64,000 bases of DNA. Origin: Promethearchaeota archaeon. GTDB lineage: Archaea > Asgardarchaeota > Lokiarchaeia > Sigyniarchaeales > SOKP01. The stretch spans positions 32,001-96,000 of the forward strand of contig JAEOUA010000011.1 of NCBI GenBank assembly GCA_016839555.1, given 5' to 3'. Each line of letters begins with the position of its first letter. Within the stretch, counting starts at the first letter, position 1. The position numbers and the translations under genes are program-made. The notes beneath the pieces are model-generated. The model searched no databases. It saw only the letters and a list, made by a program, of their open reading frames with translations, and had not been told where the DNA came from. This document shows positions 1 through 64,000 of this stretch, one piece after another.

Positions 1-2
1 AG

Positions 3-161
3 GATCAAGAAATTCCACCAATTGCGGATCATATAAAAATAGAATTAGCAAAGCGTTATATGAGGAGTTATGAAAGGATCACGGGATTAGAATTTAAAGC
101 TGAAGTCTCTGATATTAATGAAAGAATAAGGAAGAATTTAAAAAAGGCGAATTATTTATAA
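3..161 (+). CDS. purC: C-terminal end of SAICAR synthase (partial, runs off window start)
   Basis: Frame 3 reads DQEIPPIADHIKIELAKRYMRSYERITGLEFKAEVSDINERIRKNLKKANYL*. This resembles the PurC C-terminus (RY..YE.ITG..F), and it lies just upstream of purSQL. Confidence 0.7.
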   Translation, partial: DQEIPPIADHIKIELAKRYMRSYERITGLEFKAEVSDINERIRKNLKKANYL

Positions 162-218
162 ACATCACTCACTTATCATAAGGAAAACTATATAAATCAG
201 TTCAAAATAATTTTAATT

Positions 219-416
219 ATGTTTGATTTTATTTTATTATCTATAATTGGAGTGCTATATCTTGTGGGATTTATCTTCCTTATAGTCGATGTAATGAACT
301 TAAATAATAGAAAAAATAAAGCTAAAGATAAATCAGAGCTTCCAGTTTATATAAAACGTAGTTTTTCTTATATTTTGCTTGCATTCTTCTTAATGATCTT
401 AGTGAATATATTTTAA
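219..416 (+). CDS. Small 2-TM membrane protein of unknown function
   Basis: 65 aa ORF with two hydrophobic segments separated by a basic loop. Confidence 0.6.
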   Translation: MFDFILLSIIGVLYLVGFIFLIVDVMNLNNRKNKAKDKSELPVYIKRSFSYILLAFFLMILVNIF

Positions 417-679
417 CTAATATTTAATAATCTAAAATAAAGGAGAACAATTTATCATCAATAATTTAGAAATTTTATAATAAGATATACCCTAAAATAG
501 AAGCGCAAAACTTTAAATCCATCAAATAAATAATAATGAATTTAAATAAGGCATATATTAAAAGTTTCTCAAAAAACTTTTTTTTAATACATAAATCTAA
601 TTTTTCAGTAAATATTTTTGATAGAAATTATTTTTAAGTTAATAAGAATTAATTTAAGTATAACACCCTTTTCTTAACA

Positions 680-952
680 ATGGGATTAAGAGAATTTATA
701 GTGGAAGTAGTCTTAACAAATAAAGCTAAAGCACGAGACCCAACGGGAGAGACAATTCAGAGAGATCTATTAGCAAAAAAAGGATATGATATAGTATCGA
801 ACGTGAGATCAGGTCAATATTTAAAAATAACTTTAAAAGCTGATGAATCACAGAAAGCAAAAGATATTGTGGAGCGAATGTGCAATGAATTAAGAATATT
901 TAATCCAGTTACACAAGATTTACATATTTTAAATGTTACTGAACAAAGTTAG
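680..952 (+). CDS. purS: Phosphoribosylformylglycinamidine synthase subunit PurS
   Basis: DPTGETI, VRSG and NPV motifs; 90 aa; first gene of purSQL. Confidence 0.93.
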   Translation: MGLREFIVEVVLTNKAKARDPTGETIQRDLLAKKGYDIVSNVRSGQYLKITLKADESQKAKDIVERMCNELRIFNPVTQDLHILNVTEQS

Positions 953-957
953 ATATT

Positions 958-1668
958 ATGACTATTAAAGTAGCAGTTATCCAATTTCCAGGTTCTAATT
1001 GTGATTTGGACACATTACATATACTAAATAATGTTATTGGAATAAAAGCAGAATTAATTTGGCATAATGAATTCAATGAGGGAGAGTTTGACAGTGCTGT
1101 TTTGCCCGGAGGATTTTCTTTTGGAGATTATCTAAGATCGGGTATCATAGCAGCTCACAGCCCTGCAATAGAGCATGCCAGAAAAATGCTTAAAGATGAT
1201 AAACCAATTATTGGTATCTGTAATGGATTTCAAATTTTAACCGAGGCTCAACTTCTTCCAGGAGCATTATTAAAAAATGATAGCTTAAAATTTATCTGTA
1301 AATGGGTCAATATAAGAGTTGAGAATAATCATACGGCTTTTACAAATAGGATGCAAAAAGGAGGGATTTTAGATATTCCCATAGCTCATGGTGAGGGAAG
1401 GTATTATACCGATAAGTTAAATGAACTCAAGGAAAACGATCAAATTGTATTTAGATATGTCGATAGAAATGGGAACGCTACTGAGGTTGCCAATCCAAAT
1501 GGTTCTCTTGAAAATATAGCAGGAGTCTGCAATATCGAACGAAATTGTTTGGGTTTAATGCCACATCCTGAAAGAGCATCAGAGGAAATTTTAAGTCCAT
1601 CGGGCACTACTCATGGAAAATTATTTTTTGAATCAATGATCAATTTTATAAAAAGAGGAGGGAATTAA
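958..1668 (+). CDS. purQ: FGAM synthase glutaminase subunit PurQ
   Basis: [30 protein letters not shown] and MPHPER motifs. Confidence 0.97.
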
Positions 1669-1672
1669 CCGA

Positions 1673-3919
1673 ATGCCGAAAGTTAAGATTGGAGACGACG
1701 AGTTAGAAGTTAATTTAACGGAGAATGAAGTGACCTATATTGAAAAAAATTTAGAAAGAGTCCCTTCTCTCACGGAATTGGGAATGTTTGACGTTATGTG
1801 GTCAGAGCATTGCTCTTATAAATCATCTCGCCCGAGATTAAAGTTATTTGAAGATGCTGAAGCAAACTATGATTATGTATTAGCAGGACCAGGACAAGAT
1901 GCAGGTGCAATAGATATCGGAGATGGCTATTGTTTAGCATTTCGTATTGAATCTCATAATCACCCCAGTGCTATTGAGCCTTACCATGGAGCTGCAACAG
2001 GTATTGGAGGGATCATTCGAGATATCTTATGTATGGGAGTGAGACCCATTGCTCTTTTGGATCCTTTACGATTTGGCCCCCTTAAGGATGATCCTCATTC
2101 GCAATGGCTCTTTAAATACGTAGTAAAGGGAATCGCGGATTACGGTAATTGTACTGGGATTCCTACAATTGGAGGAGAAGTAGAATTTGATAAAAGCTTT
2201 AGAAATAATTGCTTAGTTAATGTTGCCTGTATTGGGTTGGGCACTATAGAAGACTTTGAACACGCTCCTAGCAGAGCATATTATCCAGGAGATTATGTAG
2301 TTCTTATGGGGGGATCTACTGGTAGAGATGGGATTCATGGAGTAACTTTCGCCTCAAGAACATTGACAGAAGAATCAGAGGAAGATCGTCCCGCAGTTCA
2401 AATTGGTGATCCTTTTACAAAAAAATTAATAATTGAAGCAACCGTTGAAGCGGTGAAAACCGGTTATGTAAGAGGATTGAAAGATTTGGGAGGTGGAGGC
2501 TTATCATGTGCTCTCAGTGAATTAACAGGGGATGGAGGTACGGGAGCTAAAATAGACTTAAATAAAATATATACTCGCGAGCCAGGAATGAATTCCTACG
2601 AAATTATGCTTTCTGAATCACAAGAACGAATGGCATTTATAGTCCATCCAGAGGGATTAGAAAGAGTTTTACAAGTTTTCCAAAAATATGAAATGTCTCA
2701 TAAAGTTATTGGACAAATTGATGATTCACAGGTATTAAAGGTATATGATAATGATAAATTAGTAGTAAGTTTGCCAGCAAAAGCTTTATCCGAATCTCCC
2801 GTGATTGAGAGGGAAGAGAAAAGACCTCAGTATCTTGATGACCTATTATCGCAGAATACACCTGAATCGCCTTATAATTTAGAAGAAATTATCTATAAGT
2901 TGATTAGCTCGGAAAATATCTGTAATAAAGAATGGATTTATAGACAATATGATCATGAGGTGGGTATCCGCTCCGTAGTCAAGTGTGGAGAGGGAGATTC
3001 CGGTGTCTTACGCATTATTGGAACTGATAAATTTATTGCGGCAAGTGTGGGATGCAACTCCAAGCAATGTTATCTTGATCCTTATAATGGAGCGAAAGCA
3101 AATTTAGTGGAAGTATGTGGAAATATTATCAGTAATGGGGCAAAACCTTTAGCTATGGTAAATTGTTGTAATTTTGGAAATCCTGAAAAACCAGAATCTT
3201 ATTGGTATTTTTCTGAAGCTGTAAAAGGAATGGCCGATTTTTGTACAAAAATGCGAATTCCAGTAGTTGGAGGGAATGTGAGTTTTTATAACGAAGATGA
3301 AGTGACTAATACGGCAATTAAGCCTACACCGACGATAATGATGGTGGGATTAATTAATGGAAAAGAAAATATCATCACATTACCTTTTAAAAAGGCAGGT
3401 GATAACATATTTTTAATTGGAAAGACAAAAGCAGAACTTGGAGGCTCTGAATATCATGCTGTTATTCATAACATCGAGGGAGGAAAGCCTCCTGAAGTAG
3501 GAGAGGAAACAATAAAGGCTACATGGAATTTCATTAAGTATCTTTACGGAGAAAAATTAATAAAAGCTAATCATGATGTTAATAAGGGAGGATTCTTAAT
3601 AACCGTCGTAGAGATGTGCTTTAAAAATGATTTAGGAGCAAAGTTAGATTTAAAAAATTATGCTAATGAATCTTTACGAGAAGATGAATTTCTTTTTAGT
3701 GAAAGTGTGGGTAGATTTATAATAGAAAGCGACCCAGAACATTATGACACGATAATGGAAAAAGCGACCTTCTATCAAGTTGAAGTAAAAAAGATTGGAG
3801 AAATAACTTCTGAACCGAAATTAAGAATAATCAACTTCAATGGAAAAGAAATAATAATCGATATTAGCAAAATTAAAGAAACTTATGATTCTACAATCCC
3901 AAACATGATGGAAATCTAA
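1673..3919 (+). CDS. purL: FGAM synthase subunit PurL
   Basis: MWSEHCSYKSS, ESHNHPS, DLGGGG, SESQERM and GGNVSFYN motifs. Confidence 0.98.
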   Translation: MPKVKIGDDELEVNLTENEVTYIEKNLERVPSLTELGMFDVMWSEHCSYKSSRPRLKLFEDAEANYDYVLAGPGQDAGAIDIGDGYCLAFRIESHNHPSAIEPYHGAATGIGGIIRDILCMGVRPIALLDPLRFGPLKDDPHSQWLFKYVVKGIADYGNCTGIPTIGGEVEFDKSFRNNCLVNVACIGLGTIEDFEHAPSRAYYPGDYVVLMGGSTGRDGIHGVTFASRTLTEESEEDRPAVQIGDPFTKKLIIEATVEAVKTGYVRGLKDLGGGGLSCALSELTGDGGTGAKIDLNKIYTREPGMNSYEIMLSESQERMAFIVHPEGLERVLQVFQKYEMSHKVIGQIDDSQVLKVYDNDKLVVSLPAKALSESPVIEREEKRPQYLDDLLSQNTPESPYNLEEIIYKLISSENICNKEWIYRQYDHEVGIRSVVKCGEGDSGVLRIIGTDKFIAASVGCNSKQCYLDPYNGAKANLVEVCGNIISNGAKPLAMVNCCNFGNPEKPESYWYFSEAVKGMADFCTKMRIPVVGGNVSFYNEDEVTNTAIKPTPTIMMVGLINGKENIITLPFKKAGDNIFLIGKTKAELGGSEYHAVIHNIEGGKPPEVGEETIKATWNFIKYLYGEKLIKANHDVNKGGFLITVVEMCFKNDLGAKLDLKNYANESLREDEFLFSESVGRFIIESDPEHYDTIMEKATFYQVEVKKIGEITSEPKLRIINFNGKEIIIDISKIKETYDSTIPNMMEI

Positions 3920-4029
3920 TTTTTGCTAAAAAATCTACAATTTTTTTACAAAATTTTTAGACAAATATAAAAAACTTTAAAGCTTATAGATTAATAATTA
4001 TTTAGTAAAGTTATAAATAATTAGGTGAA

Positions 4030-4212
4030 ATGATAATGGTACGAGCAAGGGCATGTACAGGTTGTCGAGAATACGTTATAATCAAAGCAGATGATCCAGA
4101 AAATATAAACCTCTTGAAAGAATTCGAAGCTGAACATAGAGGGCATATGCTTATTACTCTAAATTTTGACGAAATTAAAGGAGCATACAGAAAATATAAA
4201 GGATCAGAATAA
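4030..4212 (+). CDS. Small putative zinc-binding protein (CxxC...HxxH)
   Basis: CTGC and HRGH motifs in 60 aa; GGTGA Shine-Dalgarno-like sequence before the start. Confidence 0.7.
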   Translation: MIMVRARACTGCREYVIIKADDPENINLLKEFEAEHRGHMLITLNFDEIKGAYRKYKGSE

Positions 4213-4578
4213 GACTAATTTTCGCAACCAATTATATCCATAAATTATTAGTTGCTTATAAAAAGGTAAAAAAATTAAAAAACATTTAATTATTGAATCC
4301 TTTCATCTTTATTTTTATTTTCATAATAATATTAATTATAATAGGGTTTGGAATTATTACTTATTCTAAGGGGAGATATCAGTTATTAACTCTTATTATA
4401 AATATAATCATCGTTAAATTACTCGTTTCATGAAGATGCATCTATATGATCAGAATATATACATATTACCTATATTCATAATTAGAATTCTAAGGGAAAT
4501 ATAAATATCATTAAGAATGTAAAATAATGAGTAAAATAACAACTGAATTTAATAAACGAAAGCGTAAAAAAAGTATCT

Positions 4579-4785
4579 CTAAGAAAGGACTTCTAAAATT
4601 TTAGTCAATATACGAGCCTTTCCTCCCGTAGATTGTAAGAGTGTTTTTCCACAGACTAAGCATTCGACATCGTGAGCTGCGCAGCCAAAAATAATTTGAT
4701 TATTACCGCAGTTTAAACATTTTACTCTTAAAAATCTGCTATTTGGATGTGGGATTAGCTTCTTAATTTTCTTTTTTTCTATCAT
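4579..4785 (-). CDS. rps27e: 30S ribosomal protein S27e (eS27)
   Basis: [13 protein letters not shown]...CLVCG...STGGKA zinc ribbon. Confidence 0.96.
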
Positions 4786-4944
4786 ATCTGATAATAAATT
4801 GTTGATTGCTTATAACTTATTTCTTAAAAATATTGGTAAAATAATAATTTTTTCATTTGGAAAGTAAGTATTATGTATTAATACAATTAACGCTAATTTT
4901 AAATGAGACCCAATTATTTTTAATTTTAATCGTTAAAATTATAT

Positions 4945-6009
4945 TTAGAAAGCATATTTTTTCCTAACTTTATTAATCACTTTGGTGGTTCTTTGTAGTA
5001 ATTCAAAAGCAAGCTGAGGAGGACTCCATGAAGATACTCCACAATCAGGCCCCACAAATTTCAACCGATCTTTATAATGCCCTAGTGCAAATTTAAGATT
5101 TTTTTCTATAGTTTCTTCAGAATCGATTAGGAGACGCTTGCCTTCAAAGGATTTCAATTTATCTTGAGGAGTTCCTGCATCTAAAGCTTCTGCTGTGATG
5201 TTATCTATATTGGTTCTTGTGATTCCAACTCTGATAAATTTATCATAATTATCAAATTCTCTTTTCGAAATAATATTTGAATGATCTCCGGCATATTCAC
5301 ATGTGATAACCTCAATATTTTTACTCTGTAGAGCTATATCAGCGTGATTGAGTGTATGAAGATGGATTTGAGTAATACAATTTATATTTTCTAAAGATTT
5401 ATCAAAAATTGCAATTAAATCATCTTTAGACACATTAAAAAGATCCACGAATCCAAAAGAAGGTTCATCAATAGATATGGTTGAGGTATTGATAAATTTA
5501 TCATTAAAAATGGAATTTTTTAGGAACCTATTAACTGTCTTAGAATAATTTAATGCTAAGTCTTTATATAACGTAAAGGAATGGTCTTTTATATATAGTT
5601 CAATCGGACCTGTTATACATAGCTTAATATTTAATGGCTCTCCAGTTTCATTAAAATAGTCCTTGGCAAATTGCTGCAATATAAGACTTTCGGAAATAAA
5701 TGCCTTATCCTTTTCAATAAGCCCAGGCTCTGTTTCATATTCTTTTAGGGGCTTTAAAAATTGAGTATACATATCCATATGCTGCGGATAATTAATGATT
5801 TCTACTCCAGCCTTCTGTTTTAACTTAAAAGATTCCAAAAAGGGATTAATGTAATAATTTTTAATTCCTTGATTTTCATAGACATCTTTAACGCTACTAT
5901 TAATTAAGGCTTTATAAGCGGTCCAATAAAATCTCTGAAATACTTCTCTATCAATATTTTCTGGCAGAGGAAAACTGCCTACATCGTCGTATAATAGAAA
6001 ATCCTTCAT
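4945..6009 (-). CDS. Core (single-domain) cobalamin-independent methionine synthase family protein
   Basis: DDVGSFPLP, ITGP, IDEPS, IHLH and VGPDCG motifs of the MetE C-terminal barrel. Confidence 0.75.
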   Translation of the reverse strand: MKDFLLYDDVGSFPLPENIDREVFQRFYWTAYKALINSSVKDVYENQGIKNYYINPFLESFKLKQKAGVEIINYPQHMDMYTQFLKPLKEYETEPGLIEKDKAFISESLILQQFAKDYFNETGEPLNIKLCITGPIELYIKDHSFTLYKDLALNYSKTVNRFLKNSIFNDKFINTSTISIDEPSFGFVDLFNVSKDDLIAIFDKSLENINCITQIHLHTLNHADIALQSKNIEVITCEYAGDHSNIISKREFDNYDKFIRVGITRTNIDNITAEALDAGTPQDKLKSFEGKRLLIDSEETIEKNLKFALGHYKDRLKFVGPDCGVSSWSPPQLAFELLQRTTKVINKVRKKYAF

Positions 6010-6286
6010 TTCATTTTAATTATAATTCAATAATAATATAAATTATATCACTAAATATTTTATCCAAAAAAAGCTTAAACAAATAAATCCAATAATTATT
6101 TATATTGCTTTTACATTAGAAGCGGAAGAAATTCATTCTCTTTCTTTTTGCTTGAGAAAACCCGAAATTGGAATAAAAATAAATTTATAATTCAACTCTA
6201 AATAATGCTTTTATAAAAAATATTTCAAGAGAAGGAGTTTAATTCTATAAAATTGAGATTAGAAGAACAGATTAAATCAATTCTTT

Positions 6287-6568
6287 TTAGACTTGCTGGA
6301 GCTCGAATCTTTTCACACGATAGGATTTTCCATAATGCATTTTTCTGCATTCAGAACATTCAAAAAGAAGCAAGGTCTTTTTGTTTATTTTGGCGTTTTT
6401 ATGAAAGATCTCTTTTGGAAAACTCCCGTAACCCTTTTTTTTTCGCTCTACTCTTCTTCTACCTTGATTTAGCATCCGCTCTTTTCCCTTTTTATAAATA
6501 CTTACAGTATGTTTCGTGTGTTTGAAGCAATATGGACAGTAACGATTAACTTCTTTTGGATATTTCAT
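6287..6568 (-). CDS. rpl44e: 50S ribosomal protein L44e (eL42)
   Basis: YCPYCFKHTKH, GYG and CSEC motifs. Confidence 0.95.
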   Translation of the reverse strand: MKYPKEVNRYCPYCFKHTKHTVSIYKKGKERMLNQGRRRVERKKKGYGSFPKEIFHKNAKINKKTLLLFECSECRKMHYGKSYRVKRFELQQV

Positions 6569-6751
6569 TGTTTGCTTTCTTATTAATTCTTTTTACAAAT
6601 TATTATTTAATAGTATAATGAGCATAATTTTAAATTCTTTTTTATTTAACATAATCTTTAAGAAGGTAAGGAAATTTTAATAACAAAGAATTTAAAACTT
6701 CCCACAAACATAAAGATTAAGAAAACAAAATAATAAAAATAAAATTTTAAG

Positions 6752-7669
6752 ATGTTTAGGGAGAAGTTTAAAGAAGGGATAATTTCAGCTCGAGATTTTA
6801 CCAGAGAAGATATTGAATATCTTCTTAAAAGAGGACACGAAATGATGGAAGTCCAGAGCTCAGATATTCTTTCAGGAAAAATATTAGCTACATTATTTTT
6901 TGAACCTTCGACTAGAACACGGTTAAGTTTTGAATCAGCTATGCACCGTTTGGGTGGGAAAGTTATTGGATTTCAATCTGAAGATGTATCATCGGTAAAA
7001 AAAGGTGAAAGTTTAGCAGATACAATTAGGACAGTTCAGAGTTATTCTGATATAATTGTTATTCGTCATCCTATGGAGGGGGCTGCCAAAATGGCTACAA
7101 GATTTGCTGATATTCCCATAATAAATGCAGGTTCCGGGAGCAAAGAGCATCCAACACAAGCACTTTTAGATTTATTAACCATTAAAGAAGAATTAGGCAG
7201 ATTGGATGGATTAAATATTGGAATTATGGGAGATTTAAAATATGGCCGAACAGTTCATTCACTTGCAATGTTATTATCAAATTTTGAAGTTAATCTTTAT
7301 TTTATAAGCCCTAAGGAATTACAAATGAGAAATAGGTATAAACAATATTTAATTCAACAAAGAGAGGTTAAATTTAAGGAAATTACAAATTATAGAAAAA
7401 TTTTAAATGTTTTAGATGTTCTATATATGACACGAATTCAAAAAGAAAGATTTGTAGATATGGAAGAATATGAGCGTGTTAAGGATTTTTATGTATTTAA
7501 GAAAAAAGATTTAAAGCAAACACAACCTCACTTTAAATTAATGCATCCATTACCTCGAATCACGGAAATCCCACCTGAAATTGATAAATCTGAAAAAGCA
7601 ATCTATTTCAAGCAAACCAATTATGGATTACACATGCGAAAAGCTATCCTTGCTGAACTTTTATCTTAA
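6752..7669 (+). CDS. pyrB: Aspartate carbamoyltransferase catalytic subunit
   Basis: FFEPSTRTRLSF, HPTQ, GDLKYGRTVHS, RIQKER and MHPLPR motifs. Confidence 0.97.
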   Translation: MFREKFKEGIISARDFTREDIEYLLKRGHEMMEVQSSDILSGKILATLFFEPSTRTRLSFESAMHRLGGKVIGFQSEDVSSVKKGESLADTIRTVQSYSDIIVIRHPMEGAAKMATRFADIPIINAGSGSKEHPTQALLDLLTIKEELGRLDGLNIGIMGDLKYGRTVHSLAMLLSNFEVNLYFISPKELQMRNRYKQYLIQQREVKFKEITNYRKILNVLDVLYMTRIQKERFVDMEEYERVKDFYVFKKKDLKQTQPHFKLMHPLPRITEIPPEIDKSEKAIYFKQTNYGLHMRKAILAELLS

Positions 7670-7742
7670 TATGAATTAATAAGAGCTATATTATACGAGC
7701 CGTGCTTTATTTTTTTTAAGTAATTTCTTATGGCTTATTTTA

Positions 7743-9716
7743 TTAACTACAATTAAACTTAAAAGCGGGCAATTTAAAATCTAAAATTTGGTCTATGATA
7801 AAGTTGAGATTCTTAGATGTTTTTTGATCAAAATTAATTTCAAATAATGACCCTCCATCTAAAAAATCACTAAATTTTTTATAAAGAGCCATTTTCTGTT
7901 TCAGAGTTAAATTAGTATCTTCTCTTATTAAATTATATGAAGTAGGATTTAATTGAGTAGTATGATAGGTATTATTTCGATCGTGAATATAATTAAGAAA
8001 ATTTTCGTTATGAGGTTGAGTTAAGCAAAAATTTTCATTTTCTTTACGGTTCTCCTCAGATATTTTTTTATTTATAAATTTTAAGATATTCAGAGCAAAT
8101 TCTTGACTTTCCTTCATTCTATCAAGTTCAATTCCACAATGATAATTAACTGCCATATTTAACCCAATAAAACTAATTGATTTAATTGCTTCATTTAATA
8201 AATCATCTGAATTCAAATTGTTGTATTGTTTACAAATATCACTCCATTCGTTTAACTTGTTCAATTTTTCTTTTATAAAATATTCCTTATAAGAAAATAA
8301 TTCAAAAACAGAATTGAGTCGATTTTCTAAGCTTGTAAAAAATAACTCATCATCTTGTTTTGCTTCTAAAGATAATTCATATAAATCGACAAAAATTTTA
8401 TCTAATATAATTTTTAATTGGCTTATTATATTTTTTTCATTTATATTCAAATTAATAAGCTGTGAATTTAAGAAATTGGATTTTCCCCTAAAAAAAATAA
8501 GATTATTAATAAAATCTTTCTTAAAATAATTTAAAAATCTTGTTAACCTCTCTTTTCCACCAAATTGAGTATAATCAATAAAGAGTAAAGCTGGGCTATT
8601 TTCTTGTCTACAGTTGCTTCCCATATAATCATAAAAACTCTTAATAATATTAGGATAAGAATTGAATTTGAATGGTTCTTCAGAAGGAAGAAGACTTTGT
8701 TTTAAATCAATTCTAATATTTAATTTTAAATTCGAGTTATTATGCAAAAAATGTAGATGAGACCATAAAAAATTCATATAATAATTGAAAGAATTACTAT
8801 TTTTATCAAAACAATTTAATAACTCATCAAAATCTATCATTAAAAGCTGATCAGAAAAACAGGAACTAATTTTAATAAGATTGTTAAAAAAAGGGAGGAT
8901 TTTATGTACCCCCATATCTTTTTCTGATGGAATAAGATTATTCTTAAATAAAGGGATTATATTAACATAAATACTTAATGGTTTTAATGCCCAATAATTT
9001 AAATGTAATAATATAATTTTTCTGGATAAATATAAATCTGCCAAATGTTTAGGCAGGAGATTTAGTAAAAGGAATTGCTCGGAGACTTCTGACCCCAGTT
9101 TATTTATAAATTCGTTTGGATTAATAAGAGCACTATTAAATAATTTAAAAGTGTCATAGGGTGGAACTCCTAATCGAGTTAATTTATGACGGACTTCTTC
9201 TAAACCTTCTTCTACTAATATAACATTCACGAATTCTCTGATTAATGGGGTTGTCAAATATTCTATGTTTGTTTGAGATAATCTCTTTTTTACGATATTT
9301 GCTATTTTTTCTGCTAAAAAAGTATTAAGATTTGCCTCTCGAATTAAAAAATTTTTTACTTTTTTAATATCAAATGGCTCAGTAGAATATTTCGAAGTAC
9401 GTATGACACGCGGCTTATTTGAACCAGAAAGAATGCTTTCTATGGTCAGAATTTCTTTTAAAATCTTTCTTCCTAATGCTGTGATAAGATATCCTTGCTC
9501 TTGTGAGGAGTATTTTATTAATTTCGCGTCTTTTAGTGTGTTTAAATGATATGATAGATTTATAGAATGCGGATCACGGGCTAATTCTTTTTCAATCTCC
9601 GAAAACATCAGACTTCTATTAGAGAGAGATAATGCTTTTAATACATCCAATCTGATTGTCTGACCCAATGTTTTCAATTGCTTTTCTAAAAGTGTCGGAA
9701 TTCTGTCGGATTCCAT
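7743..9716 (-). CDS. Winged-HTH + ATP-cone + degenerate class III ribonucleotide reductase (NrdD)-like protein
   Basis: N-terminal ArsR-like wHTH (RLDVLKAL..FSEI..LSYHLNTL..LI..GYLIT). ATP-cone (IRTS..EPFD..K..LIREA..YLTTPLIRE). NrdD-like segments TRLGVPPYD, SISFIGLNMAVNYHCG and LDGG. Ends without a Zn ribbon or glycyl-radical loop. Confidence 0.8.
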   Translation of the reverse strand: MESDRIPTLLEKQLKTLGQTIRLDVLKALSLSNRSLMFSEIEKELARDPHSINLSYHLNTLKDAKLIKYSSQEQGYLITALGRKILKEILTIESILSGSNKPRVIRTSKYSTEPFDIKKVKNFLIREANLNTFLAEKIANIVKKRLSQTNIEYLTTPLIREFVNVILVEEGLEEVRHKLTRLGVPPYDTFKLFNSALINPNEFINKLGSEVSEQFLLLNLLPKHLADLYLSRKIILLHLNYWALKPLSIYVNIIPLFKNNLIPSEKDMGVHKILPFFNNLIKISSCFSDQLLMIDFDELLNCFDKNSNSFNYYMNFLWSHLHFLHNNSNLKLNIRIDLKQSLLPSEEPFKFNSYPNIIKSFYDYMGSNCRQENSPALLFIDYTQFGGKERLTRFLNYFKKDFINNLIFFRGKSNFLNSQLINLNINEKNIISQLKIILDKIFVDLYELSLEAKQDDELFFTSLENRLNSVFELFSYKEYFIKEKLNKLNEWSDICKQYNNLNSDDLLNEAIKSISFIGLNMAVNYHCGIELDRMKESQEFALNILKFINKKISEENRKENENFCLTQPHNENFLNYIHDRNNTYHTTQLNPTSYNLIREDTNLTLKQKMALYKKFSDFLDGGSLFEINFDQKTSKNLNFIIDQILDFKLPAFKFNCS

Positions 9717-9956
9717 TATAATTTTCTTAGGATAATATAATTAGAAATATATCTTATGGAATAATATATGTCTTAATTATATAAAAATTTACTCATCAAA
9801 ATACTATGTCAATAATGCTAATAATATCTCGGTGATATTATAGAATCATTATAAAAATATTTGGGAAAGAATGAGTAGTTGAAAATATAAAATGGAAATT
9901 CTTTCAAAAAATGGTATTATCTAATCTATATAAGAATTTGATAAAAAAAGATTAAT

Positions 9957-10571
9957 TCAGCGAGCAGATAAAGCTATACGTTCGACTTCATCTTTTTTCT
10001 TCACTGCTTGGGATTGCTGACTATTATTAGCAGCAGCAATTAATTCTTGAGCAACATTTTCCGCGAAAGGTTTAATATTAGCATGACTTTTTTTCCCAAT
10101 AGCTTGGACGAGGTATTTTATTGCTAAATCTACTCGTCTCTGAGGCGCTACATCGACTGCTGAAGAATAAGAAATGCCTCCCATAGCAATTCGGGTCACT
10201 TCCTCGCGGGGAGCACTGTTAGATATCGCATAAACCAAAATTTGTATTGGGTTTTTTCCTGTTTTTAATTCGATAAGCGAAAATGCATCTTTTATTATAG
10301 TTAGAATATGATTCTTTTTACCAGAATGATAAGAACTCTTATGTCCCTTGATTTTTGATCCCATAAAACCTGGTGCTAATAATCGATTTATTAATCTTTC
10401 CACTATCGATACTTTTTTAGTTTTCCAAAAGGTCTTTTTATCGTGTCTCCCACAGCTATGAGGTATTATGACTGGGGTTAAATTTATATATCTTTCGAGC
10501 GTCCAATCTGGAATTTCAATGTTTTCAAATGACCATTTATTAAATAGTTTAATTTCACTTTTTTCTGCCAT
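9957..10571 (-). CDS. rps7: 30S ribosomal protein S7 (uS7)
   Basis: IVERLINRL, NSAPREE, VDVAPQRRVD and ERIALSAR motifs. Confidence 0.97.
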   Translation of the reverse strand: MAEKSEIKLFNKWSFENIEIPDWTLERYINLTPVIIPHSCGRHDKKTFWKTKKVSIVERLINRLLAPGFMGSKIKGHKSSYHSGKKNHILTIIKDAFSLIELKTGKNPIQILVYAISNSAPREEVTRIAMGGISYSSAVDVAPQRRVDLAIKYLVQAIGKKSHANIKPFAENVAQELIAAANNSQQSQAVKKKDEVERIALSAR

Positions 10572-10576
10572 GATAC

Positions 10577-11005
10577 TTACCTTATTGGTTTTTCTTTTAT
10601 TCCTTTCACTAGTGCATCAAGTGATACTCCGTTCACTTTTATGACTTTCCAGCGTACACCCGGAAGGTCTCCTACAGAACGGCCTTTTGCACCTCCAATA
10701 CCCTCAACAATAACACGATCATGCTCATCAATGAAATTAAGCGCACCATCTCCCGGTAAGAAAGCAGTAATTCCCTTTCCGTTCTTCCTTAATTGGACTC
10801 TCACACATTTTCTAATTGCAGAGTTTGGTTGTTTAGATTCGCGTCCCACTTTTTGAAGGACAATCCCAGATGCTTGAGGAGCCCCTTCTAAAGGATCAAC
10901 TCTTTGTTTTAACTTCAATTTCTTTCTTTTATATTTTGTTTTTGACCAGCGCCATTTCTTACGATTTTCCTTTAATTTCCTTGCAGCATATAATCCTTTC
11001 GGCAT
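10577..11005 (-). CDS. rps12: 30S ribosomal protein S12 (uS12)
   Basis: [15 protein letters not shown] and GDLPGVRW motifs. Confidence 0.98.
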
Positions 11006-11173
11006 TTCACTACCACTAATATATAATATTATATTAAAATTTATAGCAAATAGTTCTAATATTTCTTTAAACTTAAAATTAATGGATTAATCTGAATTAA
11101 AATTCAAACTATATCTAATTCAACTTCATTTCTTATAATTTAAATATAAGTATAGCAAATGTGAAGTAATCTT

Positions 11174-11647
11174 CTAACTCCTAGTATCAATAATCACATT
11201 ATCTACATCGTAATGTCTCATTACCAGTGTCTTGGTTTTCCGAATCATACTGCCTTCTTTCCCTATCGCCTTTCCACGATCTTGAGGGCGCACTGAAATC
11301 ACAACCGTACGTTTATTGTTTTTACCTTCTTTGACTTCTATATTATTAACTTTAATGGAATTTTTAGTAGTATTTAATATGTATTTAATAAAACTTTCAA
11401 GATTTTCAGAAAAAGGTATCACATCTATCTTTTTTTGAAGCTTTGAGGTTAGATCTTTCACATGTTCTCCATCTCTCCCTATGGCCTTTCCCACATCTTC
11501 TTTCTTCACCAAGAAAATGATCACTTCATCAGAATCATCGGGTGCTTGATAAAAAATGCAGTCTTTGATAATTGCACCGCTGATATTATTGAACAGAGAA
11601 ATAAGTTCCATGGATTCTCGGTCCAATTTTATGTTTTTTTTGAGCAT
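11174..11647 (-). CDS. nusA: Archaeal NusA (two KH domains)
   Basis: Two GKAIG-x-x-G KH motifs; canonical position between rpl30e and rps12. Confidence 0.93.
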   Translation of the reverse strand: MLKKNIKLDRESMELISLFNNISGAIIKDCIFYQAPDDSDEVIIFLVKKEDVGKAIGRDGEHVKDLTSKLQKKIDVIPFSENLESFIKYILNTTKNSIKVNNIEVKEGKNNKRTVVISVRPQDRGKAIGKEGSMIRKTKTLVMRHYDVDNVIIDTRS

Positions 11648-11728
11648 TTTAAAATAATATTTTGAAATTTACAATTAAATTTTAATTTCTGTTTTCTTTT
11701 AATATTTTTCTTTTTTACACTTCAGATC

Positions 11729-12100
11729 CTAATTTTTTTTACTCTTTAACTGTTCCAATGCGCTGTCCCCATAATCATAAATTCCCAATATTGAAATCAT
11801 ATACGGTTTTGCTAAGGCTAACCCTAGATCCCAACTGGATCCTTTATATTTATAGATAAACATCTCATCCTCTAAAAGATTATTATAGTAATTGATTTCA
11901 CTCAAAATTTCTTGAGGGCAGTTATTGGCAACGATAATCATTTTATACTTATTTTCTCTCAATTTTCTAAGTACTTGATTCTTGCCATGGATGATCTCTC
12001 CGGTTTTAAAGGCGACTTTAATATTGGTATCGACATCAAAGACTTTTTTCTTTTTCCTTGATAAGTCAATATCCATTGAGTCTTTTTTCTTTTTTGCCAT
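11729..12100 (-). CDS. rpl30e: 50S ribosomal protein L30e (eL30)
   Basis: IIVANNCP and GSSWDLGLALAKPY motifs; position in operon. Confidence 0.93.
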   Translation of the reverse strand: MAKKKKDSMDIDLSRKKKKVFDVDTNIKVAFKTGEIIHGKNQVLRKLRENKYKMIIVANNCPQEILSEINYYNNLLEDEMFIYKYKGSSWDLGLALAKPYMISILGIYDYGDSALEQLKSKKN

Positions 12101-12176
12101 AATTATTAAAAAACTCTGAATTATAATAAGATTTGTAAGTAAATAAAAAAATGATTTGTTATTTTAATTTTTAATG

Positions 12177-13385
12177 TTACTTCTCTTTCTTTTTTCGGTT
12201 TAATAATTGAAGGTTCTGATCTAAATCCATTGTAATCTCAATTCTACCTGTCCCTATGGGACAAACTTGCCCAACGATAACGTTCTCTGGGATACCTAAT
12301 AGGCGCTCTTCCTCTCCATAAATCCCCGCATCTAATAATTGATTAACAGTAACTTCAAATGCTGCTCTTGCAAAGACGCTACTTTTTGAGCCAGAAATTC
12401 CATGCCTCCCAATTGATTGAATGGTACCCGTCTTACACATTGAGTCTGCCAGGATGAGTAAATGCCTGCTATCCACATCTAGTCCTTGTTGTTTCAGCAC
12501 ATTAGTTGCTTCCTTAATAATTAAACTTCTCGCTGCTTCAATACCAAACAATTTTTCTACTTCATGTAGATGATTTGAGACCGTTCGTGTGGGATCTACG
12601 CCTTCAATTTGTATAACCCCAGTTAGATTTGTTCCTTCAGTCTTAATAATCCATTCTTTTTCGTTTTCTGAAGGAGTTAATAATCCACGTTTTATTCCTC
12701 TTACTCCTTTTACTACTTTTTTGAGGATCTTTTCTCGTAATTTTTGAAGTTGTTGCAAATCTTCAATTTTAGGGTCTATAATGATCTTGTTTCCCTCTCT
12801 TTCAATGGTTCCTTTCTTTTTATATCGCCTTAATAGCTCGGGGATTTCATCGATATCAATTCCTTTTTTTTCGCATATTTCAGGGATTAAATTAATTACA
12901 ATATTCCAATTCACGAAATCAAGATCCACTTCTGAACTGATTTGTTCGATACGTAATTGTTCGATACGATTATGAACCTTTATCGCTTCTTCTTCACTTC
13001 CTCGATACTCATCGGTTAAATAAATATTCATATTAGGGGTGGAAGGAAATCGTCTGGCATCAACGATCTCAATTAATCGCGGGAGCCCTTGAGTCACAGA
13101 GAACTCCTCTACACCTGCGTAGTGGAACGTTCTTAGGGTCATCTGGGTCCCCGGCTCGCCAATGGACTGCGCAGCAACCGTTCCCACGGGTTCCGAAGTC
13201 TCCACAATAGCATTCATGTAATTAATAAAAACCTTATTAAGAAAATAGTCCAGTTGTTCTTCTTCTAATGGTTCTTCCTCTGATTTAATTTTTTCTCGGA
13301 TTCTTTCAATTAAATGTACCGGAATTCCATCTTCATATAATTCTTTTAACTTTTTTTCTAACATTTCTGATGATACTTTTACCAT
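12177..13385 (-). CDS. rpo1C: DNA-directed RNA polymerase subunit Rpo1C (A'')
   Basis: [29 protein letters not shown] and ENVIVGQ motifs. ATG at 13385 is preferred over 13436 because it follows a GGTG SD-like sequence and avoids overlap with rpo1N. Confidence 0.97.
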
Positions 13386-13408
13386 AAGATACACACCTTT
13401 GTTGTTTA

Positions 13409-16354
13409 TTATGATTCTAAATACTCTTCTCTCCATTCACGGAATTGTTTTGTGATTTTTCCGCGCCAAACAGCATTTTTTCTCGTTTCTTTTTCATATA
13501 ACTCTTGTAATTCTTCTTCAGTAGCAACTTTTTTTGTTGGTTTAGAACTTTCTTCTACTTTTGTTTTTTCCTTTTTCTTTGGAGGGAGTTCCACTTCTTT
13601 TTCTTTTATCTTTGATGATTCTTTATGTTTCTTTTTTAGTTCTTGTATTTCTTCGATGTTAAGGGTTTTAGCTTGGAGCAGTAAGACATCTAAATTAACA
13701 GCATCACCATGGTCCGTCATCTGTGGATTAACACTATCGTCGCCAAATTTAAATTGAATAATATTTTTATCGGAATTCCTAACTGTGTTGTCGTTCTCAA
13801 CCACCATATCTTGTAAAGCATTTACCAGTCGACGTTGCATATATCCTGAAGTACTTGTTCTTACCGCAGTATCAACAAGCCCTTCTCGACCACCCATGGA
13901 ATGAAAGAAAAATCCAGAGGGATCTAATCCATTTCGATATGATTGTTGGACGAATCCCCTTGCTTTTGGAGTAAGATCATTTTCTTTGAAATGGGGTAAG
14001 GTTCTAGAAGAGTACCCTCTATTGATTCTCTCACCTCTAATAGCTTGTTGTCCGACGACTGCCGACATCTGTCCTAAATTAAGAATATTACCTCTTGCTC
14101 CAGACTTTGTCATTATAACAGAATGAGCTTCATCTCCAATATATTCAGCGGCAACTTCTTCTGCCTTCTTACGTGCTTCTGCTAATATTTGCCGAATCCG
14201 TAATTCCAATGTTTCTTTTAAGGACCGGCCAGGAGCACGTTTTAATACAGTAGTATCATTTTCTCTGAACGCTTTAATCAATTTTTCGGATTCTTCTTCT
14301 GACTCTTCTAAAATCTCATGAATCTTCTTTAGAGCATCTCCTTTTACGTATACTTCATCCAATCCCATAGTCATACCATTTTGTCTAATAATATATAGTA
14401 GCATCCTAGTTGCATTATCCAAGAATTTTCTTCCCCTAGTATTACCATGATCTTTAATTATTCTCTGAAGAATACTATTTGGTTGCATTGCCCCAAATGA
14501 TTTTTCATCAAGTGTACCAGTCAGTAATTTGCCATTTTTAATAGATACGTAAGCATCATAGGGACAATCTTCCTCTTCACATTTTTCTCCTTTTTTGCTG
14601 AAACATTTTTTACAGAATTTCGATCGTAATTCTAAGTTTAAATCTCTAGGAAATAACATACTGAATATTTGTTTTCCAGAATACATAGGTTCTGGTTCTT
14701 TTACAGCTGGTTCGAGATCTTCCAATTCAAAATCAGGATTTTCTTCAAAAACCCCTCCTAAAAAGAGCAGTTTAAGGGTGTCTTTCTTATTAAAAAGGGA
14801 GTCTTTGCTTGTAAATTGGAACACGCTTGAAATAAAATCTTGTATTCCACCGAGAATAGGTCCACCAAATCGGGGTGAAAGGATATGTTCTTGTACCTTT
14901 AATAATAATTCTGCCTCTGTTCTGGCTTCTTCACTCTGGGGCACATGAAGATTCATCTCATCTCCATCGAAGTCAGCATTATAGGGAGGACAAACAGTAA
15001 GATTTAGTCGAAAAGTTTTTCCTTCTAAGATTCGTACTTCATGAGCCATAATTGACATTCTATGAAGAGAAGGTTGTCGATTGAATAATACTAAATCCCC
15101 ATCATTTAAATGCCTTTCAACAGTAAAGCCAGGAGCAAGCATATCCGCAATAATCCCACGGTTTTTCACATATCGAAGGTCAATTCTTCTTCTGTCATTA
15201 CGAATAATATAATTAGCTCCAGGATGTTTATTAGGACCATTTAAAACTAACTGCTTCATCTCTTCAATGTTCCAATCATTTACATTGGTAGGGATCGTTA
15301 ATATTTTTGCGATCTCTTTAGGAACTCCAACTTCATTAATGCTGATATAAGGATTAGGAGAAATAACACTTCTGGCAGAAAAATCTACACGTTTTCCGCT
15401 GAGATTACTTCTAAATCGACCTTCTTTTCCCTTTAATCTTTGGGTTAAGGTTCGTAATGCTCTCCCGGAACGATGTCTCGCCGGAGGGATTCCGGAGACT
15501 TGATTATCAAAATAAGTAGTAATATGATATTGTAATAATTCCCATAAATCCTCAACGATTAAATGAGGGGCTCCTGCATCAATATTTTCTCGTAATCTTT
15601 GATTTATTCTAATTACATCCACCAGTTTATGGGTTAAATCATCTTCCGAACGAATACCACTATCAAGTGTTATGGATGGTCGAGAACATACTGGCGGAAT
15701 TGGAAGCACAGTAAAAATTACCCATTCTAATCGAGCATTTTTAGGAGAAATTCCCAATATTCGAAGATCAGTATCGGTCATTTTCTTTAATCGCTTTCGA
15801 ATCTCGATGGGTGTTAATCTTTGTGAACCTCTAGCCTCTGTTTCCTCATAAAATGTAGTAGGTTTTTCTAGGATTATTTTTTTCTTGGTCGCACCACAAA
15901 ACGGACAAATTTTGTTTTTTCGCGCCATTTTAAATACGATCTTCGTAATATCTTCATCTCCTTCATAAAAGATTTTACGGTGCTTTATTTGTTCATTTCG
16001 AAGGCGCTCTCTCGCATCTTCAGAAAGCATTAATCGAGAACATTCTGGGCAAATACTACGCAATACTTTTAATATTTTTTTAGCATATCCCACATGAATG
16101 ACGGGTCTTGCCAATTCGATATGGCCAAAGTGCCCCATACAATTATTTACTAAGTTACCACAAGTCTGACAGCGCTGTCCAGGCTCTATGGTACCTAAGC
16201 GCTGATCCATTAATCCTGAAGGGATCGGAAGCCCATCTTCGTCATAAGTGTCTGCAGTAATTATACGAGCTGCGGACATTTTTCGGATTTCGTCAGGGCT
16301 TAGAAGACCAAACTTGATCTTCTCTATCATTTTATTTCTACTAAACGAATACAT
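13409..16354 (-). CDS. rpo1N: DNA-directed RNA polymerase subunit Rpo1N (A')
   Basis: [10 protein letters not shown] active site, [16 protein letters not shown] and GYMQRRL motifs. Confidence 0.99.
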
Positions 16355-16590
16355 AAGAATCAGTTAAATTTTTAATTGTGAAATTATAAAAATCAGTCAA
16401 ATAATTCTTTCTCCACTTTAAAAAAAGTAATAAAGGAAAAAATAAAAATTTTATGGATATTTATTTAATATTTTTTAAAATTTTAAGACTAAAACAAATA
16501 ATTTATTTTTTAGATATATTTTTGATATTTATAACAAGAGTACATTATATATTTTTTTATTAGAATAAATTTTATTGATATTATTAAAAT

Positions 16591-17217
16591 ATGGGAAAAG
16601 AAACTTATTTAAAAGTTATAAGAAGCAAATTATTTGTTTTTATAATCCAAATTTCTATACTTGGATTAATAATTTTTAGTTTTGACTATACATTTCCAAT
16701 CGAATCTCCATATCTTAATGTTATTACTCGCCAAAGAAGAACTATTATTCAGTTACTCGGTAATCTTATATTATATGACGATTTAGACGGATTGGTATTA
16801 ATCTACGGAAGTTGGATATTAGTCTCGTTCATTCCGGTTCTTATTTATAGAGAACCAAGATTGGCGTTTAGTGCCAATATTAAGCTGATATTTTTCCCTA
16901 ATTTCTTTTTTTATGTATTTGTATACAAGTATTTAGCTACTTATTTTGAGCAATACTTCTGGAACTTATTTTTACGCACCCTCTCCTTATTTGCTATCTT
17001 AGCCATCGTATCCTTAGTAATTCCTTATTTTTATGATAGATATCGAAAGAAAAAGGAATCCATTCAGACTCTTGATTTAAGAAAGATTGCGCAAAAAAAT
17101 AAGTATAAATGCCCATATTGTGGTACAGAATTTAATTCTAAGCCACTCTATTGCTATAATTGTTCTAGAAAACTTCCTATTGAATCTATAAATGAGGATA
17201 AAAAAATAAAAATTTGA
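16591..17217 (+). CDS. Membrane protein with C-terminal zinc ribbon
   Basis: About 4 hydrophobic segments followed by CPYC..CYNC. Confidence 0.7.
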   Translation: MGKETYLKVIRSKLFVFIIQISILGLIIFSFDYTFPIESPYLNVITRQRRTIIQLLGNLILYDDLDGLVLIYGSWILVSFIPVLIYREPRLAFSANIKLIFFPNFFFYVFVYKYLATYFEQYFWNLFLRTLSLFAILAIVSLVIPYFYDRYRKKKESIQTLDLRKIAQKNKYKCPYCGTEFNSKPLYCYNCSRKLPIESINEDKKIKI

Positions 17218-17254
17218 TTAACTATTTATAAACATTTTTAAAAGAGAATAAAAA

Positions 17255-18004
17255 ATGGAATCATTTCTTTTTGCATTACTATTAACCTCTATTGCGGGAA
17301 TCTCTACAACTATTGGAAGTCTGATAGCCATTATTATCAAAAAACCTAATGAAAAATATGTTTCAATTATAATGGGATTTTCCGCAGGGGTTATGATACT
17401 TATTTCTTTTGTGGAATTATTGCAAAAAGGTATAGAAGCCTCATCATTTTTAATGGGACATATATATTTTTTTATTGGGATGTTTATAATGTATATAATT
17501 GATGTTTCAATTTCACATCAATATGAATTTGAGGAATATCAAAGTCTTAAGAATGGAAAATTACAAAAAGTGTCATTATTAGTCACTATTGGTATTTTTA
17601 TTCATAATTTCCCAGAGGGAATGGCTACTTTCATAGCTTCTCTGCAGAATGTAAATCTAGGCATTATTCTATGTTTCGCTATTGCCATTCATAATATACC
17701 TGAAGGAATCGCTGTGGCAATCCCAATATATTTATTAACTGAAGATAAGAAAAAAGCTTTTTTCTGGTCGTTTTTTTCAGGAGTAAGTGAGCCAATAGGT
17801 GCAATACTGAGCGGCTTAATTCTTTTTCCATTTATCAATGATTACATTTTAGGTGTAATGCTTGCCGTTATTGGAGGTTTTATGGTTTATATTTCATTAG
17901 ATGAATTATTGCCAGCATCTCGAGAAAGTGGTCATGAACATTTATCAATATTAGGTATTATCATGGGGATGATCGTAATGGCTTTAAGTTTAAGTTTATT
18001 GTAG
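17255..18004 (+). CDS. zupT: ZIP family zinc transporter ZupT
   Basis: FSAGVM, IHNFPEG, IHNIPEG and DELLP motifs. Confidence 0.92.
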   Translation: MESFLFALLLTSIAGISTTIGSLIAIIIKKPNEKYVSIIMGFSAGVMILISFVELLQKGIEASSFLMGHIYFFIGMFIMYIIDVSISHQYEFEEYQSLKNGKLQKVSLLVTIGIFIHNFPEGMATFIASLQNVNLGIILCFAIAIHNIPEGIAVAIPIYLLTEDKKKAFFWSFFSGVSEPIGAILSGLILFPFINDYILGVMLAVIGGFMVYISLDELLPASRESGHEHLSILGIIMGMIVMALSLSLL

Positions 18005-18102
18005 TAATTTATATTTAATTTTAGACTATTCTATAGCTAAAAATATTCTGAAAAATTTAATAAAATCCAAAGAGAAGTGAAGGAACTTTATAATCCTTAT
18101 AA

Positions 18103-19290
18103 TCAATTAAGTTTCCTAATTTCAGAGAAAAATTCTTTTGAGGGAACGGAATTAAATAAAAACATATTCACAACTATTTCTCTATATTCATCATTTTGAT
18201 TTGCTAATTTAAACATATTAGATAGGTTTCTTCCACTATTCTCGTAGAAAAATTCCACCATAGAACGCTTTAATTTAAAATTTTTAATTATTTTTCGCAC
18301 GTTCGAGTTCAATTTATATTGTTTTAATACCTCTTTAGAAATTTTATCTTCTTCTAAAGCATAAATTGCAGCTTCAGCGGCTGCTTGTCCAGAAACCACA
18401 CCAGGATGGATCCCTTCACCACTTATAGGAGATGTAAATCCGGCGGTATCTCCAATTAACATTATATTATCATTATATAAACTCTTTTTCTTTACTCCTA
18501 ATACGGGTAAAGGATAAGAAGCAGACCAAATCGCTTTGTAATCCCTTGTTGGTAGGAGCTCTTTAATATACGGATCTTTAAAAAATTCATTATAAATAGT
18601 ATTTAAGTTATAATTGAGATTATCTTCTTCAAAAGTTCCACATCCTATATTGAATCTGTTATTACCTAACGGAAATATCCACCCATAACCCTTATATGGT
18701 CGAAAAAAAACATGAATGCATTTATGTTCAAGGGATAAATCACCTTCAATAATTGCACATTTTGCTATTCCTAATTCCTCTATTTTCCATTTTTTTCTTA
18801 ATCCGGATTTTGTTGCGAGTTTCGAACTCATCCCATCTGCAATAATGAGAATTTTTCCAAAATATTCTTTTGTTCCTGAAGAAGTTTTTGTTTTAATTCC
18901 GATTGATTGTCGGTTTTTCCAAATAAACTCATAGGAAAGATTATTATCAAACAAATAAGTTCCCGCATCAATTGCTACGTTTCGAACAATATTATCAAAT
19001 TCTAACCGATCCATATTAATGGAATATTCTCGGGAGCCTTTCCAGGTATATTTTAATTTATTATAATCTCCAGAATACATTAAAATACTATCAATTTTAT
19101 GTGGATTTGCTTTTTTTAGCTGGGGAAAATATTTTAAGATTCTGGCACTTACCCCACCTCCACAAGGTTTACGCCAATTTGTATCTCGCTCAATTAATGC
19201 TACTTTAAATCCTTTATTGGCTAATAACTCAGCACATTTCGATCCTGCTGGCCCAGCACCAGAAATGACAATGTCGAACATATTATTCAT
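18103..19290 (-). CDS. Geranylgeranyl reductase family FAD oxidoreductase
   Basis: GAGPAG, KPCGGG, ADG, GYGWIFP and GDTAGF.SPISGEGI motifs. Confidence 0.9.
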   Translation of the reverse strand: MNNMFDIVISGAGPAGSKCAELLANKGFKVALIERDTNWRKPCGGGVSARILKYFPQLKKANPHKIDSILMYSGDYNKLKYTWKGSREYSINMDRLEFDNIVRNVAIDAGTYLFDNNLSYEFIWKNRQSIGIKTKTSSGTKEYFGKILIIADGMSSKLATKSGLRKKWKIEELGIAKCAIIEGDLSLEHKCIHVFFRPYKGYGWIFPLGNNRFNIGCGTFEEDNLNYNLNTIYNEFFKDPYIKELLPTRDYKAIWSASYPLPVLGVKKKSLYNDNIMLIGDTAGFTSPISGEGIHPGVVSGQAAAEAAIYALEEDKISKEVLKQYKLNSNVRKIIKNFKLKRSMVEFFYENSGRNLSNMFKLANQNDEYREIVVNMFLFNSVPSKEFFSEIRKLN

Positions 19291-19664
19291 AATGATATTT
19301 GGTTATCCTTCAATTAATAATATTAGTTTTTTAAAAAAATTTTAAGAATATTAAATTTATTTATGATATTTTGGTATGTTTTTATTACATACTAAGAAAA
19401 TAACACAAAATTTGAAAGATATAATGAATAAATAAAAAAGAACTGAAAATTATAATAAAAACGGTAGGATCTTATCATATTGATCTAAAAGCTTTAAGTA
19501 CGTTCTTTTATTCATCCATTTGAAAATAAATGATCTTTCTTTAAATTAATATAATAAAAGTTAAGAGTATGGTGCGTTAAAAATATAGAAAGAAAAAAAA
19601 GGGAAAAATTATTAAAATTTTTAGCTATAAAATAATTAATTTTAAAGCTATTTTGTTTTTGGTT

Positions 19665-19877
19665 TTATATCCTGATTAAATCAATAGCAATCTTCATATC
19701 GTTAGCGGTAACCTTTTTTCTTCCAGAATGTTTAGCAATATCTAACGCACAGTCAGTTAGATTTTTAGCATAGGTTTCTAAGAAATCCATTAGTTTATCA
19801 ACCGCATCTCTCGCTACGATTTCAGCTCCCGCATCTTTCATAAGGGCCCTTAATGGGGACCAAGCAAATGCTGCCAT
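19665..19877 (-). CDS. Archaeal histone (HMf-type)
   Basis: PLRALMKDAGAE.V..DA...AKHSGRKKV...D histone fold; GGAGG SD upstream of ATG 19877. Confidence 0.93.
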   Translation of the reverse strand: MAAFAWSPLRALMKDAGAEIVARDAVDKLMDFLETYAKNLTDCALDIAKHSGRKKVTANDMKIAIDLIRI

Positions 19878-20438
19878 AATTTTCAATCCTCCACTATTTT
19901 TTTAAATTATTTTAATTTTATTTTCTATTAAATTATTATATCTTAATATAATATTGGACTTTCTTATATATAAATGTATTGGTTTATCTGAGCAATTACA
20001 TGACTACAATCAATTCGACAAAAAGGATCTTTATTGATAGAAAAAAAATTTTTTAGGAGTGGGATTCACCAAATGATCTGATTAAAATATGATATAGAGT
20101 AACAAGGTTTTTGATCTAGTGATAGTTACTTTCTAGTAATCTGAGGAATCTGGTAAACAGATTTCATTGAAAGATTGGAGGAAGAAAAAATAACCATATA
20201 ACAGTAATAATCAGATAAATCAGTTTTTTATATCCACGTTTTTAATATAGATTGCATCTTGGAATAAAAAATATAAGAAAAATTATATTGTTATAGAGTT
20301 AATAAATAGATGAATCTAAAGAATTATTGAAAGAGTATAAGAATTTTAATAATATAATCTTCTCAATAATAACTAAAAATAAGAAATTAATAATTTAAAC
20401 CTTATATAAAGTATATATTAAATTATTTGAAGATTTTT

Positions 20439-21125
20439 ATGAAAAGATCGAAAATTAATGAATTAATGAAAGATACGGTCGAGTTTTTAAGTGAAAATCA
20501 GATTTATTTACCTAAGTTTGCATATTGGACTTTAAAAGAATGGAAATCAAAAGGGAATGAAATTAGAGAAATTATAGATAATCAATTAGGATGGGATATA
20601 AGTGATTATGGGAAAGGAGACTTTTCAAAAATAGGGATAATCCATTTTACTCTAAGAAATGGCAATATTAATAATCCTCAAGCCAGACCGTATTGCGAAA
20701 AGGTCATGGTTATGAGTGAGGGACAAAAGATCCCAATGCATCATCATAGAACGAAAATTGAAGATATAATAAATCGTGGTGGTGGACTTCTTTCAATTCA
20801 ATTATATAATTCGACAGAGGATAATAATTTAGCGAACACTCCAATAACTGTTTTTACTGACGGGATTGAAAGAACTCTTGAACCAGGTGGAATTATTACT
20901 TTAGAACCAGGAGATTCAGTAACATTAAAACCCGAACATTATCATACTTTCTGGGCAGAGAAAGGTCATGGGAAAGTTATTATTGGCGAAGTTTCTACTG
21001 TAAATGATGATTATACAGATAATGTTTTTTTGGAGGACATAAACCGATTTATGGAAATAGATGAAGCTGAAGAGCCTTTATATTTATTATTTGATGATTA
21101 TGAAAAATATTTAAATGTGGTTTAA
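20439..21125 (+). CDS. D-lyxose/D-mannose isomerase family (cupin)
   Basis: MKRS.IN, LGWDISDYG, FTLRNG, PMHHH..K.EDIINRGGG and GEVSTVNDD..DN motifs. Confidence 0.9.
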   Translation: MKRSKINELMKDTVEFLSENQIYLPKFAYWTLKEWKSKGNEIREIIDNQLGWDISDYGKGDFSKIGIIHFTLRNGNINNPQARPYCEKVMVMSEGQKIPMHHHRTKIEDIINRGGGLLSIQLYNSTEDNNLANTPITVFTDGIERTLEPGGIITLEPGDSVTLKPEHYHTFWAEKGHGKVIIGEVSTVNDDYTDNVFLEDINRFMEIDEAEEPLYLLFDDYEKYLNVV

Positions 21126-21137
21126 AGGTTAAAATTT

Positions 21138-23117
21138 ATGATTCAATCAGAAAATCATTATCCATTTAATAAACTCACACCAATTTCAATTTTTAATATC
21201 AAACTAACTGATTCTTTTTGGACAACACGGCAAGAAATAAATAAAATTGTATCGCTTCCGATGATATTAAAAAAATTAGAAAAGGATAATCATATAAATA
21301 ATTTCCGTGTTGCTGCGGGGATAAAAGAAGGAATTCATTTAGGAGACTTTTATTTTGATTCAGATTTATATAAATGGTTAGAAGGGGCATTTTATTTTTC
21401 GAGGTTTCAATTACCCACAAATCTACAAGAAAAAATCAAAGAGATAGTTAATTTAATAGAAAATGCTCAACTTAATGATGGTTATTTAAATACATATTAT
21501 TCCACTAAATTTTTATCGAAAAGATTTACAAATTTATTAATTTTTCATGAATTATATTGCGCAGGTCATCTTTTTGAAGCGGCAGTAGCACAATATGAAA
21601 TGAAGAAGGATTCAAAATTATTACAAGTTGCTATACGATTTGCTGATCTTTTAGTAAAAAAAATTCTTCTAACTGAGACGAAAGACACTTCTGGTCATCC
21701 TGAAATTGAAATGGCGCTTATCAAATTGTATAGATATACAAAAAATGAAAAATATCTAAAACTATGTAAACATCTTATTGATATGAGGGGAAATATCCCC
21801 CATTTTAAGACATATGTTATGAGGAGATTAATTGACGCTCTAAAAACCTTTAATCAAGCAAAAAGAATTAAAAACAACTTCATCAATCAATCTGAGTTAG
21901 ATGAACTTCCAAATGAAGAAACTGCTGAATTTTTAGAGGGTTTTGCAATAAAAGACTGGATGACTTTCCTTCAAGCTAATTTAAATGGAAAGATGTATCA
22001 ATTAAATAAACCCGTCCGGGATGTTTATGAACCGGTGGGACATACTGTTAGAGCATTGTATCTTTATTCTGGTATTGCTGATCTATATTCTCAAATTGGA
22101 GAGAGAGCCTTACTTCATTCACTTGAATTAATTTGGCTAAAAATGGTAAAGGCAAGGATGTACATTACAGGAGGAGTGGGATCAATCAGTCCAACAGAAG
22201 GATTTGATAAAGATTTTAAATTAGAAGCAGAAGATTCATATTCTGAGACATGTGCCGCAATTGCTAATATTATGTGGAATTGGAGAATGTTTCTAATTAC
22301 TGCCAATGGCAAATATACGGATTTAATTGAGAGGCTTATATATAATGCCATGCTTGTGGGTCAATCTTTTGATGGAAAAAAATATTTTTATTCAAATCCT
22401 CTTATTTCTCAAGGAACTGATGAGCGAAAAGAATGGTTTAAATGTCCATGCTGCCCCACTAATTTTATTAGAATGATCCCTACTCTAGAACAATATATCT
22501 ATGCAAAGTCAGAAGAGGAGATTTGGATAAATCAATATATTGGATCTGAAGCAAAAATACATTTAAAGAATGGTGCAGAAGTTATTTTGAATCAAAAAAG
22601 TCGCTTTCCTTGGGAAGGTGAGGTTAATCTTCAAATATCTTTAAATAATAATTCCATATTTTCAATATACCTTAGAATGCCTAACTGGTGCGAAATTAAT
22701 GAAACAGAGATTTATATAAATGACAATAAATATAAGCAGAATCAACCAACTAAAAATTATTTAAAAATCCAAAAACAATGGGTAAATGGAGATCAAATTA
22801 AGCTCATATTCAAAATGAAACCTAAATTAATACAAAGAAATCCTAATATAACAAAAACGAAGGAAGAGTTAGCTATTTCCTATGGACCCTTAATTTACTG
22901 CTTGGAACAAAAAGATAATAAGAAAATAGATATTATGAAAGCTCAAATAGCAAAAAAATCCGAATTAAAAGTAGAAAAAAGTTCTAAATTTATTAATGAT
23001 ATGGCAGCTATAAAAGGAAAATTGAATACTGGAGAAACCTTTACGGCGATCCCCTATTTTGCATGGGGGAATCGGGGTCCAAATAAAATGAGAGTATGGC
23101 TGGAAATTGAGGAATAA
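21138..23117 (+). CDS. Glycoside hydrolase family 127 (beta-L-arabinofuranosidase-like)
   Basis: FDSDLYKWLE, HELYCAGH, GHTVRA, YSETCAA, CPCCPTN and AIPYFAWGNRG motifs. Confidence 0.92.
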   Translation: MIQSENHYPFNKLTPISIFNIKLTDSFWTTRQEINKIVSLPMILKKLEKDNHINNFRVAAGIKEGIHLGDFYFDSDLYKWLEGAFYFSRFQLPTNLQEKIKEIVNLIENAQLNDGYLNTYYSTKFLSKRFTNLLIFHELYCAGHLFEAAVAQYEMKKDSKLLQVAIRFADLLVKKILLTETKDTSGHPEIEMALIKLYRYTKNEKYLKLCKHLIDMRGNIPHFKTYVMRRLIDALKTFNQAKRIKNNFINQSELDELPNEETAEFLEGFAIKDWMTFLQANLNGKMYQLNKPVRDVYEPVGHTVRALYLYSGIADLYSQIGERALLHSLELIWLKMVKARMYITGGVGSISPTEGFDKDFKLEAEDSYSETCAAIANIMWNWRMFLITANGKYTDLIERLIYNAMLVGQSFDGKKYFYSNPLISQGTDERKEWFKCPCCPTNFIRMIPTLEQYIYAKSEEEIWINQYIGSEAKIHLKNGAEVILNQKSRFPWEGEVNLQISLNNNSIFSIYLRMPNWCEINETEIYINDNKYKQNQPTKNYLKIQKQWVNGDQIKLIFKMKPKLIQRNPNITKTKEELAISYGPLIYCLEQKDNKKIDIMKAQIAKKSELKVEKSSKFINDMAAIKGKLNTGETFTAIPYFAWGNRGPNKMRVWLEIEE

Positions 23118-23144
23118 AATTTCTCTAAATACCTCAAGATAAAT

Positions 23145-23681
23145 TTATTTATTCTTTTCATTAAAAGGTTTAAATTTCTCGAGTAACAGGCCTGTAATGA
23201 GTTTAAATGCTTCCTCCACATTCTCTCCTGTTTTTGATGAAAGCTCAATATAACCTGCTAAATTATATTTTGAGGCTGCTTTTTTACCTTCTTCTCGAGA
23301 TACATTTCGTTCTTCATCTAAATCGAGTTTGGAACCAATTAACACGATGGGAATATCTCCTTCACTTTTTCGTATAATACTTATCCACTCAGGTAAATGT
23401 TCTAATGTAATTGGTTTTGTGATATCATATAAAAAAAACGCAGAGTTGGCCCCTTTGCAATATTTTGGCAAAAGAAATCTGAAGCGCTTTTCACCTGCAA
23501 AATCCCAAATTTGGAGCCGGACTCTTTTGTCTTCATAGAGAAGAGTTTTATTATAAAAGTCAACACCTATTGTTAACCTTAAATCCTCTAAAAATGAGCC
23601 AGAAATATACTTTATAGTAAGAGATGTTTTTCCTGTAGTACTATCTCCTAAAATTAAATGTTTGAAACGATAATCTTCCAT
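23145..23681 (-). CDS. Rab-like small GTPase (eukaryotic signature protein)
   Basis: G1 GDSTTGKTS; TIGVDF; RLQIWDFAGE; YDIT; G4 SKLD; G5 ELSSK. ATG at 23681 preferred. Confidence 0.92.
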   Translation of the reverse strand: MEDYRFKHLILGDSTTGKTSLTIKYISGSFLEDLRLTIGVDFYNKTLLYEDKRVRLQIWDFAGEKRFRFLLPKYCKGANSAFFLYDITKPITLEHLPEWISIIRKSEGDIPIVLIGSKLDLDEERNVSREEGKKAASKYNLAGYIELSSKTGENVEEAFKLITGLLLEKFKPFNEKNK

Positions 23682-23852
23682 ACTTTTCTTATTATTTTTG
23701 TTTTTACAAGTATATTCTTTTAAATTTTTTAACAACTAAAAAAATATTAGAGATTTTTTTACCAACCATTCAATATAATATAATAGAAATATATATTAAT
23801 TTATTATTGACATAAATTTAAAATTCATTATTTTATTTTTAAAAAATTTTTT

Positions 23853-24521
23853 CTAAAAAATGATTAATAATATATTATAGAAGCCGTGGCATATAATAAC
23901 AATAATTAAAGATTTACGGAATGATAGAAAGATTAATGAGATGATTATTCCTAAGGAAAAATAATAACCAAAATATGTAATTACAGTAGAGATGGGGACT
24001 AAAAATGGAGGAGTATGATATAATGCAAAAATTATGGAAGAAATTATAATACTCGCTCCATACTTAATCTTTTTTTTTAATTTCAAAATTAGAAAGCTCC
24101 GAAAGAAAGCTTCTTCTGATAATGCTACAATGGTTAGCTGTAAAATAATTAAAATAATTACTTGAAGCAAATTGGGTTGCAACACTTCAGTTGATATAGC
24201 ATTAATTTCTGCTTCGCTAACAAAACGTTTTCCAAATAAAATTTCTATTATCACACGAAAAAAGAGAAAAATATATGCCCCTATTAAAAATAAGACTGTT
24301 CCTAAAATCAAACCGATAATAATTTTTAATACTATTTTTAGAACAAAATCTTTAGATAATTTATATCTCTCTGGGTTTAAGAGTAAAATATTTTTAAGTT
24401 GTGTTCTAAGAGATGTTTTTTCAATCTTTGCTGTAATAAAAGCGGGAATGAAAATATATAATAATTCAAGGGGAGTTAATAAGATTAAAATCCATGGATT
24501 TTCTCCAAGTTGAATAGTCAT
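23853..24521 (-). CDS. CPBP/Abi (Rce1-like) intramembrane metalloprotease
   Basis: SEEAFFR, FALYH and HGFYN motifs intact; multiple TM segments. Confidence 0.88.
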   Translation of the reverse strand: MTIQLGENPWILILLTPLELLYIFIPAFITAKIEKTSLRTQLKNILLLNPERYKLSKDFVLKIVLKIIIGLILGTVLFLIGAYIFLFFRVIIEILFGKRFVSEAEINAISTEVLQPNLLQVIILIILQLTIVALSEEAFFRSFLILKLKKKIKYGASIIISSIIFALYHTPPFLVPISTVITYFGYYFSLGIIISLIFLSFRKSLIIVIICHGFYNILLIIF

Positions 24522-24596
24522 TGTTATATTAAATTTAATGATAATAAATCAAAAAATCAAATAACCCATATGTATTTTTAAAAAAGATAATTTTAT

Positions 24597-25886
24597 TTGT
24601 ATTTAATGCTTTTAGGAGGAAAAAATTTCAGTAAAAAAGAGGAGTTTGTATCTCAATCAGAAGATCACAGAATTCAAAAGAAATTAGGATTAACTAAGGA
24701 AGAACTTTTATCAAAACATTTAAAAAATCTTGCATCTGAATGTAATGAAATCGAATCTTTAAAAAAGAAATTTGTTAATCTACTGATAAAACACGCAGAA
24801 GAATTAAATTTTAACAAATTTATAGAAAATCCGAATTACCATATCAAGGAAGGAGTTCTAAAAAAACAGGTAGAACCATCAAATATTAGAGGACTCAATG
24901 TTGTGAGTATTGACGGTAGTTCCGTGATCAAACGGTTTATGAATATTGACTTTTCTTTTTTAAAAGCCATAGCGGTAAAATATTATTTTCATAAGAATGA
25001 AGAGGCAAAAATTGAATATTTTCCAGATTTAAATGGATTTAACAATTATAACATCAAAGGAAACTTTATTAGTAAGAATGAGCGATATATAGAAGCAAAT
25101 ACCTCCTTAGATATGAATTTCATGGAAATTAAACTATTAAATAATTATATCCAACAATCTTCAGATATTGATATGATTATAATTGATGGTTCTGTGGTTG
25201 TGATGCCTATTAATTTAATCTTTTCTAAAGATCCCTTAATAAGTTATAAATATGACAATCTTTTAAAAGAATATCATAAATTATATGAAAATTGTCAAGA
25301 GAATCGAATAATTTTAATAGGCTCTATAAAAGACACCAGAACGTCAGCATTAAGCCATTTAATTAGAGACACAATACAATATTTAAAGCCAAATCATAAC
25401 CATTTAAGCGATTTTATTAAGATTAATTATCGTCAAATATTTAATTATTTCTCAGATTTAGATTTGTATAATCGTTTATTAAAAAAATATGAAAGAAGTT
25501 GTATCTTTAAATGTAAAAGAGAAATTGATAAAATTCGAGATACAGGAATTAAAAAAGAGATTCCCTATTATTTTCCTTTAGCATTTTATGCCTTTTATTT
25601 AAAGACAGCGAAATATGATTTACCATGTAGAATAGAATTTTTTATGGATGAACATCATAATTTTTCGGAAGCTTCAAGAAAAGCAGATTTAATATCTTCA
25701 ATTCTATTACCCATTTCCTCTTTAAATGAGCATTATGGTCTTCCTATTCCACAAATTGAAGCTCATAGACGAGCGGTATTCAAACCTCAAGAGGTTAATT
25801 TACTATTTAATTCTCTCCATCGTAAATTGAATAATTACGGAATAAATTTAGTAGAAAAAAGAAGAAATAGAAGACCTTTTAAATGA
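24597..25886 (+). CDS. nurA: NurA family 5'-3' nuclease
   Basis: SIDGS, IIIDGS, GSIKD and YGLPIPQIEAH motifs; start codon uncertain. Confidence 0.8.
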   Translation: MYLMLLGGKNFSKKEEFVSQSEDHRIQKKLGLTKEELLSKHLKNLASECNEIESLKKKFVNLLIKHAEELNFNKFIENPNYHIKEGVLKKQVEPSNIRGLNVVSIDGSSVIKRFMNIDFSFLKAIAVKYYFHKNEEAKIEYFPDLNGFNNYNIKGNFISKNERYIEANTSLDMNFMEIKLLNNYIQQSSDIDMIIIDGSVVVMPINLIFSKDPLISYKYDNLLKEYHKLYENCQENRIILIGSIKDTRTSALSHLIRDTIQYLKPNHNHLSDFIKINYRQIFNYFSDLDLYNRLLKKYERSCIFKCKREIDKIRDTGIKKEIPYYFPLAFYAFYLKTAKYDLPCRIEFFMDEHHNFSEASRKADLISSILLPISSLNEHYGLPIPQIEAHRRAVFKPQEVNLLFNSLHRKLNNYGINLVEKRRNRRPFK

Positions 25887-26547
25887 AAGGAATTTTGAGC
25901 TTGTTTAAAATAATATCTTCAAAAAAGATATGCTTTTTTCTCAGAATCTTATTTTTAAACCCTCTTTTTTTTATAAATTTATTTAATAAATCCAAATCCA
26001 TTCTAGTTGATGTTATATAATATATACATGAATTTGGATTATTATTTAAATAAATTGGAGCAAATTGAAGAAATTTTTTTAAAAGTTCGTATCCTTTTGG
26101 TCCACCATCCCAATTAGTGTCTTTTTTACTGAGAGAATATTTTTCCTTTATATCGAATGAGGGCAAATATGGAGGATTAAAAATCATTATATCAAAAGTG
26201 TTTTTTAGAGAATTTGGGAAAGAGTTAAATAGATCTGAATGAATATATTTTATACTATTTTCAAGATTATTTTCATTTTCATTCATTTTGGCACAATCAA
26301 TTGCCACTTTTAAAATGTCTGAAGCAAATATTTGAATATTAAACTTTTGCTTTTCTTTTATTAATAATGCGAAAAATATAGCAATAATTCCTGTTCCCGT
26401 TCCCATATCAAGGATATTTTTAACATTTTCAAGCGCAGTTTTATTAATAAAAATTTCTTTAAAATAATCCAGAAGAAGATAAGTATCTTCAGAAGGACTA
26501 TAGACATCTTTAGTGATGTATTTTATAATAGGATCTTGAAAATTCAT
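25879..26547 (-). CDS. HemK2/PrmC-type protein glutamine methyltransferase
   Basis: VYSPSEDTYLL, LDMGTGTG, FNPPY and WDGG motifs. Confidence 0.9.
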   Translation of the reverse strand: MNFQDPIIKYITKDVYSPSEDTYLLLDYFKEIFINKTALENVKNILDMGTGTGIIAIFFALLIKEKQKFNIQIFASDILKVAIDCAKMNENENNLENSIKYIHSDLFNSFPNSLKNTFDIMIFNPPYLPSFDIKEKYSLSKKDTNWDGGPKGYELLKKFLQFAPIYLNNNPNSCIYYITSTRMDLDLLNKFIKKRGFKNKILRKKHIFFEDIILNKLKIPFI

Positions 26548-26548
26548 C

Positions 26549-27409
26549 TTAATGGTTATATTGTTTTATTAAATCAAATGTTATTTCAGCTAAAGGAGGA
26601 AATTCCTCAAAATTAAATTGAGATAGTTTTTTATTTTGAATATTATTATATTCTAAATGCCCGTTAATTGCTCGTTTTTGAATATTAAGTTTTGGATATT
26701 GATTTTTTAAAAATAATTCTATGGCATTTATTATATTTTTATTTTTATAAGGCATTATTCCAGCAATAAATTCGAGGAAAAATTGTTGTTTTGAATCTTG
26801 GGTTAAAAAAGGATGAATGGAAGCTTTAGGTCTAATTTTAATTAATGAAAGTTTAATATTTGGTCTTGGATAAAACGCATTTTGAGGGATATTCAGCTGT
26901 GTAATAGGTTGCATGAAAGAATTGACTGTGACTGAAATTCGAGAAAAGTTTTTATAATTTTTTTTAGCAAAGATTCTATCTGCGATTTTTTTTTCAATAA
27001 TTAAAATTCCTTCTGGTGGATTGGAGTGAAAAAAAATTTTCTCAAAAAGTGGTCCAGTAATAGAATAGGGGGGATTTGATACAACTTTGTGATGCGGTGG
27101 TAATTCTGCTTTCAGAACATCTTTTTTTATTAGTTCAATATTGGGTACTTTTGTATATTTCCTTTTCAGGTATTTATAAAGAATAGGATCTAGTTCATAG
27201 GCATAAATCACTTTTGCTTTTTGAATGAGTTGATCAGTTAGAGTTCCTAATCCAGCTCCAATTTCCAAAACAATATCATTCTTAGAAAGATTAGATAATG
27301 TAATTATTTTCTTTAAAATGTATTCGTCAATTAAAAAATTTTGGCCTAATCTTTTTTTAGGAATGAAGTTTTTTTGGGCAAAAAGAAGCTCAATTTCTTC
27401 TTTATTCAT
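26549..27409 (-). CDS. rsmA: 16S rRNA adenine dimethyltransferase RsmA/KsgA
   Basis: LGQNFL, VLEIGAGLG and VSNPPY motifs. Confidence 0.94.
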   Translation of the reverse strand: MNKEEIELLFAQKNFIPKKRLGQNFLIDEYILKKIITLSNLSKNDIVLEIGAGLGTLTDQLIQKAKVIYAYELDPILYKYLKRKYTKVPNIELIKKDVLKAELPPHHKVVSNPPYSITGPLFEKIFFHSNPPEGILIIEKKIADRIFAKKNYKNFSRISVTVNSFMQPITQLNIPQNAFYPRPNIKLSLIKIRPKASIHPFLTQDSKQQFFLEFIAGIMPYKNKNIINAIELFLKNQYPKLNIQKRAINGHLEYNNIQNKKLSQFNFEEFPPLAEITFDLIKQYNH

Positions 27410-27423
27410 CGTAAATAAAAAAT

Positions 27424-28086
27424 CTACTCATATCTTTTCGTTTTACTAAACAAATAGTATTTTATCCCTTCTCTTTGTAATTCTTTAATAATCCTTAAAG
27501 CAATTTGTTTTGCGGGATTTGAAATACTTGTTCGATCAGAAATATCTTGAAAAGTGACAAACTCAACTTTTCTCGATTCAAGAATTTCCCACATATGCTT
27601 TTGACCTATTCCTGGAATTAATTTCAGTGCATGCAAACGGGGTGTAATTGATGTTGATTTATTAAAGAAGGTAATGAACATTTCTTCATAATTTTGAATT
27701 TCCTTTTCTAATAATGGTTGGATTAAAGCTTTTGAAGTATTAGTCAAGTCATCGTAATCAATCTTTCTCAAAACTTTCCCAAGTTTATTATTATTTAGAA
27801 AATTTTCATATATATCTTTTTCTTGGACTTTAATATCAGATTCTCTATTAAATTCTACTTCATAGAGTACAAAATCAGGAAAAGTTAAAACTTGGGCCAG
27901 AGGTTTTTTTGCCCAGCTGGGCTTTGTATCATCTAAATGCCCATGCGGCAAGAGATCTAATATAATTACTTCTCGTTCTCTCTTTATAAATTGTTTTTTC
28001 TTGTAAGGTTTTTTTCTTCGATAGGATCCATTGTATGGTCTTCGATTTCTTCGATCTCTTGATCTTCTCGGGTCCATTTTTATCAA
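27424..28086 (-). CDS. DUF655 family putative RNA-binding protein
   Basis: ILDLLPHG, ITPRLHAL.LIPGIG.K and KYYLF motifs; canonical position between rpo4 and rsmA. Confidence 0.88.
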   Translation of the reverse strand: MIKMDPRRSRDRRNRRPYNGSYRRKKPYKKKQFIKREREVIILDLLPHGHLDDTKPSWAKKPLAQVLTFPDFVLYEVEFNRESDIKVQEKDIYENFLNNNKLGKVLRKIDYDDLTNTSKALIQPLLEKEIQNYEEMFITFFNKSTSITPRLHALKLIPGIGQKHMWEILESRKVEFVTFQDISDRTSISNPAKQIALRIIKELQREGIKYYLFSKTKRYE

Positions 28087-28265
28087 TAATATACAATTTA
28101 TTTATAAAATTCATATATCAATTTTATTTGTATAAAATTCAATATTAAATTAGGAAATCATTTAAAAAATAACTTTAAACTAATTTATTTCTCAATATTA
28201 GAAATATATGAAATTATACTTAAAAATTATATACTCAACTTATGACTACTTTCAAGGGATTATCC

Positions 28266-28628
28266 TTAACCCTTAATTTCCTCGATTGTATAAAGAATTT
28301 CTTGAAGTTGCTCGTCAACTAGACTTTTACCAAACGCACTTTTCTCTAGAATCATTCGAAGTTCTGGCACAGTTTTTGGATCAATATTCACTATATTTAT
28401 AGCATATAAATCTTCAATTTCATATTTATTGATGAGAATTTCCTTTATTTTAATTGCATCTTTATGAGACATTTTCGAAAAAGTATTGACATAATCATAA
28501 GTAATTTCTTGGAAATGAGACATTCCTGCTTCCTCATCTATCTCCTCCATTTTTTCCTTTACATTTTCCATAATTTTTTTTACTTCCGGAATAGAAACCG
28601 ATTTTTCCCCTTTCCTCTCGTCTACCAT
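28266..28628 (-). CDS. rpo4: RNA polymerase subunit Rpo4 (F)
   Basis: VSIPEVK, TYDYVNTFSK and IVNIDP..ELR.IL motifs; synteny. Confidence 0.88.
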   Translation of the reverse strand: MVDERKGEKSVSIPEVKKIMENVKEKMEEIDEEAGMSHFQEITYDYVNTFSKMSHKDAIKIKEILINKYEIEDLYAINIVNIDPKTVPELRMILEKSAFGKSLVDEQLQEILYTIEEIKG

Positions 28629-28659
28629 ATATAATTACCCTTATTATTTGCTTTTATTT

Positions 28660-28965
28660 TCAAGTTGATTTGATATTTAAACCGCGTAAATGTTCTTTCC
28701 CAATTATTAACATTTTCTTTGACTTTCCCAAGGAAACTTCTACTTCATAACATCTTCCCCGCATTCCTATAATGGTTCCTGTCTTCCCATAATAGCGGCG
28801 ATGCGGTAATCCACGCTTATGTTGTGCGGGATCTCCAATAATCGCAACTTTTTCACCGATTTCATAATCAATTAAATACTTATCAATCGGATTTTGACCG
28901 CGCATTCGGGGAGATTTTCGATAAACTGATCTCGTCTTGCCACGATAACCCTTGTGTAAAGCCAT
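28660..28965 (-). CDS. rpl21e: 50S ribosomal protein L21e (eL21)
   Basis: KGYRGKTR and GLPHRRYYGKTG motifs. Confidence 0.95.
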   Translation of the reverse strand: MALHKGYRGKTRSVYRKSPRMRGQNPIDKYLIDYEIGEKVAIIGDPAQHKRGLPHRRYYGKTGTIIGMRGRCYEVEVSLGKSKKMLIIGKEHLRGLNIKST

Positions 28966-29296
28966 TTTGAGCACAATCTTGTACTTTTTTTTACTATCTT
29001 TTTTAATTAATTATGGTTTTTTTACTTTTTGGTTTTTATTATAATCTTTTTTATTCCTGGTTTGATTTGTGATTTCAAGGTCTAATTTTTAATTGTGATT
29101 ACTTCAGTAGAAGGGTCTGTTATTATACTCTTTTAACCTTTAGATATATTCCATTAGAGGCTTATGATTATTTGATTTAGGTATTACTATATTATTGTCA
29201 TTTAAAAAATTCTTAAACACCATACAGAATAATTTAGTTTGTAAATAAATGTGCAAAATAATAAATTTTATATTTTTTAGTTTGAAGAATATAAAC

Positions 29297-30559
29297 ATGA
29301 AAAAAATAACTGGAGTAGATATCTTAGAGGACGAAATTAAAGAGAACTTAACGACACGAAATATTTATGAAATTTTTAATAATTTCATTATTCCTCTTAT
29401 CAGTGAAGAAGAACGAGATTTTTTAGAGAATGTTGAGGATTTTTTAATCAAAAAATTAGAGCCAAAAATAGATCTTAATAAGGATGTATATCCTCTTTTT
29501 CCTATTTTAGGGAAGAAAAATTATATTCAAAGATTAAATCAATACGGAGATACAGAGAGATTTGGGATGCGATATGAGATGCTATTAGCAATGGCGACCT
29601 CCATCATGGACCCAGAACTTGATTTAGCACGAGTAGTTTCAGGAGACATTTTTGCAAATCCTTTATTCCTGCATGGAAAAGGAGAACATATAGCTGAAGT
29701 TTTGGATAATGTAATGTCTGGTGAAAAAATTGGGTGTCTTTGTATTACTGAGAGAGAACACGGTTGCGATGCGGTAAATATGCAAACTACCATAGAAGAA
29801 TATGAAGATCATCTCATTCTCAACGGAGAAAAGGTTTATACTTCCAATGGTCCTATTGGAGACTATTTTCTGGTATTTGGAGTGTCCAATAAAAATGATC
29901 CTCGTGGTTCCATGTATCAAATTATAGCTGAGCGAGAAATGGAAGGAATCGAGGTCAATCGATTAGGCATTCAATCTATCCCTAGAGTTCAGGTAGGTCA
30001 GACAATATTCAATTCGGTAAAGATTCCAAAACAAAATGTTCTCGCAGCAAGAGGGCAAGGGTATAAGAATCTTTTTTCGGGATTAGTAGCGGAAAGAGAT
30101 GCGATAATAGGCTCAAGTCTGGGGATCGGTTGGTTGACAGCTATCACAGCATTGATATATACTAACCTTCATACACAATTTGGAAGACCAATTTATGATT
30201 TTCAAGCAGTCTCCTTTCCTATTGCAAAATTATTTACAGAACTTATGGCTGCCACGGAACTGGGATTTAAATCAGCATCGGAATATAGAAAAACTTTAAA
30301 ATATAGTGATCCAAAATTTATTAAATATAATGCCGCATTCAGCTCGGGAACAAAATTTCTTGCGTCAAATCTAGCCTATAAAATATCATACGAAACCCAA
30401 CAATTATGTGGAGGTATTGCATTTACAGATAATCTTCGTATTGATAAAGCGCTTGAAGTCTCTAAAGTTCAAGAAATCATTGGAGGTGCACGAAATATTC
30501 AATTATATTTAGTAAGCCGTGGAATAAGAGATATTGTGAAAAGATTAGCACTGCTTTAA
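29297..30559 (+). CDS. Acyl-CoA dehydrogenase family protein
   Basis: CITEREHGCD, LNGEKVYTSNG, QFGRPI..FQ, QLCGG and IIGGA..IQ motifs. Confidence 0.9.
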   Translation: MKKITGVDILEDEIKENLTTRNIYEIFNNFIIPLISEEERDFLENVEDFLIKKLEPKIDLNKDVYPLFPILGKKNYIQRLNQYGDTERFGMRYEMLLAMATSIMDPELDLARVVSGDIFANPLFLHGKGEHIAEVLDNVMSGEKIGCLCITEREHGCDAVNMQTTIEEYEDHLILNGEKVYTSNGPIGDYFLVFGVSNKNDPRGSMYQIIAEREMEGIEVNRLGIQSIPRVQVGQTIFNSVKIPKQNVLAARGQGYKNLFSGLVAERDAIIGSSLGIGWLTAITALIYTNLHTQFGRPIYDFQAVSFPIAKLFTELMAATELGFKSASEYRKTLKYSDPKFIKYNAAFSSGTKFLASNLAYKISYETQQLCGGIAFTDNLRIDKALEVSKVQEIIGGARNIQLYLVSRGIRDIVKRLALL

Positions 30560-30661
30560 CATCTTTATTTGAAATTATAACTTATATGATAAGTGAATTT
30601 ACGATTCTTGGGAAAATTTTTAGTGTTAAGATTAATAACTTCATGCGACATTTGGTATTCG

Positions 30662-32023
30662 TTAATAATCTATAGCAATGACATCTAATGTTTTACAATT
30701 CAGAGTAAACCCAAAAATTTCACTAAAAGAGGGAGTAGTTCTTCCATCATCACTTGTAATCAACTCTTTTATATAAGTTCCCCCTTGAGTCTGTATAATA
30801 AATTCAAATAAATTGGGTTCTATATAGGAGCCTTCAATTTTATAGATCTTTTTGTTTCTCACCTTATTAGCCCTTCGATGGGCAACTCGTTGAGGAGTTT
30901 TTTGATGAATAATTTCTCCTTCAATAATTTTCTTTAATTGCCGTAATTTTTCGTCGAAGTCAATTTTGTCTATTTCTTTATTTGCTTCTATCAGAGCTTT
31001 ATATGTTTTTGTGGTATTTTTTGCATCTTGCTTAATATTTATGACTTTATCTTTATTGCTATGCGCTAAATCATTAATTTCTACTTTTCCTTTATTCAGA
31101 GTATTAACTTCTTCTTTTAATCTAGGTAAGTCTAAGGTTCTTATTTTTGAATTTATAAGTTCTAAGATAAATGGTCTTCCAGAACCTAGCATTCTCACAT
31201 CGATATCTTCTCTTCCAGCTCCGTGAAATTTGGAACTATCCGCGCGAGCTGCTTTAAGAAATGGCAAACTAATCAACTCCTCGACACTTGTTTGATACAT
31301 TTTACCCGTATAATTACAATATTCACAACCTGCCCCATCACACTTACTACAAGGCCATCGTGTCTGAGGTATCCCTCTTATAAGTTTTCTATATCTTCCA
31401 TAAATAAAGAGGGATCGAATTAATAAATTTACAGAAAATGATTCATATCCAAGAGAACAAATGATTGTTAAATGGGGATAGGTAAATTCTGTCGGTTTCT
31501 CAAGAATAGATGATAATAATTTTCCTAATTCTCTATTAAAATGAGATTTAAATGATTCTGCTTCAAAAAGATTTAATTTTGCTTTAAATCGATCTTCTTT
31601 ATTCCCAATTTCTGGATTAAGACTTGTCCCTACCAAAAAATTATGGAACTCAATCCCCTTAATTTCCTCTAAAATTGGATTTATATATGAGTTCAACTCT
31701 TGAAATATATTATTACACAAGTAGCATTTTTTTTCAGGAGTTCTAATATTGTATTCATATCCCTCTTTTTCTAATACTTTTTGAGCAGGAACGAAGTATG
31801 CACATTCTGCTAATATTTTCAAAGTTTTTAATGCATCTTCTCTTGCTGTTTCGTCTCCCGAAAGATAATTTTTATGAGATTCCATTACTTGAGTGAGAAG
31901 CAGTGCCTCTCCTCTTTCTTTATTTGTTGTTTGTGTACTTAATAAAGAAAAACATCGTCCTAAACAATACAGACAGATATATCGTTCCTTGTAAATTTGT
32001 TGCACTTTTTCAAGAATATGCAT
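30662..32023 (-). CDS. pus10: tRNA pseudouridine(54/55) synthase Pus10
   Basis: GRYRKLIRGIPQT, FHGAGREDIDVRMLG and GGTYIKELI motifs. Confidence 0.96.
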   Translation of the reverse strand: MHILEKVQQIYKERYICLYCLGRCFSLLSTQTTNKERGEALLLTQVMESHKNYLSGDETAREDALKTLKILAECAYFVPAQKVLEKEGYEYNIRTPEKKCYLCNNIFQELNSYINPILEEIKGIEFHNFLVGTSLNPEIGNKEDRFKAKLNLFEAESFKSHFNRELGKLLSSILEKPTEFTYPHLTIICSLGYESFSVNLLIRSLFIYGRYRKLIRGIPQTRWPCSKCDGAGCEYCNYTGKMYQTSVEELISLPFLKAARADSSKFHGAGREDIDVRMLGSGRPFILELINSKIRTLDLPRLKEEVNTLNKGKVEINDLAHSNKDKVINIKQDAKNTTKTYKALIEANKEIDKIDFDEKLRQLKKIIEGEIIHQKTPQRVAHRRANKVRNKKIYKIEGSYIEPNLFEFIIQTQGGTYIKELITSDDGRTTPSFSEIFGFTLNCKTLDVIAIDY

Positions 32024-32179
32024 CTTAATTTAAGATAATATGGGAAAGTTTAACTTCTTTCACTTTTGACTTTTTCCTTACTTTTTAAAAAAATTTTAAA
32101 AGAAAATTTTATTTTTCTATGTAAGTTATAAAAAATTTATTAGATTTTTAGTTAAATATTAAAGGATGTAGTTTTTAAG

Positions 32180-32434
32180 ATGTCAGATAATAAAGAGTCA
32201 ACAGGCTTCGTAAAGTGGTTTGATGCTCGCAAAGGCTATGGTTTTATCCAAGTTTCTGACGGAGAAAATGATGAAGATGATGTGTTTGTTCATTTCTCAA
32301 ACATCGAGATGGAAGGCTTTAAAAAGCTCGATATGGGGGATGAAGTAAAATTCATATTGAAAAAGAATGAAGATAATGATAAAGGACCTGAAGCTTTAAA
32401 CGTGAGAGTAGTCGCAAAAGACCGACGATTTTAA
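32180..32434 (+). CDS. csp: Cold-shock domain protein
   Basis: GFVKWFD..KGYGFI and VFVHFS RNP motifs. Confidence 0.94.
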   Translation: MSDNKESTGFVKWFDARKGYGFIQVSDGENDEDDVFVHFSNIEMEGFKKLDMGDEVKFILKKNEDNDKGPEALNVRVVAKDRRF

Positions 32435-32515
32435 AAATATTTTCAATAATTTTGATTTTTATCTACTTATCTTTCTTTTTATATAATCTTGTTTATTTCT
32501 TTATTTTGAAAGGTA

Positions 32516-33864
32516 TTAATAAGTATCTTCCCATCTAAAATCCAAAGTGACAAAATTTTTTGTGTAAAAATAACAAATAAGAAATACTATAGACGCTATG
32601 GGGCCCCATAATACCATCCCAATCGAATTTAGGGAATTATAATTAATGGGGATTGAAAGAATAATACCAATCAAAAAAATCCCAAAAGCTTGAAATAGGT
32701 TGATAATAATAGAAGGAAAACCCGCATAAATACCCGCTCTTAATTCTCCGGTTTCTTTTTGGTCATTTTCGGCTATATCAGCATAAAGTATGTATGGAAA
32801 TAGATACCAGCCCGCAATTATAGTGGCTATCCCAACTATAAAGATAATTCCGAGAAATAGATAATTACCCAAAGGAATTATTGCTAATAATATAATCGGG
32901 AGAAAAGCTGCACCAATCAGAAATAGATATAAAAGTGTTTTTTTTTTACCGAATCTATCTATGGCAATCCTCCAAATATGCAAAAATAGAAAAATAGCTA
33001 ATAATAAGAATATTGAAATCACCATATAATCAGCTCCTCTTAAATGTAAGGCTTCTTCTGCATACTTTAACATTGTATTAGTGATCATTGTTAACCCTAA
33101 CCCTACAATACCCATCATTAAAGCTATTAACATATAATTTTTATTTTTTAATATTTTTTCCAGATTTTCTTTCATATTTGATTTTATTTTATGCTGAGGT
33201 TCAGTTGGTAGAAATATAACAACTAAATAAAAAAAATAACAGTAAACACTCCAAATAAAGCAACCGGTAAAGAATATGTTAATGAAACTGGAGCATTGAT
33301 ATAAAACTGTAATCTAACAATATATTCGGTTAAAATCAATAGTGAAAAAACAGCCACAATTATATTACCAATATAATTAAAAGAATTTTGAATTTGTGAA
33401 ATTTTCGGTCGTTCCTTTACTAAAAAGAGCTCAGCCATCCAAGCTTGATAGGGAGTTGTAACTGCATAACTAGCCCTAAAAACAATATCCCACAGTAATT
33501 ACCAAAAAAATAATATATCCTTATTCCTTAAATCTTTTATAAATTGTGCAGGTAATAACAGAAAAACAATAGATATTCCCAAGAAAGGAGCAAAGAGGAG
33601 TATATATGGTTTTCTTCTTCCTAATTTGGTATATTTTCGATCACTAATCCATCCCAATAAAAATTGGGAAGCCGCAATTGTTAAATATCCTATGGCAAGA
33701 GCAATAGCGGCTCGAAAAGAATCTAAACCATAACCGGTAGTATAAAGAGTAAATAAAGCCCAACTTTCAATTCCAAGTATTGTTGATGTTCCCAAGCGGG
33801 GTAAACAAAATAAAAAGCGTTCTCCGATCCCAGTTTTCTCTTGAATGGATTCAATTAAATTCAA
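32516..33864 (-). pseudogene. Disrupted MFS (GPH/MelB-like) transporter
   Basis: Three ORF pieces join into one transporter (SDRKYTKLGRRKPY...DRFGKK...ADIAE). There is an in-frame TAA at 33501-33499 and a frameshift at a T8 run (33236-33229). Confidence 0.8.
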
Positions 33865-34105
33865 ATAAATTCTCCGAAATAATCGTTAAAATTTAAAGTA
33901 AATGATTAATATTTTTTTAAAAAAGATTTTGCTTTAAACAATTATTTTAATGTTAAACCTTATTTAAATTTTCAAATATAACCTCTATATGCAACTAGAC
34001 TAGAAATCTCATTATTTAATTTAATAATATTTACTCGATAACTAAAAATTGAGGTTAAAAATTAGAGAATGAGTATAGTGGAAATAAATTTCATTTTTAT
34101 ATTAA

Positions 34106-35116
34106 TTATTCTTCTTCTTCCTCATCCCAACCAAGTTCTTTTAAAACGGCGTCTAGTGACTCAGATTCTTCTTCCAGGATAAAATCAGTATCATACTCTT
34201 TTGCTATTTGAGAGTCGAAATCAGGTGGTGTTAATTCCTCTAATGAAGGTAATTCTTCGGATGATAGAGGCTCTTGTGTTTCTGAGCTGAAAGGCGCTTG
34301 GGCTTTGATAGGTGGTGTAGTTTTGATCTTTTCTTCTATAGAAGGTTCTTCTCCCACTTCCATAGGTTCATAATCATCAAGAGGGACAGGTGGAATTTCA
34401 TCTTCATATACGGGAAATTTTCTCAAGAGAGAGGGTTCTATTGTTTCCATTTTAGCTTCAGTAGGCATAGTCTCTATTGGCTTTATGGTTTCTCCTGGGA
34501 TTGATACTATATTTTGCTCATTTTTTGGTTGGAATTGATCTTCATCAAGTCCTTCCTTCTCCCATTTATCTAGAAATCCTAATAAACCATCTAAAGCTTC
34601 TTTATCTTGTTCAACTGATGGTTTAGCAATAAATTGTTCTTTTTTTTGCTCCTCTTCTTCCTTTTCTTTCTGCTTTCGAATTTTTTCTAATTCTTCCTCT
34701 TCTAAAGATAAGGTCATTTCTGTAAGTTCTCCGCCAGAAATGATATAATTTAATTTTCTGCTTAATTCTCTGAGATATCCTAAATAATATCCTATTCTAT
34801 ACATTGCGTTTAATGCGCCAAAAATAATATATTCGTCATTAATTGCCATTAAAATACTATATCCTGATTTATTATGAAGAATAATTTCCTTCAGAGAACC
34901 ATGATTGGTTGATTCACTTAATCTAAGCCCTAAATCGATTAAGGCTGTACTTGACGCAGAAGTAGCATCAGCATTGAGTTCTATTGAGTCCGCACTCGAT
35001 ACCTTCATACCAACTCGGGATAATACCGATAAATTGTCTAAATCCGTGGCTTCTTCTTCTTCTTTTAAAAGATCTCGTATTTTTATTCGTATTTCTTCCT
35101 CTAAAGAAGCTGACAT
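34106..35116 (-). CDS. Roadblock/LC7-domain protein with long acidic Pro-rich tail
   Basis: The N-terminal ~125 aa fit the roadblock pattern (LSRVG...SASSTAL...GSLKEIIL...I...IGY). The rest is Glu/Pro-rich low-complexity sequence. Confidence 0.72.
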   Translation of the reverse strand: MSASLEEEIRIKIRDLLKEEEEATDLDNLSVLSRVGMKVSSADSIELNADATSASSTALIDLGLRLSESTNHGSLKEIILHNKSGYSILMAINDEYIIFGALNAMYRIGYYLGYLRELSRKLNYIISGGELTEMTLSLEEEELEKIRKQKEKEEEEQKKEQFIAKPSVEQDKEALDGLLGFLDKWEKEGLDEDQFQPKNEQNIVSIPGETIKPIETMPTEAKMETIEPSLLRKFPVYEDEIPPVPLDDYEPMEVGEEPSIEEKIKTTPPIKAQAPFSSETQEPLSSEELPSLEELTPPDFDSQIAKEYDTDFILEEESESLDAVLKELGWDEEEEE

Positions 35117-35256
35117 CTCTTTTTATTTAAAATTATTTTAAGATTATTTTGTAAATATATTCAAAAATTACATAAAATGCCAATTTAAAAAAATTTACTA
35201 TTTTGGGTTACTAATGAAATTAAGATTACATTTTACTTATAATTATTCGGTTGAAT

Positions 35257-35994
35257 TTACAAAAATTTATTAATTTTGGTTTGCTCCTCCGATTTTTGTC
35301 CAGCTAATTTCTCATCTGTTAATTTTTGCTTAAAAGAATACCCTGTAAAATTTTCGATCAAGTCTTTTACTTGCTCCAAAACTTTATACGGAGTGAGATG
35401 ACTTGTATCTATTTGAAAAATTCTATCTCTATTTTCCTCTGTGAAGAGGATTTGATTATAGAAAGATAATACGTTTTTTAAATAATCTTTTTCAAATTCA
35501 TTCCAGCGTTTTCTCTGCTTCTCTAAAGAACCACGTTTTATTGTACGTTTTATTATAATTTCTGGGTCAGCTGTGAGATAGATGATCTTATCTTCTCTCC
35601 ATTTGACAGAATTATAGGTATCTAAAATCAATTGATAATCCTTTTCTTTGAGAAATAGAGCTTTTGAATATACTAAAACACAAAGGGGCGTCCTATCTAA
35701 AACTACTATACGTCCATTATATCTATTATCAAAATTCCATATATTTTTGTTTCTTTTTATTAATTGCTGGAGAAAATGAATTTCCGAGCGAAATGCAATC
35801 TGTTTATTTCTTGATCCCAGAGGAAATGGTGGTTTTTTTACATATCGTTCTGGAAAAAACTTAAATTTAGGATTATCTTCGGTTTCATTTTTTAATAAGT
35901 AAAAGATTGTGGTTTTTCCTACTCCATGCGCTCCTGAAATTGAGAAGACTATATTATCCTTGCTTCCTTTATTTCTATATTTTGTTCTAACCAC
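35257..35994 (-). CDS. Deoxynucleoside/thymidylate kinase family P-loop protein
   Basis: SGAHGVGKTT, LDRT, IIYLTA..II.R..RG and IDTS motifs. Confidence 0.8.
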   Translation of the reverse strand: MVRTKYRNKGSKDNIVFSISGAHGVGKTTIFYLLKNETEDNPKFKFFPERYVKKPPFPLGSRNKQIAFRSEIHFLQQLIKRNKNIWNFDNRYNGRIVVLDRTPLCVLVYSKALFLKEKDYQLILDTYNSVKWREDKIIYLTADPEIIIKRTIKRGSLEKQRKRWNEFEKDYLKNVLSFYNQILFTEENRDRIFQIDTSHLTPYKVLEQVKDLIENFTGYSFKQKLTDEKLAGQKSEEQTKINKFL

Positions 35995-36210
35995 GCTAGT
36001 AAACTCCTATTTCCAAAATTTTTTATTTTTTTACATTCAAATCCATTTATCTTATGAATTTTTTTCCAGATAATCTAAATTATTAATTTAATAATTTTTT
36101 ATTTTAATGTGAAATAGTAAATTTAATATATATTTAATAAATATATCCGAAATGGTATCTAAAAATTAAAACACGCACTTATATTACTAAAATTTCAAAA
36201 ATATAAAAAA

Positions 36211-37290
36211 TTAAAGTATTAATAGAATAATCAAGCTTGAGACATTATAAATTAAAGAGGCAATTATGGGGCATATCAAATTTCCTTTTCCCGCCTCATA
36301 AATAATCCCCAGAATAAGAGCGAGTAGAAAATATATAGGAAAAAATAATAATCCTATGGGAAAAGAAAGTACCGCATATATTCCCGAATAAGCTAATGCA
36401 ACAATTAAAATTACAAAGAGTTTATTTTTTATATCATAACCAAATCTCTCTTTTAGAGCGTTATGTAAGGTTCCTCTAAACAAGATTTCTGATGAAATAG
36501 ATGCAAAACAAATCATTATGGTAAGAATTATGAACCAATGTAATTCAGCATTATTAATGATTAAAGAATTCATCAAAATTGGTGTAATATCAAAAAAATT
36601 TTCTAATCCAAGGTCTAACATAGCGTTAATTAAAAATTCTGAAAAGATATCAAAAAATATTAACCCAACCCCTCCCGCGATCCCGATTATAAGGGCAATT
36701 ATCAAATTTTTTTTAGTAAAATCAAATCCAAGTTTTTTATAACTATGACGATTTGTATTTATATACCATATGGGGTATAATCCAAGAAGAATCTCGGGCA
36801 ATTGACCAATTATTATACTTAAAATATTTTGTTCTGGCAAAATAAATAATGTAATAAGCAACATAGTAGTAATATAAACTAATAAACTAGTTGTAAATAC
36901 CGATGTTCCTTCTTTTAAATTCCATTTATCCCTTTTTAATATATGTTCTTCTTCTGGTTCAAGTTTCTTGTCAGTAAATATAAAACCCGATTTTGTCGGG
37001 GAAGTATATTCTTCAAAGGGTGGCAATTCTTCTAATTCATTATTGCATATCGGACATTGTTTTAGAATAGGTGATTTTATTAATGCTCCGCAATTTGAAC
37101 ATTTTCTAACTGGAACTTCCTTCCTTTTTGTCACAATAGGAGCTGGCTCCCTTTTTTTATCTTTCAGATGTAAGGGTTCTTTTACTACCAATTTGCCGCA
37201 ATTTGGGCAATATACTTCTCCAAATTTGACTTTTGCACCACAATACACACAATATTTTACTAATCGATCATCTTGTTCTTCTTCGGGCAT
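36211..37290 (-). CDS. Double zinc-ribbon protein fused to degenerate CPBP-like membrane domain
   Basis: CVYC/CPNC and CSNC/CPIC, followed by about 8 TM segments with SEILFRG, GIIYE..GNL and SLIYN. Confidence 0.75.
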   Translation of the reverse strand: MPEEEQDDRLVKYCVYCGAKVKFGEVYCPNCGKLVVKEPLHLKDKKREPAPIVTKRKEVPVRKCSNCGALIKSPILKQCPICNNELEELPPFEEYTSPTKSGFIFTDKKLEPEEEHILKRDKWNLKEGTSVFTTSLLVYITTMLLITLFILPEQNILSIIIGQLPEILLGLYPIWYINTNRHSYKKLGFDFTKKNLIIALIIGIAGGVGLIFFDIFSEFLINAMLDLGLENFFDITPILMNSLIINNAELHWFIILTIMICFASISSEILFRGTLHNALKERFGYDIKNKLFVILIVALAYSGIYAVLSFPIGLLFFPIYFLLALILGIIYEAGKGNLICPIIASLIYNVSSLIILLIL

Positions 37291-37402
37291 GATATTCTAT
37301 GATGAATGAATAAGTTTAATATTAAATAATTTATCATAATAAATCTAAATTACATAGTTTATTATAATAATTTAATAATAAGGAACATTAATTTTGTTGA
37401 AT

Positions 37403-38554
37403 ATGAAAAGTGAAGAACGGGTTAAAAGAGCATTTCATTTTAATAATCCAGACAGAGTTCCTTTATCATGCTTAACTTTAAAAACCGATTTTTTTCCCGT
37501 GAGTATTTATCCCCCAAAATCATGGCAACCTATAAAATATCCTCCTCATGTCCAAGGAGGTGTAGATTCAATTTCAAAGCTATTTTATCGCCTGGTTATT
37601 TATAAATGGAAACAGAAATATAGAAAAAAAGCAAGTTATCCACGAAAATGGTGGGAATTCCCCCATAAAAGTATCGATGAGTGGAAAAATATTTGGAGAT
37701 CATCTGGTACTAAATCTAACGATATTACAAAGGGACACCCTTTACATGGACCATTACAAGATAATTGGGATTTCCTCGAAGAATTTAACATTCCTGATGT
37801 TTCAAATGAAAAACGATATAGAATCTTAAAAATGGGAATATGGAAATTCTTAGGAAGAAATAGATATACAGTAGGTGAGCTCCAACCAAATGGATTTTTC
37901 GCCTTATGCTCACAGATTAGGGGATTTAGTAATTTTTTAGTAGATTTAGCACGCAAGCCTAAGCAAGTTGAACAATTAATAAACAAAATTTTACCATATT
38001 TCTTCACTCTAATAAGAAAATACAAAGAGTATTATCCTTCTCTTAATAGCGTAATTATAGCTGATGATATGGGTACGCAAAAATCTCCGTTTATGAGTCC
38101 CGCTATTTTTAGAAAATTATTAAAAGAGCCTTATAAAAAAATAATAGATTTAACGCATGATTTAGAAATGGATTTTATATTGCATTCATGTGGAGATATT
38201 TTTCAACTAATGCCAGATATGATTGACGCAGGAGTGGATGTGTTTGAATTTGATAGTCCTCATATGGTTGGAGTGGAAAACTTCAAACAATTCGCTAGGC
38301 AAAAACAAGTTGCTTTCTGGTTATCTTCAAATATTCAGAGTACTTATACCTTAGGAACTCCAAAAGATGTAGAGAAGGAAATTAAGTATTATATAAAAGA
38401 AGTTGGAAATAATAACGGAGGATTGGCTATTTATGAATATATGTCTAATAAAGCGTTAAGAACACCTAAAGAAAACATAATTGCTCAGCGGGAAGCTGTC
38501 GAAAAATGGGGAAATTACAATGATGATAATAAAATTGATTGGATTGAAAATTAA
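37403..38554 (+). CDS. Uroporphyrinogen decarboxylase/MtaA-CmuA superfamily protein
   Basis: ERV..A..F..PDRVP, DEW, IRGF, ADDMGTQ and LHSCG motifs. Confidence 0.82.
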   Translation: MKSEERVKRAFHFNNPDRVPLSCLTLKTDFFPVSIYPPKSWQPIKYPPHVQGGVDSISKLFYRLVIYKWKQKYRKKASYPRKWWEFPHKSIDEWKNIWRSSGTKSNDITKGHPLHGPLQDNWDFLEEFNIPDVSNEKRYRILKMGIWKFLGRNRYTVGELQPNGFFALCSQIRGFSNFLVDLARKPKQVEQLINKILPYFFTLIRKYKEYYPSLNSVIIADDMGTQKSPFMSPAIFRKLLKEPYKKIIDLTHDLEMDFILHSCGDIFQLMPDMIDAGVDVFEFDSPHMVGVENFKQFARQKQVAFWLSSNIQSTYTLGTPKDVEKEIKYYIKEVGNNNGGLAIYEYMSNKALRTPKENIIAQREAVEKWGNYNDDNKIDWIEN

Positions 38555-38671
38555 TAACACAGAAAGACCTTCTTTTTTTCTTAAATAAAATAGTAATAAT
38601 TATAATCTAAAATATTAAAATTATAATAACAACATAATATTATTAAGATATATCTTCAAAATATTTGAAAT

Positions 38672-39865
38672 ATGAATTCAAAAGAGCTTGTTAAAGCAGC
38701 ACTTTATTTTAATAAACCTGAAAGAGTTCCTCTCTTCTATGATGTAAGAGGTGATATTTGCCCTTTATTAACTCAATATTCAGAAGATTGGACCCCCGGA
38801 TGGAATGAAGGTGAAGAAAATCTATTTCCTCATGTACGAGTGGGCTATAATTGGGATAAGCCTCCTTGGGCAAAAAAAAACCCTGAATATGAGGATAATA
38901 AATGGAAATCCATCCCTCATGAAGAAATAGATGAATGGGGATGTATTTGGAATTTAAGAGGTAACGATAAGAATATGGGGCATCCTGGAAGGGCGCCTAT
39001 AAATGATTGGAAAGAATATGACGAGTTTATCGAAATATATAATCCAGATCCAATGGATAAAAGCCGTTATGACTTTGCGTTAGAATTAAAAAAATCATTT
39101 GGCAAAGATCGATATAGAATGGTCGTTATTGCTGATTTTGGTCCTTTTCAGAGAGCTTCAACTATTCGGGGATTTTCTAAGTTCCTAATAGACCATAGAA
39201 AGAATCCAGAAATGGTAAAGAGATCATTACAAAGAGAAACTGAGTGGCATGTTCAAGCAATGAAAGCTTGCTACAAATATGGGCTAGAGCCCCACGGTTT
39301 TTGGATTGTAGATGACTTAGGAGAGCAAACAGGTCCATTTTTCAGTCCAAAAATATTCAAGCAATTCTATAAAGACGTATATAAAACATTATGCGATGAG
39401 GCTCATCAATTAGGTGCGGAAGTACATTTACATTGCTGCGGAAAGGTAGATCTTCTATTACCATCATTAATAGAATGGGGATTAGACGCTATTGAGTTTG
39501 ACAGTCCCAGAATGAGTGGGTATCCAGATCTAAGAAAGTTTAGAGGCAAAATAATGTTTTGGGGATGCGTGAATATACAATCCATTTATACCAAAGGAAC
39601 GCCCGAGGAAGTAGAAAGGGAAGTCTGGCACATGGTTCGCAATCTTGGAACCAAGGATGGAGGATTTGGAGCCTATTTTTATCCTACTCCCACTGATCTA
39701 AATACGCCTAAGATAAATATTAAAGCGTTTCAAAAAGGTCTTAAAAACTATGGAGATTATTCTAAAATACCAGAAGAGTGGTGGGAATATCCTTTGCCAG
39801 ATGGATGGGATGATTTTACCGTGCCTTTACTTCCTCCCACACCATTATTAAGCAAAAAAAATTGA
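38672..39865 (+). CDS. Uroporphyrinogen decarboxylase/MtaA-CmuA superfamily protein (paralog)
   Basis: PERVP, DEWGC.W, IRGF, DDLGEQ, LHCCG and GTPEEV motifs. Confidence 0.82.
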   Translation: MNSKELVKAALYFNKPERVPLFYDVRGDICPLLTQYSEDWTPGWNEGEENLFPHVRVGYNWDKPPWAKKNPEYEDNKWKSIPHEEIDEWGCIWNLRGNDKNMGHPGRAPINDWKEYDEFIEIYNPDPMDKSRYDFALELKKSFGKDRYRMVVIADFGPFQRASTIRGFSKFLIDHRKNPEMVKRSLQRETEWHVQAMKACYKYGLEPHGFWIVDDLGEQTGPFFSPKIFKQFYKDVYKTLCDEAHQLGAEVHLHCCGKVDLLLPSLIEWGLDAIEFDSPRMSGYPDLRKFRGKIMFWGCVNIQSIYTKGTPEEVEREVWHMVRNLGTKDGGFGAYFYPTPTDLNTPKINIKAFQKGLKNYGDYSKIPEEWWEYPLPDGWDDFTVPLLPPTPLLSKKN

Positions 39866-39959
39866 TTGACATTATATTTTGGGGATATATTCTAATTAAT
39901 CAAATTTCATAGGAGATATAAATAAATCAAATGGAAAAACACAAAAAAGGGTTGAAAAA

Positions 39960-40574
39960 ATGAATAAAACTATAAAGGGAATACCAATATATCTTATATT
40001 TGCGATATTAGCGAATATTTTCTATTATGGTTTTTTAATACCAGCTGCATTTTTATATCCTGGATATTCACCCTTTCTATACACAGTTTCCGCATTAGGA
40101 AATACCGAGAAAAATCCTAATGCTTGGTTTCTTTTCAGTATTTCATTGATTTTGATTGGAATCGTATTAGTTCCATATTTTTTTGACATGAAAAAATGGT
40201 ATGAGACTCAACCAAATTTCAAAAAATTCATAATAGCTATTCAAATAATCGGATATTTCAATAGTTTCTCTTTGATAATGATAGCAATTTTTCCAACCAA
40301 TACAGCTTCTGACTTACATAGCTTTTGGAGCATAATGAATTTCTTTTGTATAGAATTGATAATAATACTCGTTGTTATCGGCTTAAGAAAGCATCCCTCT
40401 TATTGGAAGCGTATTTCTATAATTGCAGCGGTGGATTTTGTGCTTTGCGCAACATATCTTACCTTACTTCGAGTTTATAGAGCAATTGCGACCATATTTG
40501 AATGGTTAACTTTCATATTCGCTTTAGGCATTATATTATTAATTGCTATAAACATGTATAAAAAAGGATTATAA
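39960..40574 (+). CDS. DUF998-like membrane protein
   Basis: YPGYS....VSALG, IFP and H..S motifs; 6 TM segments. Confidence 0.65.
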   Translation: MNKTIKGIPIYLIFAILANIFYYGFLIPAAFLYPGYSPFLYTVSALGNTEKNPNAWFLFSISLILIGIVLVPYFFDMKKWYETQPNFKKFIIAIQIIGYFNSFSLIMIAIFPTNTASDLHSFWSIMNFFCIELIIILVVIGLRKHPSYWKRISIIAAVDFVLCATYLTLLRVYRAIATIFEWLTFIFALGIILLIAINMYKKGL

Positions 40575-40869
40575 GACTAAGCTTTTTTTTCTTCAAGTTT
40601 AGTGGAATTATGTAGATTTCAATAAATCTCAATGAATCAAAGTTTTGAAATAACAACTAATTTTATTTAAAATTTTTTTAAAAATTAACATATTTTTGGA
40701 TATCTGGTTTTCTAAATAAACCATTGTCTTTTAATTTAAAAATATTGTTTCAATAATAAGGGTTTGGTTGATCTCACCAACTTAGTTATTGGTTTCATAT
40801 TATAATAATGAAATCTTGGTTGAATAAATTTTTTTTTATGGAAAAGAGATAATTAGACAAAAAACATTA

Positions 40870-42195
40870 TTATTTATACTTTTCATTTTTTCGACTGACA
40901 TTATACATTTCCATTAATAATAATCCATGATAGTAAGAAATAGAATCAAAAAATCCATCACCTTCGTTTATTCCTGCATATACTAACGCTAATTGAGCAT
41001 TTAAGGCAGCTTTTATGAGTAACTCCATTCCTTTATAGATTAAGTTTGGGCTCCACGTACCTTGATAAGGGTTCGCCCACCAGACAGGACATGAATGAAG
41101 AGCTCTATCATAAAACCATCGTGCTGCTTTGTAATGATTTTCCACTTTCCAATTTTGCGTTAAATCAAGGTTATCTGCTAAATTCATTAATTTGTTTAGA
41201 CTTTTCATGGCTTTCCAATAAAATACATGAATATCATTTTCTGGGTGTTTCCATAAGGGATAATAAACATTGCATTCTAAATCTTTAGATGAGGTGCTCC
41301 AACTTGAGGATATGGGAATAATTTTTTCCTCTGCTATAGGAAAGTAATTTTCCAAATTGGACATAAATTCAATTTCTATAGAATCAAGCTCTAGCCTATC
41401 ATTCTCAAGCTCATTACTATTAATTTGATTATGAGGCTCAAAATTAGGTGAAATATTATTAATTACTCCTTCTTGAATTAGATCTAAGGCTTTTCCAATG
41501 AATGTTTTTTCATAATTCTTTATATGCCACCCAAAAGTCTCTCCGTCCATTGCTGTTATAATATACGTATCATTTTTGTTCTTATCTTTCTCATTTTTAT
41601 GCAGGAGTCCTATTTCAATCAAAAATTTTTTTGCTGTTATTTTTTTGAAAGAAATTTTGTTACTTAAGATATCATCCCGAAAAAATAATTTCAAACCATG
41701 TGGAGAGGTATAGATTTTATCATAAAACCATGATTTAGGACATGCGATACCACTCATAATTAACCATTGATATCCTAATTCTCTAACGATTTTTCCCACA
41801 TTTGGAGATATGGCTAATTCAGGAGGAAAAAATCCTGTTTTTTTCCAATGATCTCCAAATACCATCCGATTTAGTTCTTCATTTAATTGAATTTGATGTA
41901 AGATTTCTTTTTCAGGGATTAAAGGTAAAATGGGATGAAATTTTGCAGTTCCTAAGATCTCAACTTTGTTTTCCGAATTCAAGTTTTGTAATAGTTCAAT
42001 TGTATCAGACATACCATATTCATTAAGTAGTTCAATAAGGACGCCATTTATATTTATACTGAATTTGGCGTTATCATATTTTTCTATTACTTCAAATAAT
42101 GGTTTATAACATTCACGATTGATTTTTCTTAATACTTCAACTTCTTGAGTGGGTGGTTGATATAAATGGAGTAAGGGAGCCCAATAAGTGGTCAT
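40870..42195 (-). CDS. Glycoside hydrolase family 57 protein
   Basis: HLYQP, HPILPLI, GFFPPELA, AMDGETFGWH and SSW motifs. Confidence 0.88.
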   Translation of the reverse strand: MTTYWAPLLHLYQPPTQEVEVLRKINRECYKPLFEVIEKYDNAKFSININGVLIELLNEYGMSDTIELLQNLNSENKVEILGTAKFHPILPLIPEKEILHQIQLNEELNRMVFGDHWKKTGFFPPELAISPNVGKIVRELGYQWLIMSGIACPKSWFYDKIYTSPHGLKLFFRDDILSNKISFKKITAKKFLIEIGLLHKNEKDKNKNDTYIITAMDGETFGWHIKNYEKTFIGKALDLIQEGVINNISPNFEPHNQINSNELENDRLELDSIEIEFMSNLENYFPIAEEKIIPISSSWSTSSKDLECNVYYPLWKHPENDIHVFYWKAMKSLNKLMNLADNLDLTQNWKVENHYKAARWFYDRALHSCPVWWANPYQGTWSPNLIYKGMELLIKAALNAQLALVYAGINEGDGFFDSISYYHGLLLMEMYNVSRKNEKYK

Positions 42196-42349
42196 AGTAA
42201 TTTCTATTAATTCTTTTAATTTTCTATTATAATTGTTTCTAAATTTTCTATTTAGAAAATATATTTTTTAAGTATTTCAAAGAATCATAGATTTTAAATA
42301 TATTCGCGCATATTAAAAACTCAATTAATTAAAAAGGGGAATAAACAAT

Positions 42350-42811
42350 ATGCCTCAGATTGTAAAAGGGGGAAAATATGTTTTTGGGTGGTCAAAAGTA
42401 AATGAACAAGGCAGAATTATGATACCAAAAGAGTCTATGGAAGAATACAATTATTTTGAAGGTCAAAAAGTATTTTTAATGCCTGGAAGTAAGAAATCAG
42501 GAGGGTTTGGAATAACCACCTATGAAAAATTAAATGAGTCCAAATTAAGCTCCATTTTGAAAAACAATCCTGATTTGGCTCAATTCAAATTAGAGAAAGG
42601 AAAAATAAAAGAAATCAAAGGAAAAACTTTTTGTTGGGAAAAAATTCAAAATAATAACATTAAAATGTCTGAGAATGCTTTAAAGGTATTTGGAATTAAT
42701 CCGGGAAATTTTTTACTCGCAGTAAGAGGGAGTAATTTATCGCTAGGATTTATATCAAAAGGTCCAATTTATGAAGAGGCTAAAAAACATCCAGAAATTC
42801 CAATTTTTTAA
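42350..42811 (+). CDS. AbrB-like (swapped-hairpin) domain protein
   Basis: SKVNEQGRIMIP..Y...GQKV, plus a second repeat I.M...L..FGI.PG..L. Confidence 0.55.
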   Translation: MPQIVKGGKYVFGWSKVNEQGRIMIPKESMEEYNYFEGQKVFLMPGSKKSGGFGITTYEKLNESKLSSILKNNPDLAQFKLEKGKIKEIKGKTFCWEKIQNNNIKMSENALKVFGINPGNFLLAVRGSNLSLGFISKGPIYEEAKKHPEIPIF

Positions 42812-42921
42812 GAATAATGGTTTGTTTCTAATTATCCCTTTTAAATATTAAAATATAAAAAATATAGATTTGAAATATTTTTTATATAAATTTTAAATAG
42901 TTTTTAATCTAATATTTTTCT

Positions 42922-44343
42922 ATGAATAAAAAAGAAAATAGAAAAATTGATACGAATTCTAAAGACCTTTTTGAAACGTCGTTAGGGACAAAAGTTGCTT
43001 ATGGTAATGGAGTTTTGGCAGATAATTTAGCGCTACAAAACTTTTCATATCTTGGATTCAGTTTTTATTTTGCAGTTGTAGGTTTACCCGTGATGCTCGT
43101 AAGTATTGGATACATCCTTTGGTCTATCTGGGATGCCATTAATGATCCATTAATAGGGGTTTTATCAGATCGGACAAGGACAAAATGGGGGCGCCGTAAA
43201 CCCTGGATCTATATCTCAATTGTTCCCCTATGTCTGACAATTATTTTTATTTGGGCTCCACCACAGGGTAATATACTTATTACTTTTGTGTATTTTATAA
43301 TTATGTTGATTTTGTTTGATCTGTTTAATACTATGTATACTGTTAATTTCAATTCTCTTTGGCCTGAAATGTTTCTTACTGTCGAAGAGAGAAGTGCTTT
43401 AGGCGTATCGCGAAGCATATTTATGATCATAGGACTGGCAATTGCGTTTTTATTACCTGAATTTATTATAGAGGATATACCTAATAGATATAATCTTCCA
43501 AATACCCCTTATCAATACTTACTTAATGGAATTATTGCATCAATTATTATTCTAATTACGGTTCTGATCATGTTAAAATTTGGCGCGTTTGAGCGCAAAG
43601 AATTTTCGAAAGATGTATATACTACTCCTTCTTGGAAAAATGCTTTTAAAATCACGCTAAAAAATAAATTATTTGTACTATATTGTATTGTTGCGCTTGC
43701 TATCTATATCGTGTATAGTATACTTCCTCCGATGCTTCCGTTTTATGCAGAATACGTAATTGGGATGCAAGAACCTGGACTTCTCTTATTCCTTGGTCTT
43801 TTGGTGGGAGCCATTTCTACTCCATTATGGATGCATTTACGTGAAAAATTAGGGGTAAGAAAATCATTTTTTATTGCATTAACATATTGGGCTGCCTTTT
43901 TTCTCATCTTTTTATTCGCATTCAATGAAATTCTGGCTTATATTATTGTATCTTTTATGGGTGTGGGGTTAGGAGGTTCTCTTTATCTTTATGATCAAGG
44001 AATTGCTGAAATTATAGATGATGATGAAGTTCACTCTGGTATGGAAGTACGTCGTGAAGGAGCCTATTATGGAGTAATCTCACTTTTCAATAGATTTTCA
44101 AATGCCATCAATGCATTAGTAATAGGTTTAGTTTTTACGGGTGTAGGTTGGGCTGAATATGTACCAAAAGAAGATGTTAATGTGATTTTTGGACTTCAAT
44201 TTTTAGTATGTATTTGGCCTATAATCATAATTGTTATAGCATTAATTATGTTATATTTATGGCCACTTCATGGAAAGAGGCTTGAAGAAAACCAAAAATT
44301 ATTGGATAAATTACATAAACAAAAACGAAGTAAAATTCGTTAA
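42922..44343 (+). CDS. MFS GPH-family (glycoside-pentoside-hexuronide) transporter
   Basis: WDAINDPLIG.LSDRTRTKWGRRKPW and IDDDE...RREGAYYG motifs. Confidence 0.9.
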   Translation: MNKKENRKIDTNSKDLFETSLGTKVAYGNGVLADNLALQNFSYLGFSFYFAVVGLPVMLVSIGYILWSIWDAINDPLIGVLSDRTRTKWGRRKPWIYISIVPLCLTIIFIWAPPQGNILITFVYFIIMLILFDLFNTMYTVNFNSLWPEMFLTVEERSALGVSRSIFMIIGLAIAFLLPEFIIEDIPNRYNLPNTPYQYLLNGIIASIIILITVLIMLKFGAFERKEFSKDVYTTPSWKNAFKITLKNKLFVLYCIVALAIYIVYSILPPMLPFYAEYVIGMQEPGLLLFLGLLVGAISTPLWMHLREKLGVRKSFFIALTYWAAFFLIFLFAFNEILAYIIVSFMGVGLGGSLYLYDQGIAEIIDDDEVHSGMEVRREGAYYGVISLFNRFSNAINALVIGLVFTGVGWAEYVPKEDVNVIFGLQFLVCIWPIIIIVIALIMLYLWPLHGKRLEENQKLLDKLHKQKRSKIR

Positions 44344-44359
44344 TATTAAATTAAGTATT

Positions 44360-45193
44360 ATGAAAAAAAGTAAAGTTCTATATGAGGGAGATCCAGGATT
44401 AGCATTAATTACTGGGGCTGCTGGAGGTATCGGATCTTCATTTGCAGAAAAATTGGCTGGAGAAGGCTTTGATCTTATTTTAGTTGATATGAGAGAGAAT
44501 GCTTTACTTGAAATTGCCGAAAAAATAAAGAAGGAGAAAGGGATTAAAGTAGAAACTATAGTTGCTAATTTATCAATAAAAGAAGATATTTTAGCTGTAG
44601 AAAGACGTATCAAACAATTAAAAAATTTAACAATGTTGATTAATAACGCAGGATTTGGCATTAAGGATGGCTATTTAGCAACAACTCCAATTGAAAAACA
44701 ATTGGAAATGATTAATGTCCACAATATTGCCCCTACGAGGTTTATTGTCGCAGCATTACCCAATATGATGGAAAATAATCGAGGGGATATAATAAATGTA
44801 TCCTCCTTATTAGCAAGAATTCCTTTAATGGGCAATGCATTGTATTGTGCGACAAAATCATATTTAGTAAAGCTGACTGAAACTTTACATTTGGAAATAT
44901 ATGACACAAAATTACGAGTTCAGGTTTTATTACCGGGCTTCGTCCGAACAGGTTTTCACGAAGCTATGGGTGATGATATGTCTACTGGGGAATGGGATAA
45001 ATATCCCTGGATGGATCCTGAAGAAGTTGTAGAAGAATCCATAGATGGACTACTGAAGGGAAAAGTAATATGCCTTCCTGGAAAAAAAACTAGGCATTTT
45101 TGGTGGAAAATTCGATTAGTCCCTCGAAAATTGAGGTACAAAATGTCTATTAAACAATCAAAAAAATCGATGGAGAGTGTGAAAAAAGGTTAA
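44360..45193 (+). CDS. Short-chain dehydrogenase/reductase
   Basis: TGAAGGIG, NNAGFG, NVSS, YCATK and PGFVRT motifs. ATG at 44360 preferred. Confidence 0.92.
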   Translation: MKKSKVLYEGDPGLALITGAAGGIGSSFAEKLAGEGFDLILVDMRENALLEIAEKIKKEKGIKVETIVANLSIKEDILAVERRIKQLKNLTMLINNAGFGIKDGYLATTPIEKQLEMINVHNIAPTRFIVAALPNMMENNRGDIINVSSLLARIPLMGNALYCATKSYLVKLTETLHLEIYDTKLRVQVLLPGFVRTGFHEAMGDDMSTGEWDKYPWMDPEEVVEESIDGLLKGKVICLPGKKTRHFWWKIRLVPRKLRYKMSIKQSKKSMESVKKG

Positions 45194-45196
45194 AAG

Positions 45197-47221
45197 ATGA
45201 AGATCGTAAAAATGATTAAGTTTTTTTTCAAAAAACTTGAATTGGCTTATTTATTATTCTTAAGAGGCAAAAAGAATATAAAAATTCCCCTTGCTGATGG
45301 TATAAACTTATATGCTGATGTATTTCGTCCTAATGGGAGGGGGCCTTGGCCTGCTATTATTACTGCTGTTCCCTACCATAAAGATGATGTGGCTGGCGCT
45401 GAATCTATTTTCGAAACTTATGATTATCTTAAAGCTAAGTATGTAATTGTATTGATTGATTTGCGTGGTCATGGCTCTTCCGAGGGTATAACAGAAGAGC
45501 CCCTTGATTGTTTGAAAGAAGATGATTTATACGAATTAGTGGAATGGTGTGCCAAACAAAAATGGTCTAATGGAAAAGTTGGAATGAAAGGTGAATCATA
45601 TGGGGGGATGACAGCATTACAGGCTGCTACCACTAATCCACCAAGTTTAAAGGCAATTTTTGACTTTATGGCTCCAGCATTTTTTTATAAAAATCTTGCA
45701 TTTCTGGGAGGATCACTAAATATGATTGGGATGTGTGGTGCGTGGTTAGGATTTATGAATTTAATAACTCTATTTCCTCCCCTTTACATAAAAAATCGCC
45801 CAGATTGGAAAGAATTATGGAATAAGCATCTTGATTCATATTTGCCCTATCTAATAAAACCGTCGGATCATATTACTTATGATGAATATTGGAAAACCCT
45901 TGATATTCCCGTGGAAAAAATCACCATTCCTACATTAATTATGGAGGGTTGGTGGGATTTTGCTCGAGATGATGGATTTCAGATTTATCAGAAAGTTAAA
46001 GGTCCTAAGAAATTATGTATTGGTCCTTGGGTCCATATTTTTCCAAGTCTTCAACCTTTAGAGCAAATTGATGAAGTTGAGTATGGAATCTCTTGGTTTA
46101 ACTACTGGTTAAAAGGAAAAGAAAACCAATTTTTGAAGGAACCGGCATTATCTTTATATTTAATGGGGGCAGACGAATGGACTTATGCGGATGAATGGCC
46201 CCCAAAAAACACTCAAGAAAAAGTATATTATCTAGAGAAGGACGGGAAATTGACTAATAAACCTGAAGATATAGAGGCAAAAGTTGAATATCAACATATT
46301 CCTGAAGTAGGTATTAATTCTGGCTATATGATTGTGTATCCGTTGGGATTGGATTATCCTAAAGATCAATCACAAGATGATGCAAAATCATTAACTTTTG
46401 ATAGTTTAGCCTTGAATGAACCTTTACAAATTGTTGGTGCCCCTCAAATAAATTTGACTCTCTCAACAGATATGCCTGATGCAGCAATTACCGCTAAATT
46501 ATGCGACTTAGCCCCTAATGGTTCATCCACTTTAATTTCCACTGCTTCTCGTAGATTAAGCTTTCGAAAAAGCTATTCAAACCCAACCTTACCGGAAGCT
46601 GGAAAAATTTATGAGATGGAAATGGAATTTTTTAATACGGACTATCTTATTAAATCGGGAAATAAATTACGCCTTTCTATTGCTTTAAGTGATTTTCCAC
46701 GAATCTTTCCATTGCCTTACACAGGCAAAATTACTCTACATTTTGGAAAGGATTATCTACAAAAATTGTCATTAAAATTAATAAAGCCTAATAATAAGAA
46801 AACTGGTCAAAAACCTGAATTTAACCCACCAGACTTATCCTTTATGGAATATCTTATGAAAGGACAAAAAGAACCAATTATGGAATTAAAATATTCACAA
46901 AATCCAGAAACAAATGAAATAAACGTTCATGGGGAGACAGAATATGAATTCCCTCTGCAATATTTAAAATTACCATTTATTCTCAACAGTTCCTATGATG
47001 CATCAATTATAGCTGGGAAACCAGACACCGCTAAAGTAGAAGCCAATGGGTTTGCTAACTTTGAATTAGAAGGTAATTATTATAAAATTTCCACCAAACA
47101 ATTAGTTTCACAGGAAAAAGTTGAAATATGGGCTAAAATATTAGAAAATAATAATATTTATTTTGAGAAAGATTTTGAAAAACAGTTGAATTGGGTTAGC
47201 CTAGGTACAGAAGAAACTTAA
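45197..47221 (+). CDS. CocE/NonD family serine hydrolase
   Basis: DLRGHGSSEG, WSNGKVG, GESYGG nucleophile, GWWD and GPWVH motifs. Confidence 0.9.
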   Translation: MKIVKMIKFFFKKLELAYLLFLRGKKNIKIPLADGINLYADVFRPNGRGPWPAIITAVPYHKDDVAGAESIFETYDYLKAKYVIVLIDLRGHGSSEGITEEPLDCLKEDDLYELVEWCAKQKWSNGKVGMKGESYGGMTALQAATTNPPSLKAIFDFMAPAFFYKNLAFLGGSLNMIGMCGAWLGFMNLITLFPPLYIKNRPDWKELWNKHLDSYLPYLIKPSDHITYDEYWKTLDIPVEKITIPTLIMEGWWDFARDDGFQIYQKVKGPKKLCIGPWVHIFPSLQPLEQIDEVEYGISWFNYWLKGKENQFLKEPALSLYLMGADEWTYADEWPPKNTQEKVYYLEKDGKLTNKPEDIEAKVEYQHIPEVGINSGYMIVYPLGLDYPKDQSQDDAKSLTFDSLALNEPLQIVGAPQINLTLSTDMPDAAITAKLCDLAPNGSSTLISTASRRLSFRKSYSNPTLPEAGKIYEMEMEFFNTDYLIKSGNKLRLSIALSDFPRIFPLPYTGKITLHFGKDYLQKLSLKLIKPNNKKTGQKPEFNPPDLSFMEYLMKGQKEPIMELKYSQNPETNEINVHGETEYEFPLQYLKLPFILNSSYDASIIAGKPDTAKVEANGFANFELEGNYYKISTKQLVSQEKVEIWAKILENNNIYFEKDFEKQLNWVSLGTEET

Positions 47222-47423
47222 TCAAATTTTTTTGATGTTTTTTTTAGCCTAAATTTCAATATTCTAAGAAATAACAATGTATAATCATCATACTATATAA
47301 TCATTTTTTAATTTCAGTAAAATGATGAGATATTAAACTCCATTTTTATAGGGTTAATAGATTAAATAAAAATTTAAATAAAATACAATAGAATATTATA
47401 TTATATAAATTATAAATCTAAAA

Positions 47424-48161
47424 ATGAAAACAATGACATTGGAAGGTTTAACTCAATTAGATTTTCTTAATGGAATTTTCTCATTATTATTTATACTTAT
47501 TGTTATCATTATCGGAATTAAACTTATATCTGTTTACTTTAAATATCAGAAAATAGAGATGATTACAGTTGGTTTAGCTTGGATTTTTTTAAGTTCGGCA
47601 TGGTGGGGAATTATAATATTATTTTTAGGATATGTATTTTTTGATTATAGAATTGGAACGGTTCCTTACTTAATTATTGGGAATATATTTGTTCCAGTAG
47701 CTTTGGTTTGTTGGATATATTCATTTAGCAGTATGACATATCCTCAATATAAGAAAAGGATTGTTCTGATTTATTCTGCAATCTCTATTGTTTATGAAAT
47801 TTTTTTAATAATACTCTTAATTATTGATTATAGACTAATTGGGCACTTTGAGACGGAATTCTATTTAGTTTCTGAAATTTATCCCACAATTTATCAAATA
47901 TTTGCTGTTGCAACTGCCATCGTTACTGGTATTATCTTTACTAGGAAAGCTTTAGAATCTGAAAATGAAGAGATAAGATGGAAAGGCAGATTTTTATTAA
48001 CTGCATTTATCACTTTTACAATTGCAGCATTTGCGGAAGCGATTATTCTCTTAACCCCATTATTATTGGTAATAATGAGAATTATTTTAATATTTAGTAC
48101 TTTTGCATATTATCTAGGATTCTTTTTACCCAAATTCCTGTCTAAGTGGTTAATCTCTTAG
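47424..48161 (+). CDS. Stand-alone ~7-TM membrane protein
   Basis: Seven hydrophobic segments; no soluble catalytic domain. Confidence 0.7.
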   Translation: MKTMTLEGLTQLDFLNGIFSLLFILIVIIIGIKLISVYFKYQKIEMITVGLAWIFLSSAWWGIIILFLGYVFFDYRIGTVPYLIIGNIFVPVALVCWIYSFSSMTYPQYKKRIVLIYSAISIVYEIFLIILLIIDYRLIGHFETEFYLVSEIYPTIYQIFAVATAIVTGIIFTRKALESENEEIRWKGRFLLTAFITFTIAAFAEAIILLTPLLLVIMRIILIFSTFAYYLGFFLPKFLSKWLIS

Positions 48162-48249
48162 AAAAATTGATATATTTTTATCTGGTTAAGATAAAATTAA
48201 AAATTTAAATTTTTATTTTTTTTTTATAAAAATTATCGAAATTATAGGT

Positions 48250-49497
48250 TTAACTTATTAAGCTTCGAATTGTTGAAATAATCTTATCCAAGTCTTTTTT
48301 ATTCAATCCAGGATGGGGAGAGATTGTCAATACTTTTTTGAGAACATTTTCAGCGATAGGACATAATCCTTCTTCATAATTCGCAGTACCTTGATATAAA
48401 GGACAATCAAAAGGGCAATGGGTTCTATGACCATGACCTATCTTATTTCTATATGAAGGTTCCAAATACATTGGTGTATCAAATAAAGGATCTGCCATAA
48501 TCCCATTTTTGACTAAAGTTTTCCACAATTCATCTCTCGTTAAATTAGCTTTAGTTTCATTTATTTTAATTACATATTCATTAAATACGTGCATTACATT
48601 TTCTGGAACATATGGTAATTCTATATTCTTAAGATTGGCAAGCCCAATCGACAAATATGCAGAGTTTTCAATTCTTCTTTGATTTAGTAAATCTATTTTT
48701 TCCATCTGAGCAATACCTACTGCTGATGTTAATTCGGTAGGTTTATAATTATATCCTAATATTTCTGCGGTTCCGATAAGTCTACCATTTCTTTGGGTTC
48801 CATAATGATGATTTCGCTCACTTATTGATTCTGCCAATTCTTCATTATTCGTAGTAATCATTCCTCCTTCACCCGTAAATAATTGTTTCCCTGCTCCAAA
48901 ACTGAAGCATGCTATATCCCCAAAAGTACCAATTTTTTTACCGGAATATTTTGCACCCATTGCTAAAGCGCAATCTTCTATAACAATTAAATTATTTTCT
49001 TCACCAATTTTTTTTATTTGATCTATTTCTGCTGGGCAACCATAGATGTGGACGGCAATAATTGCTTTAGTTCTTTCCGTAATTTTTTTACTCAAATCAT
49101 TAGGATCCATATTTAATGTTCTAGGATTAATATCAACAAAAATAGGAATGGCATTATTATAGACAATACAATTTGCAGTTGCTAAAGAAGAAATTGCAGG
49201 TATTAAAACTTCATCTCCGGGACCTGCTAGTGTTGCCATACATAAAGATAATGCTGTACTTTCAGAACTCGTGGCTATTGCAAATTTTGCATCTTGATAT
49301 TTGGCAACTTTATTTTCAAAAATTTTTGTTTTATTGCCAATTTTGGTTCCAAGTCTTTTTGATCTTATAACTTCTAAAACTTGCATTTCCTCCTCTTCAC
49401 CAATCCAGAATGCATCTAAATATTTATCCGCCGCTATGAGGAGACCTTTAAGAAATTCTTTATCCCCTAATTTTTCTATATCCAATTTAATTTTCAC
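48250..49497 (-). CDS. DegT/DnrJ/EryC1/StrS PLP-dependent aminotransferase
   Basis: GPGDEVLIP, IEDCA, FSFGAGK..TGEGG and GYNYK motifs. Confidence 0.9.
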   Translation of the reverse strand: MKIKLDIEKLGDKEFLKGLLIAADKYLDAFWIGEEEEMQVLEVIRSKRLGTKIGNKTKIFENKVAKYQDAKFAIATSSESTALSLCMATLAGPGDEVLIPAISSLATANCIVYNNAIPIFVDINPRTLNMDPNDLSKKITERTKAIIAVHIYGCPAEIDQIKKIGEENNLIVIEDCALAMGAKYSGKKIGTFGDIACFSFGAGKQLFTGEGGMITTNNEELAESISERNHHYGTQRNGRLIGTAEILGYNYKPTELTSAVGIAQMEKIDLLNQRRIENSAYLSIGLANLKNIELPYVPENVMHVFNEYVIKINETKANLTRDELWKTLVKNGIMADPLFDTPMYLEPSYRNKIGHGHRTHCPFDCPLYQGTANYEEGLCPIAENVLKKVLTISPHPGLNKKDLDKIISTIRSLIS

Positions 49498-50935
49498 CTT
49501 TATTAAAAAAATGAGATTCTAGTTCCATATATTTTTTAAAATATTTATCATATTCCTCAACATTTTTAGGATCTGGGTTAGTAATATCTATTATTTCTAT
49601 CCAATCTATTATGTGCGTGAAATGTTCGAAAACCCCTACCCCATATCCAGCTAAAAAAGCATCTGCCAAAGCAACATTATTTTCTATATAAATTTGAGGT
49701 TTACCTACAATATCACTTACAATTTGTCTCCAGATTTTACTCTTTGCCCCTCCTCCTGTCGCGATAATTCTCCCTTTAAGTGGATCTTTCTTAAATTTTT
49801 CTAATCCTTGTCGAATAGCATATCCCCATGATTCTAGAATTGCTCGATAGAAATGTTTTTTTGTATGTGCTATAGATAAACCATAAATTATCCCTCTTGC
49901 TTTAGGATCATAGGTGGGGGTTCGCTTTCCGCGAAGATAGGGAATAAAAATTAATCCCTCCGATCCGAGAGGTATTTTTTCCGCTTCCTTATCAAGCTCT
50001 TGGTATATATTATTTTGAAATTTACTCATCTCATATTGACAAAAGTTATTTCTGAACCATTTTAACGATTCCCCAGTTGTTAATAGATAGGTTAATAAAG
50101 TTATTAATGGAAACTTACCCATTGCTATTTTTTCTAATTCTTGATGAAGTATTACACAATAGCCAGCCGTTCCATAATTTATAACACAATCGTTCTTATT
50201 AATGGCGCCAACACCAAGCATATTAGCAAAAGAATCCGCAGTACCAACTATTACTGGGATGCTTTTTTTAAGGTTAGTTTCTTTTGCCGCTTTTTGAGTG
50301 ACCTTTCCAATGATTTTTACAGCGGGATATTTAGGTGGAATAATAGATGGAGGGATTCCTAATTTTTCACAGAGCCCATTATATAAACCAATAAAACTTG
50401 TTGCAGATAAATTATCAATAGAATATTTATTTGTTAATTTGTATGTAATATAATTATGACTACTCAGAATCATCTCGGTGTCCTTAAATTTTTCAGGTTC
50501 ATGGGTTTTAAACCATAGTAATTTAGGGAGTATTTCTTCTGATGTTAGTTCTAAATGATAATTATCTTTAATGAATTTTACTTCATTGATGCATCTATTA
50601 TCAGAATAAAGTATTGCATTTCTCAGAGGCTTTCCCTCCTTACTAATCGGACATAAATCAGGATATGAGCCACTCACTCCAATTGCTTTAATATTAGAAG
50701 GTTCGATCTTCCCTTTTTTTAATAGATCTTTAACAATTTTAATGAAATGTTCCCACCAATCTTTCTCTGGATCTTGTTCTGCCCACCCTGGTTTTGGAGT
50801 TATAATATTATGTTCCAGCGAAGAATCCGCTACAATTTTCCCCTCTATATTAATTATCAAACCTCTAACTATTGTGGTTCCTATATCAACTCCAAGTAAA
50901 AAGTCCGATTTCTTCGTTTTTTCTGAGATAAGAAT
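49487..50935 (-). CDS. FGGY-family carbohydrate kinase (xylulokinase-like)
   Basis: LLGVDIGTT (upstream of the called TTG), GWAEQDP, GTA, PYL.G.RTP and GGGAKS..W.QI..D motifs. The reading frame is open up to 50935. Confidence 0.88.
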   Translation of the reverse strand: MLISEKTKKSDFLLGVDIGTTIVRGLIINIEGKIVADSSLEHNIITPKPGWAEQDPEKDWWEHFIKIVKDLLKKGKIEPSNIKAIGVSGSYPDLCPISKEGKPLRNAILYSDNRCINEVKFIKDNYHLELTSEEILPKLLWFKTHEPEKFKDTEMILSSHNYITYKLTNKYSIDNLSATSFIGLYNGLCEKLGIPPSIIPPKYPAVKIIGKVTQKAAKETNLKKSIPVIVGTADSFANMLGVGAINKNDCVINYGTAGYCVILHQELEKIAMGKFPLITLLTYLLTTGESLKWFRNNFCQYEMSKFQNNIYQELDKEAEKIPLGSEGLIFIPYLRGKRTPTYDPKARGIIYGLSIAHTKKHFYRAILESWGYAIRQGLEKFKKDPLKGRIIATGGGAKSKIWRQIVSDIVGKPQIYIENNVALADAFLAGYGVGVFEHFTHIIDWIEIIDITNPDPKNVEEYDKYFKKYMELESHFFNKGEN

Positions 50936-51154
50936 TCACTTCCTATATTAATTTAGTTTTTTCCTTTAATTATTATTAAAAATAAGATATATTCCTAATT
51001 AAGAGATTTATCTATTTTTACGCAACTGTTTAACTATATTAATAATTTCAATATGAATTTTTCGATATCTAAGTATTTTTAGAAAAATTTGATTTAGTAA
51101 ATGAATATGGATCTATTTTTCAATAATTATTTTAGCTTCAAATTTATATATCTA

Positions 51155-52291
51155 TTATTTCTCAATAATAGTTTCTTCAATAGCAGTACCAAAGTGAGTG
51201 GCTCCTGGCCCAATATGTACTAATACTTTATCTCCTTCTTTTAGATCTACAACAGATTTCGCATCCCCTTCTGGATCTACAAGACGAATAGTTTCCGCGT
51301 TTTGACAGATACAACTTATAGGAATTTTTTTCCCAGCTTGCTCCGATTGCATTTCAAATCTTAACATAGGACGAGTTTCGATTTTAACCCTTCCCACAGA
51401 CGCAATTCTAACTGCTCCTTTCGAATTTATCACTAAAACCTTATCTCCACCTTTTATTTCACTTAGGTACTTAGTTCTATATAATTCTTCTTTATTTCGA
51501 TCCTCTTCTGGTACTAATATATACGCAGATACATCTCCTGCATTTACCCGGAAAGGCCGCGAAGCTACAAATTGCGTCTCAAATACTTCTGCATGAATTA
51601 AAGCAAATCCTTTTGCGGTACTTCCCACTAACATTCCTTCCCCAGGTAAAAGTAATGAAGTAGTATCTACACAAACTCTATCACTCTCTGGGATGGCCTG
51701 AATATTTAGTATTTCTGCCTCTTTCAATTCAATCTTAAATCCGACTCCAATCAAATTCTTAAGTTCAATAATATCATTTGCCGTTTTGGGAGTAAATAAG
51801 ATTCCATCAACGCCAATTTCCAGGGTTTTCAGCATTAATTCCGCTTCCGCTAAATTTTCTACTTTGGCAATTAATTCCGTATCCTTTTTATGCATTTCTG
51901 CGATTAAATTCTCAAAAGGAATAATTTTCCAATCCGATGCGGATACTATTATAAAATTTAGTTTAGTATTATTGGATAATCTCTTAATTTCCAATTCATC
52001 TTCTTTAGATTTTAGTTCTTTATAATATCCTATACTTTTTTTGATATCTTTTTCCTCTAAAATTCGTTCTAATTCAGTAAGATCCTTATAAATAACATAA
52101 TCAACATCCAATTCAGAATTCCATCCGAAAGTTTTTACCCGTTCTATATTTTTAAATTCCGAAAGGGTATTATTTGATACAAGAAAATTTAAAATATCTC
52201 TATTAAATGCCTCTTGAACAAGTTCTTTAAAATCTTCTTCCTTTTTTTGAAAATTGAGTATAATTCTTTTCATTTTTGAATCATTTTTCAA
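51155..52291 (-). CDS. aroB': 3-dehydroquinate synthase II (AroB')
   Basis: DWKIIPFENLIA, DRVCVDT, RPFRVNAG, QNAETIRL and HFG..IEE.I.EK motifs. The start may be the ATG at 52273. Confidence 0.93.
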   Translation of the reverse strand: MKNDSKMKRIILNFQKKEEDFKELVQEAFNRDILNFLVSNNTLSEFKNIERVKTFGWNSELDVDYVIYKDLTELERILEEKDIKKSIGYYKELKSKEDELEIKRLSNNTKLNFIIVSASDWKIIPFENLIAEMHKKDTELIAKVENLAEAELMLKTLEIGVDGILFTPKTANDIIELKNLIGVGFKIELKEAEILNIQAIPESDRVCVDTTSLLLPGEGMLVGSTAKGFALIHAEVFETQFVASRPFRVNAGDVSAYILVPEEDRNKEELYRTKYLSEIKGGDKVLVINSKGAVRIASVGRVKIETRPMLRFEMQSEQAGKKIPISCICQNAETIRLVDPEGDAKSVVDLKEGDKVLVHIGPGATHFGTAIEETIIEK

Positions 52292-52392
52292 ATTCTAAAC
52301 TAGAAAAATATTTCTAATTTAAATAATCTTATATTCTCAAAATTTTACTTTCTTTTTTACTTTAGATCGAAGATTTTAAAACTTTTTAGAAA

Positions 52393-52410
52393 ATTTTTCT
52401 TTAAATATGA
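52393..52410 (+). promoter_or_regulatory. T-run + TATA promoter-like motif (copy 1)
   Basis: ATTTTTCTTTAAATATGA; TTTAAATA at 52400, 65 nt before ATG 52465. Confidence 0.55.
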
Positions 52411-52464
52411 TTGAAAAATGATTGTTATAACAAAATAGAAATATTAATTAAAAAGATAAAGAAA

Positions 52465-52824
52465 ATGGAAGAAATATATATAGTTGAGGGCAAAAGTCAA
52501 GGAAAAAAATATGCCAAATATATATTCTATGGTATAATCGCGTTTTTAGCCATATACATGCCTTTTTTTGGAAGTGATCTAAGATATCAATTAGGAGCAA
52601 TCTTCGATATGGCTTTCAATATAATTGGTTGGTTTTGCGTTTTTGGGGGTATAATTTATATCCTTTTGGGAGTTTTGGGGCTATTTGGAAGAAATATCTT
52701 AATCGGAAGAATCATTATAGGAGCATTATTACTGTGGGTTGGTTGTTGGATGACGGGAATTGCTATTAATTTTTTTGGGGTTGATTTCGGAGGTTCATCT
52801 GCTTCATCTAAAGGATATCATTAA
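52465..52824 (+). CDS. Small Gly-rich 3-TM membrane protein
   Basis: Three hydrophobic Gly-rich segments. ATG at 52465 preferred over TTG 52411. Confidence 0.7.
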   Translation: MEEIYIVEGKSQGKKYAKYIFYGIIAFLAIYMPFFGSDLRYQLGAIFDMAFNIIGWFCVFGGIIYILLGVLGLFGRNILIGRIIIGALLLWVGCWMTGIAINFFGVDFGGSSASSKGYH

Positions 52825-52891
52825 AAAAAAGAGGTTCGCCGAAAAAAATCCCGCTTTTTTATTATTAAGTTTCTTTATTATATGCTGTAAA

Positions 52892-54046
52892 TTATAGATT
52901 CTTTTCAATTGCATCTAATTCCTTTAAGATCCACTTCTTAAACTTAGCAAAATCAGAAACAGAAGGGATTTTACCCTTCTCAGAAGAATCTTTAGCTACA
53001 TTTCTCTGATTAAATATTTTTGTATTCGTTTTTTTGGATTTAGAATCAATTGTGCCTGATATTAATTCAGTTATTATCTTTTGAGGGATTTTTAATTTTG
53101 TTAAAATTTCTTCGAATTCTATATAATCGTTTTCTTGTAATTCATATTTTGTTTGGTTCATTTTTATCCATTCCTCTAAAAAATCTTTTGGAATACCCTC
53201 CTTCCAATGATGTTTTCTAAGATAATTATATAATAATTGGGGAGAGTATAGTTCACTTAGTTCTAAATTACTCTTATTAACATGTTTATCTTGATATTCA
53301 TGAAGCGATTGGATGAATTCTTCTCTCAGCTTTTTATTATGATTAGTAATAATATCAAATTCTCCGGAGAAATCAATAATTTTCTCAGGGGGCTTATAAA
53401 ATCTTTTTCTTTTTGTTAAAATGTCCTCAGGGAGGGTTATATTATAATAATTTTTAGTAAATTCTAAAATTTTAGGAAATTCATCTTCATCATAATTCTT
53501 TAGTATTTTTGATAAATTAATCGAGTCGGGATTCTTATTTAATTCTATATATAATTGATTAGCGGTGATCTTGATGTTTTGAAGGTTGTCTCGAAGAATC
53601 TCAATATTATCTGCCAATGAAATCAAGATTTGCTCAAATTTTAAGTCAACATTACTAAAATCATAATTAAGGAATTTATCCGTCTTTTTATTGTAAAAAA
53701 TATAGTGATTATTACTCTCTGACAACAAATTAGTTATATTCTGATTCACATTAAGGATACAATGCACATCCTTCAATTCTAATAGGTCTTTCGCCTTTTT
53801 TTTGTCTAAATTATAAATTAAATAGAAATTTGGAGTATGAATATCTGAATAAGAATCATTTAATATGACTTCTTTAAGGTCATAAAGGGCGGTAGATTCT
53901 AAATCAATTAAATTATAGCCAATAGTAAAGACTTCTAATCCTCTAAGATTTTTTAAATCTACATAGGGATAAATTACCAGATTTTTTTGTTGAAAAAATA
54001 ATAAATGCAGGAATTCCGGTTTAATGAAATCGAATGCTGTATCCAT
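52892..54046 (-). CDS. Hypothetical soluble protein
   Basis: 384 aa ORF with a GGGAGG SD; lies downstream of the GTPase on the same strand. Confidence 0.75.
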   Translation of the reverse strand: MDTAFDFIKPEFLHLLFFQQKNLVIYPYVDLKNLRGLEVFTIGYNLIDLESTALYDLKEVILNDSYSDIHTPNFYLIYNLDKKKAKDLLELKDVHCILNVNQNITNLLSESNNHYIFYNKKTDKFLNYDFSNVDLKFEQILISLADNIEILRDNLQNIKITANQLYIELNKNPDSINLSKILKNYDEDEFPKILEFTKNYYNITLPEDILTKRKRFYKPPEKIIDFSGEFDIITNHNKKLREEFIQSLHEYQDKHVNKSNLELSELYSPQLLYNYLRKHHWKEGIPKDFLEEWIKMNQTKYELQENDYIEFEEILTKLKIPQKIITELISGTIDSKSKKTNTKIFNQRNVAKDSSEKGKIPSVSDFAKFKKWILKELDAIEKNL

Positions 54047-54106
54047 TTGCCTCCCTTAATTGGTTGTTTAATTAATATTAGAATATATAAAAAGAACTTG
54101 AAATAA

Positions 54107-54775
54107 CTATTTGGAATTAAATACATTGAATAAAACTTGCCCTAATAAATCTCGAAAAGTTTCAGCAACATTCTTTCCTTTTAATGCAACAGTTCTATAC
54201 ACTACAAATGTTCCATCAGAATATTTCTCTTCTTGTGGTAATCCTAATTTCTTTTTAAACTCATCAATCTTAATTTTATTTTCTATATCTCTCTTATTAA
54301 GCTGAATAACATACGGAATTCTTCGCGGACTGGCGAAGCTGAGTAATTCACGAAAACTTCGTTTATTTTGTTCGAGCTTATCTTTCTCTGAATCTCCCAC
54401 AAATACGATTCCATCAGCTCCTTCCAAGACATATTCTCTAGTAGAAAGAAAACGCTCCTGACCCGTACAAGTGACGATATGAACAATAATAGTATAATCA
54501 ATACCATTCACGCTTGCTTCAAAAGATAGAAACATAGAATCCTGCCATAATGTTCTTCCATCTTCCGTTTCAATCGAATAGCCATCCGTAATACGATTAT
54601 GATCAAATTTCTCCTTCAACCTAAAAAAATTGGTAGTCTTTCCAGACTCTCCAGGACCCCAATACACAATTTTTAACTGAATAATATTTCCTAATAAAAT
54701 TCCTGTAGAATCTATAGATACTTCTGAACTTATATTTTCATTTTCTACGTGTTTTTTCATCATTAATAAAATCAC
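54107..54775 (-). CDS. MglA-like small GTPase
   Basis: KIVYWGPGESGKTTN; GRTL switch with Arg; TGQERF; GADGIVFV.DS; QLNKRD; VA..G..V motifs. Confidence 0.88.
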   Translation of the reverse strand: MILLMMKKHVENENISSEVSIDSTGILLGNIIQLKIVYWGPGESGKTTNFFRLKEKFDHNRITDGYSIETEDGRTLWQDSMFLSFEASVNGIDYTIIVHIVTCTGQERFLSTREYVLEGADGIVFVGDSEKDKLEQNKRSFRELLSFASPRRIPYVIQLNKRDIENKIKIDEFKKKLGLPQEEKYSDGTFVVYRTVALKGKNVAETFRDLLGQVLFNVFNSK

Positions 54776-54792
54776 CTTTAAGTATAGGCTTA

Positions 54793-55338
54793 TTAAATAG
54801 TACCTATTTTATCGCCGAATAATTGTTTTTTCAATGTCTTGATATGATCTTTTAATTCATCTTCATTCATTTTTAACACATTTTTAATAGGGATAGAATT
54901 TTCAATTTCTCTTTTTATTGCTGTCGCAAATCGTTGCATCTGTAGGATTAATACACCAATGTTTACATTATTATCAGTTAAAAGAACAATGAGGATTTGT
55001 CGCTTTCTTTCGTTTCCAATATTTACATCAATAATGGATTTGACAAATAATCGCATATTATTGTAAATTATAGTGGCTCGATCTAAGTAATCCGCCTCGA
55101 AAAAATCTTGCCCTTGTCGTGCAACTCCGTATAATGCTGCTCCCAAGGAAGAGAGGTTCCAATAATTCAATCCTTTATCAAACTGAGGATCCAATGCGAT
55201 TATTTTGGCATCTTGATCAACAGCAATTAATCCATAGATATAACCTTTCCGCGTAAGTTTACCATAGCTCATTCTGATTTCGCTCAGAATATCGCTAATC
55301 GTATTTTCATATAATACTTTCGGAATTGTTTCTGTCAT
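54793..55338 (-). CDS. Roadblock/LC7 (MglB-like) protein
   Basis: LIAVDQD..IIA, LSSLGAALYG, ILIVLLT..VNIG pattern with an extra C-terminal helix; directly upstream of the MglA-like gene. Confidence 0.75.
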   Translation of the reverse strand: MTETIPKVLYENTISDILSEIRMSYGKLTRKGYIYGLIAVDQDAKIIALDPQFDKGLNYWNLSSLGAALYGVARQGQDFFEADYLDRATIIYNNMRLFVKSIIDVNIGNERKRQILIVLLTDNNVNIGVLILQMQRFATAIKREIENSIPIKNVLKMNEDELKDHIKTLKKQLFGDKIGTI

Positions 55339-55380
55339 GTTCTCAACTCAAAACTTTTTTTGAAAGATATAAAAAATAAA

Positions 55381-55397
55381 TCTATATAAAGAAAAAG
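55381..55397 (-). promoter_or_regulatory. T-run + TATA promoter-like motif (copy 2)
   Basis: Minus strand CTTTTTCTTTATATAGA; TATA starts at 55390, 52 nt before ATG 55338. Confidence 0.55.
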
Positions 55398-55423
55398 TCG
55401 AAAATTATAATTTTTCATTTTTT

Positions 55424-55443
55424 GATTTTTTCCTTTAAATATA
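55424..55443 (+). promoter_or_regulatory. T-run + TATA promoter-like motif (copy 3)
   Basis: GATTTTTTCCTTTAAATATA; TATA at 55434, 63 nt before ATG 55497. Confidence 0.55.
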
Positions 55444-55496
55444 AATGAGAGATCAAAAGGGTATAATTTTTTAAAAACCAGTAAAATGGTGTTTAA

Positions 55497-56744
55497 ATGG
55501 TAGAAACAATTCCTACTGCATATATTCCAAAACAAAAAGTAATTTTAAGTGAAATTAATCCCCCATATGCACAAAATTTTATAAATCCATTCTTAGAATT
55601 CACTAATTTACATCTTTTTGAAGAATTCAAACTTGATGTAAATATTAGAAAGAAAATAAAAAATCGGAAAAACCCTACTTTAAAGTTGGCAGAACCTAAA
55701 CATGCTGAAACTATCGCTGAAATAGTAAAAGAAGACTATGAAGGGACATATCCTTATAAAGAGATGGAAGATCCTACTGAAATTAAAAAAATGATCAATT
55801 CAGGAAAATATAAATTTGTCTTATTTTTAAATGAAAAGAATGAAATTATGGGATCTACTTGTTTTGTTCTTAATTTAAAGGAAAAAAAAGGGTATCTACG
55901 GAGCCTAGTAGTGAGAAAAAAATCTCTTGGGATAGTTGATGCAACTAAAGCTTATGTTGGAAGTTGTTTGGCAATTTGGAATATGTTCAGAGATAAAATA
56001 TTAATTTGGTGGGGTGAAGCACGTACCGCAGATGCAAAATCCCAATATATCAATCGTTTATGTAGCGTTCGACCAATAGCATTTTTACCGAATAAGGATA
56101 TCTTTTATAATAAAATAGAATCAGATTTAGTAATGATTTCTTATGATGAGCGCGTTTTCAGAGAATTTCATAGCAAAAAAAGGCCTAGAATTATCCCTTG
56201 TGTTGCTGGATGCTTTTATTTCTCTAATATGCAATATGACTTAACTATACCCGAAATTATCTTTCCAAAGCTTAAAAAGGAAATGAATCCCTCAAAATTA
56301 ATAAAATTATTCAAAAATCTGAAAGTTCAAAAAACCGTGGATAAATTCAATTACATCACTTATAGATTTACTCTAAAAAACTCTAAATCTTATTTTAAAT
56401 TCTTATTTACACCTCGAGTTAACAATTTTGAGAAAACAGAATATAAAGTGAAGAATTTAGAGGAGTTATTTGTTTTTTTGCAGAAATTTAAAAAAATGGC
56501 GAGAAAACTGGATATTAGATATATGGAAGCGCTTGTTTCGGCTTATGAACCTTCCCATCAAATATTATTTAGAGATTTAGGATTAATTCCACGAGGCTAT
56601 ATCCCTGCATTTCAATATAATAAAAAAAAGAATCATTTTGAAGATTCAATTCTGTTTAATTATTATACAGGAACTCTTTCATATGAACCCGAATTAATTC
56701 CTGAGGGTAAGCAATTGTTAAAATTCTTAAATTTAAAGTTTTGA
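55497..56744 (+). CDS. Tandem GNAT-fold protein
   Basis: LKLAEP.HA..IA.I...Y..TYPY, GYLRSLVVR, GEART...SQ, and a second unit ending LGLIPRGYIP. Confidence 0.6.
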   Translation: MVETIPTAYIPKQKVILSEINPPYAQNFINPFLEFTNLHLFEEFKLDVNIRKKIKNRKNPTLKLAEPKHAETIAEIVKEDYEGTYPYKEMEDPTEIKKMINSGKYKFVLFLNEKNEIMGSTCFVLNLKEKKGYLRSLVVRKKSLGIVDATKAYVGSCLAIWNMFRDKILIWWGEARTADAKSQYINRLCSVRPIAFLPNKDIFYNKIESDLVMISYDERVFREFHSKKRPRIIPCVAGCFYFSNMQYDLTIPEIIFPKLKKEMNPSKLIKLFKNLKVQKTVDKFNYITYRFTLKNSKSYFKFLFTPRVNNFEKTEYKVKNLEELFVFLQKFKKMARKLDIRYMEALVSAYEPSHQILFRDLGLIPRGYIPAFQYNKKKNHFEDSILFNYYTGTLSYEPELIPEGKQLLKFLNLKF

Positions 56745-56798
56745 TAAAACTTTATCGTCATCTTTTTAATTTTTAATATATTTTAAAATTTTTTTTTG

Positions 56799-56820
56799 GA
56801 TTTTTTCTTTAAATATGAAT
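56799..56820 (+). promoter_or_regulatory. T-run + TATA promoter-like motif (copy 4)
   Basis: GATTTTTTCTTTAAATATGAAT; TATA at 56808, 38 nt before ATG 56846. Confidence 0.55.
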
Positions 56821-56845
56821 AAAAAAAATATATGATAGAATTATT

Positions 56846-57256
56846 ATGACCCTCTTTAAAATAAATTATAGGTTGAGATCTATAAAAGATCCATTTAATT
56901 ATAGAGAAATAATCGAAAACATAGTATTAGACGAAAATACAGGTAAAGTCTTTTTAAAAGAATTCAAAAAAATTTTAAAAAACTTAGAATCTTTAAAAAT
57001 TGATAATAATATTAAAATTAAAAAACTGAAATATTTCCTGAAATCCTATAAATTAAAAGACATCAGTAATGAAACAAAAGAAATAATTATTAAGGCTCAT
57101 AGAAATATCGAAAATAAAAAAGGAGCTCTTAAGATTATAACAAATTTCAATTCAGATTTAAATCATATATCTAATAAAGATATATTTGATAAAGATTCAG
57201 AATTAAACTTTGATTCAAAAAGAATCCCTCTATTAATACCAGAAAAAATGCATTAA
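56846..57256 (+). CDS. Hypothetical Lys-rich protein
   Basis: 136 aa ORF with no recognisable motif. Confidence 0.55.
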   Translation: MTLFKINYRLRSIKDPFNYREIIENIVLDENTGKVFLKEFKKILKNLESLKIDNNIKIKKLKYFLKSYKLKDISNETKEIIIKAHRNIENKKGALKIITNFNSDLNHISNKDIFDKDSELNFDSKRIPLLIPEKMH

Positions 57257-57513
57257 AAATATAGATATGATTTTTTTATTTTTATCTAATTTTTAACTAA
57301 TTTCTATAATAATTATAGAAAATTCTTTTTCTATATTTTGATTAAATTATGATAAAATTAATTTAAGATCTGAATTTAATGAAAAATTAGATTAAATATT
57401 TAATTTATAGCATAATTTATAAAGAAAGGACTTTAAAAACTTCTTTTGAAAATAAATTTAAAATAGAAAAAATTTTTAAAAAATTATAAATAATTAATAA
57501 GAAGTGATTTTAT

Positions 57514-58338
57514 TTGAATAAAAAAGAAAAATATTTAATTGGTATAATTTCACCAACGATTATTGGTTTAATAATAACTCTTATTCTTTTTATTGCCAAT
57601 TTAGACCCAATAATTAAAACCATTAATGCATATGAAGGAACTTGGATTATAATAGTAATAATAATAATAAGAATAATTTTATTAGCCGGAATGAGTGCAT
57701 ATATGTTTAAGCAATGGTTTAACCAAGAGCATCAATATTTATCAGATATTCCTTTTTTATTTGCACTATTCTTTTTACTTGTAATCTTCGGAAAATCTTT
57801 TGACTTACTTTATAATCTGACATATTATTTTACTGATAGATTCACTTTTTTGATAATACTAAAGGTTCGTTTCTTAATAGGAGCATTAAGTCTTTCCCCT
57901 ATGTATTATCTGAGCATAGGAATGATATTGTTTTTCTTGTCTCTTTATGAAAAATATAAGAAACTAGATGATAAGAAAGTTTCAAACCAAATCCAATTAA
58001 TTACTCTATCAATTATAATTCTTTTGATATCAGCGCTAATTATAATTTTTTTAGATGATGAAACTAATAAGATAATTTTACCTGCAATAGTAATCCCATC
58101 ATTCTTAACCATTGTTTTGATATTTTACTTCGCTTATAAAAACAAAAGATTGTCGCAAGTAAATCCCTTAATTCTGGCAATTGGATTTTCTGCATATTTA
58201 ATTTCTCAAATAATTAGACCAATTTTTCAAATAATTTTTGGAAATGAGGTGCCATTCATCTTTTTTTCAGAATTACTAGACCTGATTATCTATTTTGTTA
58301 TTTTTATTGGTTTAATAAAAAAAATAGAATATGATTAA
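57514..58338 (+). CDS. Polytopic (7-8 TM) membrane protein
   Basis: Alternating hydrophobic segments; no catalytic domain recognised. Confidence 0.7.
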   Translation: MNKKEKYLIGIISPTIIGLIITLILFIANLDPIIKTINAYEGTWIIIVIIIIRIILLAGMSAYMFKQWFNQEHQYLSDIPFLFALFFLLVIFGKSFDLLYNLTYYFTDRFTFLIILKVRFLIGALSLSPMYYLSIGMILFFLSLYEKYKKLDDKKVSNQIQLITLSIIILLISALIIIFLDDETNKIILPAIVIPSFLTIVLIFYFAYKNKRLSQVNPLILAIGFSAYLISQIIRPIFQIIFGNEVPFIFFSELLDLIIYFVIFIGLIKKIEYD

Positions 58339-58400
58339 AAATTAAATCTAAATATAATAATTTTTATTTAGTAATTTTTTATCATTTGTTAATCAATAAT

Positions 58401-59567
58401 TTAATTTCTAATTCTTTTTTGTAAAACAATATGTTTTCTAATTGGTTTTGAATGGGGAAAAATAGTTTTAATTGCTTTATCATTATTGGACCATATGGTA
58501 GTACCTTCCACATAGGTAATTCCATTCAATCCTGTGATAATTCTTCCAATATTATTTAATGCTGAGAATATACCTCTCCCAGCGTATTCTTTTCGTATCA
58601 TAACCGTATCAACATTTGCATCTATCAGAGGTAAGTTTTGCCAGATCTGATATAAATTCGGTAAAGACCATATAAATCCCACTATTTCTCCGGTTTTGCT
58701 ATCGAACGCAAAAGGAGCCCATGTTACCACTTTTTCTAAATCGCAAGATTTCATAGATTTAATAAAAATTGGGTTATCGGTATAGTCTTGAGGATTAAAA
58801 TCTTTGGGAAGCTTGTAATGTGAGGGAGGCACCATTTCATATAAGTGAAAGAATTCTTCAAGTCGCTTCTCCCCTCCTGATGCGTCTGCAAGTATCGTAT
58901 GAAAAGTATGCTGTGCCATTTCCATCATCTCTTCTTTTCGATCTCTCATTTCTGATATAGTAAGGTATTTTATTTCGATATCCCTTAGGTATCTATCACC
59001 TTTTTTCCACTTATCTTGGGTAACATAAACACAGGTATACTTTGACTCAATTTTATATCCTAATCTCTTTAAATAGTTTAATTCCTTCAAATCGGGATGA
59101 TTATATGCTACACCAGACATCATTTTATGCTTAAATCCTTCGGTCTGAAATCCGATTCCTCCAATTATTTTCGGAAAATTGATTGGTCCCCGAATTTTTC
59201 TGATATGATGCTCTTTAATGTAGCGTTCACAATTTTCTATTAATATTCTACAAGATGTGAAATCTAAGGCATTAAGCCAGCCAAATGTTCCGCATTTTCT
59301 TCCATAACTTTTATATTCTGTATCTATTTGACAAACTACGATTCCCGTTATTTTTTTTCCTTTTTTTGTAATAAATACTTTAATTTTGTAATCTTCTTCA
59401 TTAAATTTCTTTTGTAAATAATTAAGAAGATGAAAAATTACTTTTTTTTTTAATTTGTCCATTGGTACATAGAGTAATTCTTTGAAAGCACATCGTATTT
59501 GGCTAATATTTTTAGTATCAAAAACCTTAATAGAATAACTGATTTCTTCAACTATTTGTTGTGTCAT
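58401..59567 (-). CDS. Tandem GNAT protein, YghO/bacterial ceramide synthase-like family
   Basis: GTFGW, IRGPINF...G...EGF......YNHP...L..LGY, IVGFIWSLPNL, EYAGRGI and TIWSNN motifs. Confidence 0.65.
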   Translation of the reverse strand: MTQQIVEEISYSIKVFDTKNISQIRCAFKELLYVPMDKLKKKVIFHLLNYLQKKFNEEDYKIKVFITKKGKKITGIVVCQIDTEYKSYGRKCGTFGWLNALDFTSCRILIENCERYIKEHHIRKIRGPINFPKIIGGIGFQTEGFKHKMMSGVAYNHPDLKELNYLKRLGYKIESKYTCVYVTQDKWKKGDRYLRDIEIKYLTISEMRDRKEEMMEMAQHTFHTILADASGGEKRLEEFFHLYEMVPPSHYKLPKDFNPQDYTDNPIFIKSMKSCDLEKVVTWAPFAFDSKTGEIVGFIWSLPNLYQIWQNLPLIDANVDTVMIRKEYAGRGIFSALNNIGRIITGLNGITYVEGTTIWSNNDKAIKTIFPHSKPIRKHIVLQKRIRN

Positions 59568-59611
59568 TTAAAATCATTTTATATTTTATAAATTTGGAGA
59601 AAAAATTTTAC

Positions 59612-59633
59612 ATTCATATTTAAAGAAAAAATT
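59612..59633 (-). promoter_or_regulatory. T-run + TATA promoter-like motif (copy 5)
   Basis: Minus strand AATTTTTTCTTTAAATATGAAT, with 21 nt identical to copy 4; 57 nt before ATG 59567. Confidence 0.6.
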
Positions 59634-59696
59634 TTAAAAATTTTTTATTTAAAAAAGAGTAAAAATTTGGAAAAATAGACAAAAATCATTATTTCA

Positions 59697-59716
59697 GATT
59701 TTTTCTTTAAATATAC
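59697..59716 (+). promoter_or_regulatory. T-run + TATA promoter-like motif (copy 6)
   Basis: GATTTTTTCTTTAAATATAC; TATA at 59706, 54 nt before ATG 59760. Confidence 0.6.
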
Positions 59717-59759
59717 TTAAGAATAAAAACCATAAAAATAATAATATTAAGATAGGATT

Positions 59760-60914
59760 ATGAGAGAAATTAATCATTTCTGTCAAAATTGCATTTTACC
59801 AAATGGATTTCTGGATATTATATTGAATGAGGAAAGAATATGCAATTTTTGTAGAGATCCTCATTATAAAAATTCTAATTGGTCTAAAACACAACCCACA
59901 GCAAAATTAAGAGACTTTGCAATCCAAAATTGGCAAAGAACGATTCAAAATGTAAGAAATAAAAATATTGGTAAAAAATATGATTGTGTTTTAGGATATT
60001 CGGGAGGAAAAGACTCCACTGCATTATTAGATATGCTTATTAATGAGCTCGATTTGAAACCGCTGGCAATTACGGTTGATACAGGACAGTTAACACAAAT
60101 AGCTAAAGAAAACATAAAGAAAACCCTTAATACTTTACATTATTCTGCTCATCATCTTTTTATTGAAAGGGCAAAAAAAACTTTTTCTAAATTATATGAA
60201 TACCTTTTTCTAAATCATCATTCCAATGAAAAAATCCTAACAGGAAAGATATGTGATTATTGTTCTGATCTTATTCATTCCTTACTTACTAAAGAAGCCA
60301 TGAAAAGGAGTATACCTCTTGTTATTCTTGGTTACTCCCCTGATCAGATAAAAAGATATTTTTATGAAATCCCGAAAAGTGAAATTAAAAATCAATGGTA
60401 CCCTAATTTTATTCTAAAAACTCCATTTACCGATGACGATCGAGAATTTTTTCTTAATGTAAAGGATATTGATGATGATAGGGTCCCAAGAATCTTACTA
60501 CCTTATCATGTTATTTCCTATAAAGAAGATAAAATTATAGAAAAAGTCAATTCGAGAAATTTAATTGAGAAAGGAAAAGCTGATCCAATATTAACAAATT
60601 GCCATGTAGTAAAAGCTGCATTAATGTATGATCTTTATCGATATGGAGGTTTATCATATGCTCTACAATATGCTGAATTAGTAAGACAGGAATCTAATGA
60701 AGAGAGACGAAAAAAATCTCGTAAAAAATGGTTAAGATTATATAAAAATGTAGCAAAATCAATATTGCAAGGAAACTTTGATAAAAAAGGAATAGAGAAC
60801 TTTTTTAATCAGATTAATATTTCTAAAACTGAATTAATTCAAGTGATTAGAAATCAATTAGAAAAAGACCCAAATAAAGACTTGATTTTAGAGAATATCA
60901 ATTTGCTCAAATAA
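59760..60914 (+). CDS. PP-loop (adenine nucleotide alpha-hydrolase) protein, N-acetyl-sugar amidotransferase/WbpG-like
   Basis: CQNCILP..CNFC, YDCVLGYSGGKDS, CDYC and TNC motifs. Confidence 0.8.
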   Translation: MREINHFCQNCILPNGFLDIILNEERICNFCRDPHYKNSNWSKTQPTAKLRDFAIQNWQRTIQNVRNKNIGKKYDCVLGYSGGKDSTALLDMLINELDLKPLAITVDTGQLTQIAKENIKKTLNTLHYSAHHLFIERAKKTFSKLYEYLFLNHHSNEKILTGKICDYCSDLIHSLLTKEAMKRSIPLVILGYSPDQIKRYFYEIPKSEIKNQWYPNFILKTPFTDDDREFFLNVKDIDDDRVPRILLPYHVISYKEDKIIEKVNSRNLIEKGKADPILTNCHVVKAALMYDLYRYGGLSYALQYAELVRQESNEERRKKSRKKWLRLYKNVAKSILQGNFDKKGIENFFNQINISKTELIQVIRNQLEKDPNKDLILENINLLK

Positions 60915-60984
60915 AAAATTTGTCTTCTCTATTTATATTACTTCAAATTTTTCAAATTTAGACATTTTTAAGAAATTTAAAAAC

Positions 60985-61701
60985 TCAAATTCTATCTTCA
61001 ATGGCAGTATTAAAAATTCTTTTCAAATCCTTATTGTAATATTTATTCTTTTTCCAATCTTGTTCGGTTAAAAAGAATTTTCCAAAGGGATTCAAGGTTT
61101 TTTCTTCACCGATGGTAGTTATACCGAGATGTCCTGCTAATATTAGAAAATTCTCCGAAAGTAAGGGATTATAGATAATTTTATTTTTAATATTACTAAA
61201 TAAAAGCTCTTGGTCTCCACCCAGAAGATTTGATCGTCCTATACTTCTTCTAAATATGAGATCTCCTGTAAAGATGATACCATCATAATTATTCCCCCTA
61301 AAAGTTCGAATATCATTAGAGTAAAGGCTAATTCCGCCCGGACTGTGTCCAGCTGTTTCTAAAACAGTTAATTTAAAATCTTTATTTCTTAGAACATCTC
61401 CTTCTTTTAACCATTGATCAGCTTTTTTAAAAATAATATGTTGAAATGCATGTTTATTGTAGAGAAGCGGGATATCAAAATAATTTTTAAGAAATTTATA
61501 TGCTCCAGTATGATCCGGATGTGCATGAGTCAGGATAATACCTATCGGGTGCGCATTTAAATCATCAATTGTTTTTATAATGAGATCTTCTTCGGCTCCA
61601 GGGTCTATTATGTATATCTCATTAGTATTTTTCGAACCAACTAAATAGCAATTACAACCATATGAGCCAACAATTAATTTTTCAAGAATATAGTGGGCCA
61701 T
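60985..61701 (-). CDS. MBL-fold metallo-hydrolase (glyoxalase II-like)
   Basis: NCYLV, IDPG, THAHPDH, GHSPG, FTGD and GH motifs. Confidence 0.9.
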   Translation of the reverse strand: MAHYILEKLIVGSYGCNCYLVGSKNTNEIYIIDPGAEEDLIIKTIDDLNAHPIGIILTHAHPDHTGAYKFLKNYFDIPLLYNKHAFQHIIFKKADQWLKEGDVLRNKDFKLTVLETAGHSPGGISLYSNDIRTFRGNNYDGIIFTGDLIFRRSIGRSNLLGGDQELLFSNIKNKIIYNPLLSENFLILAGHLGITTIGEEKTLNPFGKFFLTEQDWKKNKYYNKDLKRIFNTAIEDRI

Positions 61702-61750
61702 TAGTTATACTTATGATCTTTCTAATTAAATAAAATAAAGAATAAATATA

Positions 61751-62695
61751 TTATAATATTTCTAAGATTGATTTTTTGGTAAAATGAATTTCTTTTTGGT
61801 TTGAATATTCATTTTCTTTTATAAAAACATTGAGAAGCTTTACAGCCATTCCTTTTTCGATTATCTTTAAAATATCAATTGCTTTCATATCCCATACATT
61901 TACTTCGATTGAACCTGTTTTGTCAGTTAATCCTAATTTTAGAAGAAACGATTTTTCACCATTATTTTTTGTAAATTCCTTTAATTCATAGCCGTTGATA
62001 AAGCCTGACGCAGATGTGATAAATCCGTCTGTCTTTAACAAATCCTTTATTTTTAGACTTACATTCTTCTTATTTTTATGTTGATATTGATATTCTGAGA
62101 GATCTAAATTCTCAATATTAACATCTTTAAGTTGGGAGCTAATCTTTTTAGGGATATCATCTGGCTCTAGAATAATTTTACTTTTTTTAGAAACATGGAC
62201 TTCAATTTTTTCATTTAATCCTATTTTTGAGTATCCATTGATAATACGTATGATTTTTCCTTTTGAAAAGAAATCTGATTTCATAATTTTGGATGGTTCA
62301 TTCCATAAAACAATTTTTATCATTCCAGTTGCATCAGCAAGTAAGAATGAACCCATAATTCCAGGAGTACCATCTTTTCTTACAAATTCTTTCAATGGAA
62401 ATATATCAATAATTTTTCCTAGTAGGACAAGATTCGTCATATTTTCTTTGATTTCAGCAATATCTATTAAAAACTCATTATAGTCAATTTCTTGTCCAAT
62501 TTCTTCATAAACCTCTTGATCTATATCAGGGGAAAGGATTTGGATTCCGTTTTCTTTAGCTATCAAAAATAATGCTCCTTGTTTGGTAATAAATCCGTGA
62601 AACTCTCGTTCTTTTTTTTCTATTTCTTCTTTTAACTCTTCTTCTGAAAAACCAATCTTTAATAAATAGTTATATACCTCTTGAATCTCGCTCAT
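61751..62695 (-). CDS. RPA-like ssDNA-binding protein (N-terminal helical domain + two OB folds)
   Basis: G.I...GALFLIAKE.G N-terminus; KEFVRKDG..G...LADATG.I..VLWN; KEF...G...LTDKTGSI.V.VWD. Confidence 0.85.
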   Translation of the reverse strand: MSEIQEVYNYLLKIGFSEEELKEEIEKKEREFHGFITKQGALFLIAKENGIQILSPDIDQEVYEEIGQEIDYNEFLIDIAEIKENMTNLVLLGKIIDIFPLKEFVRKDGTPGIMGSFLLADATGMIKIVLWNEPSKIMKSDFFSKGKIIRIINGYSKIGLNEKIEVHVSKKSKIILEPDDIPKKISSQLKDVNIENLDLSEYQYQHKNKKNVSLKIKDLLKTDGFITSASGFINGYELKEFTKNNGEKSFLLKLGLTDKTGSIEVNVWDMKAIDILKIIEKGMAVKLLNVFIKENEYSNQKEIHFTKKSILEIL

Positions 62696-63296
62696 TCTTA
62701 CTCAATACCCCTGTTTCAATCATTTTATTTTTAGTCTTATAAAAAGCATATGCGGAACAATTAGTAATAGCTCGAATATTTTCTACCAGGATTTTATTTT
62801 TGAAATGTGAATCATTTAAGTCTGTTATATATAATGTAAGTGCTAATTGGGTAGAGATTGTTGGCCAAAAATTTGCTTTAGTGAAAAAAACATGAAGGGA
62901 ATTGAGATTGATTTTAGCTCGATTATAATTAAAAAGCGGAGCAATCTTGTAAATCTTATGAAGATATACTTTCAATTTGTTATATAATAATGGTTTTCTA
63001 TGTTCCCAAGGAAATTTATATGATTTCAAAAAAGATGCATAAAAATACAAATTTCTAAGTGTTTTATTAATAATATTAGAAGTTAAAGGTTGGGAAATAG
63101 ATACTTTTTCTGAAATAGTAATTATTTTTTGAATTGGTAATGTTGATAATATATTTAAACTGCCTCGTGGAAAACAAATAGAGAAGTTTCTAAATAATAC
63201 ATTTAGAATGTTAGTTCTAATTTCTTTAAGACATAAATTATAGCTTAAAGGATTTGCAGTTTTATCTTTAAATATAACTGTAAAAGTATTTGCCAT
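62670..63296 (-). CDS. Hypothetical protein with a C-terminal TFB/cyclin-fold-like repeat
   Basis: P..STQLALTLYI.......ENIRAITNCSAYAFYK..NKM resembles the TFB repeat pattern P..AAAALYIA...Q.EIA....TEVTIRNRYKEL. Overlaps the RPA-like gene by 26 nt. Confidence 0.5.
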   Translation of the reverse strand: MANTFTVIFKDKTANPLSYNLCLKEIRTNILNVLFRNFSICFPRGSLNILSTLPIQKIITISEKVSISQPLTSNIINKTLRNLYFYASFLKSYKFPWEHRKPLLYNKLKVYLHKIYKIAPLFNYNRAKINLNSLHVFFTKANFWPTISTQLALTLYITDLNDSHFKNKILVENIRAITNCSAYAFYKTKNKMIETGVLSKNERDSRGI

Positions 63297-63343
63297 TTTT
63301 CATTTTATCTTTTTTTTAGATTCTTAAAAGAGAATCTATTGAC

Positions 63344-63362
63344 TCTATTTAAATAAAAAATG
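63344..63362 (-). promoter_or_regulatory. T-run + TATA promoter-like motif (variant copy 7)
   Basis: Minus strand CATTTTTTATTTAAATAGA; TATA starts at 63353, 57 nt before ATG 63296. The T-run could also be the FEN1 terminator. Confidence 0.4.
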
Positions 63363-63402
63363 AAATTAAAAATGGACTCCGTGGTGAATTTTTAAAACTA
63401 TT

Positions 63403-63999
63403 TTAAAAGATCATATCTAAGGTCTTTTGGATAGTTTTTGGACGGTTTAATTCATATTGAAAATATTTTAAGGCGTTATAAAAGTTAGAAATCAAAATTT
63501 CGGTGTTCTTAGAAACTCTTTCCTTGTTTAAATTATGCTCTTTACATAATAAATAGAAGAGGCGCCTCTTATCAGGGGGATTCCAAAATATATCTTTGTC
63601 AAAAAAATCTAAGACTTCGGGTAAGAGAAATAATTTCCGAATTTTTAAAATTATTTTAGCATCAAGCTGAGAAAAATTATACTCGTCTTTTTTATGTTTA
63701 ATAATATTTTCCACATTTTCATATTGCTTTATTAGTTTCAATGCCGTCTTAGGACCAATATTTTTAATTCCTTCGAAGTAATCGGTTTTTAACAAAATTG
63801 CTAAATCAACTAGTTGAAATTGGTTTATATCCATTGTGGTTAAATTTTGCTGGAGATCAATAGCTAATGGGGTAATCTTCTGATATATCCATCGTCCCTG
63901 AATCTTCCTTCGCAAAGATTTTGAAAGGTTTTGTAATAGTTGAGGGCATCCGAACAATAAAGAATCAAAATCTTGGGAGTTGGAATAATCAGCAAAATT
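63403..63999 (-). CDS. fen1: Flap endonuclease 1 family protein (C-terminal part; runs off window end)
   Basis: SQDFDSLLFG.P.L..NL, LVDLAIL..TDY, GIKNIGPKTALKLI, and C-terminal PIP-like QKTLDMIF. Confidence 0.85.
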   Translation of the reverse strand, partial: NFADYSNSQDFDSLLFGCPQLLQNLSKSLRRKIQGRWIYQKITPLAIDLQQNLTTMDINQFQLVDLAILLKTDYFEGIKNIGPKTALKLIKQYENVENIIKHKKDEYNFSQLDAKIILKIRKLFLLPEVLDFFDKDIFWNPPDKRRLFYLLCKEHNLNKERVSKNTEILISNFYNALKYFQYELNRPKTIQKTLDMIF

Positions 64000-64000
64000 G

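Follow-up and report, generated by a model that had tools for sequence, protein, structure and literature searches.

We describe a protein of Asgard archaea, here called P0001, in which, judging from alignments, a copy of the class III ribonucleotide reductase (RNR) NrdD has lost every element of its radical chemistry and carries a winged helix-turn-helix (wHTH) domain at its N-terminus. This protein is probably a dead enzyme that forms homodimers and serves as a DNA-binding regulator sensing nucleotides. In the likeliest reading its role, as a nucleotide-sensing transcription regulator, would be tied to dNTP supply and replication. The gene lies in the window, the whole stretch of 64,000 nucleotides analysed here, and its domains and neighbours are the following.

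7743..9716, (-): P0001 coding sequence, 657 aa, wHTH, ATP-cone and dead NrdD (ORF, Pfam, homologues, model and fold search)
9423..9695, (-): winged helix-turn-helix, aa 8-98, DUF7347, ArsR-like (Pfam and secondary structure of the model)
9192..9419, (-): ATP-cone, aa 100-175 (Pfam profile matches)
8967..9191, (-): NrdD N-terminal helices, aa 176-250 (highest conservation; predicted homodimer interface)
7746..8966, (-): degenerate ten-stranded-barrel body, aa 251-657 (fold search and alignment; catalytic elements gone)
6752..7669, (+): pyrB, aspartate carbamoyltransferase catalytic chain, convergent to the P0001 gene
9957..10571, (-): rpS7, final gene of the rpoA1-rpoA2-L30e-NusA-S12-S7 cluster, upstream of the P0001 gene on the same strand

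Domain architecture and fold

A preliminary description made from the sequence had divided P0001 into a wHTH, an ATP-cone and an NrdD-like body, and Pfam matches confirm this architecture. DUF7347 (PF24038) matches aa 14-88 with an E-value of 1.9e-8 and 34.8 bits, above the Pfam gathering cut-off of 27.6. In the AlphaFold2 model (pLDDT 78) this region has the wHTH topology, with helices at 6-31, 38-44 and 54-63, a strand hairpin at 67-78 and a further helix at 80-98; residues N53, H57 and L58 of the recognition helix are invariant in the family alignment. The ATP-cone match at aa 105-175 scores 24.4 bits on the protein, marginally below the Pfam cut-off of 25.8, and 28.1 bits, above that cut-off, in the genome-wide profile scan. 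Over residues 102-263, identity with the N-terminal part of the NrdD encoded in the same genome, its ATP-cone included, is 29%. The following segment, aa 176-250, is equivalent to the region which we take to hold the specificity site of solved NrdDs. The NRDD profile (PF13597) matches aa 445-655 (E 8e-17), and of its 562 positions only 286-505 are covered. Searching the PDB by sequence with full-length P0001 gave no match, and the fold search alone was informative: the top Foldseek matches are all class III RNRs (9dau, 8p28, 4u3e and 1h78; E 8e-18 to 1e-10, TM ~0.5), placing an NrdD/PFL-like ten-stranded barrel in P0001. The motifs singled out earlier, TRLGVPPYD, SISFIGLN..HCGIEL, CLTQP and LDGG, are all present and fall on conserved positions of the family.

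The predicted oligomer is a homodimer. Modelled from an alignment built in the present analysis, aa 176-657 scored 0.76 (best of three controls 0.00), above a mark that was passed by 20 of 30 proteins whose solved structures are same-chain pairs and by 1 of 23 whose structures are single chains; NrdD dimers have already been solved, and the score may reflect structures that the predictor had been trained on. Contact agreement between runs was at least 92%, the pLDDT of the partner at least 76, and the predicted interface comprises residues 179-245. P0001 probably oligomerises in the manner of the NrdD dimer.

Loss of catalytic elements

The loss of the catalytic Cys and of the Gly loop, expected from the preliminary description, was mapped in an alignment of ten regulators (P0001 and relatives) against the NrdD of the same genome and NrdD orthologues. 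The finger-loop segment SQCCR, which carries the thiyl-radical Cys in the NrdD of this genome, is deleted in all ten. The second active-site Cys is also lost, since NrdD RPFC reads KPLS in P0001 and RPLS, RPLG, RPLA or RPRS in the relatives, and GDIHVH of NrdD is aligned with RKIILL. The frame is intact over 657 aa and ends, as described before, at FKFNCS (...AFKFNCS), just past the last barrel strand; the Zn ribbon CxxC..CxxC and the glycyl-radical loop RITGYY are missing. The GG motif of the barrel and part of the QP motif survive, and P0001 scores 45.9 bits with the NCBIfam NrdD equivalog TIGR02487, whose cut-off is 326.35. By these alignments P0001 is a catalytically dead copy of NrdD.

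A separate intact NrdD (703 aa), which has both CxxC..CxxC and RITGYY, is encoded in the genome, as the pseudo-enzyme proposal supposed. The same genome encodes a class II RNR of 748 aa, found through its ATP-cone, and TIGR00244, the model for NrdR, has no match anywhere in it.

Distribution and genomic context of the P0001 family

More than 480 homologues of ~655-665 aa share the wHTH-ATP-cone-NrdD architecture, and 690 matches to P0001 were found among 1.84 billion representative sequences. Species genomes contain 323 loci of this type, the best 80 of which are nearly all labelled Promethearchaeota, Hermod, Hod or Thor. Exactly one copy of the gene is present in each of the high-quality relatives (12/12), and rpS7 and convergent pyrB flank it in 78/78 species loci. 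The family is a conserved, single-copy, fixed-position gene across Asgard archaea. Its members are named 'anaerobic ribonucleoside-triphosphate reductase' in databases, and no description of the family was found in the literature on Asgard RNRs, DUF7347, RNR pseudoenzymes and ATP-cone/HTH proteins or in a preprint on RNR phylogeny. With rpS7 and pyrB as neighbours, there is no radical-SAM activase (NrdG) beside the gene, in agreement with the preliminary description, and RNR genes are not adjacent to it in this lineage. The idea that P0001 substitutes for PyrI as a partner of the neighbouring PyrB was rejected because pyrI is encoded elsewhere in the genome.

Conservation is uneven along the protein. 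Majority frequencies are 0.78 in the dimer region, 0.75 in the ATP-cone and 0.68 in the wHTH, and fall to 0.39 (aa 251-435) and 0.56 (aa 436-657) in the barrel. The preliminary description also took P0001 for a pseudo-enzyme and not for a copy that is merely truncated. Relatives in the Jord/Frey and Atabey lineages do keep the Zn ribbon and a Gly-containing tail, but both catalytic Cys are gone there too. These relatives are therefore less decayed pseudo-enzymes and give no evidence that P0001 is just a shortened copy; its short end is not a local truncation.

Conserved elements in the promoter and at the start of the gene

Several short elements upstream of the gene and within its first codons are conserved among orthologues.

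9821..9841, (-): Box A, ATATCACCGAGATATTAT, within a perfect 8+8 inverted repeat ATAATATC-N5-GATATTAT
9778..9790, (-): BRE/TATA-like AAATTTTTATATA, kept in the promoters of orthologues (assigned as promoter from the consensus alone)
9760..9770, (-): CATAT(A)TTATT, ~10 nt past the TATA box, likely start-site region (conservation)
9701..9709, (-): Box B copy 1, CCGACAGAA, P0001 codons 3-5; family consensus CCGACAAAA at +7 from the start codon
9692..9698, (-): second CCGACA half-box, 11 nt downstream of copy 1, only in the closest relatives of P0001

Box A is a new conserved cis-element, an imperfect palindrome with the consensus ATATCACC-N3-ATATTAT, ~125 nt upstream of the P0001 gene. It has a PWM score above 14 in 74/78 species, at about -125. 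A scan of the genome (3.74 Mb) found a single other comparable site, the second-best score, 58 nt upstream of xerA-cdc6. Relatives retain the site at this position, with a score above 14 in 12 of 30 and in 0 on the antisense strand; a scan of families f2-f4 with the matrix of family f1 did not find Box A at xerA. Box A is absent from nrdD promoters.

Box B, likewise new, is found at +7 from the start codon of P0001 orthologues in 69 of 78 species. Codon 4 of the gene is GAC in 67/67 sequences (the share of GAC elsewhere in the same genes is 0.17), and codon 3 is nCC in 67/67 although the encoded residue varies (S, A, T or P), a pattern that clearly points to selection at the nucleotide level in codons 3-5. 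The same box is common to the P0001 gene, nrdD, a truncated nrdD paralogue and a small RHH gene. At nrdD, CCGACAAA lies 73-96 nt upstream of the gene in 26 of 30 species, with zero other copies in 100 kb of those loci, and only two stray copies were found in 719 kb around the regulator genes. There is none near pyrB, rpS7 or L44e in the 78 loci, and none upstream of the class II RNR or of a stand-alone ATP-cone gene. The RHH gene, which encodes 66 aa, is present in 60/61 genomes of the order, and Box B stands in its core promoter, directly past the TATA box. In family f1 the distance is 3-4 nt and 18 of 30 copies are exact, most others being one base off; the box is also found at the RHH gene in families f2, f3 and f4. 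In a sister family, the long-form relatives have an upstream Box B, in some cases as TGTCG-N4-CGACA inverted pairs. In most promoters it is asymmetric and single, which is unusual for a dimeric wHTH.

Box B is not the mark of a large regulon. The genome of 3.74 Mb has 14 exact copies against ~20 expected from base composition, and in three other genomes the counts equal those of a reversed-pattern control; any regulon is therefore small. The other copies in this genome appear fortuitous: they precede a HisKA/receiver gene or fall within an unannotated 364-aa ORF, in a different frame. A small leader ORF at the Box B of nrdD was rejected, its start codons being inconsistent across species.

Comparison with known systems

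The closest parallels to P0001 come from regulators and enzymes of other kinds. Like NrdR (TIGR00244; PMC9110341, PMC12176259), P0001 joins a DNA-binding module to an ATP-cone, which in P0001 would likely read ATP/dATP. NrdR has an autoregulated gene and binds paired boxes at RNR promoters; for P0001 autoregulation and a link to RNR promoters are candidate features, the latter through the conserved box shared with nrdD, which may instead be read by an RHH factor. The DNA-binding module is an N-terminal Zn ribbon in NrdR and a wHTH in P0001, which has ~480 extra residues of dead NrdD. NrdR forms ATP-cone-driven tetramers to dodecamers, whereas P0001 is probably assembled on the NrdD dimer, and NrdR-box palindromes are not present for P0001. 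Few archaea have NrdR (PMC9110341) and this genome lacks it, so the niche is open.

With NrdD itself (PF13597, TIGR02487) P0001 shares the ATP-cone, the N-terminal helical dimer region and the ten-stranded barrel. It differs in lacking the thiyl-radical Cys, the second Cys, the finger loop, the Zn ribbon and the glycyl-radical loop, and in having an extra N-terminal wHTH. In NrtR, a Nudix-related regulator of NAD synthesis (PMC2330246), the fold of a pathway enzyme is likewise reused as an effector sensor next to a winged helix; the fold and the pathway are different, and P0001 reuses a whole large radical enzyme including its allosteric domain. The imperfect palindrome in its own promoter recalls the ArsR/SmtB winged-helix repressors, to whose models P0001 has weak matches, all below cut-off (HTH_5 14.9 vs 22, HTH_20 23.7 vs 27, metalloregulator model NF033788 21.9 vs 55). 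Unlike in these repressors, no metal site is evident, and in the model dimerisation probably comes from the NrdD body.

Proposed function and alternative explanations

In the regulator reading, ATP/dATP or dNTP levels would be read by the ATP-cone and possibly also by the former specificity site of the dimer interface. This readout would alter the way in which the dimer's two wHTH domains contact an operator, and the gene itself, together with genes of dNTP supply and replication, would then be transcribed in step with the nucleotide pool. As the operator, Box A (own and xerA-cdc6 promoters) comes close to an even chance; Box B (nrdD and the 5' end of the gene itself) is possible, and that neither serves is somewhat less so. 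A fuller circuit, in which the dead RNR as a dNTP/ATP-sensing factor binds Box A both at its own promoter and at that of xerA-cdc6, and a Box B read by the RHH protein links its expression to nrdD, would couple dNTP supply to replication initiation; as a whole it is rather doubtful.

It may be, although we do not favour it, that the P0001 gene is only a target in the Box B network. The RHH protein or another factor would bind CCGACAAAA and co-regulate nrdD, the truncated nrdD paralogue, its own gene and that of P0001, and the wHTH of P0001 would act otherwise, for example on Box A at xerA-cdc6 or by sequence-independent DNA binding. This overlaps with the regulator reading and drops direct control of nrdD by P0001. 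Small archaeal RHH factors, aCcr1-3, recognise boxes of 9 nt that lie between -50 and 0 at cell-cycle genes (PMC13199686), and the place of Box B just past the RHH TATA box in f1, with its presence at the RHH gene in f2, f3 and f4, would fit such a factor. In family f4 the box is kept at the RHH gene and a P0001 homologue was not found in 4 genomes, so Box B may be an RHH operator with the P0001 gene as one target. However, these genomes are 63-88% complete, and the f4 nrdD loci have no Box B; the box at nrdD therefore co-occurs with the P0001 homologue. The quite different arrangements of Box B at the genes of the long-form relatives are what autoregulation predicts, and the motif of aCcr1 (a Sulfolobales RHH) is unlike Box B.

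P0001 might instead be a non-transcriptional partner of NrdD, forming a heterodimer through the NrdD dimer interface and modulating or sequestering the enzyme, with the wHTH used for protein contacts or tethering. The dimer region is the most conserved part of P0001 and the closest to the NrdD of the genome, and co-regulation of the two genes through Box B would suit this role. We regard it as unlikely: genus g3 keeps the P0001 homologue and its Box B, yet nrdD was not found in 4/4 genomes that are 89-100% complete, and the conserved recognition helix and the palindromic box in the gene's own promoter also count against it. That P0001 is still an enzyme, either a reductase with a glycyl-radical domain supplied in trans or an NrdD fold with different chemistry, is very improbable. 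The surviving GG and partial QP motifs and the moderately conserved second barrel half would be in its favour, but both Cys and the whole finger loop are gone in every aligned member, the first barrel half is the least conserved part, the TIGR02487 score is far below its cut-off and the genome has real class III and class II RNRs. Least credible is a functionless truncated or decaying nrdD copy. P0001 does end where NrdD continues and its middle is poorly conserved, but the comparative data refute decay, as the preliminary description had held: the frame is intact, length and architecture are constant in hundreds of species, and the gene keeps one copy, its chromosomal position and its promoter elements.

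Implications

To our knowledge, the transcriptional control of dNTP synthesis in archaea, and in Asgard archaea in particular, is essentially unknown. The P0001 family is probably an undescribed nucleotide-sensing gene regulator mislabelled as an enzyme. The hundreds of database entries that name its members as a reductase are wrong, and class III RNR capacity is therefore overstated in metabolic reconstructions of Asgard archaea. If the regulator reading is true, an entire radical enzyme has been reused, together with its allosteric apparatus, as the sensor of a transcription factor, which would be rare. The list of candidate targets is short, comprising the P0001 gene, nrdD, the truncated nrdD paralogue, the RHH gene and xerA-cdc6, with two sharply defined boxes. 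A circuit joining dNTP supply to replication, if it exists, would be located in the closest prokaryotic relatives of eukaryotes.

A dead reductase fused to a winged helix

The protein considered here, designated wHTH-NrdD, combines an N-terminal winged helix (wHTH) and an ATP-cone with a barrel related to NrdD, the class III ribonucleotide reductase (RNR).

7743-9716, minus strand: wHTH-NrdD coding sequence, an unbroken frame of 657 codons
aa 14-88 of the product: DUF7347 winged helix, Pfam match above cut-off
aa 105-175 of the product: ATP-cone, Pfam match

ArsR-type Pfam profiles also match the wHTH, more weakly. For the ATP-cone, the protein itself gives 24.4 bits, just short of the cut-off, and a six-frame scan of the genome 28.1 bits, above it. 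The Pfam NRDD match spans only positions 286-505 of the 562 in the profile, and the score against the NCBIfam NrdD equivalog, 45.9 bits, does not reach the cut-off of 326. AlphaFold2, given 30 family members, predicts (pLDDT 78) a wHTH of canonical form together with a helical ATP-cone and a barrel; the best matches to this model in Foldseek are all class III RNRs, from S. thermophilus, P. copri, T. maritima and phage T4. Pfam, the structural model and Foldseek thus agree with the architecture proposed in the preliminary description.

A working NrdD is encoded elsewhere in the genome (703 aa, with ATP-cone, RPFC, SQCCR, CxxC..CxxC and RITGYY), so that a separate, intact nrdD with all catalytic motifs is indeed present. 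This NrdD and six orthologues were aligned with ten wHTH-NrdD family members and two longer relatives. In the ten members, the RPFC cysteine is replaced by Ser, Gly or Ala, and the finger-loop segment, thiyl cysteine included, is missing altogether. The chain, whose GDIHVH motif is eroded, stops directly past the last barrel strand; a GG motif survives, as does a portion of the QP motif. The alignment bears out the earlier claim that the catalytic elements and the glycyl-radical end are lost and, given the cysteine, finger-loop and C-terminal losses, identifies wHTH-NrdD as a pseudo-enzyme.

The genome also encodes a class II (B12-type) RNR of 748 aa with an N-terminal ATP-cone (G000:C6:307268-309514; L193:769-3015), which a genome-wide PF02867 scan missed, and a stand-alone ATP-cone protein of 103 aa on contig C10 (L189:1459-1770). 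Neither gene has upstream either of the two cis-elements described below, Box A and Box B. No NrdR was detected in this genome with the TIGR00244 profile, and a MazG/dUTPase-like gene follows nrdD. In four relatives (G002:C1, G011:C45, G141:C111, G092:C35), nrdD frames of 1214-1687 aa match NrdD in two blocks, which suggests that the working reductase carries inteins there. In a genome from sister family f2 (L056, G024), the top NrdD homologue has RPFS, a finger loop without CC, and KITDYY replacing RITGYY (Gly to Asp); this may be a further inactive reductase, with its C-terminal domain still present. A second type of dead NrdD (603-624 aa, with ATP-cone and without wHTH) is common in the archaeal family, as seen in L055, L058, L064, L065 and L067 (genomes G010, G018, G009, G007 and G014, respectively). 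It lacks the finger loop and the entire C-terminal Zn/Gly domain, has mostly lost the RPFC cysteine, and has Box B upstream of several copies; no copy was found in the window's own genome.

Distribution and genomic context

The wHTH-NrdD gene is not a local accident. Searched exhaustively, 1.84 billion representatives yielded 690 matches, exactly one copy is present in each of 12 high-quality relatives, and a scan of species genomes recovered 323 loci, the best 80 of which are nearly all labelled Promethearchaeota, Hermod-, Hod- or Thorarchaeota. Most members are named 'anaerobic ribonucleoside-triphosphate reductase' in NCBI and JGI, and no published description of the family was found in the literature searched. 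The possibility that the present copy is merely truncated is countered by more than 480 proteins of ~655-665 aa with the same architecture. Longer relatives (~720-890 aa) come from the Jord/Frey, Atabey and Odin lineages; two of them still have the Zn ribbon and a tail with Gly (RNIGPY, RLNGPM), yet they too lack both cysteines. Judging from these differing losses, the fusion is old and decay reached different depths in different lineages.

The locus is fixed: rpoA1-rpoA2-L30e-NusA-S12-S7 is followed by the wHTH-NrdD gene, tail-to-tail with pyrB, beyond which lie L44e-S27e, TFS, PCNA, primase and GINS. Convergent pyrB was found at 78 of 78 loci, a persistent pairing; pyrI is encoded elsewhere. 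The exception among the loci examined is a distant relative, P0193 (773 aa; metagenome contig L105:5085-8322), which is inverted, co-directional with pyrB and overlaps the pyrB end by 11 nt, forming an apparent operon.

Conservation is uneven along the protein.

Majority-residue frequency by region of wHTH-NrdD
NrdD N-terminal helices (aa 176-250): 0.78
ATP-cone: 0.75
wHTH: 0.68
Barrel, second half: 0.56
Barrel, first half (former active-site side): 0.39

Modelled as two copies, aa 176-657 scored 0.76, versus 0.00 for the best of three controls, and passed a mark met by 20 of 30 proteins solved as one-chain pairs and 1 of 23 solved as single chains. Between runs, 92% or more of the contacts recurred, with partner pLDDT of at least 76. 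The predicted interface, residues 179-245, coincides with the best conserved segment. Because NrdD dimers are already solved, the pass shows likeness and may reflect structures that the predictor had learned. The specificity site of NrdD sits at this dimer interface.

Two conserved cis-elements

The comparison of upstream regions started with 21 orthologues and was widened to 78. In 74 of 78 species, Box A, ATATCACC-N3-ATATTAT[C], is found near position -125 relative to the start codon; about 35 nt past it comes a consensus BRE/TATA, AAATTTTTATATA, followed by CATATTATT.

9821-9838: Box A in the window, a perfect inverted repeat ATAATATC-N5-GATATTAT
9701-9709: Box B in the window, CCGACAGAA, with a second CCGACA 11 nt downstream
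G000:C10:406979-406996 (L072:3980-3997): second Box A, ATATCACCTAAATATTAT, 58 nt upstream of the gene for XerA recombinase

In a whole-genome matrix scan the window site scored 25.9 bits and one other strong site, that of xerA, 21.6, the next best reaching 16.4. The xerA gene is followed by orc1/cdc6, and Box A links the wHTH-NrdD gene to xerA-cdc6. Relatives preserve the spacing of the xerA box (12 of 30 above 14 bits, ~22 of 30 recognisable by eye; 0 of 30 on the antisense strand); no such box was seen at xerA in sister families. In single genomes, ftsZ and a NERD-UvrD helicase gene likewise have Box A upstream. The third-best site (TAATATCACAGAGATATTACA, 15.8 bits, G000:C1:67071-67094; L338:572-595) precedes an Arf-family small GTPase gene by 80 nt, and a Ras-family GTPase gene occurs near xerA-cdc6 (L072:745-1515).

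In 69 of 78 species, codons 3-5 of the wHTH-NrdD gene contain Box B, CCGACAAAA, positioned at +7 relative to the start codon. GAC serves as codon 4 in 67 of 67, even though it makes up only 17% of Asp codons elsewhere in the same genes. Codon 3 is nCC in 67 of 67 yet encodes different residues (Ser 37, Ala 17, Thr 11, Pro 2), a pattern indicating selection on DNA or RNA rather than protein. Only two stray copies occur in the 719 kb surrounding wHTH-NrdD genes. In 26 of 30 species the 8-mer CCGACAAA precedes nrdD by 73-96 nt, with no further copy in 100 kb of these loci; it is also present upstream of a truncated nrdD paralogue. Long-form relatives in f2 have Box B upstream of their own genes, partly as TGTCG-N4-CGACA inverted pairs, which argues for recognition at the DNA level. 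Start codons in the 78 species are GTG (33), TTG (27) and ATG (18), the window start being 9714-9716; weak starts are unusually frequent, invariably at exactly 7 nt ahead of Box B, and this pattern could point to control via translation or RNA.

In genus g3 the wHTH-NrdD gene is kept and nrdD was not found in four of four genomes; tracing Box B there led to a small gene that occurs almost throughout the order (60 of 61 genomes).

G000:C12:182185-182441 (L284:1186-1442), outside the window: 66-aa ribbon-helix-helix (RHH) gene with a Box B copy

Box B follows the RHH TATA box by 3-4 nt, exact in 18 of 30 genomes of the window's family f1, its own included, and occurs at this gene in f2, f3 and f4 as well. 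The promoter layout, TTAAAGGATTAATA-N6-ATTTATAAA-N3-TCCGACAAAAT with the box CCGACAAA(A), is strongly conserved.

Proposed function

We regard wHTH-NrdD as probably, though by no means surely, a homodimeric nucleotide-sensing transcription regulator. The ATP-cone, perhaps together with the old specificity site, would read ATP/dATP/dNTP and thereby reposition the two wHTH domains of the dimer on an operator. Box A is the somewhat more likely operator, because it is palindromic, stands at the gene's own promoter and is common to xerA-cdc6; Box B, which occurs both at nrdD and in the 5' end of the gene itself, is the alternative. The protein resembles NrdR in joining an ATP-cone to a DNA-binding module and in its probable tie to RNR genes, and is proposed to work similarly by analogy; lacking a Zn ribbon and a TIGR00244 match, it is not a member of that family. 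NrtR offers the same concept of an enzyme-derived regulator.

Other readings must be weighed against a regulatory role. Residual enzyme activity would draw on the surviving motifs, yet the protein, though homologous to NrdD, has lost every radical-chemistry element. It might instead be a dead partner subunit of NrdD, a reading that the g3 genomes speak against, or the gene might be a decay product, which is very unlikely in view of its intact frame and wide conservation. Finally, the gene could be a pure target of an RHH regulon, the RHH protein being a candidate master regulator of a small network including nrdD. Family f4, in which neither a wHTH-NrdD copy nor Box B at nrdD was found (four genomes, 63-88% complete), retains the box at its RHH gene; Box B may therefore be the RHH factor's operator, with the wHTH-NrdD gene and nrdD as co-regulated targets. 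Small archaeal RHH factors do read 9-nt promoter boxes, but the Sulfolobales RHH motif is unrelated to Box B (PMC13199686). Alternatively, wHTH-NrdD itself may bind Box B. Under either reading, the shared element places the wHTH-NrdD gene in one small network with nrdD.

Follow-up and report, generated by a model that had tools for sequence, protein, structure and literature searches.

A T-tract promoter class in a conserved gene island of Asgard archaea, with a divergent TFB as its candidate reader

Canonical archaeal BRE-TATA promoters, which are read by TBP and TFB (P. woesei, PDB 1D3U), have an 8-bp TTTAWATA TATA box and a purine start site at a fixed distance from it; direction is set by a further element of 6-8 bp that adjoins the box on its upstream side. 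In strong BREs, A is found at -3 and A or G at -6 (PMC5817253). In Sulfolobales, a short non-palindromic T-rich element ending in C, the DDRE (5'-A(N)TTTC-3'), marks a DNA-damage regulon; it lies upstream of a weak BRE (-44 to -39) and is bound by Orc1-2, and the damage-induced programme also involves the TFB paralog TFB3, a co-activator without the DNA-binding cyclin core (PMC5817253, PMC6061795). TFB2 of S. acidocaldarius, a full-length paralog, serves a division-phase regulon whose promoters are like those of TFB1 and differ in spacing only (bioRxiv 10.64898/2026.09.06.749720). Its targets are scattered over the genome, unlike those of the island described below. The TFB and TBP families of haloarchaea have reportedly expanded, and their paralogs are said to partition regulons; unlike the island TFB, these paralogs keep canonical recognition helices, and we know of no distinct BRE sequence code tied to any of them.

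The stretch of DNA analysed here (64,000 nt, called the window) has the same 8-bp TATA box at a set of promoters in its last part, preceded directly by a run of T. The element consists of (A/G)A-T5-6-C fused to the consensus TATA box TTTAAATA, and its spacing is exact to the base: T5-6, then one or two non-T bases, with C favoured, then TATA. Judging from the sequence, the T-tract fills the position of the purine-rich BRE, and it differs from a canonical BRE in having T at both -3 and -6. A scan of the whole window for TTTTT-N0-2-TTTAWATA gave nine matches at seven distinct sites, none upstream of 52 kb: 52394-52407(+), 55383-55396(-), 55427-55441(+), 56801-56815(+), 59617-59631(-), 59699-59713(+) and 63346-63360(-). 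The original prediction was accurate on the layout: T5-6-(C/CC/A)-TTTAWATA occurs at exactly these seven places in the window and at no others, five of them in divergent intergenic regions, and each copy is oriented toward an ATG 38-65 nt off (65, 52, 63, 38, 57, 54 and 57 nt, counted from the first T of TATA). Because the other two copies sit in co-directional intergenic regions (56.8 kb, +; 63.3 kb, -), the orientation of the motif, with the T-run upstream, is fixed.

Could such an element arise by chance in a genome of 29% GC? A reversed-sequence control did give 20 PWM hits of at least 17 bits, against 56 for the real sequence. Dinucleotide-preserving shuffles of the window sequence (n=100), however, gave 1.46 +/- 1.40 matches against the nine observed, with 0/100 reaching nine, so that the motif is not AT-rich background. 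The orientation and the ATG distance are consistent from site to site, the A at +29 is invariant, the clustering has a Poisson P of 1e-13, and the element is conserved across genera. These statistics, together with the conservation in other genomes, refute a chance origin, to which we attach next to no probability.

The first promoter (52393-52407, +; ATTTTTC-TTTAAATA, TATA 52400-52407, predicted TSS A 52429) precedes a 119-aa membrane protein gene (52465-52824, +), and a copy of the element also stands 81 nt before the paralog of this gene, C7:151983-152366 (61% identity). Promoter 2 (55383-55398, -; CTTTTTC-TTTATATA, predicted TSS 55361) stands back to back with promoter 3 (55424-55441, +; TTTTTTCC-TTTAAATA, predicted TSS 55463). 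The operon of promoter 2 comprises a 181-aa gene (54793-55338, -), a small Arf/Ras-like GTPase gene (54107-54775, -) and, as a probable third member, a 384-aa gene (52892-54046, -); orthologous operons in G013 and G014 (60-68% identity) retain the T-run TATA. A near-variant that falls short of the strict pattern (54084-54097, -; GTTCTTTTT-ATATA) lies 45 nt before the third gene, and is possibly an internal promoter of the GTPase operon. Promoter 3 faces a 415-aa GNAT-like gene (55497-56744, +), which is followed by promoter 4 (56799-56815, +; GATTTTTTC-TTTAAATA, co-directional, predicted TSS 56837) and a 136-aa gene (56846-57256, +) whose paralog, 43% identical and located at C11:137029-137355, is likewise preceded by the element at a distance of 38 nt. 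Copies 4 and 5 have the 21-mer ATTTTTTCTTTAAATATGAAT in common, as had been noticed.

Promoters 5 (59617-59633, -; AATTTTTTC-TTTAAATA, predicted TSS 59595) and 6 (59697-59713, +; GATTTTTTC-TTTAAATA, predicted TSS 59735) are divergent partners. The former precedes a 388-aa gene (58401-59567, -), and its element is retained at the G006, G013 and G016 orthologs. The latter precedes a gene for a 384-aa PP-loop, WbuX-like N-acetyl-sugar amidotransferase (59760-60914, +; TIGR03573, E 3.8e-28, below the model cut-off), and is retained at the G013 ortholog. Promoter 7 (63346-63362, -; CATTTTTTA-TTTAAATA, co-directional, predicted TSS 63324) heads an operon of a 208-aa gene (62670-63296, -), an RPA-like OB-fold gene (61751-62695, -) and a metallo-beta-lactamase-fold gene (60985-61701, -); the RPA-like ortholog in G014 also has a T-run TATA upstream.

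The seven copies are the left end of a larger cluster. The 3.74-Mb genome has 134 T-run + TATA sites (0.36 per 10 kb), with 16 copies at C11:84.4-116.2 kb, extending 20 kb beyond the window end (1.14 expected, Poisson P 1.3e-13), and 11 at C7:146.5-169 kb (P 1.2e-9). The corresponding gene islands are one on contig C11 (84.3 to ~124 kb, about C11:123.8 kb), the left part of which occupies window positions 52292-64000 after the 3-dehydroquinate synthase II gene (51155-52291, -) on its left flank, and a second, partly paralogous one on C7. Gene calls beyond the window come from a crude in-house ORF caller. The size of seven genes proposed for the regulon was too small: the C11 island has at least 16 transcription units over ~32 kb, and the C7 island comes in addition. 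Within the window, a T-run accompanies 0/8 promoter-position TTTAWATA boxes in the first 52.3 kb and 7/9 in the last 11.7 kb. The two islands pooled have it at 18/20 well-placed TATA boxes, against 19/487 elsewhere, which marks a distinct class that is rare at other promoters, though part of this contrast is circular, the motif having served to set the island limits.

Independent support for the class comes from the conservation of the motif in other genomes. At 9/11 orthologs of the 415-aa gene from several genera (40-56% identity), the T-run is retained together with TTTAAATA and an A at +29. Mean conservation in this footprint is 0.91 at -9 to +7 and about 0.5 in the flanks; values are 89-100% for the T-run positions -7 to -3 and 89% and 100% for the T and A at +28 and +29, while the 100% of the TATA itself is due to anchoring. 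This A, the predicted TSS, counted 29 nt from where the TATA begins, is found at 16/16 sites of the C11 island, at 8/10 of the C7 island, and at 30/40 sites in relatives, compared with 40% of other TTTAWATA promoters; a constant spacing between the TATA and a purine start is a feature shared with canonical promoters. The T-run + TATA is confirmed as a genuine, positioned and oriented promoter class.

A T-tract may also act without any dedicated reader, as a rigid poly(dA:dT) tract that excludes histones from the promoter, by stopping read-through from adjacent units, or by strengthening TBP binding in a closely packed, AT-rich island. Histones are present according to the original prediction, oligo-T is an archaeal termination signal, 7/16 island copies are co-directional and lie 55-100 nt past an upstream stop codon, and GC in the window is lower inside the island (0.23-0.30) than outside it (0.28-0.36). 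This explanation is nonetheless improbable in our estimation: 5/7 window copies lie in divergent regions, where there is no upstream gene to terminate, the spacing is exact to the base with C preferred, the reversed arrangement of the motif is without enrichment, and the element is nearly missing at other promoters, in a genome that is itself AT-rich, and survives gene shuffling in other genera.

A candidate reader is encoded in the C11 island 8.6 kb beyond the window end (C11:104594-105847), as a 417-aa protein with a Zn ribbon and two cyclin folds. The genome resembles those of haloarchaea in its many TFB paralogs: 10 are canonical and four highly divergent, one divergent copy lying in each island and further paralogs in two more duplicated cassettes. 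The 417-aa protein matches the NCBIfam TFIIB model PRK00423 (E 2.6e-6), and a profile of 15 homologs finds the P. woesei TFB core among PDB sequences (1d3u_B, 1ais_B; E 7e-5). In hhalign its alignment with the canonical TFBs of this genome begins at the Zn ribbon and extends to the last helix (probability 98.6%, E 5e-16). Its AlphaFold model (pLDDT 82-91 over residues 100-310) has TFIIB, TFB and Brf as top Foldseek matches and superposes on 1d3u_B with a TM of 0.74 (rmsd 3.9 A over 207 columns). Profiles and model together indicate that the protein is a TFB. It differs from canonical TFBs in the BRE-recognition helix, which reads MS(S/T)IQSQVKR instead of the TEVTxRxR invariant in 10/10 canonical copies; in the hhalign alignment, TEVT-x-R-x-R falls on (Q/R)MS(S/T)IQSQ. 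The residues aligned to the Val and Arg of TFIIB, which we take from the 1D3U/1C9B literature to contact the BRE, are absent.

Our preferred reading, to which we give about an even chance, is that the T-tract class is the private promoter of the island, read by the island's own divergent TFB. TBP would bind the TATA box in the normal way, and the 417-aa protein, rather than a housekeeping TFB, would then read the T-tract through the rewritten recognition helix of its C-terminal helix-turn-helix. The gene for the divergent TFB has a different promoter of its own, a TATA with a conserved AAACTCCTWCC, and its trigger would therefore switch on the whole island, and the island genes would be co-expressed. 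An alternative TFB had been predicted, and a candidate with a rewritten BRE helix is present in each island, but it is not the gene then named. The 208-aa gene of the RPA operon, described as TFB-like, has no Pfam match, and hhalign with either TFB profile gives it a probability of 0.1%; the gene for the candidate reader is found beyond the window. Of the earlier interpretation as a whole, the promoter class, its conservation at orthologs and an alternative-TFB candidate survive, the TFB-like gene and the seven-gene size do not, and a stress or developmental programme stands as a proposal.

The distribution of the divergent TFB is consistent with such a pairing. In G000 (the genome analysed here, both islands), G008, G013 and G014 the island contains the gene for this TFB, and in G007, G012 and G016 the gene is within a few kb of T-run sites or of genes of the island; T-run sites are ~6-fold denser within 1.5 kb of divergent-TFB homologs (24 in 105 kb). 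The family occurs in 13/18 genomes of the same family and, weakly, in 1/12 from other families. Two near-complete relatives, G009 (97%) and G010 (99%), are without the divergent TFB, the 415-aa gene and T-run clustering, all together. Taken with the promoter and protein evidence above, this makes a sigma-factor-like role of the divergent TFB plausible. Such co-location and co-occurrence amount to few independent events, since the genomes are related. Other observations count against reading by the island's own TFB: about half of the genome's promoter-position T-run sites lie outside both islands; G002 and G011 (fragmented, 90-93% complete) have small T-run clusters, and the divergent TFB was not found in them; in other families, a T-run with longer spacers sometimes precedes TTTAAATA at distant homologs of the 415-aa gene, in genomes where a clear divergent TFB was not detected; and a search of this 92% complete assembly turned up no TBP gene.

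Alternatively, the tract may be the site of a dedicated non-TFB regulator, an activator or repressor at the BRE position, with initiation by a housekeeping TFB. Candidates would be the Zn-finger proteins of the island or, by analogy with Sulfolobales, a protein of the Orc1/Cdc6 type. The Sulfolobales 5'-A(N)TTTC-3' of the Orc1-2-bound DNA-damage regulon resembles ATTTTT(T)C (PMC5817253, PMC6061795), and both elements are found at the promoters of a dedicated regulon that has DNA-transaction and membrane proteins and includes a TFB paralog. G000 has four Orc1/Cdc6 paralogs, one of them adjoining the C7 island (C7:174.2-175.5 kb), and the island is rich in recombination/repair paralogs and encodes small Cys-rich/Zn-finger proteins of 125, 138 and 177 aa, which are other possible DNA binders. 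We still consider this rather unlikely. In Sulfolobales the element stands farther out, before the BRE, whereas the island tract takes the place of the BRE itself, next to the TATA; a regulator there would compete with any TFB and be awkward as an activator; and conservation within the island is shown for the divergent TFB but for no such regulator. Orc1-2 binding and DNA-damage induction are established for the DDRE, while the island is known from its sequence.

If the divergent TFB does read the T-tract, it would be an island-encoded initiation factor with private promoters in an Asgard archaeon, like a bacterial alternative sigma factor. It retains both cyclin folds, unlike TFB3, and like TFB2 would be a full-length paralog with a specific promoter set in a sigma-like split among TFBs, here as a prediction; what sets it apart from TFB2 is a changed BRE sequence at its predicted promoters and a rewritten recognition helix. 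The likeness to ECF-type sigma factors, which belong to an unrelated protein family with a different promoter architecture, is a functional analogy only: the initiation-factor paralog is encoded beside its regulon, is predicted to read a private promoter, and has its own gene on a different one.

The island is conserved but optional in one family of Loki-type Asgard archaea, and we found no published description of it or of its promoter module. It holds spare recombination/repair genes, the small-GTPase module and sugar/acyl-modifying enzymes, the most recognisable genes being RadA-like, RadB-like, Hef-like, Hel308-like, RPA and a FEN1 paralog. Its gene set is clustered in G006, G008, G013, G014 and G016, in shuffled order and orientation, and the units still bear the element, with few copies outside the island parts. 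If the island were of mobile origin, as an integrated element or a domesticated plasmid or virus that brought along replication and recombination genes, a TFB and promoters, the motif would be element-specific and not a host programme. Such an origin would account for the duplication of functions that the host already has (paralogs of FEN1, RadA, Hef and Hel308, 29-42% identical to other copies), the many genes without a Pfam family, the lower GC, the absence of the island from G009 and G010, and the two partly paralogous islands and two duplicated cassettes in one genome. No integrase, capsid or conjugation genes were seen among the genes scanned, however, and no tRNA in C11:96-136 kb or C7:140-175 kb; we regard a mobile origin as very improbable. 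The 40-60% protein divergence between genera and the internal shuffling resemble long vertical residence, and a mobile element would change the origin of the island and not the mechanism, so that the pairing of TFB and promoter would stand.

A pattern search of the 64-kb window for T5-N0-2-TTTAWATA recovers seven distinct sites, all within 52.39-63.36 kb, and these are the seven copies of the original prediction, each where it had been placed. Each site consists of a run of five or six Ts (the T-run), then C, CC or A, and then a TATA box, which is TTTAAATA or TTTATATA in all seven. Comparison of the sequence with the ORF list confirms that every copy is oriented toward an ATG at a distance of 38-65 nt, measured from the start of the TATA box, and that five copies lie in divergent intergenic regions, with two back-to-back pairs. 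The fourth and fifth copies do share an identical stretch, ATTTTTTCTTTAAATATGAAT. The element is also more frequent than expected of AT-rich sequence: nine overlapping matches are found vs 1.46 +/- 1.40 in dinucleotide-preserving shuffles, and none of 100 shuffles reached nine. Within the window, a T-run accompanies none of the eight promoter-position TTTAWATA boxes before 52.3 kb vs seven of the nine after. The copies at 56.8 kb (+) and 63.3 kb (-) are in co-directional intergenic regions and thus fix the polarity of the element, the T-run being 5' of the TATA box.

The seven sites are real, but as a set they are only the edge of a larger cluster. The genome (G000; 3.74 Mb in 12 contigs, 29-30% GC, 92% complete) has 134 T-run sites, or 0.36 per 10 kb, and these are strongly clustered. 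On contig C11, of which the window is positions 32001-96000, 16 sites fall within 84.4-116.2 kb vs 1.14 expected (Poisson P 1.3e-13), and a further two are at 137.4 and 144.0 kb; on contig C7, 11 fall within 146.5-169 kb (Poisson P 1.2e-9). The two clusters mark a conserved gene island that starts at about 52.3 kb in the window and extends past its end (the C11 island), and a second, partly paralogous one (the C7 island). Among TTTAWATA boxes in promoter position, 18 of 20 in the two islands together have a T-run vs 19 of 487 elsewhere, a contrast that depends on crude gene calls (3411 genes from our own caller, crude outside the window) and is partly circular because the motif itself delimited the islands. 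At 19 of 487, the T-run is rare at other promoters. Scanning with a position weight matrix of the island sites gives 56 matches of at least 17 bits vs 20 in reversed sequence, and the well-placed ones are mostly in the islands.

The consensus of the 16 C11 sites is (A/G)A-TTTTTT-C-TTTAAATA, with weak conservation beyond it on the 5' side. The purine-rich BRE (A at -3 and A/G at -6, counted from the TATA start) is absent; T occupies -7 to -2, and -1 is mostly C. Other TTTAWATA promoters of the genome have a mild A bias 5' of the TATA box (A 0.51 at -3, 0.47 at -7) and no other dominant k-mer in that region. On the 3' side, A is found at +29 from the first T of the TATA box in all 16 C11-island sites, 8 of 10 C7 sites and 30 of 40 T-run sites in relatives, and in 40% of other TTTAWATA promoters; an enrichment of A is likewise seen at +18. 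The gene-oriented consensus TTTAWATA is that of an archaeal core-promoter TATA box, and the A at +29 has the expected TATA-to-initiator spacing. It is the predicted transcription start site, which would give the seven window genes 5' UTRs of 9-36 nt. In window coordinates, the predicted starts are 52429, 55463, 56837 and 59735 (plus strand) and 55361, 59595 and 63324 (minus strand). We consider it very probable that the T-run element defines a genuine class of promoter specific to the islands.

A purely structural or terminator role for the T-tract does not fit its divergent contexts, base-exact spacing, preferred C and restriction to the islands. An archaeal oligo-T intrinsic terminator would place the T-run 3' of a co-directional stop codon, which is not the arrangement found: 9 of the 16 C11-island copies, like five of the seven in the window, are in divergent intergenic regions. 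For the co-directional copies, a secondary terminator role is possible. Segmental duplication was also considered as the origin of the shared promoters and rejected, the seven window genes being mutually unrelated and the few island genes with paralogs having them mostly in the other island.

Within the window, the C11 island encodes a 119-aa membrane protein, an operon with an Arf/Ras-like small GTPase, a 415-aa GNAT-like protein (window 55497-56744), a WbuX-like PP-loop amidotransferase, proteins of 388 and 136 aa with no known identity, and an operon for a 208-aa protein, an RPA-like protein and a metallo-beta-lactamase-fold protein; the gene of a FEN1 paralog extends off the right end. The 208-aa protein had been described as TFB-like, a claim we could not sustain: it belongs to no Pfam family, and its hhalign probability against canonical and divergent TFB profiles is 0.1% (as a single-sequence query, of limited sensitivity). 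Past the window end are genes for a RadA-like recombinase with a C-terminal HhH domain (C11:99233-100387, minus strand; L001:3233-4387 in the numbering of a C11 stretch), a RadB/KaiC-like ATPase, Hef-like and Hel308-like helicases, an alpha/beta hydrolase and a 988-aa protein with a prenyltransferase-type toroid, and a four-gene operon for proteins without known identity, one of 1287 aa. The repair genes of the island are second copies, with paralogs elsewhere in the genome at 29-42% identity. The recombinase scores above the NCBIfam RadA cut-off yet lacks an N-terminal HhH, HHH_5 being at its C-terminus; two other RadA-type genes are at C2:42041 and C3:49766.

The C11 and C7 islands have paralogs in common (119-aa protein, 61% identity; toroid protein, 72%; the divergent TFB discussed below, 67%), and the T-run promoter is retained at paralogs in the two islands. 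The C7 island additionally encodes giant proteins without known identity, a Roadblock-domain protein, a GTPase, and TPR and LRR proteins. No tRNA genes were found in C11:96-136 kb, which takes in part of the C11 island, or in C7:140-175 kb, which takes in the C7 island. The island may have originated from a mobile element, which would leave the mechanism considered here unchanged. No gene is called for 300 nt to the left or right of a back-to-back T-run pair at C11:97088(-)/97138(+) (in L001:797-1500 = C11:96797-97500), and the site at C11:113033(-) faces a gap of 500 nt; at such gene-free sites, island promoters may drive small proteins or non-coding RNAs.

Conservation at orthologous promoters, a check the original prediction had called for, was found across genera. 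Orthologs of the 415-aa gene are present in 11 genomes of the same family (protein identity 40-56%), which are related and not independent samples. The T-run with TTTAAATA is kept before the gene in nine of this 11-genome set, and several also keep the back-to-back divergent partner. When these promoters are anchored on the TATA box, the T-run positions are 89-100% conserved and the TA at +28/+29 is 89% and 100% conserved, vs about 50% in the flanks, the level of AT-rich background. A tblastn search of island proteins against 184 kb from five relatives finds the gene set clustered in other genera, with order and orientation shuffled. T-run TATA boxes still precede transcription units in the five relatives' islands, and there are hardly any in the non-island parts of the 184 kb. 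Many same-family genomes have more copies of the strict 14-mer than of its reversed control (e.g., 26 vs 3, 38 vs 10), an excess not seen in three other families of the order.

The C11 island also encodes, 8.6 kb past the window end, a 417-aa protein (C11:104594-105847) that, judged from its sequence and structural model, is a full-length, highly divergent TFB. Residues 14-190 match TFIIB weakly in NCBIfam (E 2.6e-6), and the Pfam TFIIB repeat PF00382 does not detect the protein. The cysteines of a Zn ribbon (C19, C22, C36, and C39) are invariant in an alignment of 15 homologs (A1), the match to Pfam Zn_Ribbon_TF being below cut-off (E 1e-3). The A1 profile finds the Pyrococcus woesei TFB core and the human TFIIB core in the PDB (E 7e-5), and the AlphaFold model has two cyclin folds of five helices each (pLDDT 82-91). 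Its top Foldseek matches are TFIIB, TFB and Brf only, with 1d3u_B matched over the whole core (TM 0.74, rmsd 3.9 A). Against the canonical TFBs of the genome, hhalign aligns the protein from the ribbon to the last helix (probability 98.6%, E 5e-16). The canonical BRE-recognition helix TEVT-x-R-x-R is replaced by (Q/R)MS(S/T)IQSQVKR, with TEVTLRSR aligning to (Q/R)MS(S/T)IQSQ; M274 and S275 are invariant across the family in A1. The assignment of BRE-contacting residues in the helix follows the structural literature. A C-terminal extension of about 100 aa terminates in KGPP.

The genome has four divergent TFB genes besides ten canonical ones. A changed recognition helix among the latter was rejected as the reader of the T-run: all ten keep TEVT[IL]R.R apart from minor changes in two, a final R being L in one copy, and the order-wide TFB expansion does not track the motif. 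The Pfam TBP model has no match in this 92%-complete assembly.

The divergent TFB family is found in 13 of 18 same-family genomes and, weakly, in 1 of 12 genomes of other families. Its gene is inside the island in relatives G008, G013 and G014, and a few kb from island genes or T-run sites in G007, G012 and G016; the sequence within 1.5 kb of its homologs shows an approximately six-fold excess of T-run sites. The divergent TFB, the 415-aa gene and T-run clustering are all missing from G009 (97% complete) and G010 (99%). G002 and G011, both fragmented, have small T-run clusters, and no divergent TFB was found in them. In other families, the matches to the A1 profile (in G019, G021, G024, G026 and G027) are all weak and of canonical length, with no island in the regions of G026 examined. 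In G030, also of another family, a weak 423-aa homolog lies beside a 1244-aa homolog of the 1287-aa island protein (C108:1-16217, L095). Promoters there have T7 before ATTATATA or AGAATATA, not TTTAAATA (few sites), and the locus could represent the same system in diverged form.

The promoter of the divergent TFB gene itself is not of the T-run type. TTTAAAA-N3-5-AAACTCCTWCC-N8-12-CTTAG precedes the gene in at least 10 genomes, as read in G000 (L037:1390-1500 = C11:104483-104593) and in stretches L039, L041, L042, L043, L047, L049, L052, L053 and L054. In G000, AACTCCTWCY occurs only twice 5' of a gene, both times preceding divergent TFB paralogs. AAACTCCTWCC, which follows the TATA box of this promoter, is a candidate operator for a signal that switches the island on. 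A divergent TFB paralog, a 117-aa protein and a 74-aa soluble protein form a cassette present in duplicate (C1:138793-142526 and C11:276996-281545). The 74-aa genes, including a third at C11:18765-19051, have a 30-nt promoter sequence in common, TTTAGTATTTAAGGRATTTTTRTTTAAATA; in this variant of the T-run element, the TATA box is preceded by G or A.

The best-supported reading is that the island has a private core-promoter class and encodes the TFB that reads it, in the manner of an alternative sigma factor; we put its chances at about even. The main rival is a dedicated binder of the T-tract other than a TFB. The Sulfolobales DNA-damage element A(N)TTTC, which is bound by Orc1-2 with TFB3 as co-activator (PMC5817253, PMC6061795), offers a precedent of similar sequence and regulon theme, and an Orc1/Cdc6 paralog adjoins the C7 island. 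This gene (C7:174238-175461, minus strand), one of four such paralogs in G000, is separated by some 5 kb from the end of that island and is of interest because Orc1-2 binds the similar Sulfolobales element. Position distinguishes the two elements, however: the Sulfolobales element is 5' of the BRE, at -44 to -39 from the start site, whereas the island ATTTTT(T)C, at about -37 to -30, abuts the TATA box with no BRE between and so occupies the place of the BRE. A TFB as reader has a stronger form, in which the island TFB and the T-tract constitute an orthogonal initiation system in an archaeal cell, a true sigma-factor-like pairing. The rewritten TFB helix would then read the rewritten BRE, and the spare recombination, GTPase and surface genes, 30-40 kb in all, would be switched as a single unit. 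This stronger form we hold tentatively, at somewhat short of even chances.

Sigma-like reading of different promoter sequences by archaeal TFB paralogs has been debated since the haloarchaeal TFB expansions, and the haloarchaeal families show that TFB paralogs can own regulons. To our knowledge, neither Sulfolobus TFB2 and TFB3 nor the haloarchaeal TFBs have been tied to a distinct BRE sequence. Ownership of a regulon by a TFB paralog is also exemplified by Sulfolobus TFB3 and by Sulfolobus TFB2 (bioRxiv 10.64898/2026.09.06.749720). A non-exhaustive literature search turned up neither a T-rich BRE class nor the divergent TFB in Asgard archaea. In the present case, a distinct element in BRE position is physically linked to a TFB whose reading helix has changed, the two are conserved jointly, and the pair is simple to test, with two proteins, two promoters and one helix swap. 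If the pairing is true, a 'BRE code' would for the first time be defined by sequence for a TFB paralog, and the gene-class-specific TFIIB relatives of eukaryotes (Brf, Rrn7/TAF1B) would have a prokaryotic precedent in the closest archaeal relatives of eukaryotes. The Asgard setting is of special interest for how eukaryotes came by several TFIIB-family factors and how cyclin-fold regulators arose. Under the proposed reading, the spare recombination and repair genes would all be deployed together, pointing to a stress or life-cycle response not yet studied in these organisms.

Outside the islands, four T-run sites are grouped at C3:119.8-121.8 kb, with no called gene near on their 3' side. ATTAAACCnAnATATCTTTTTCTTTAAATAG occurs there at C3:120208-120238 and again 118 kb away at C3:2050-2080, and the group and the duplicated sequence may represent a repeated element or uncalled small genes.
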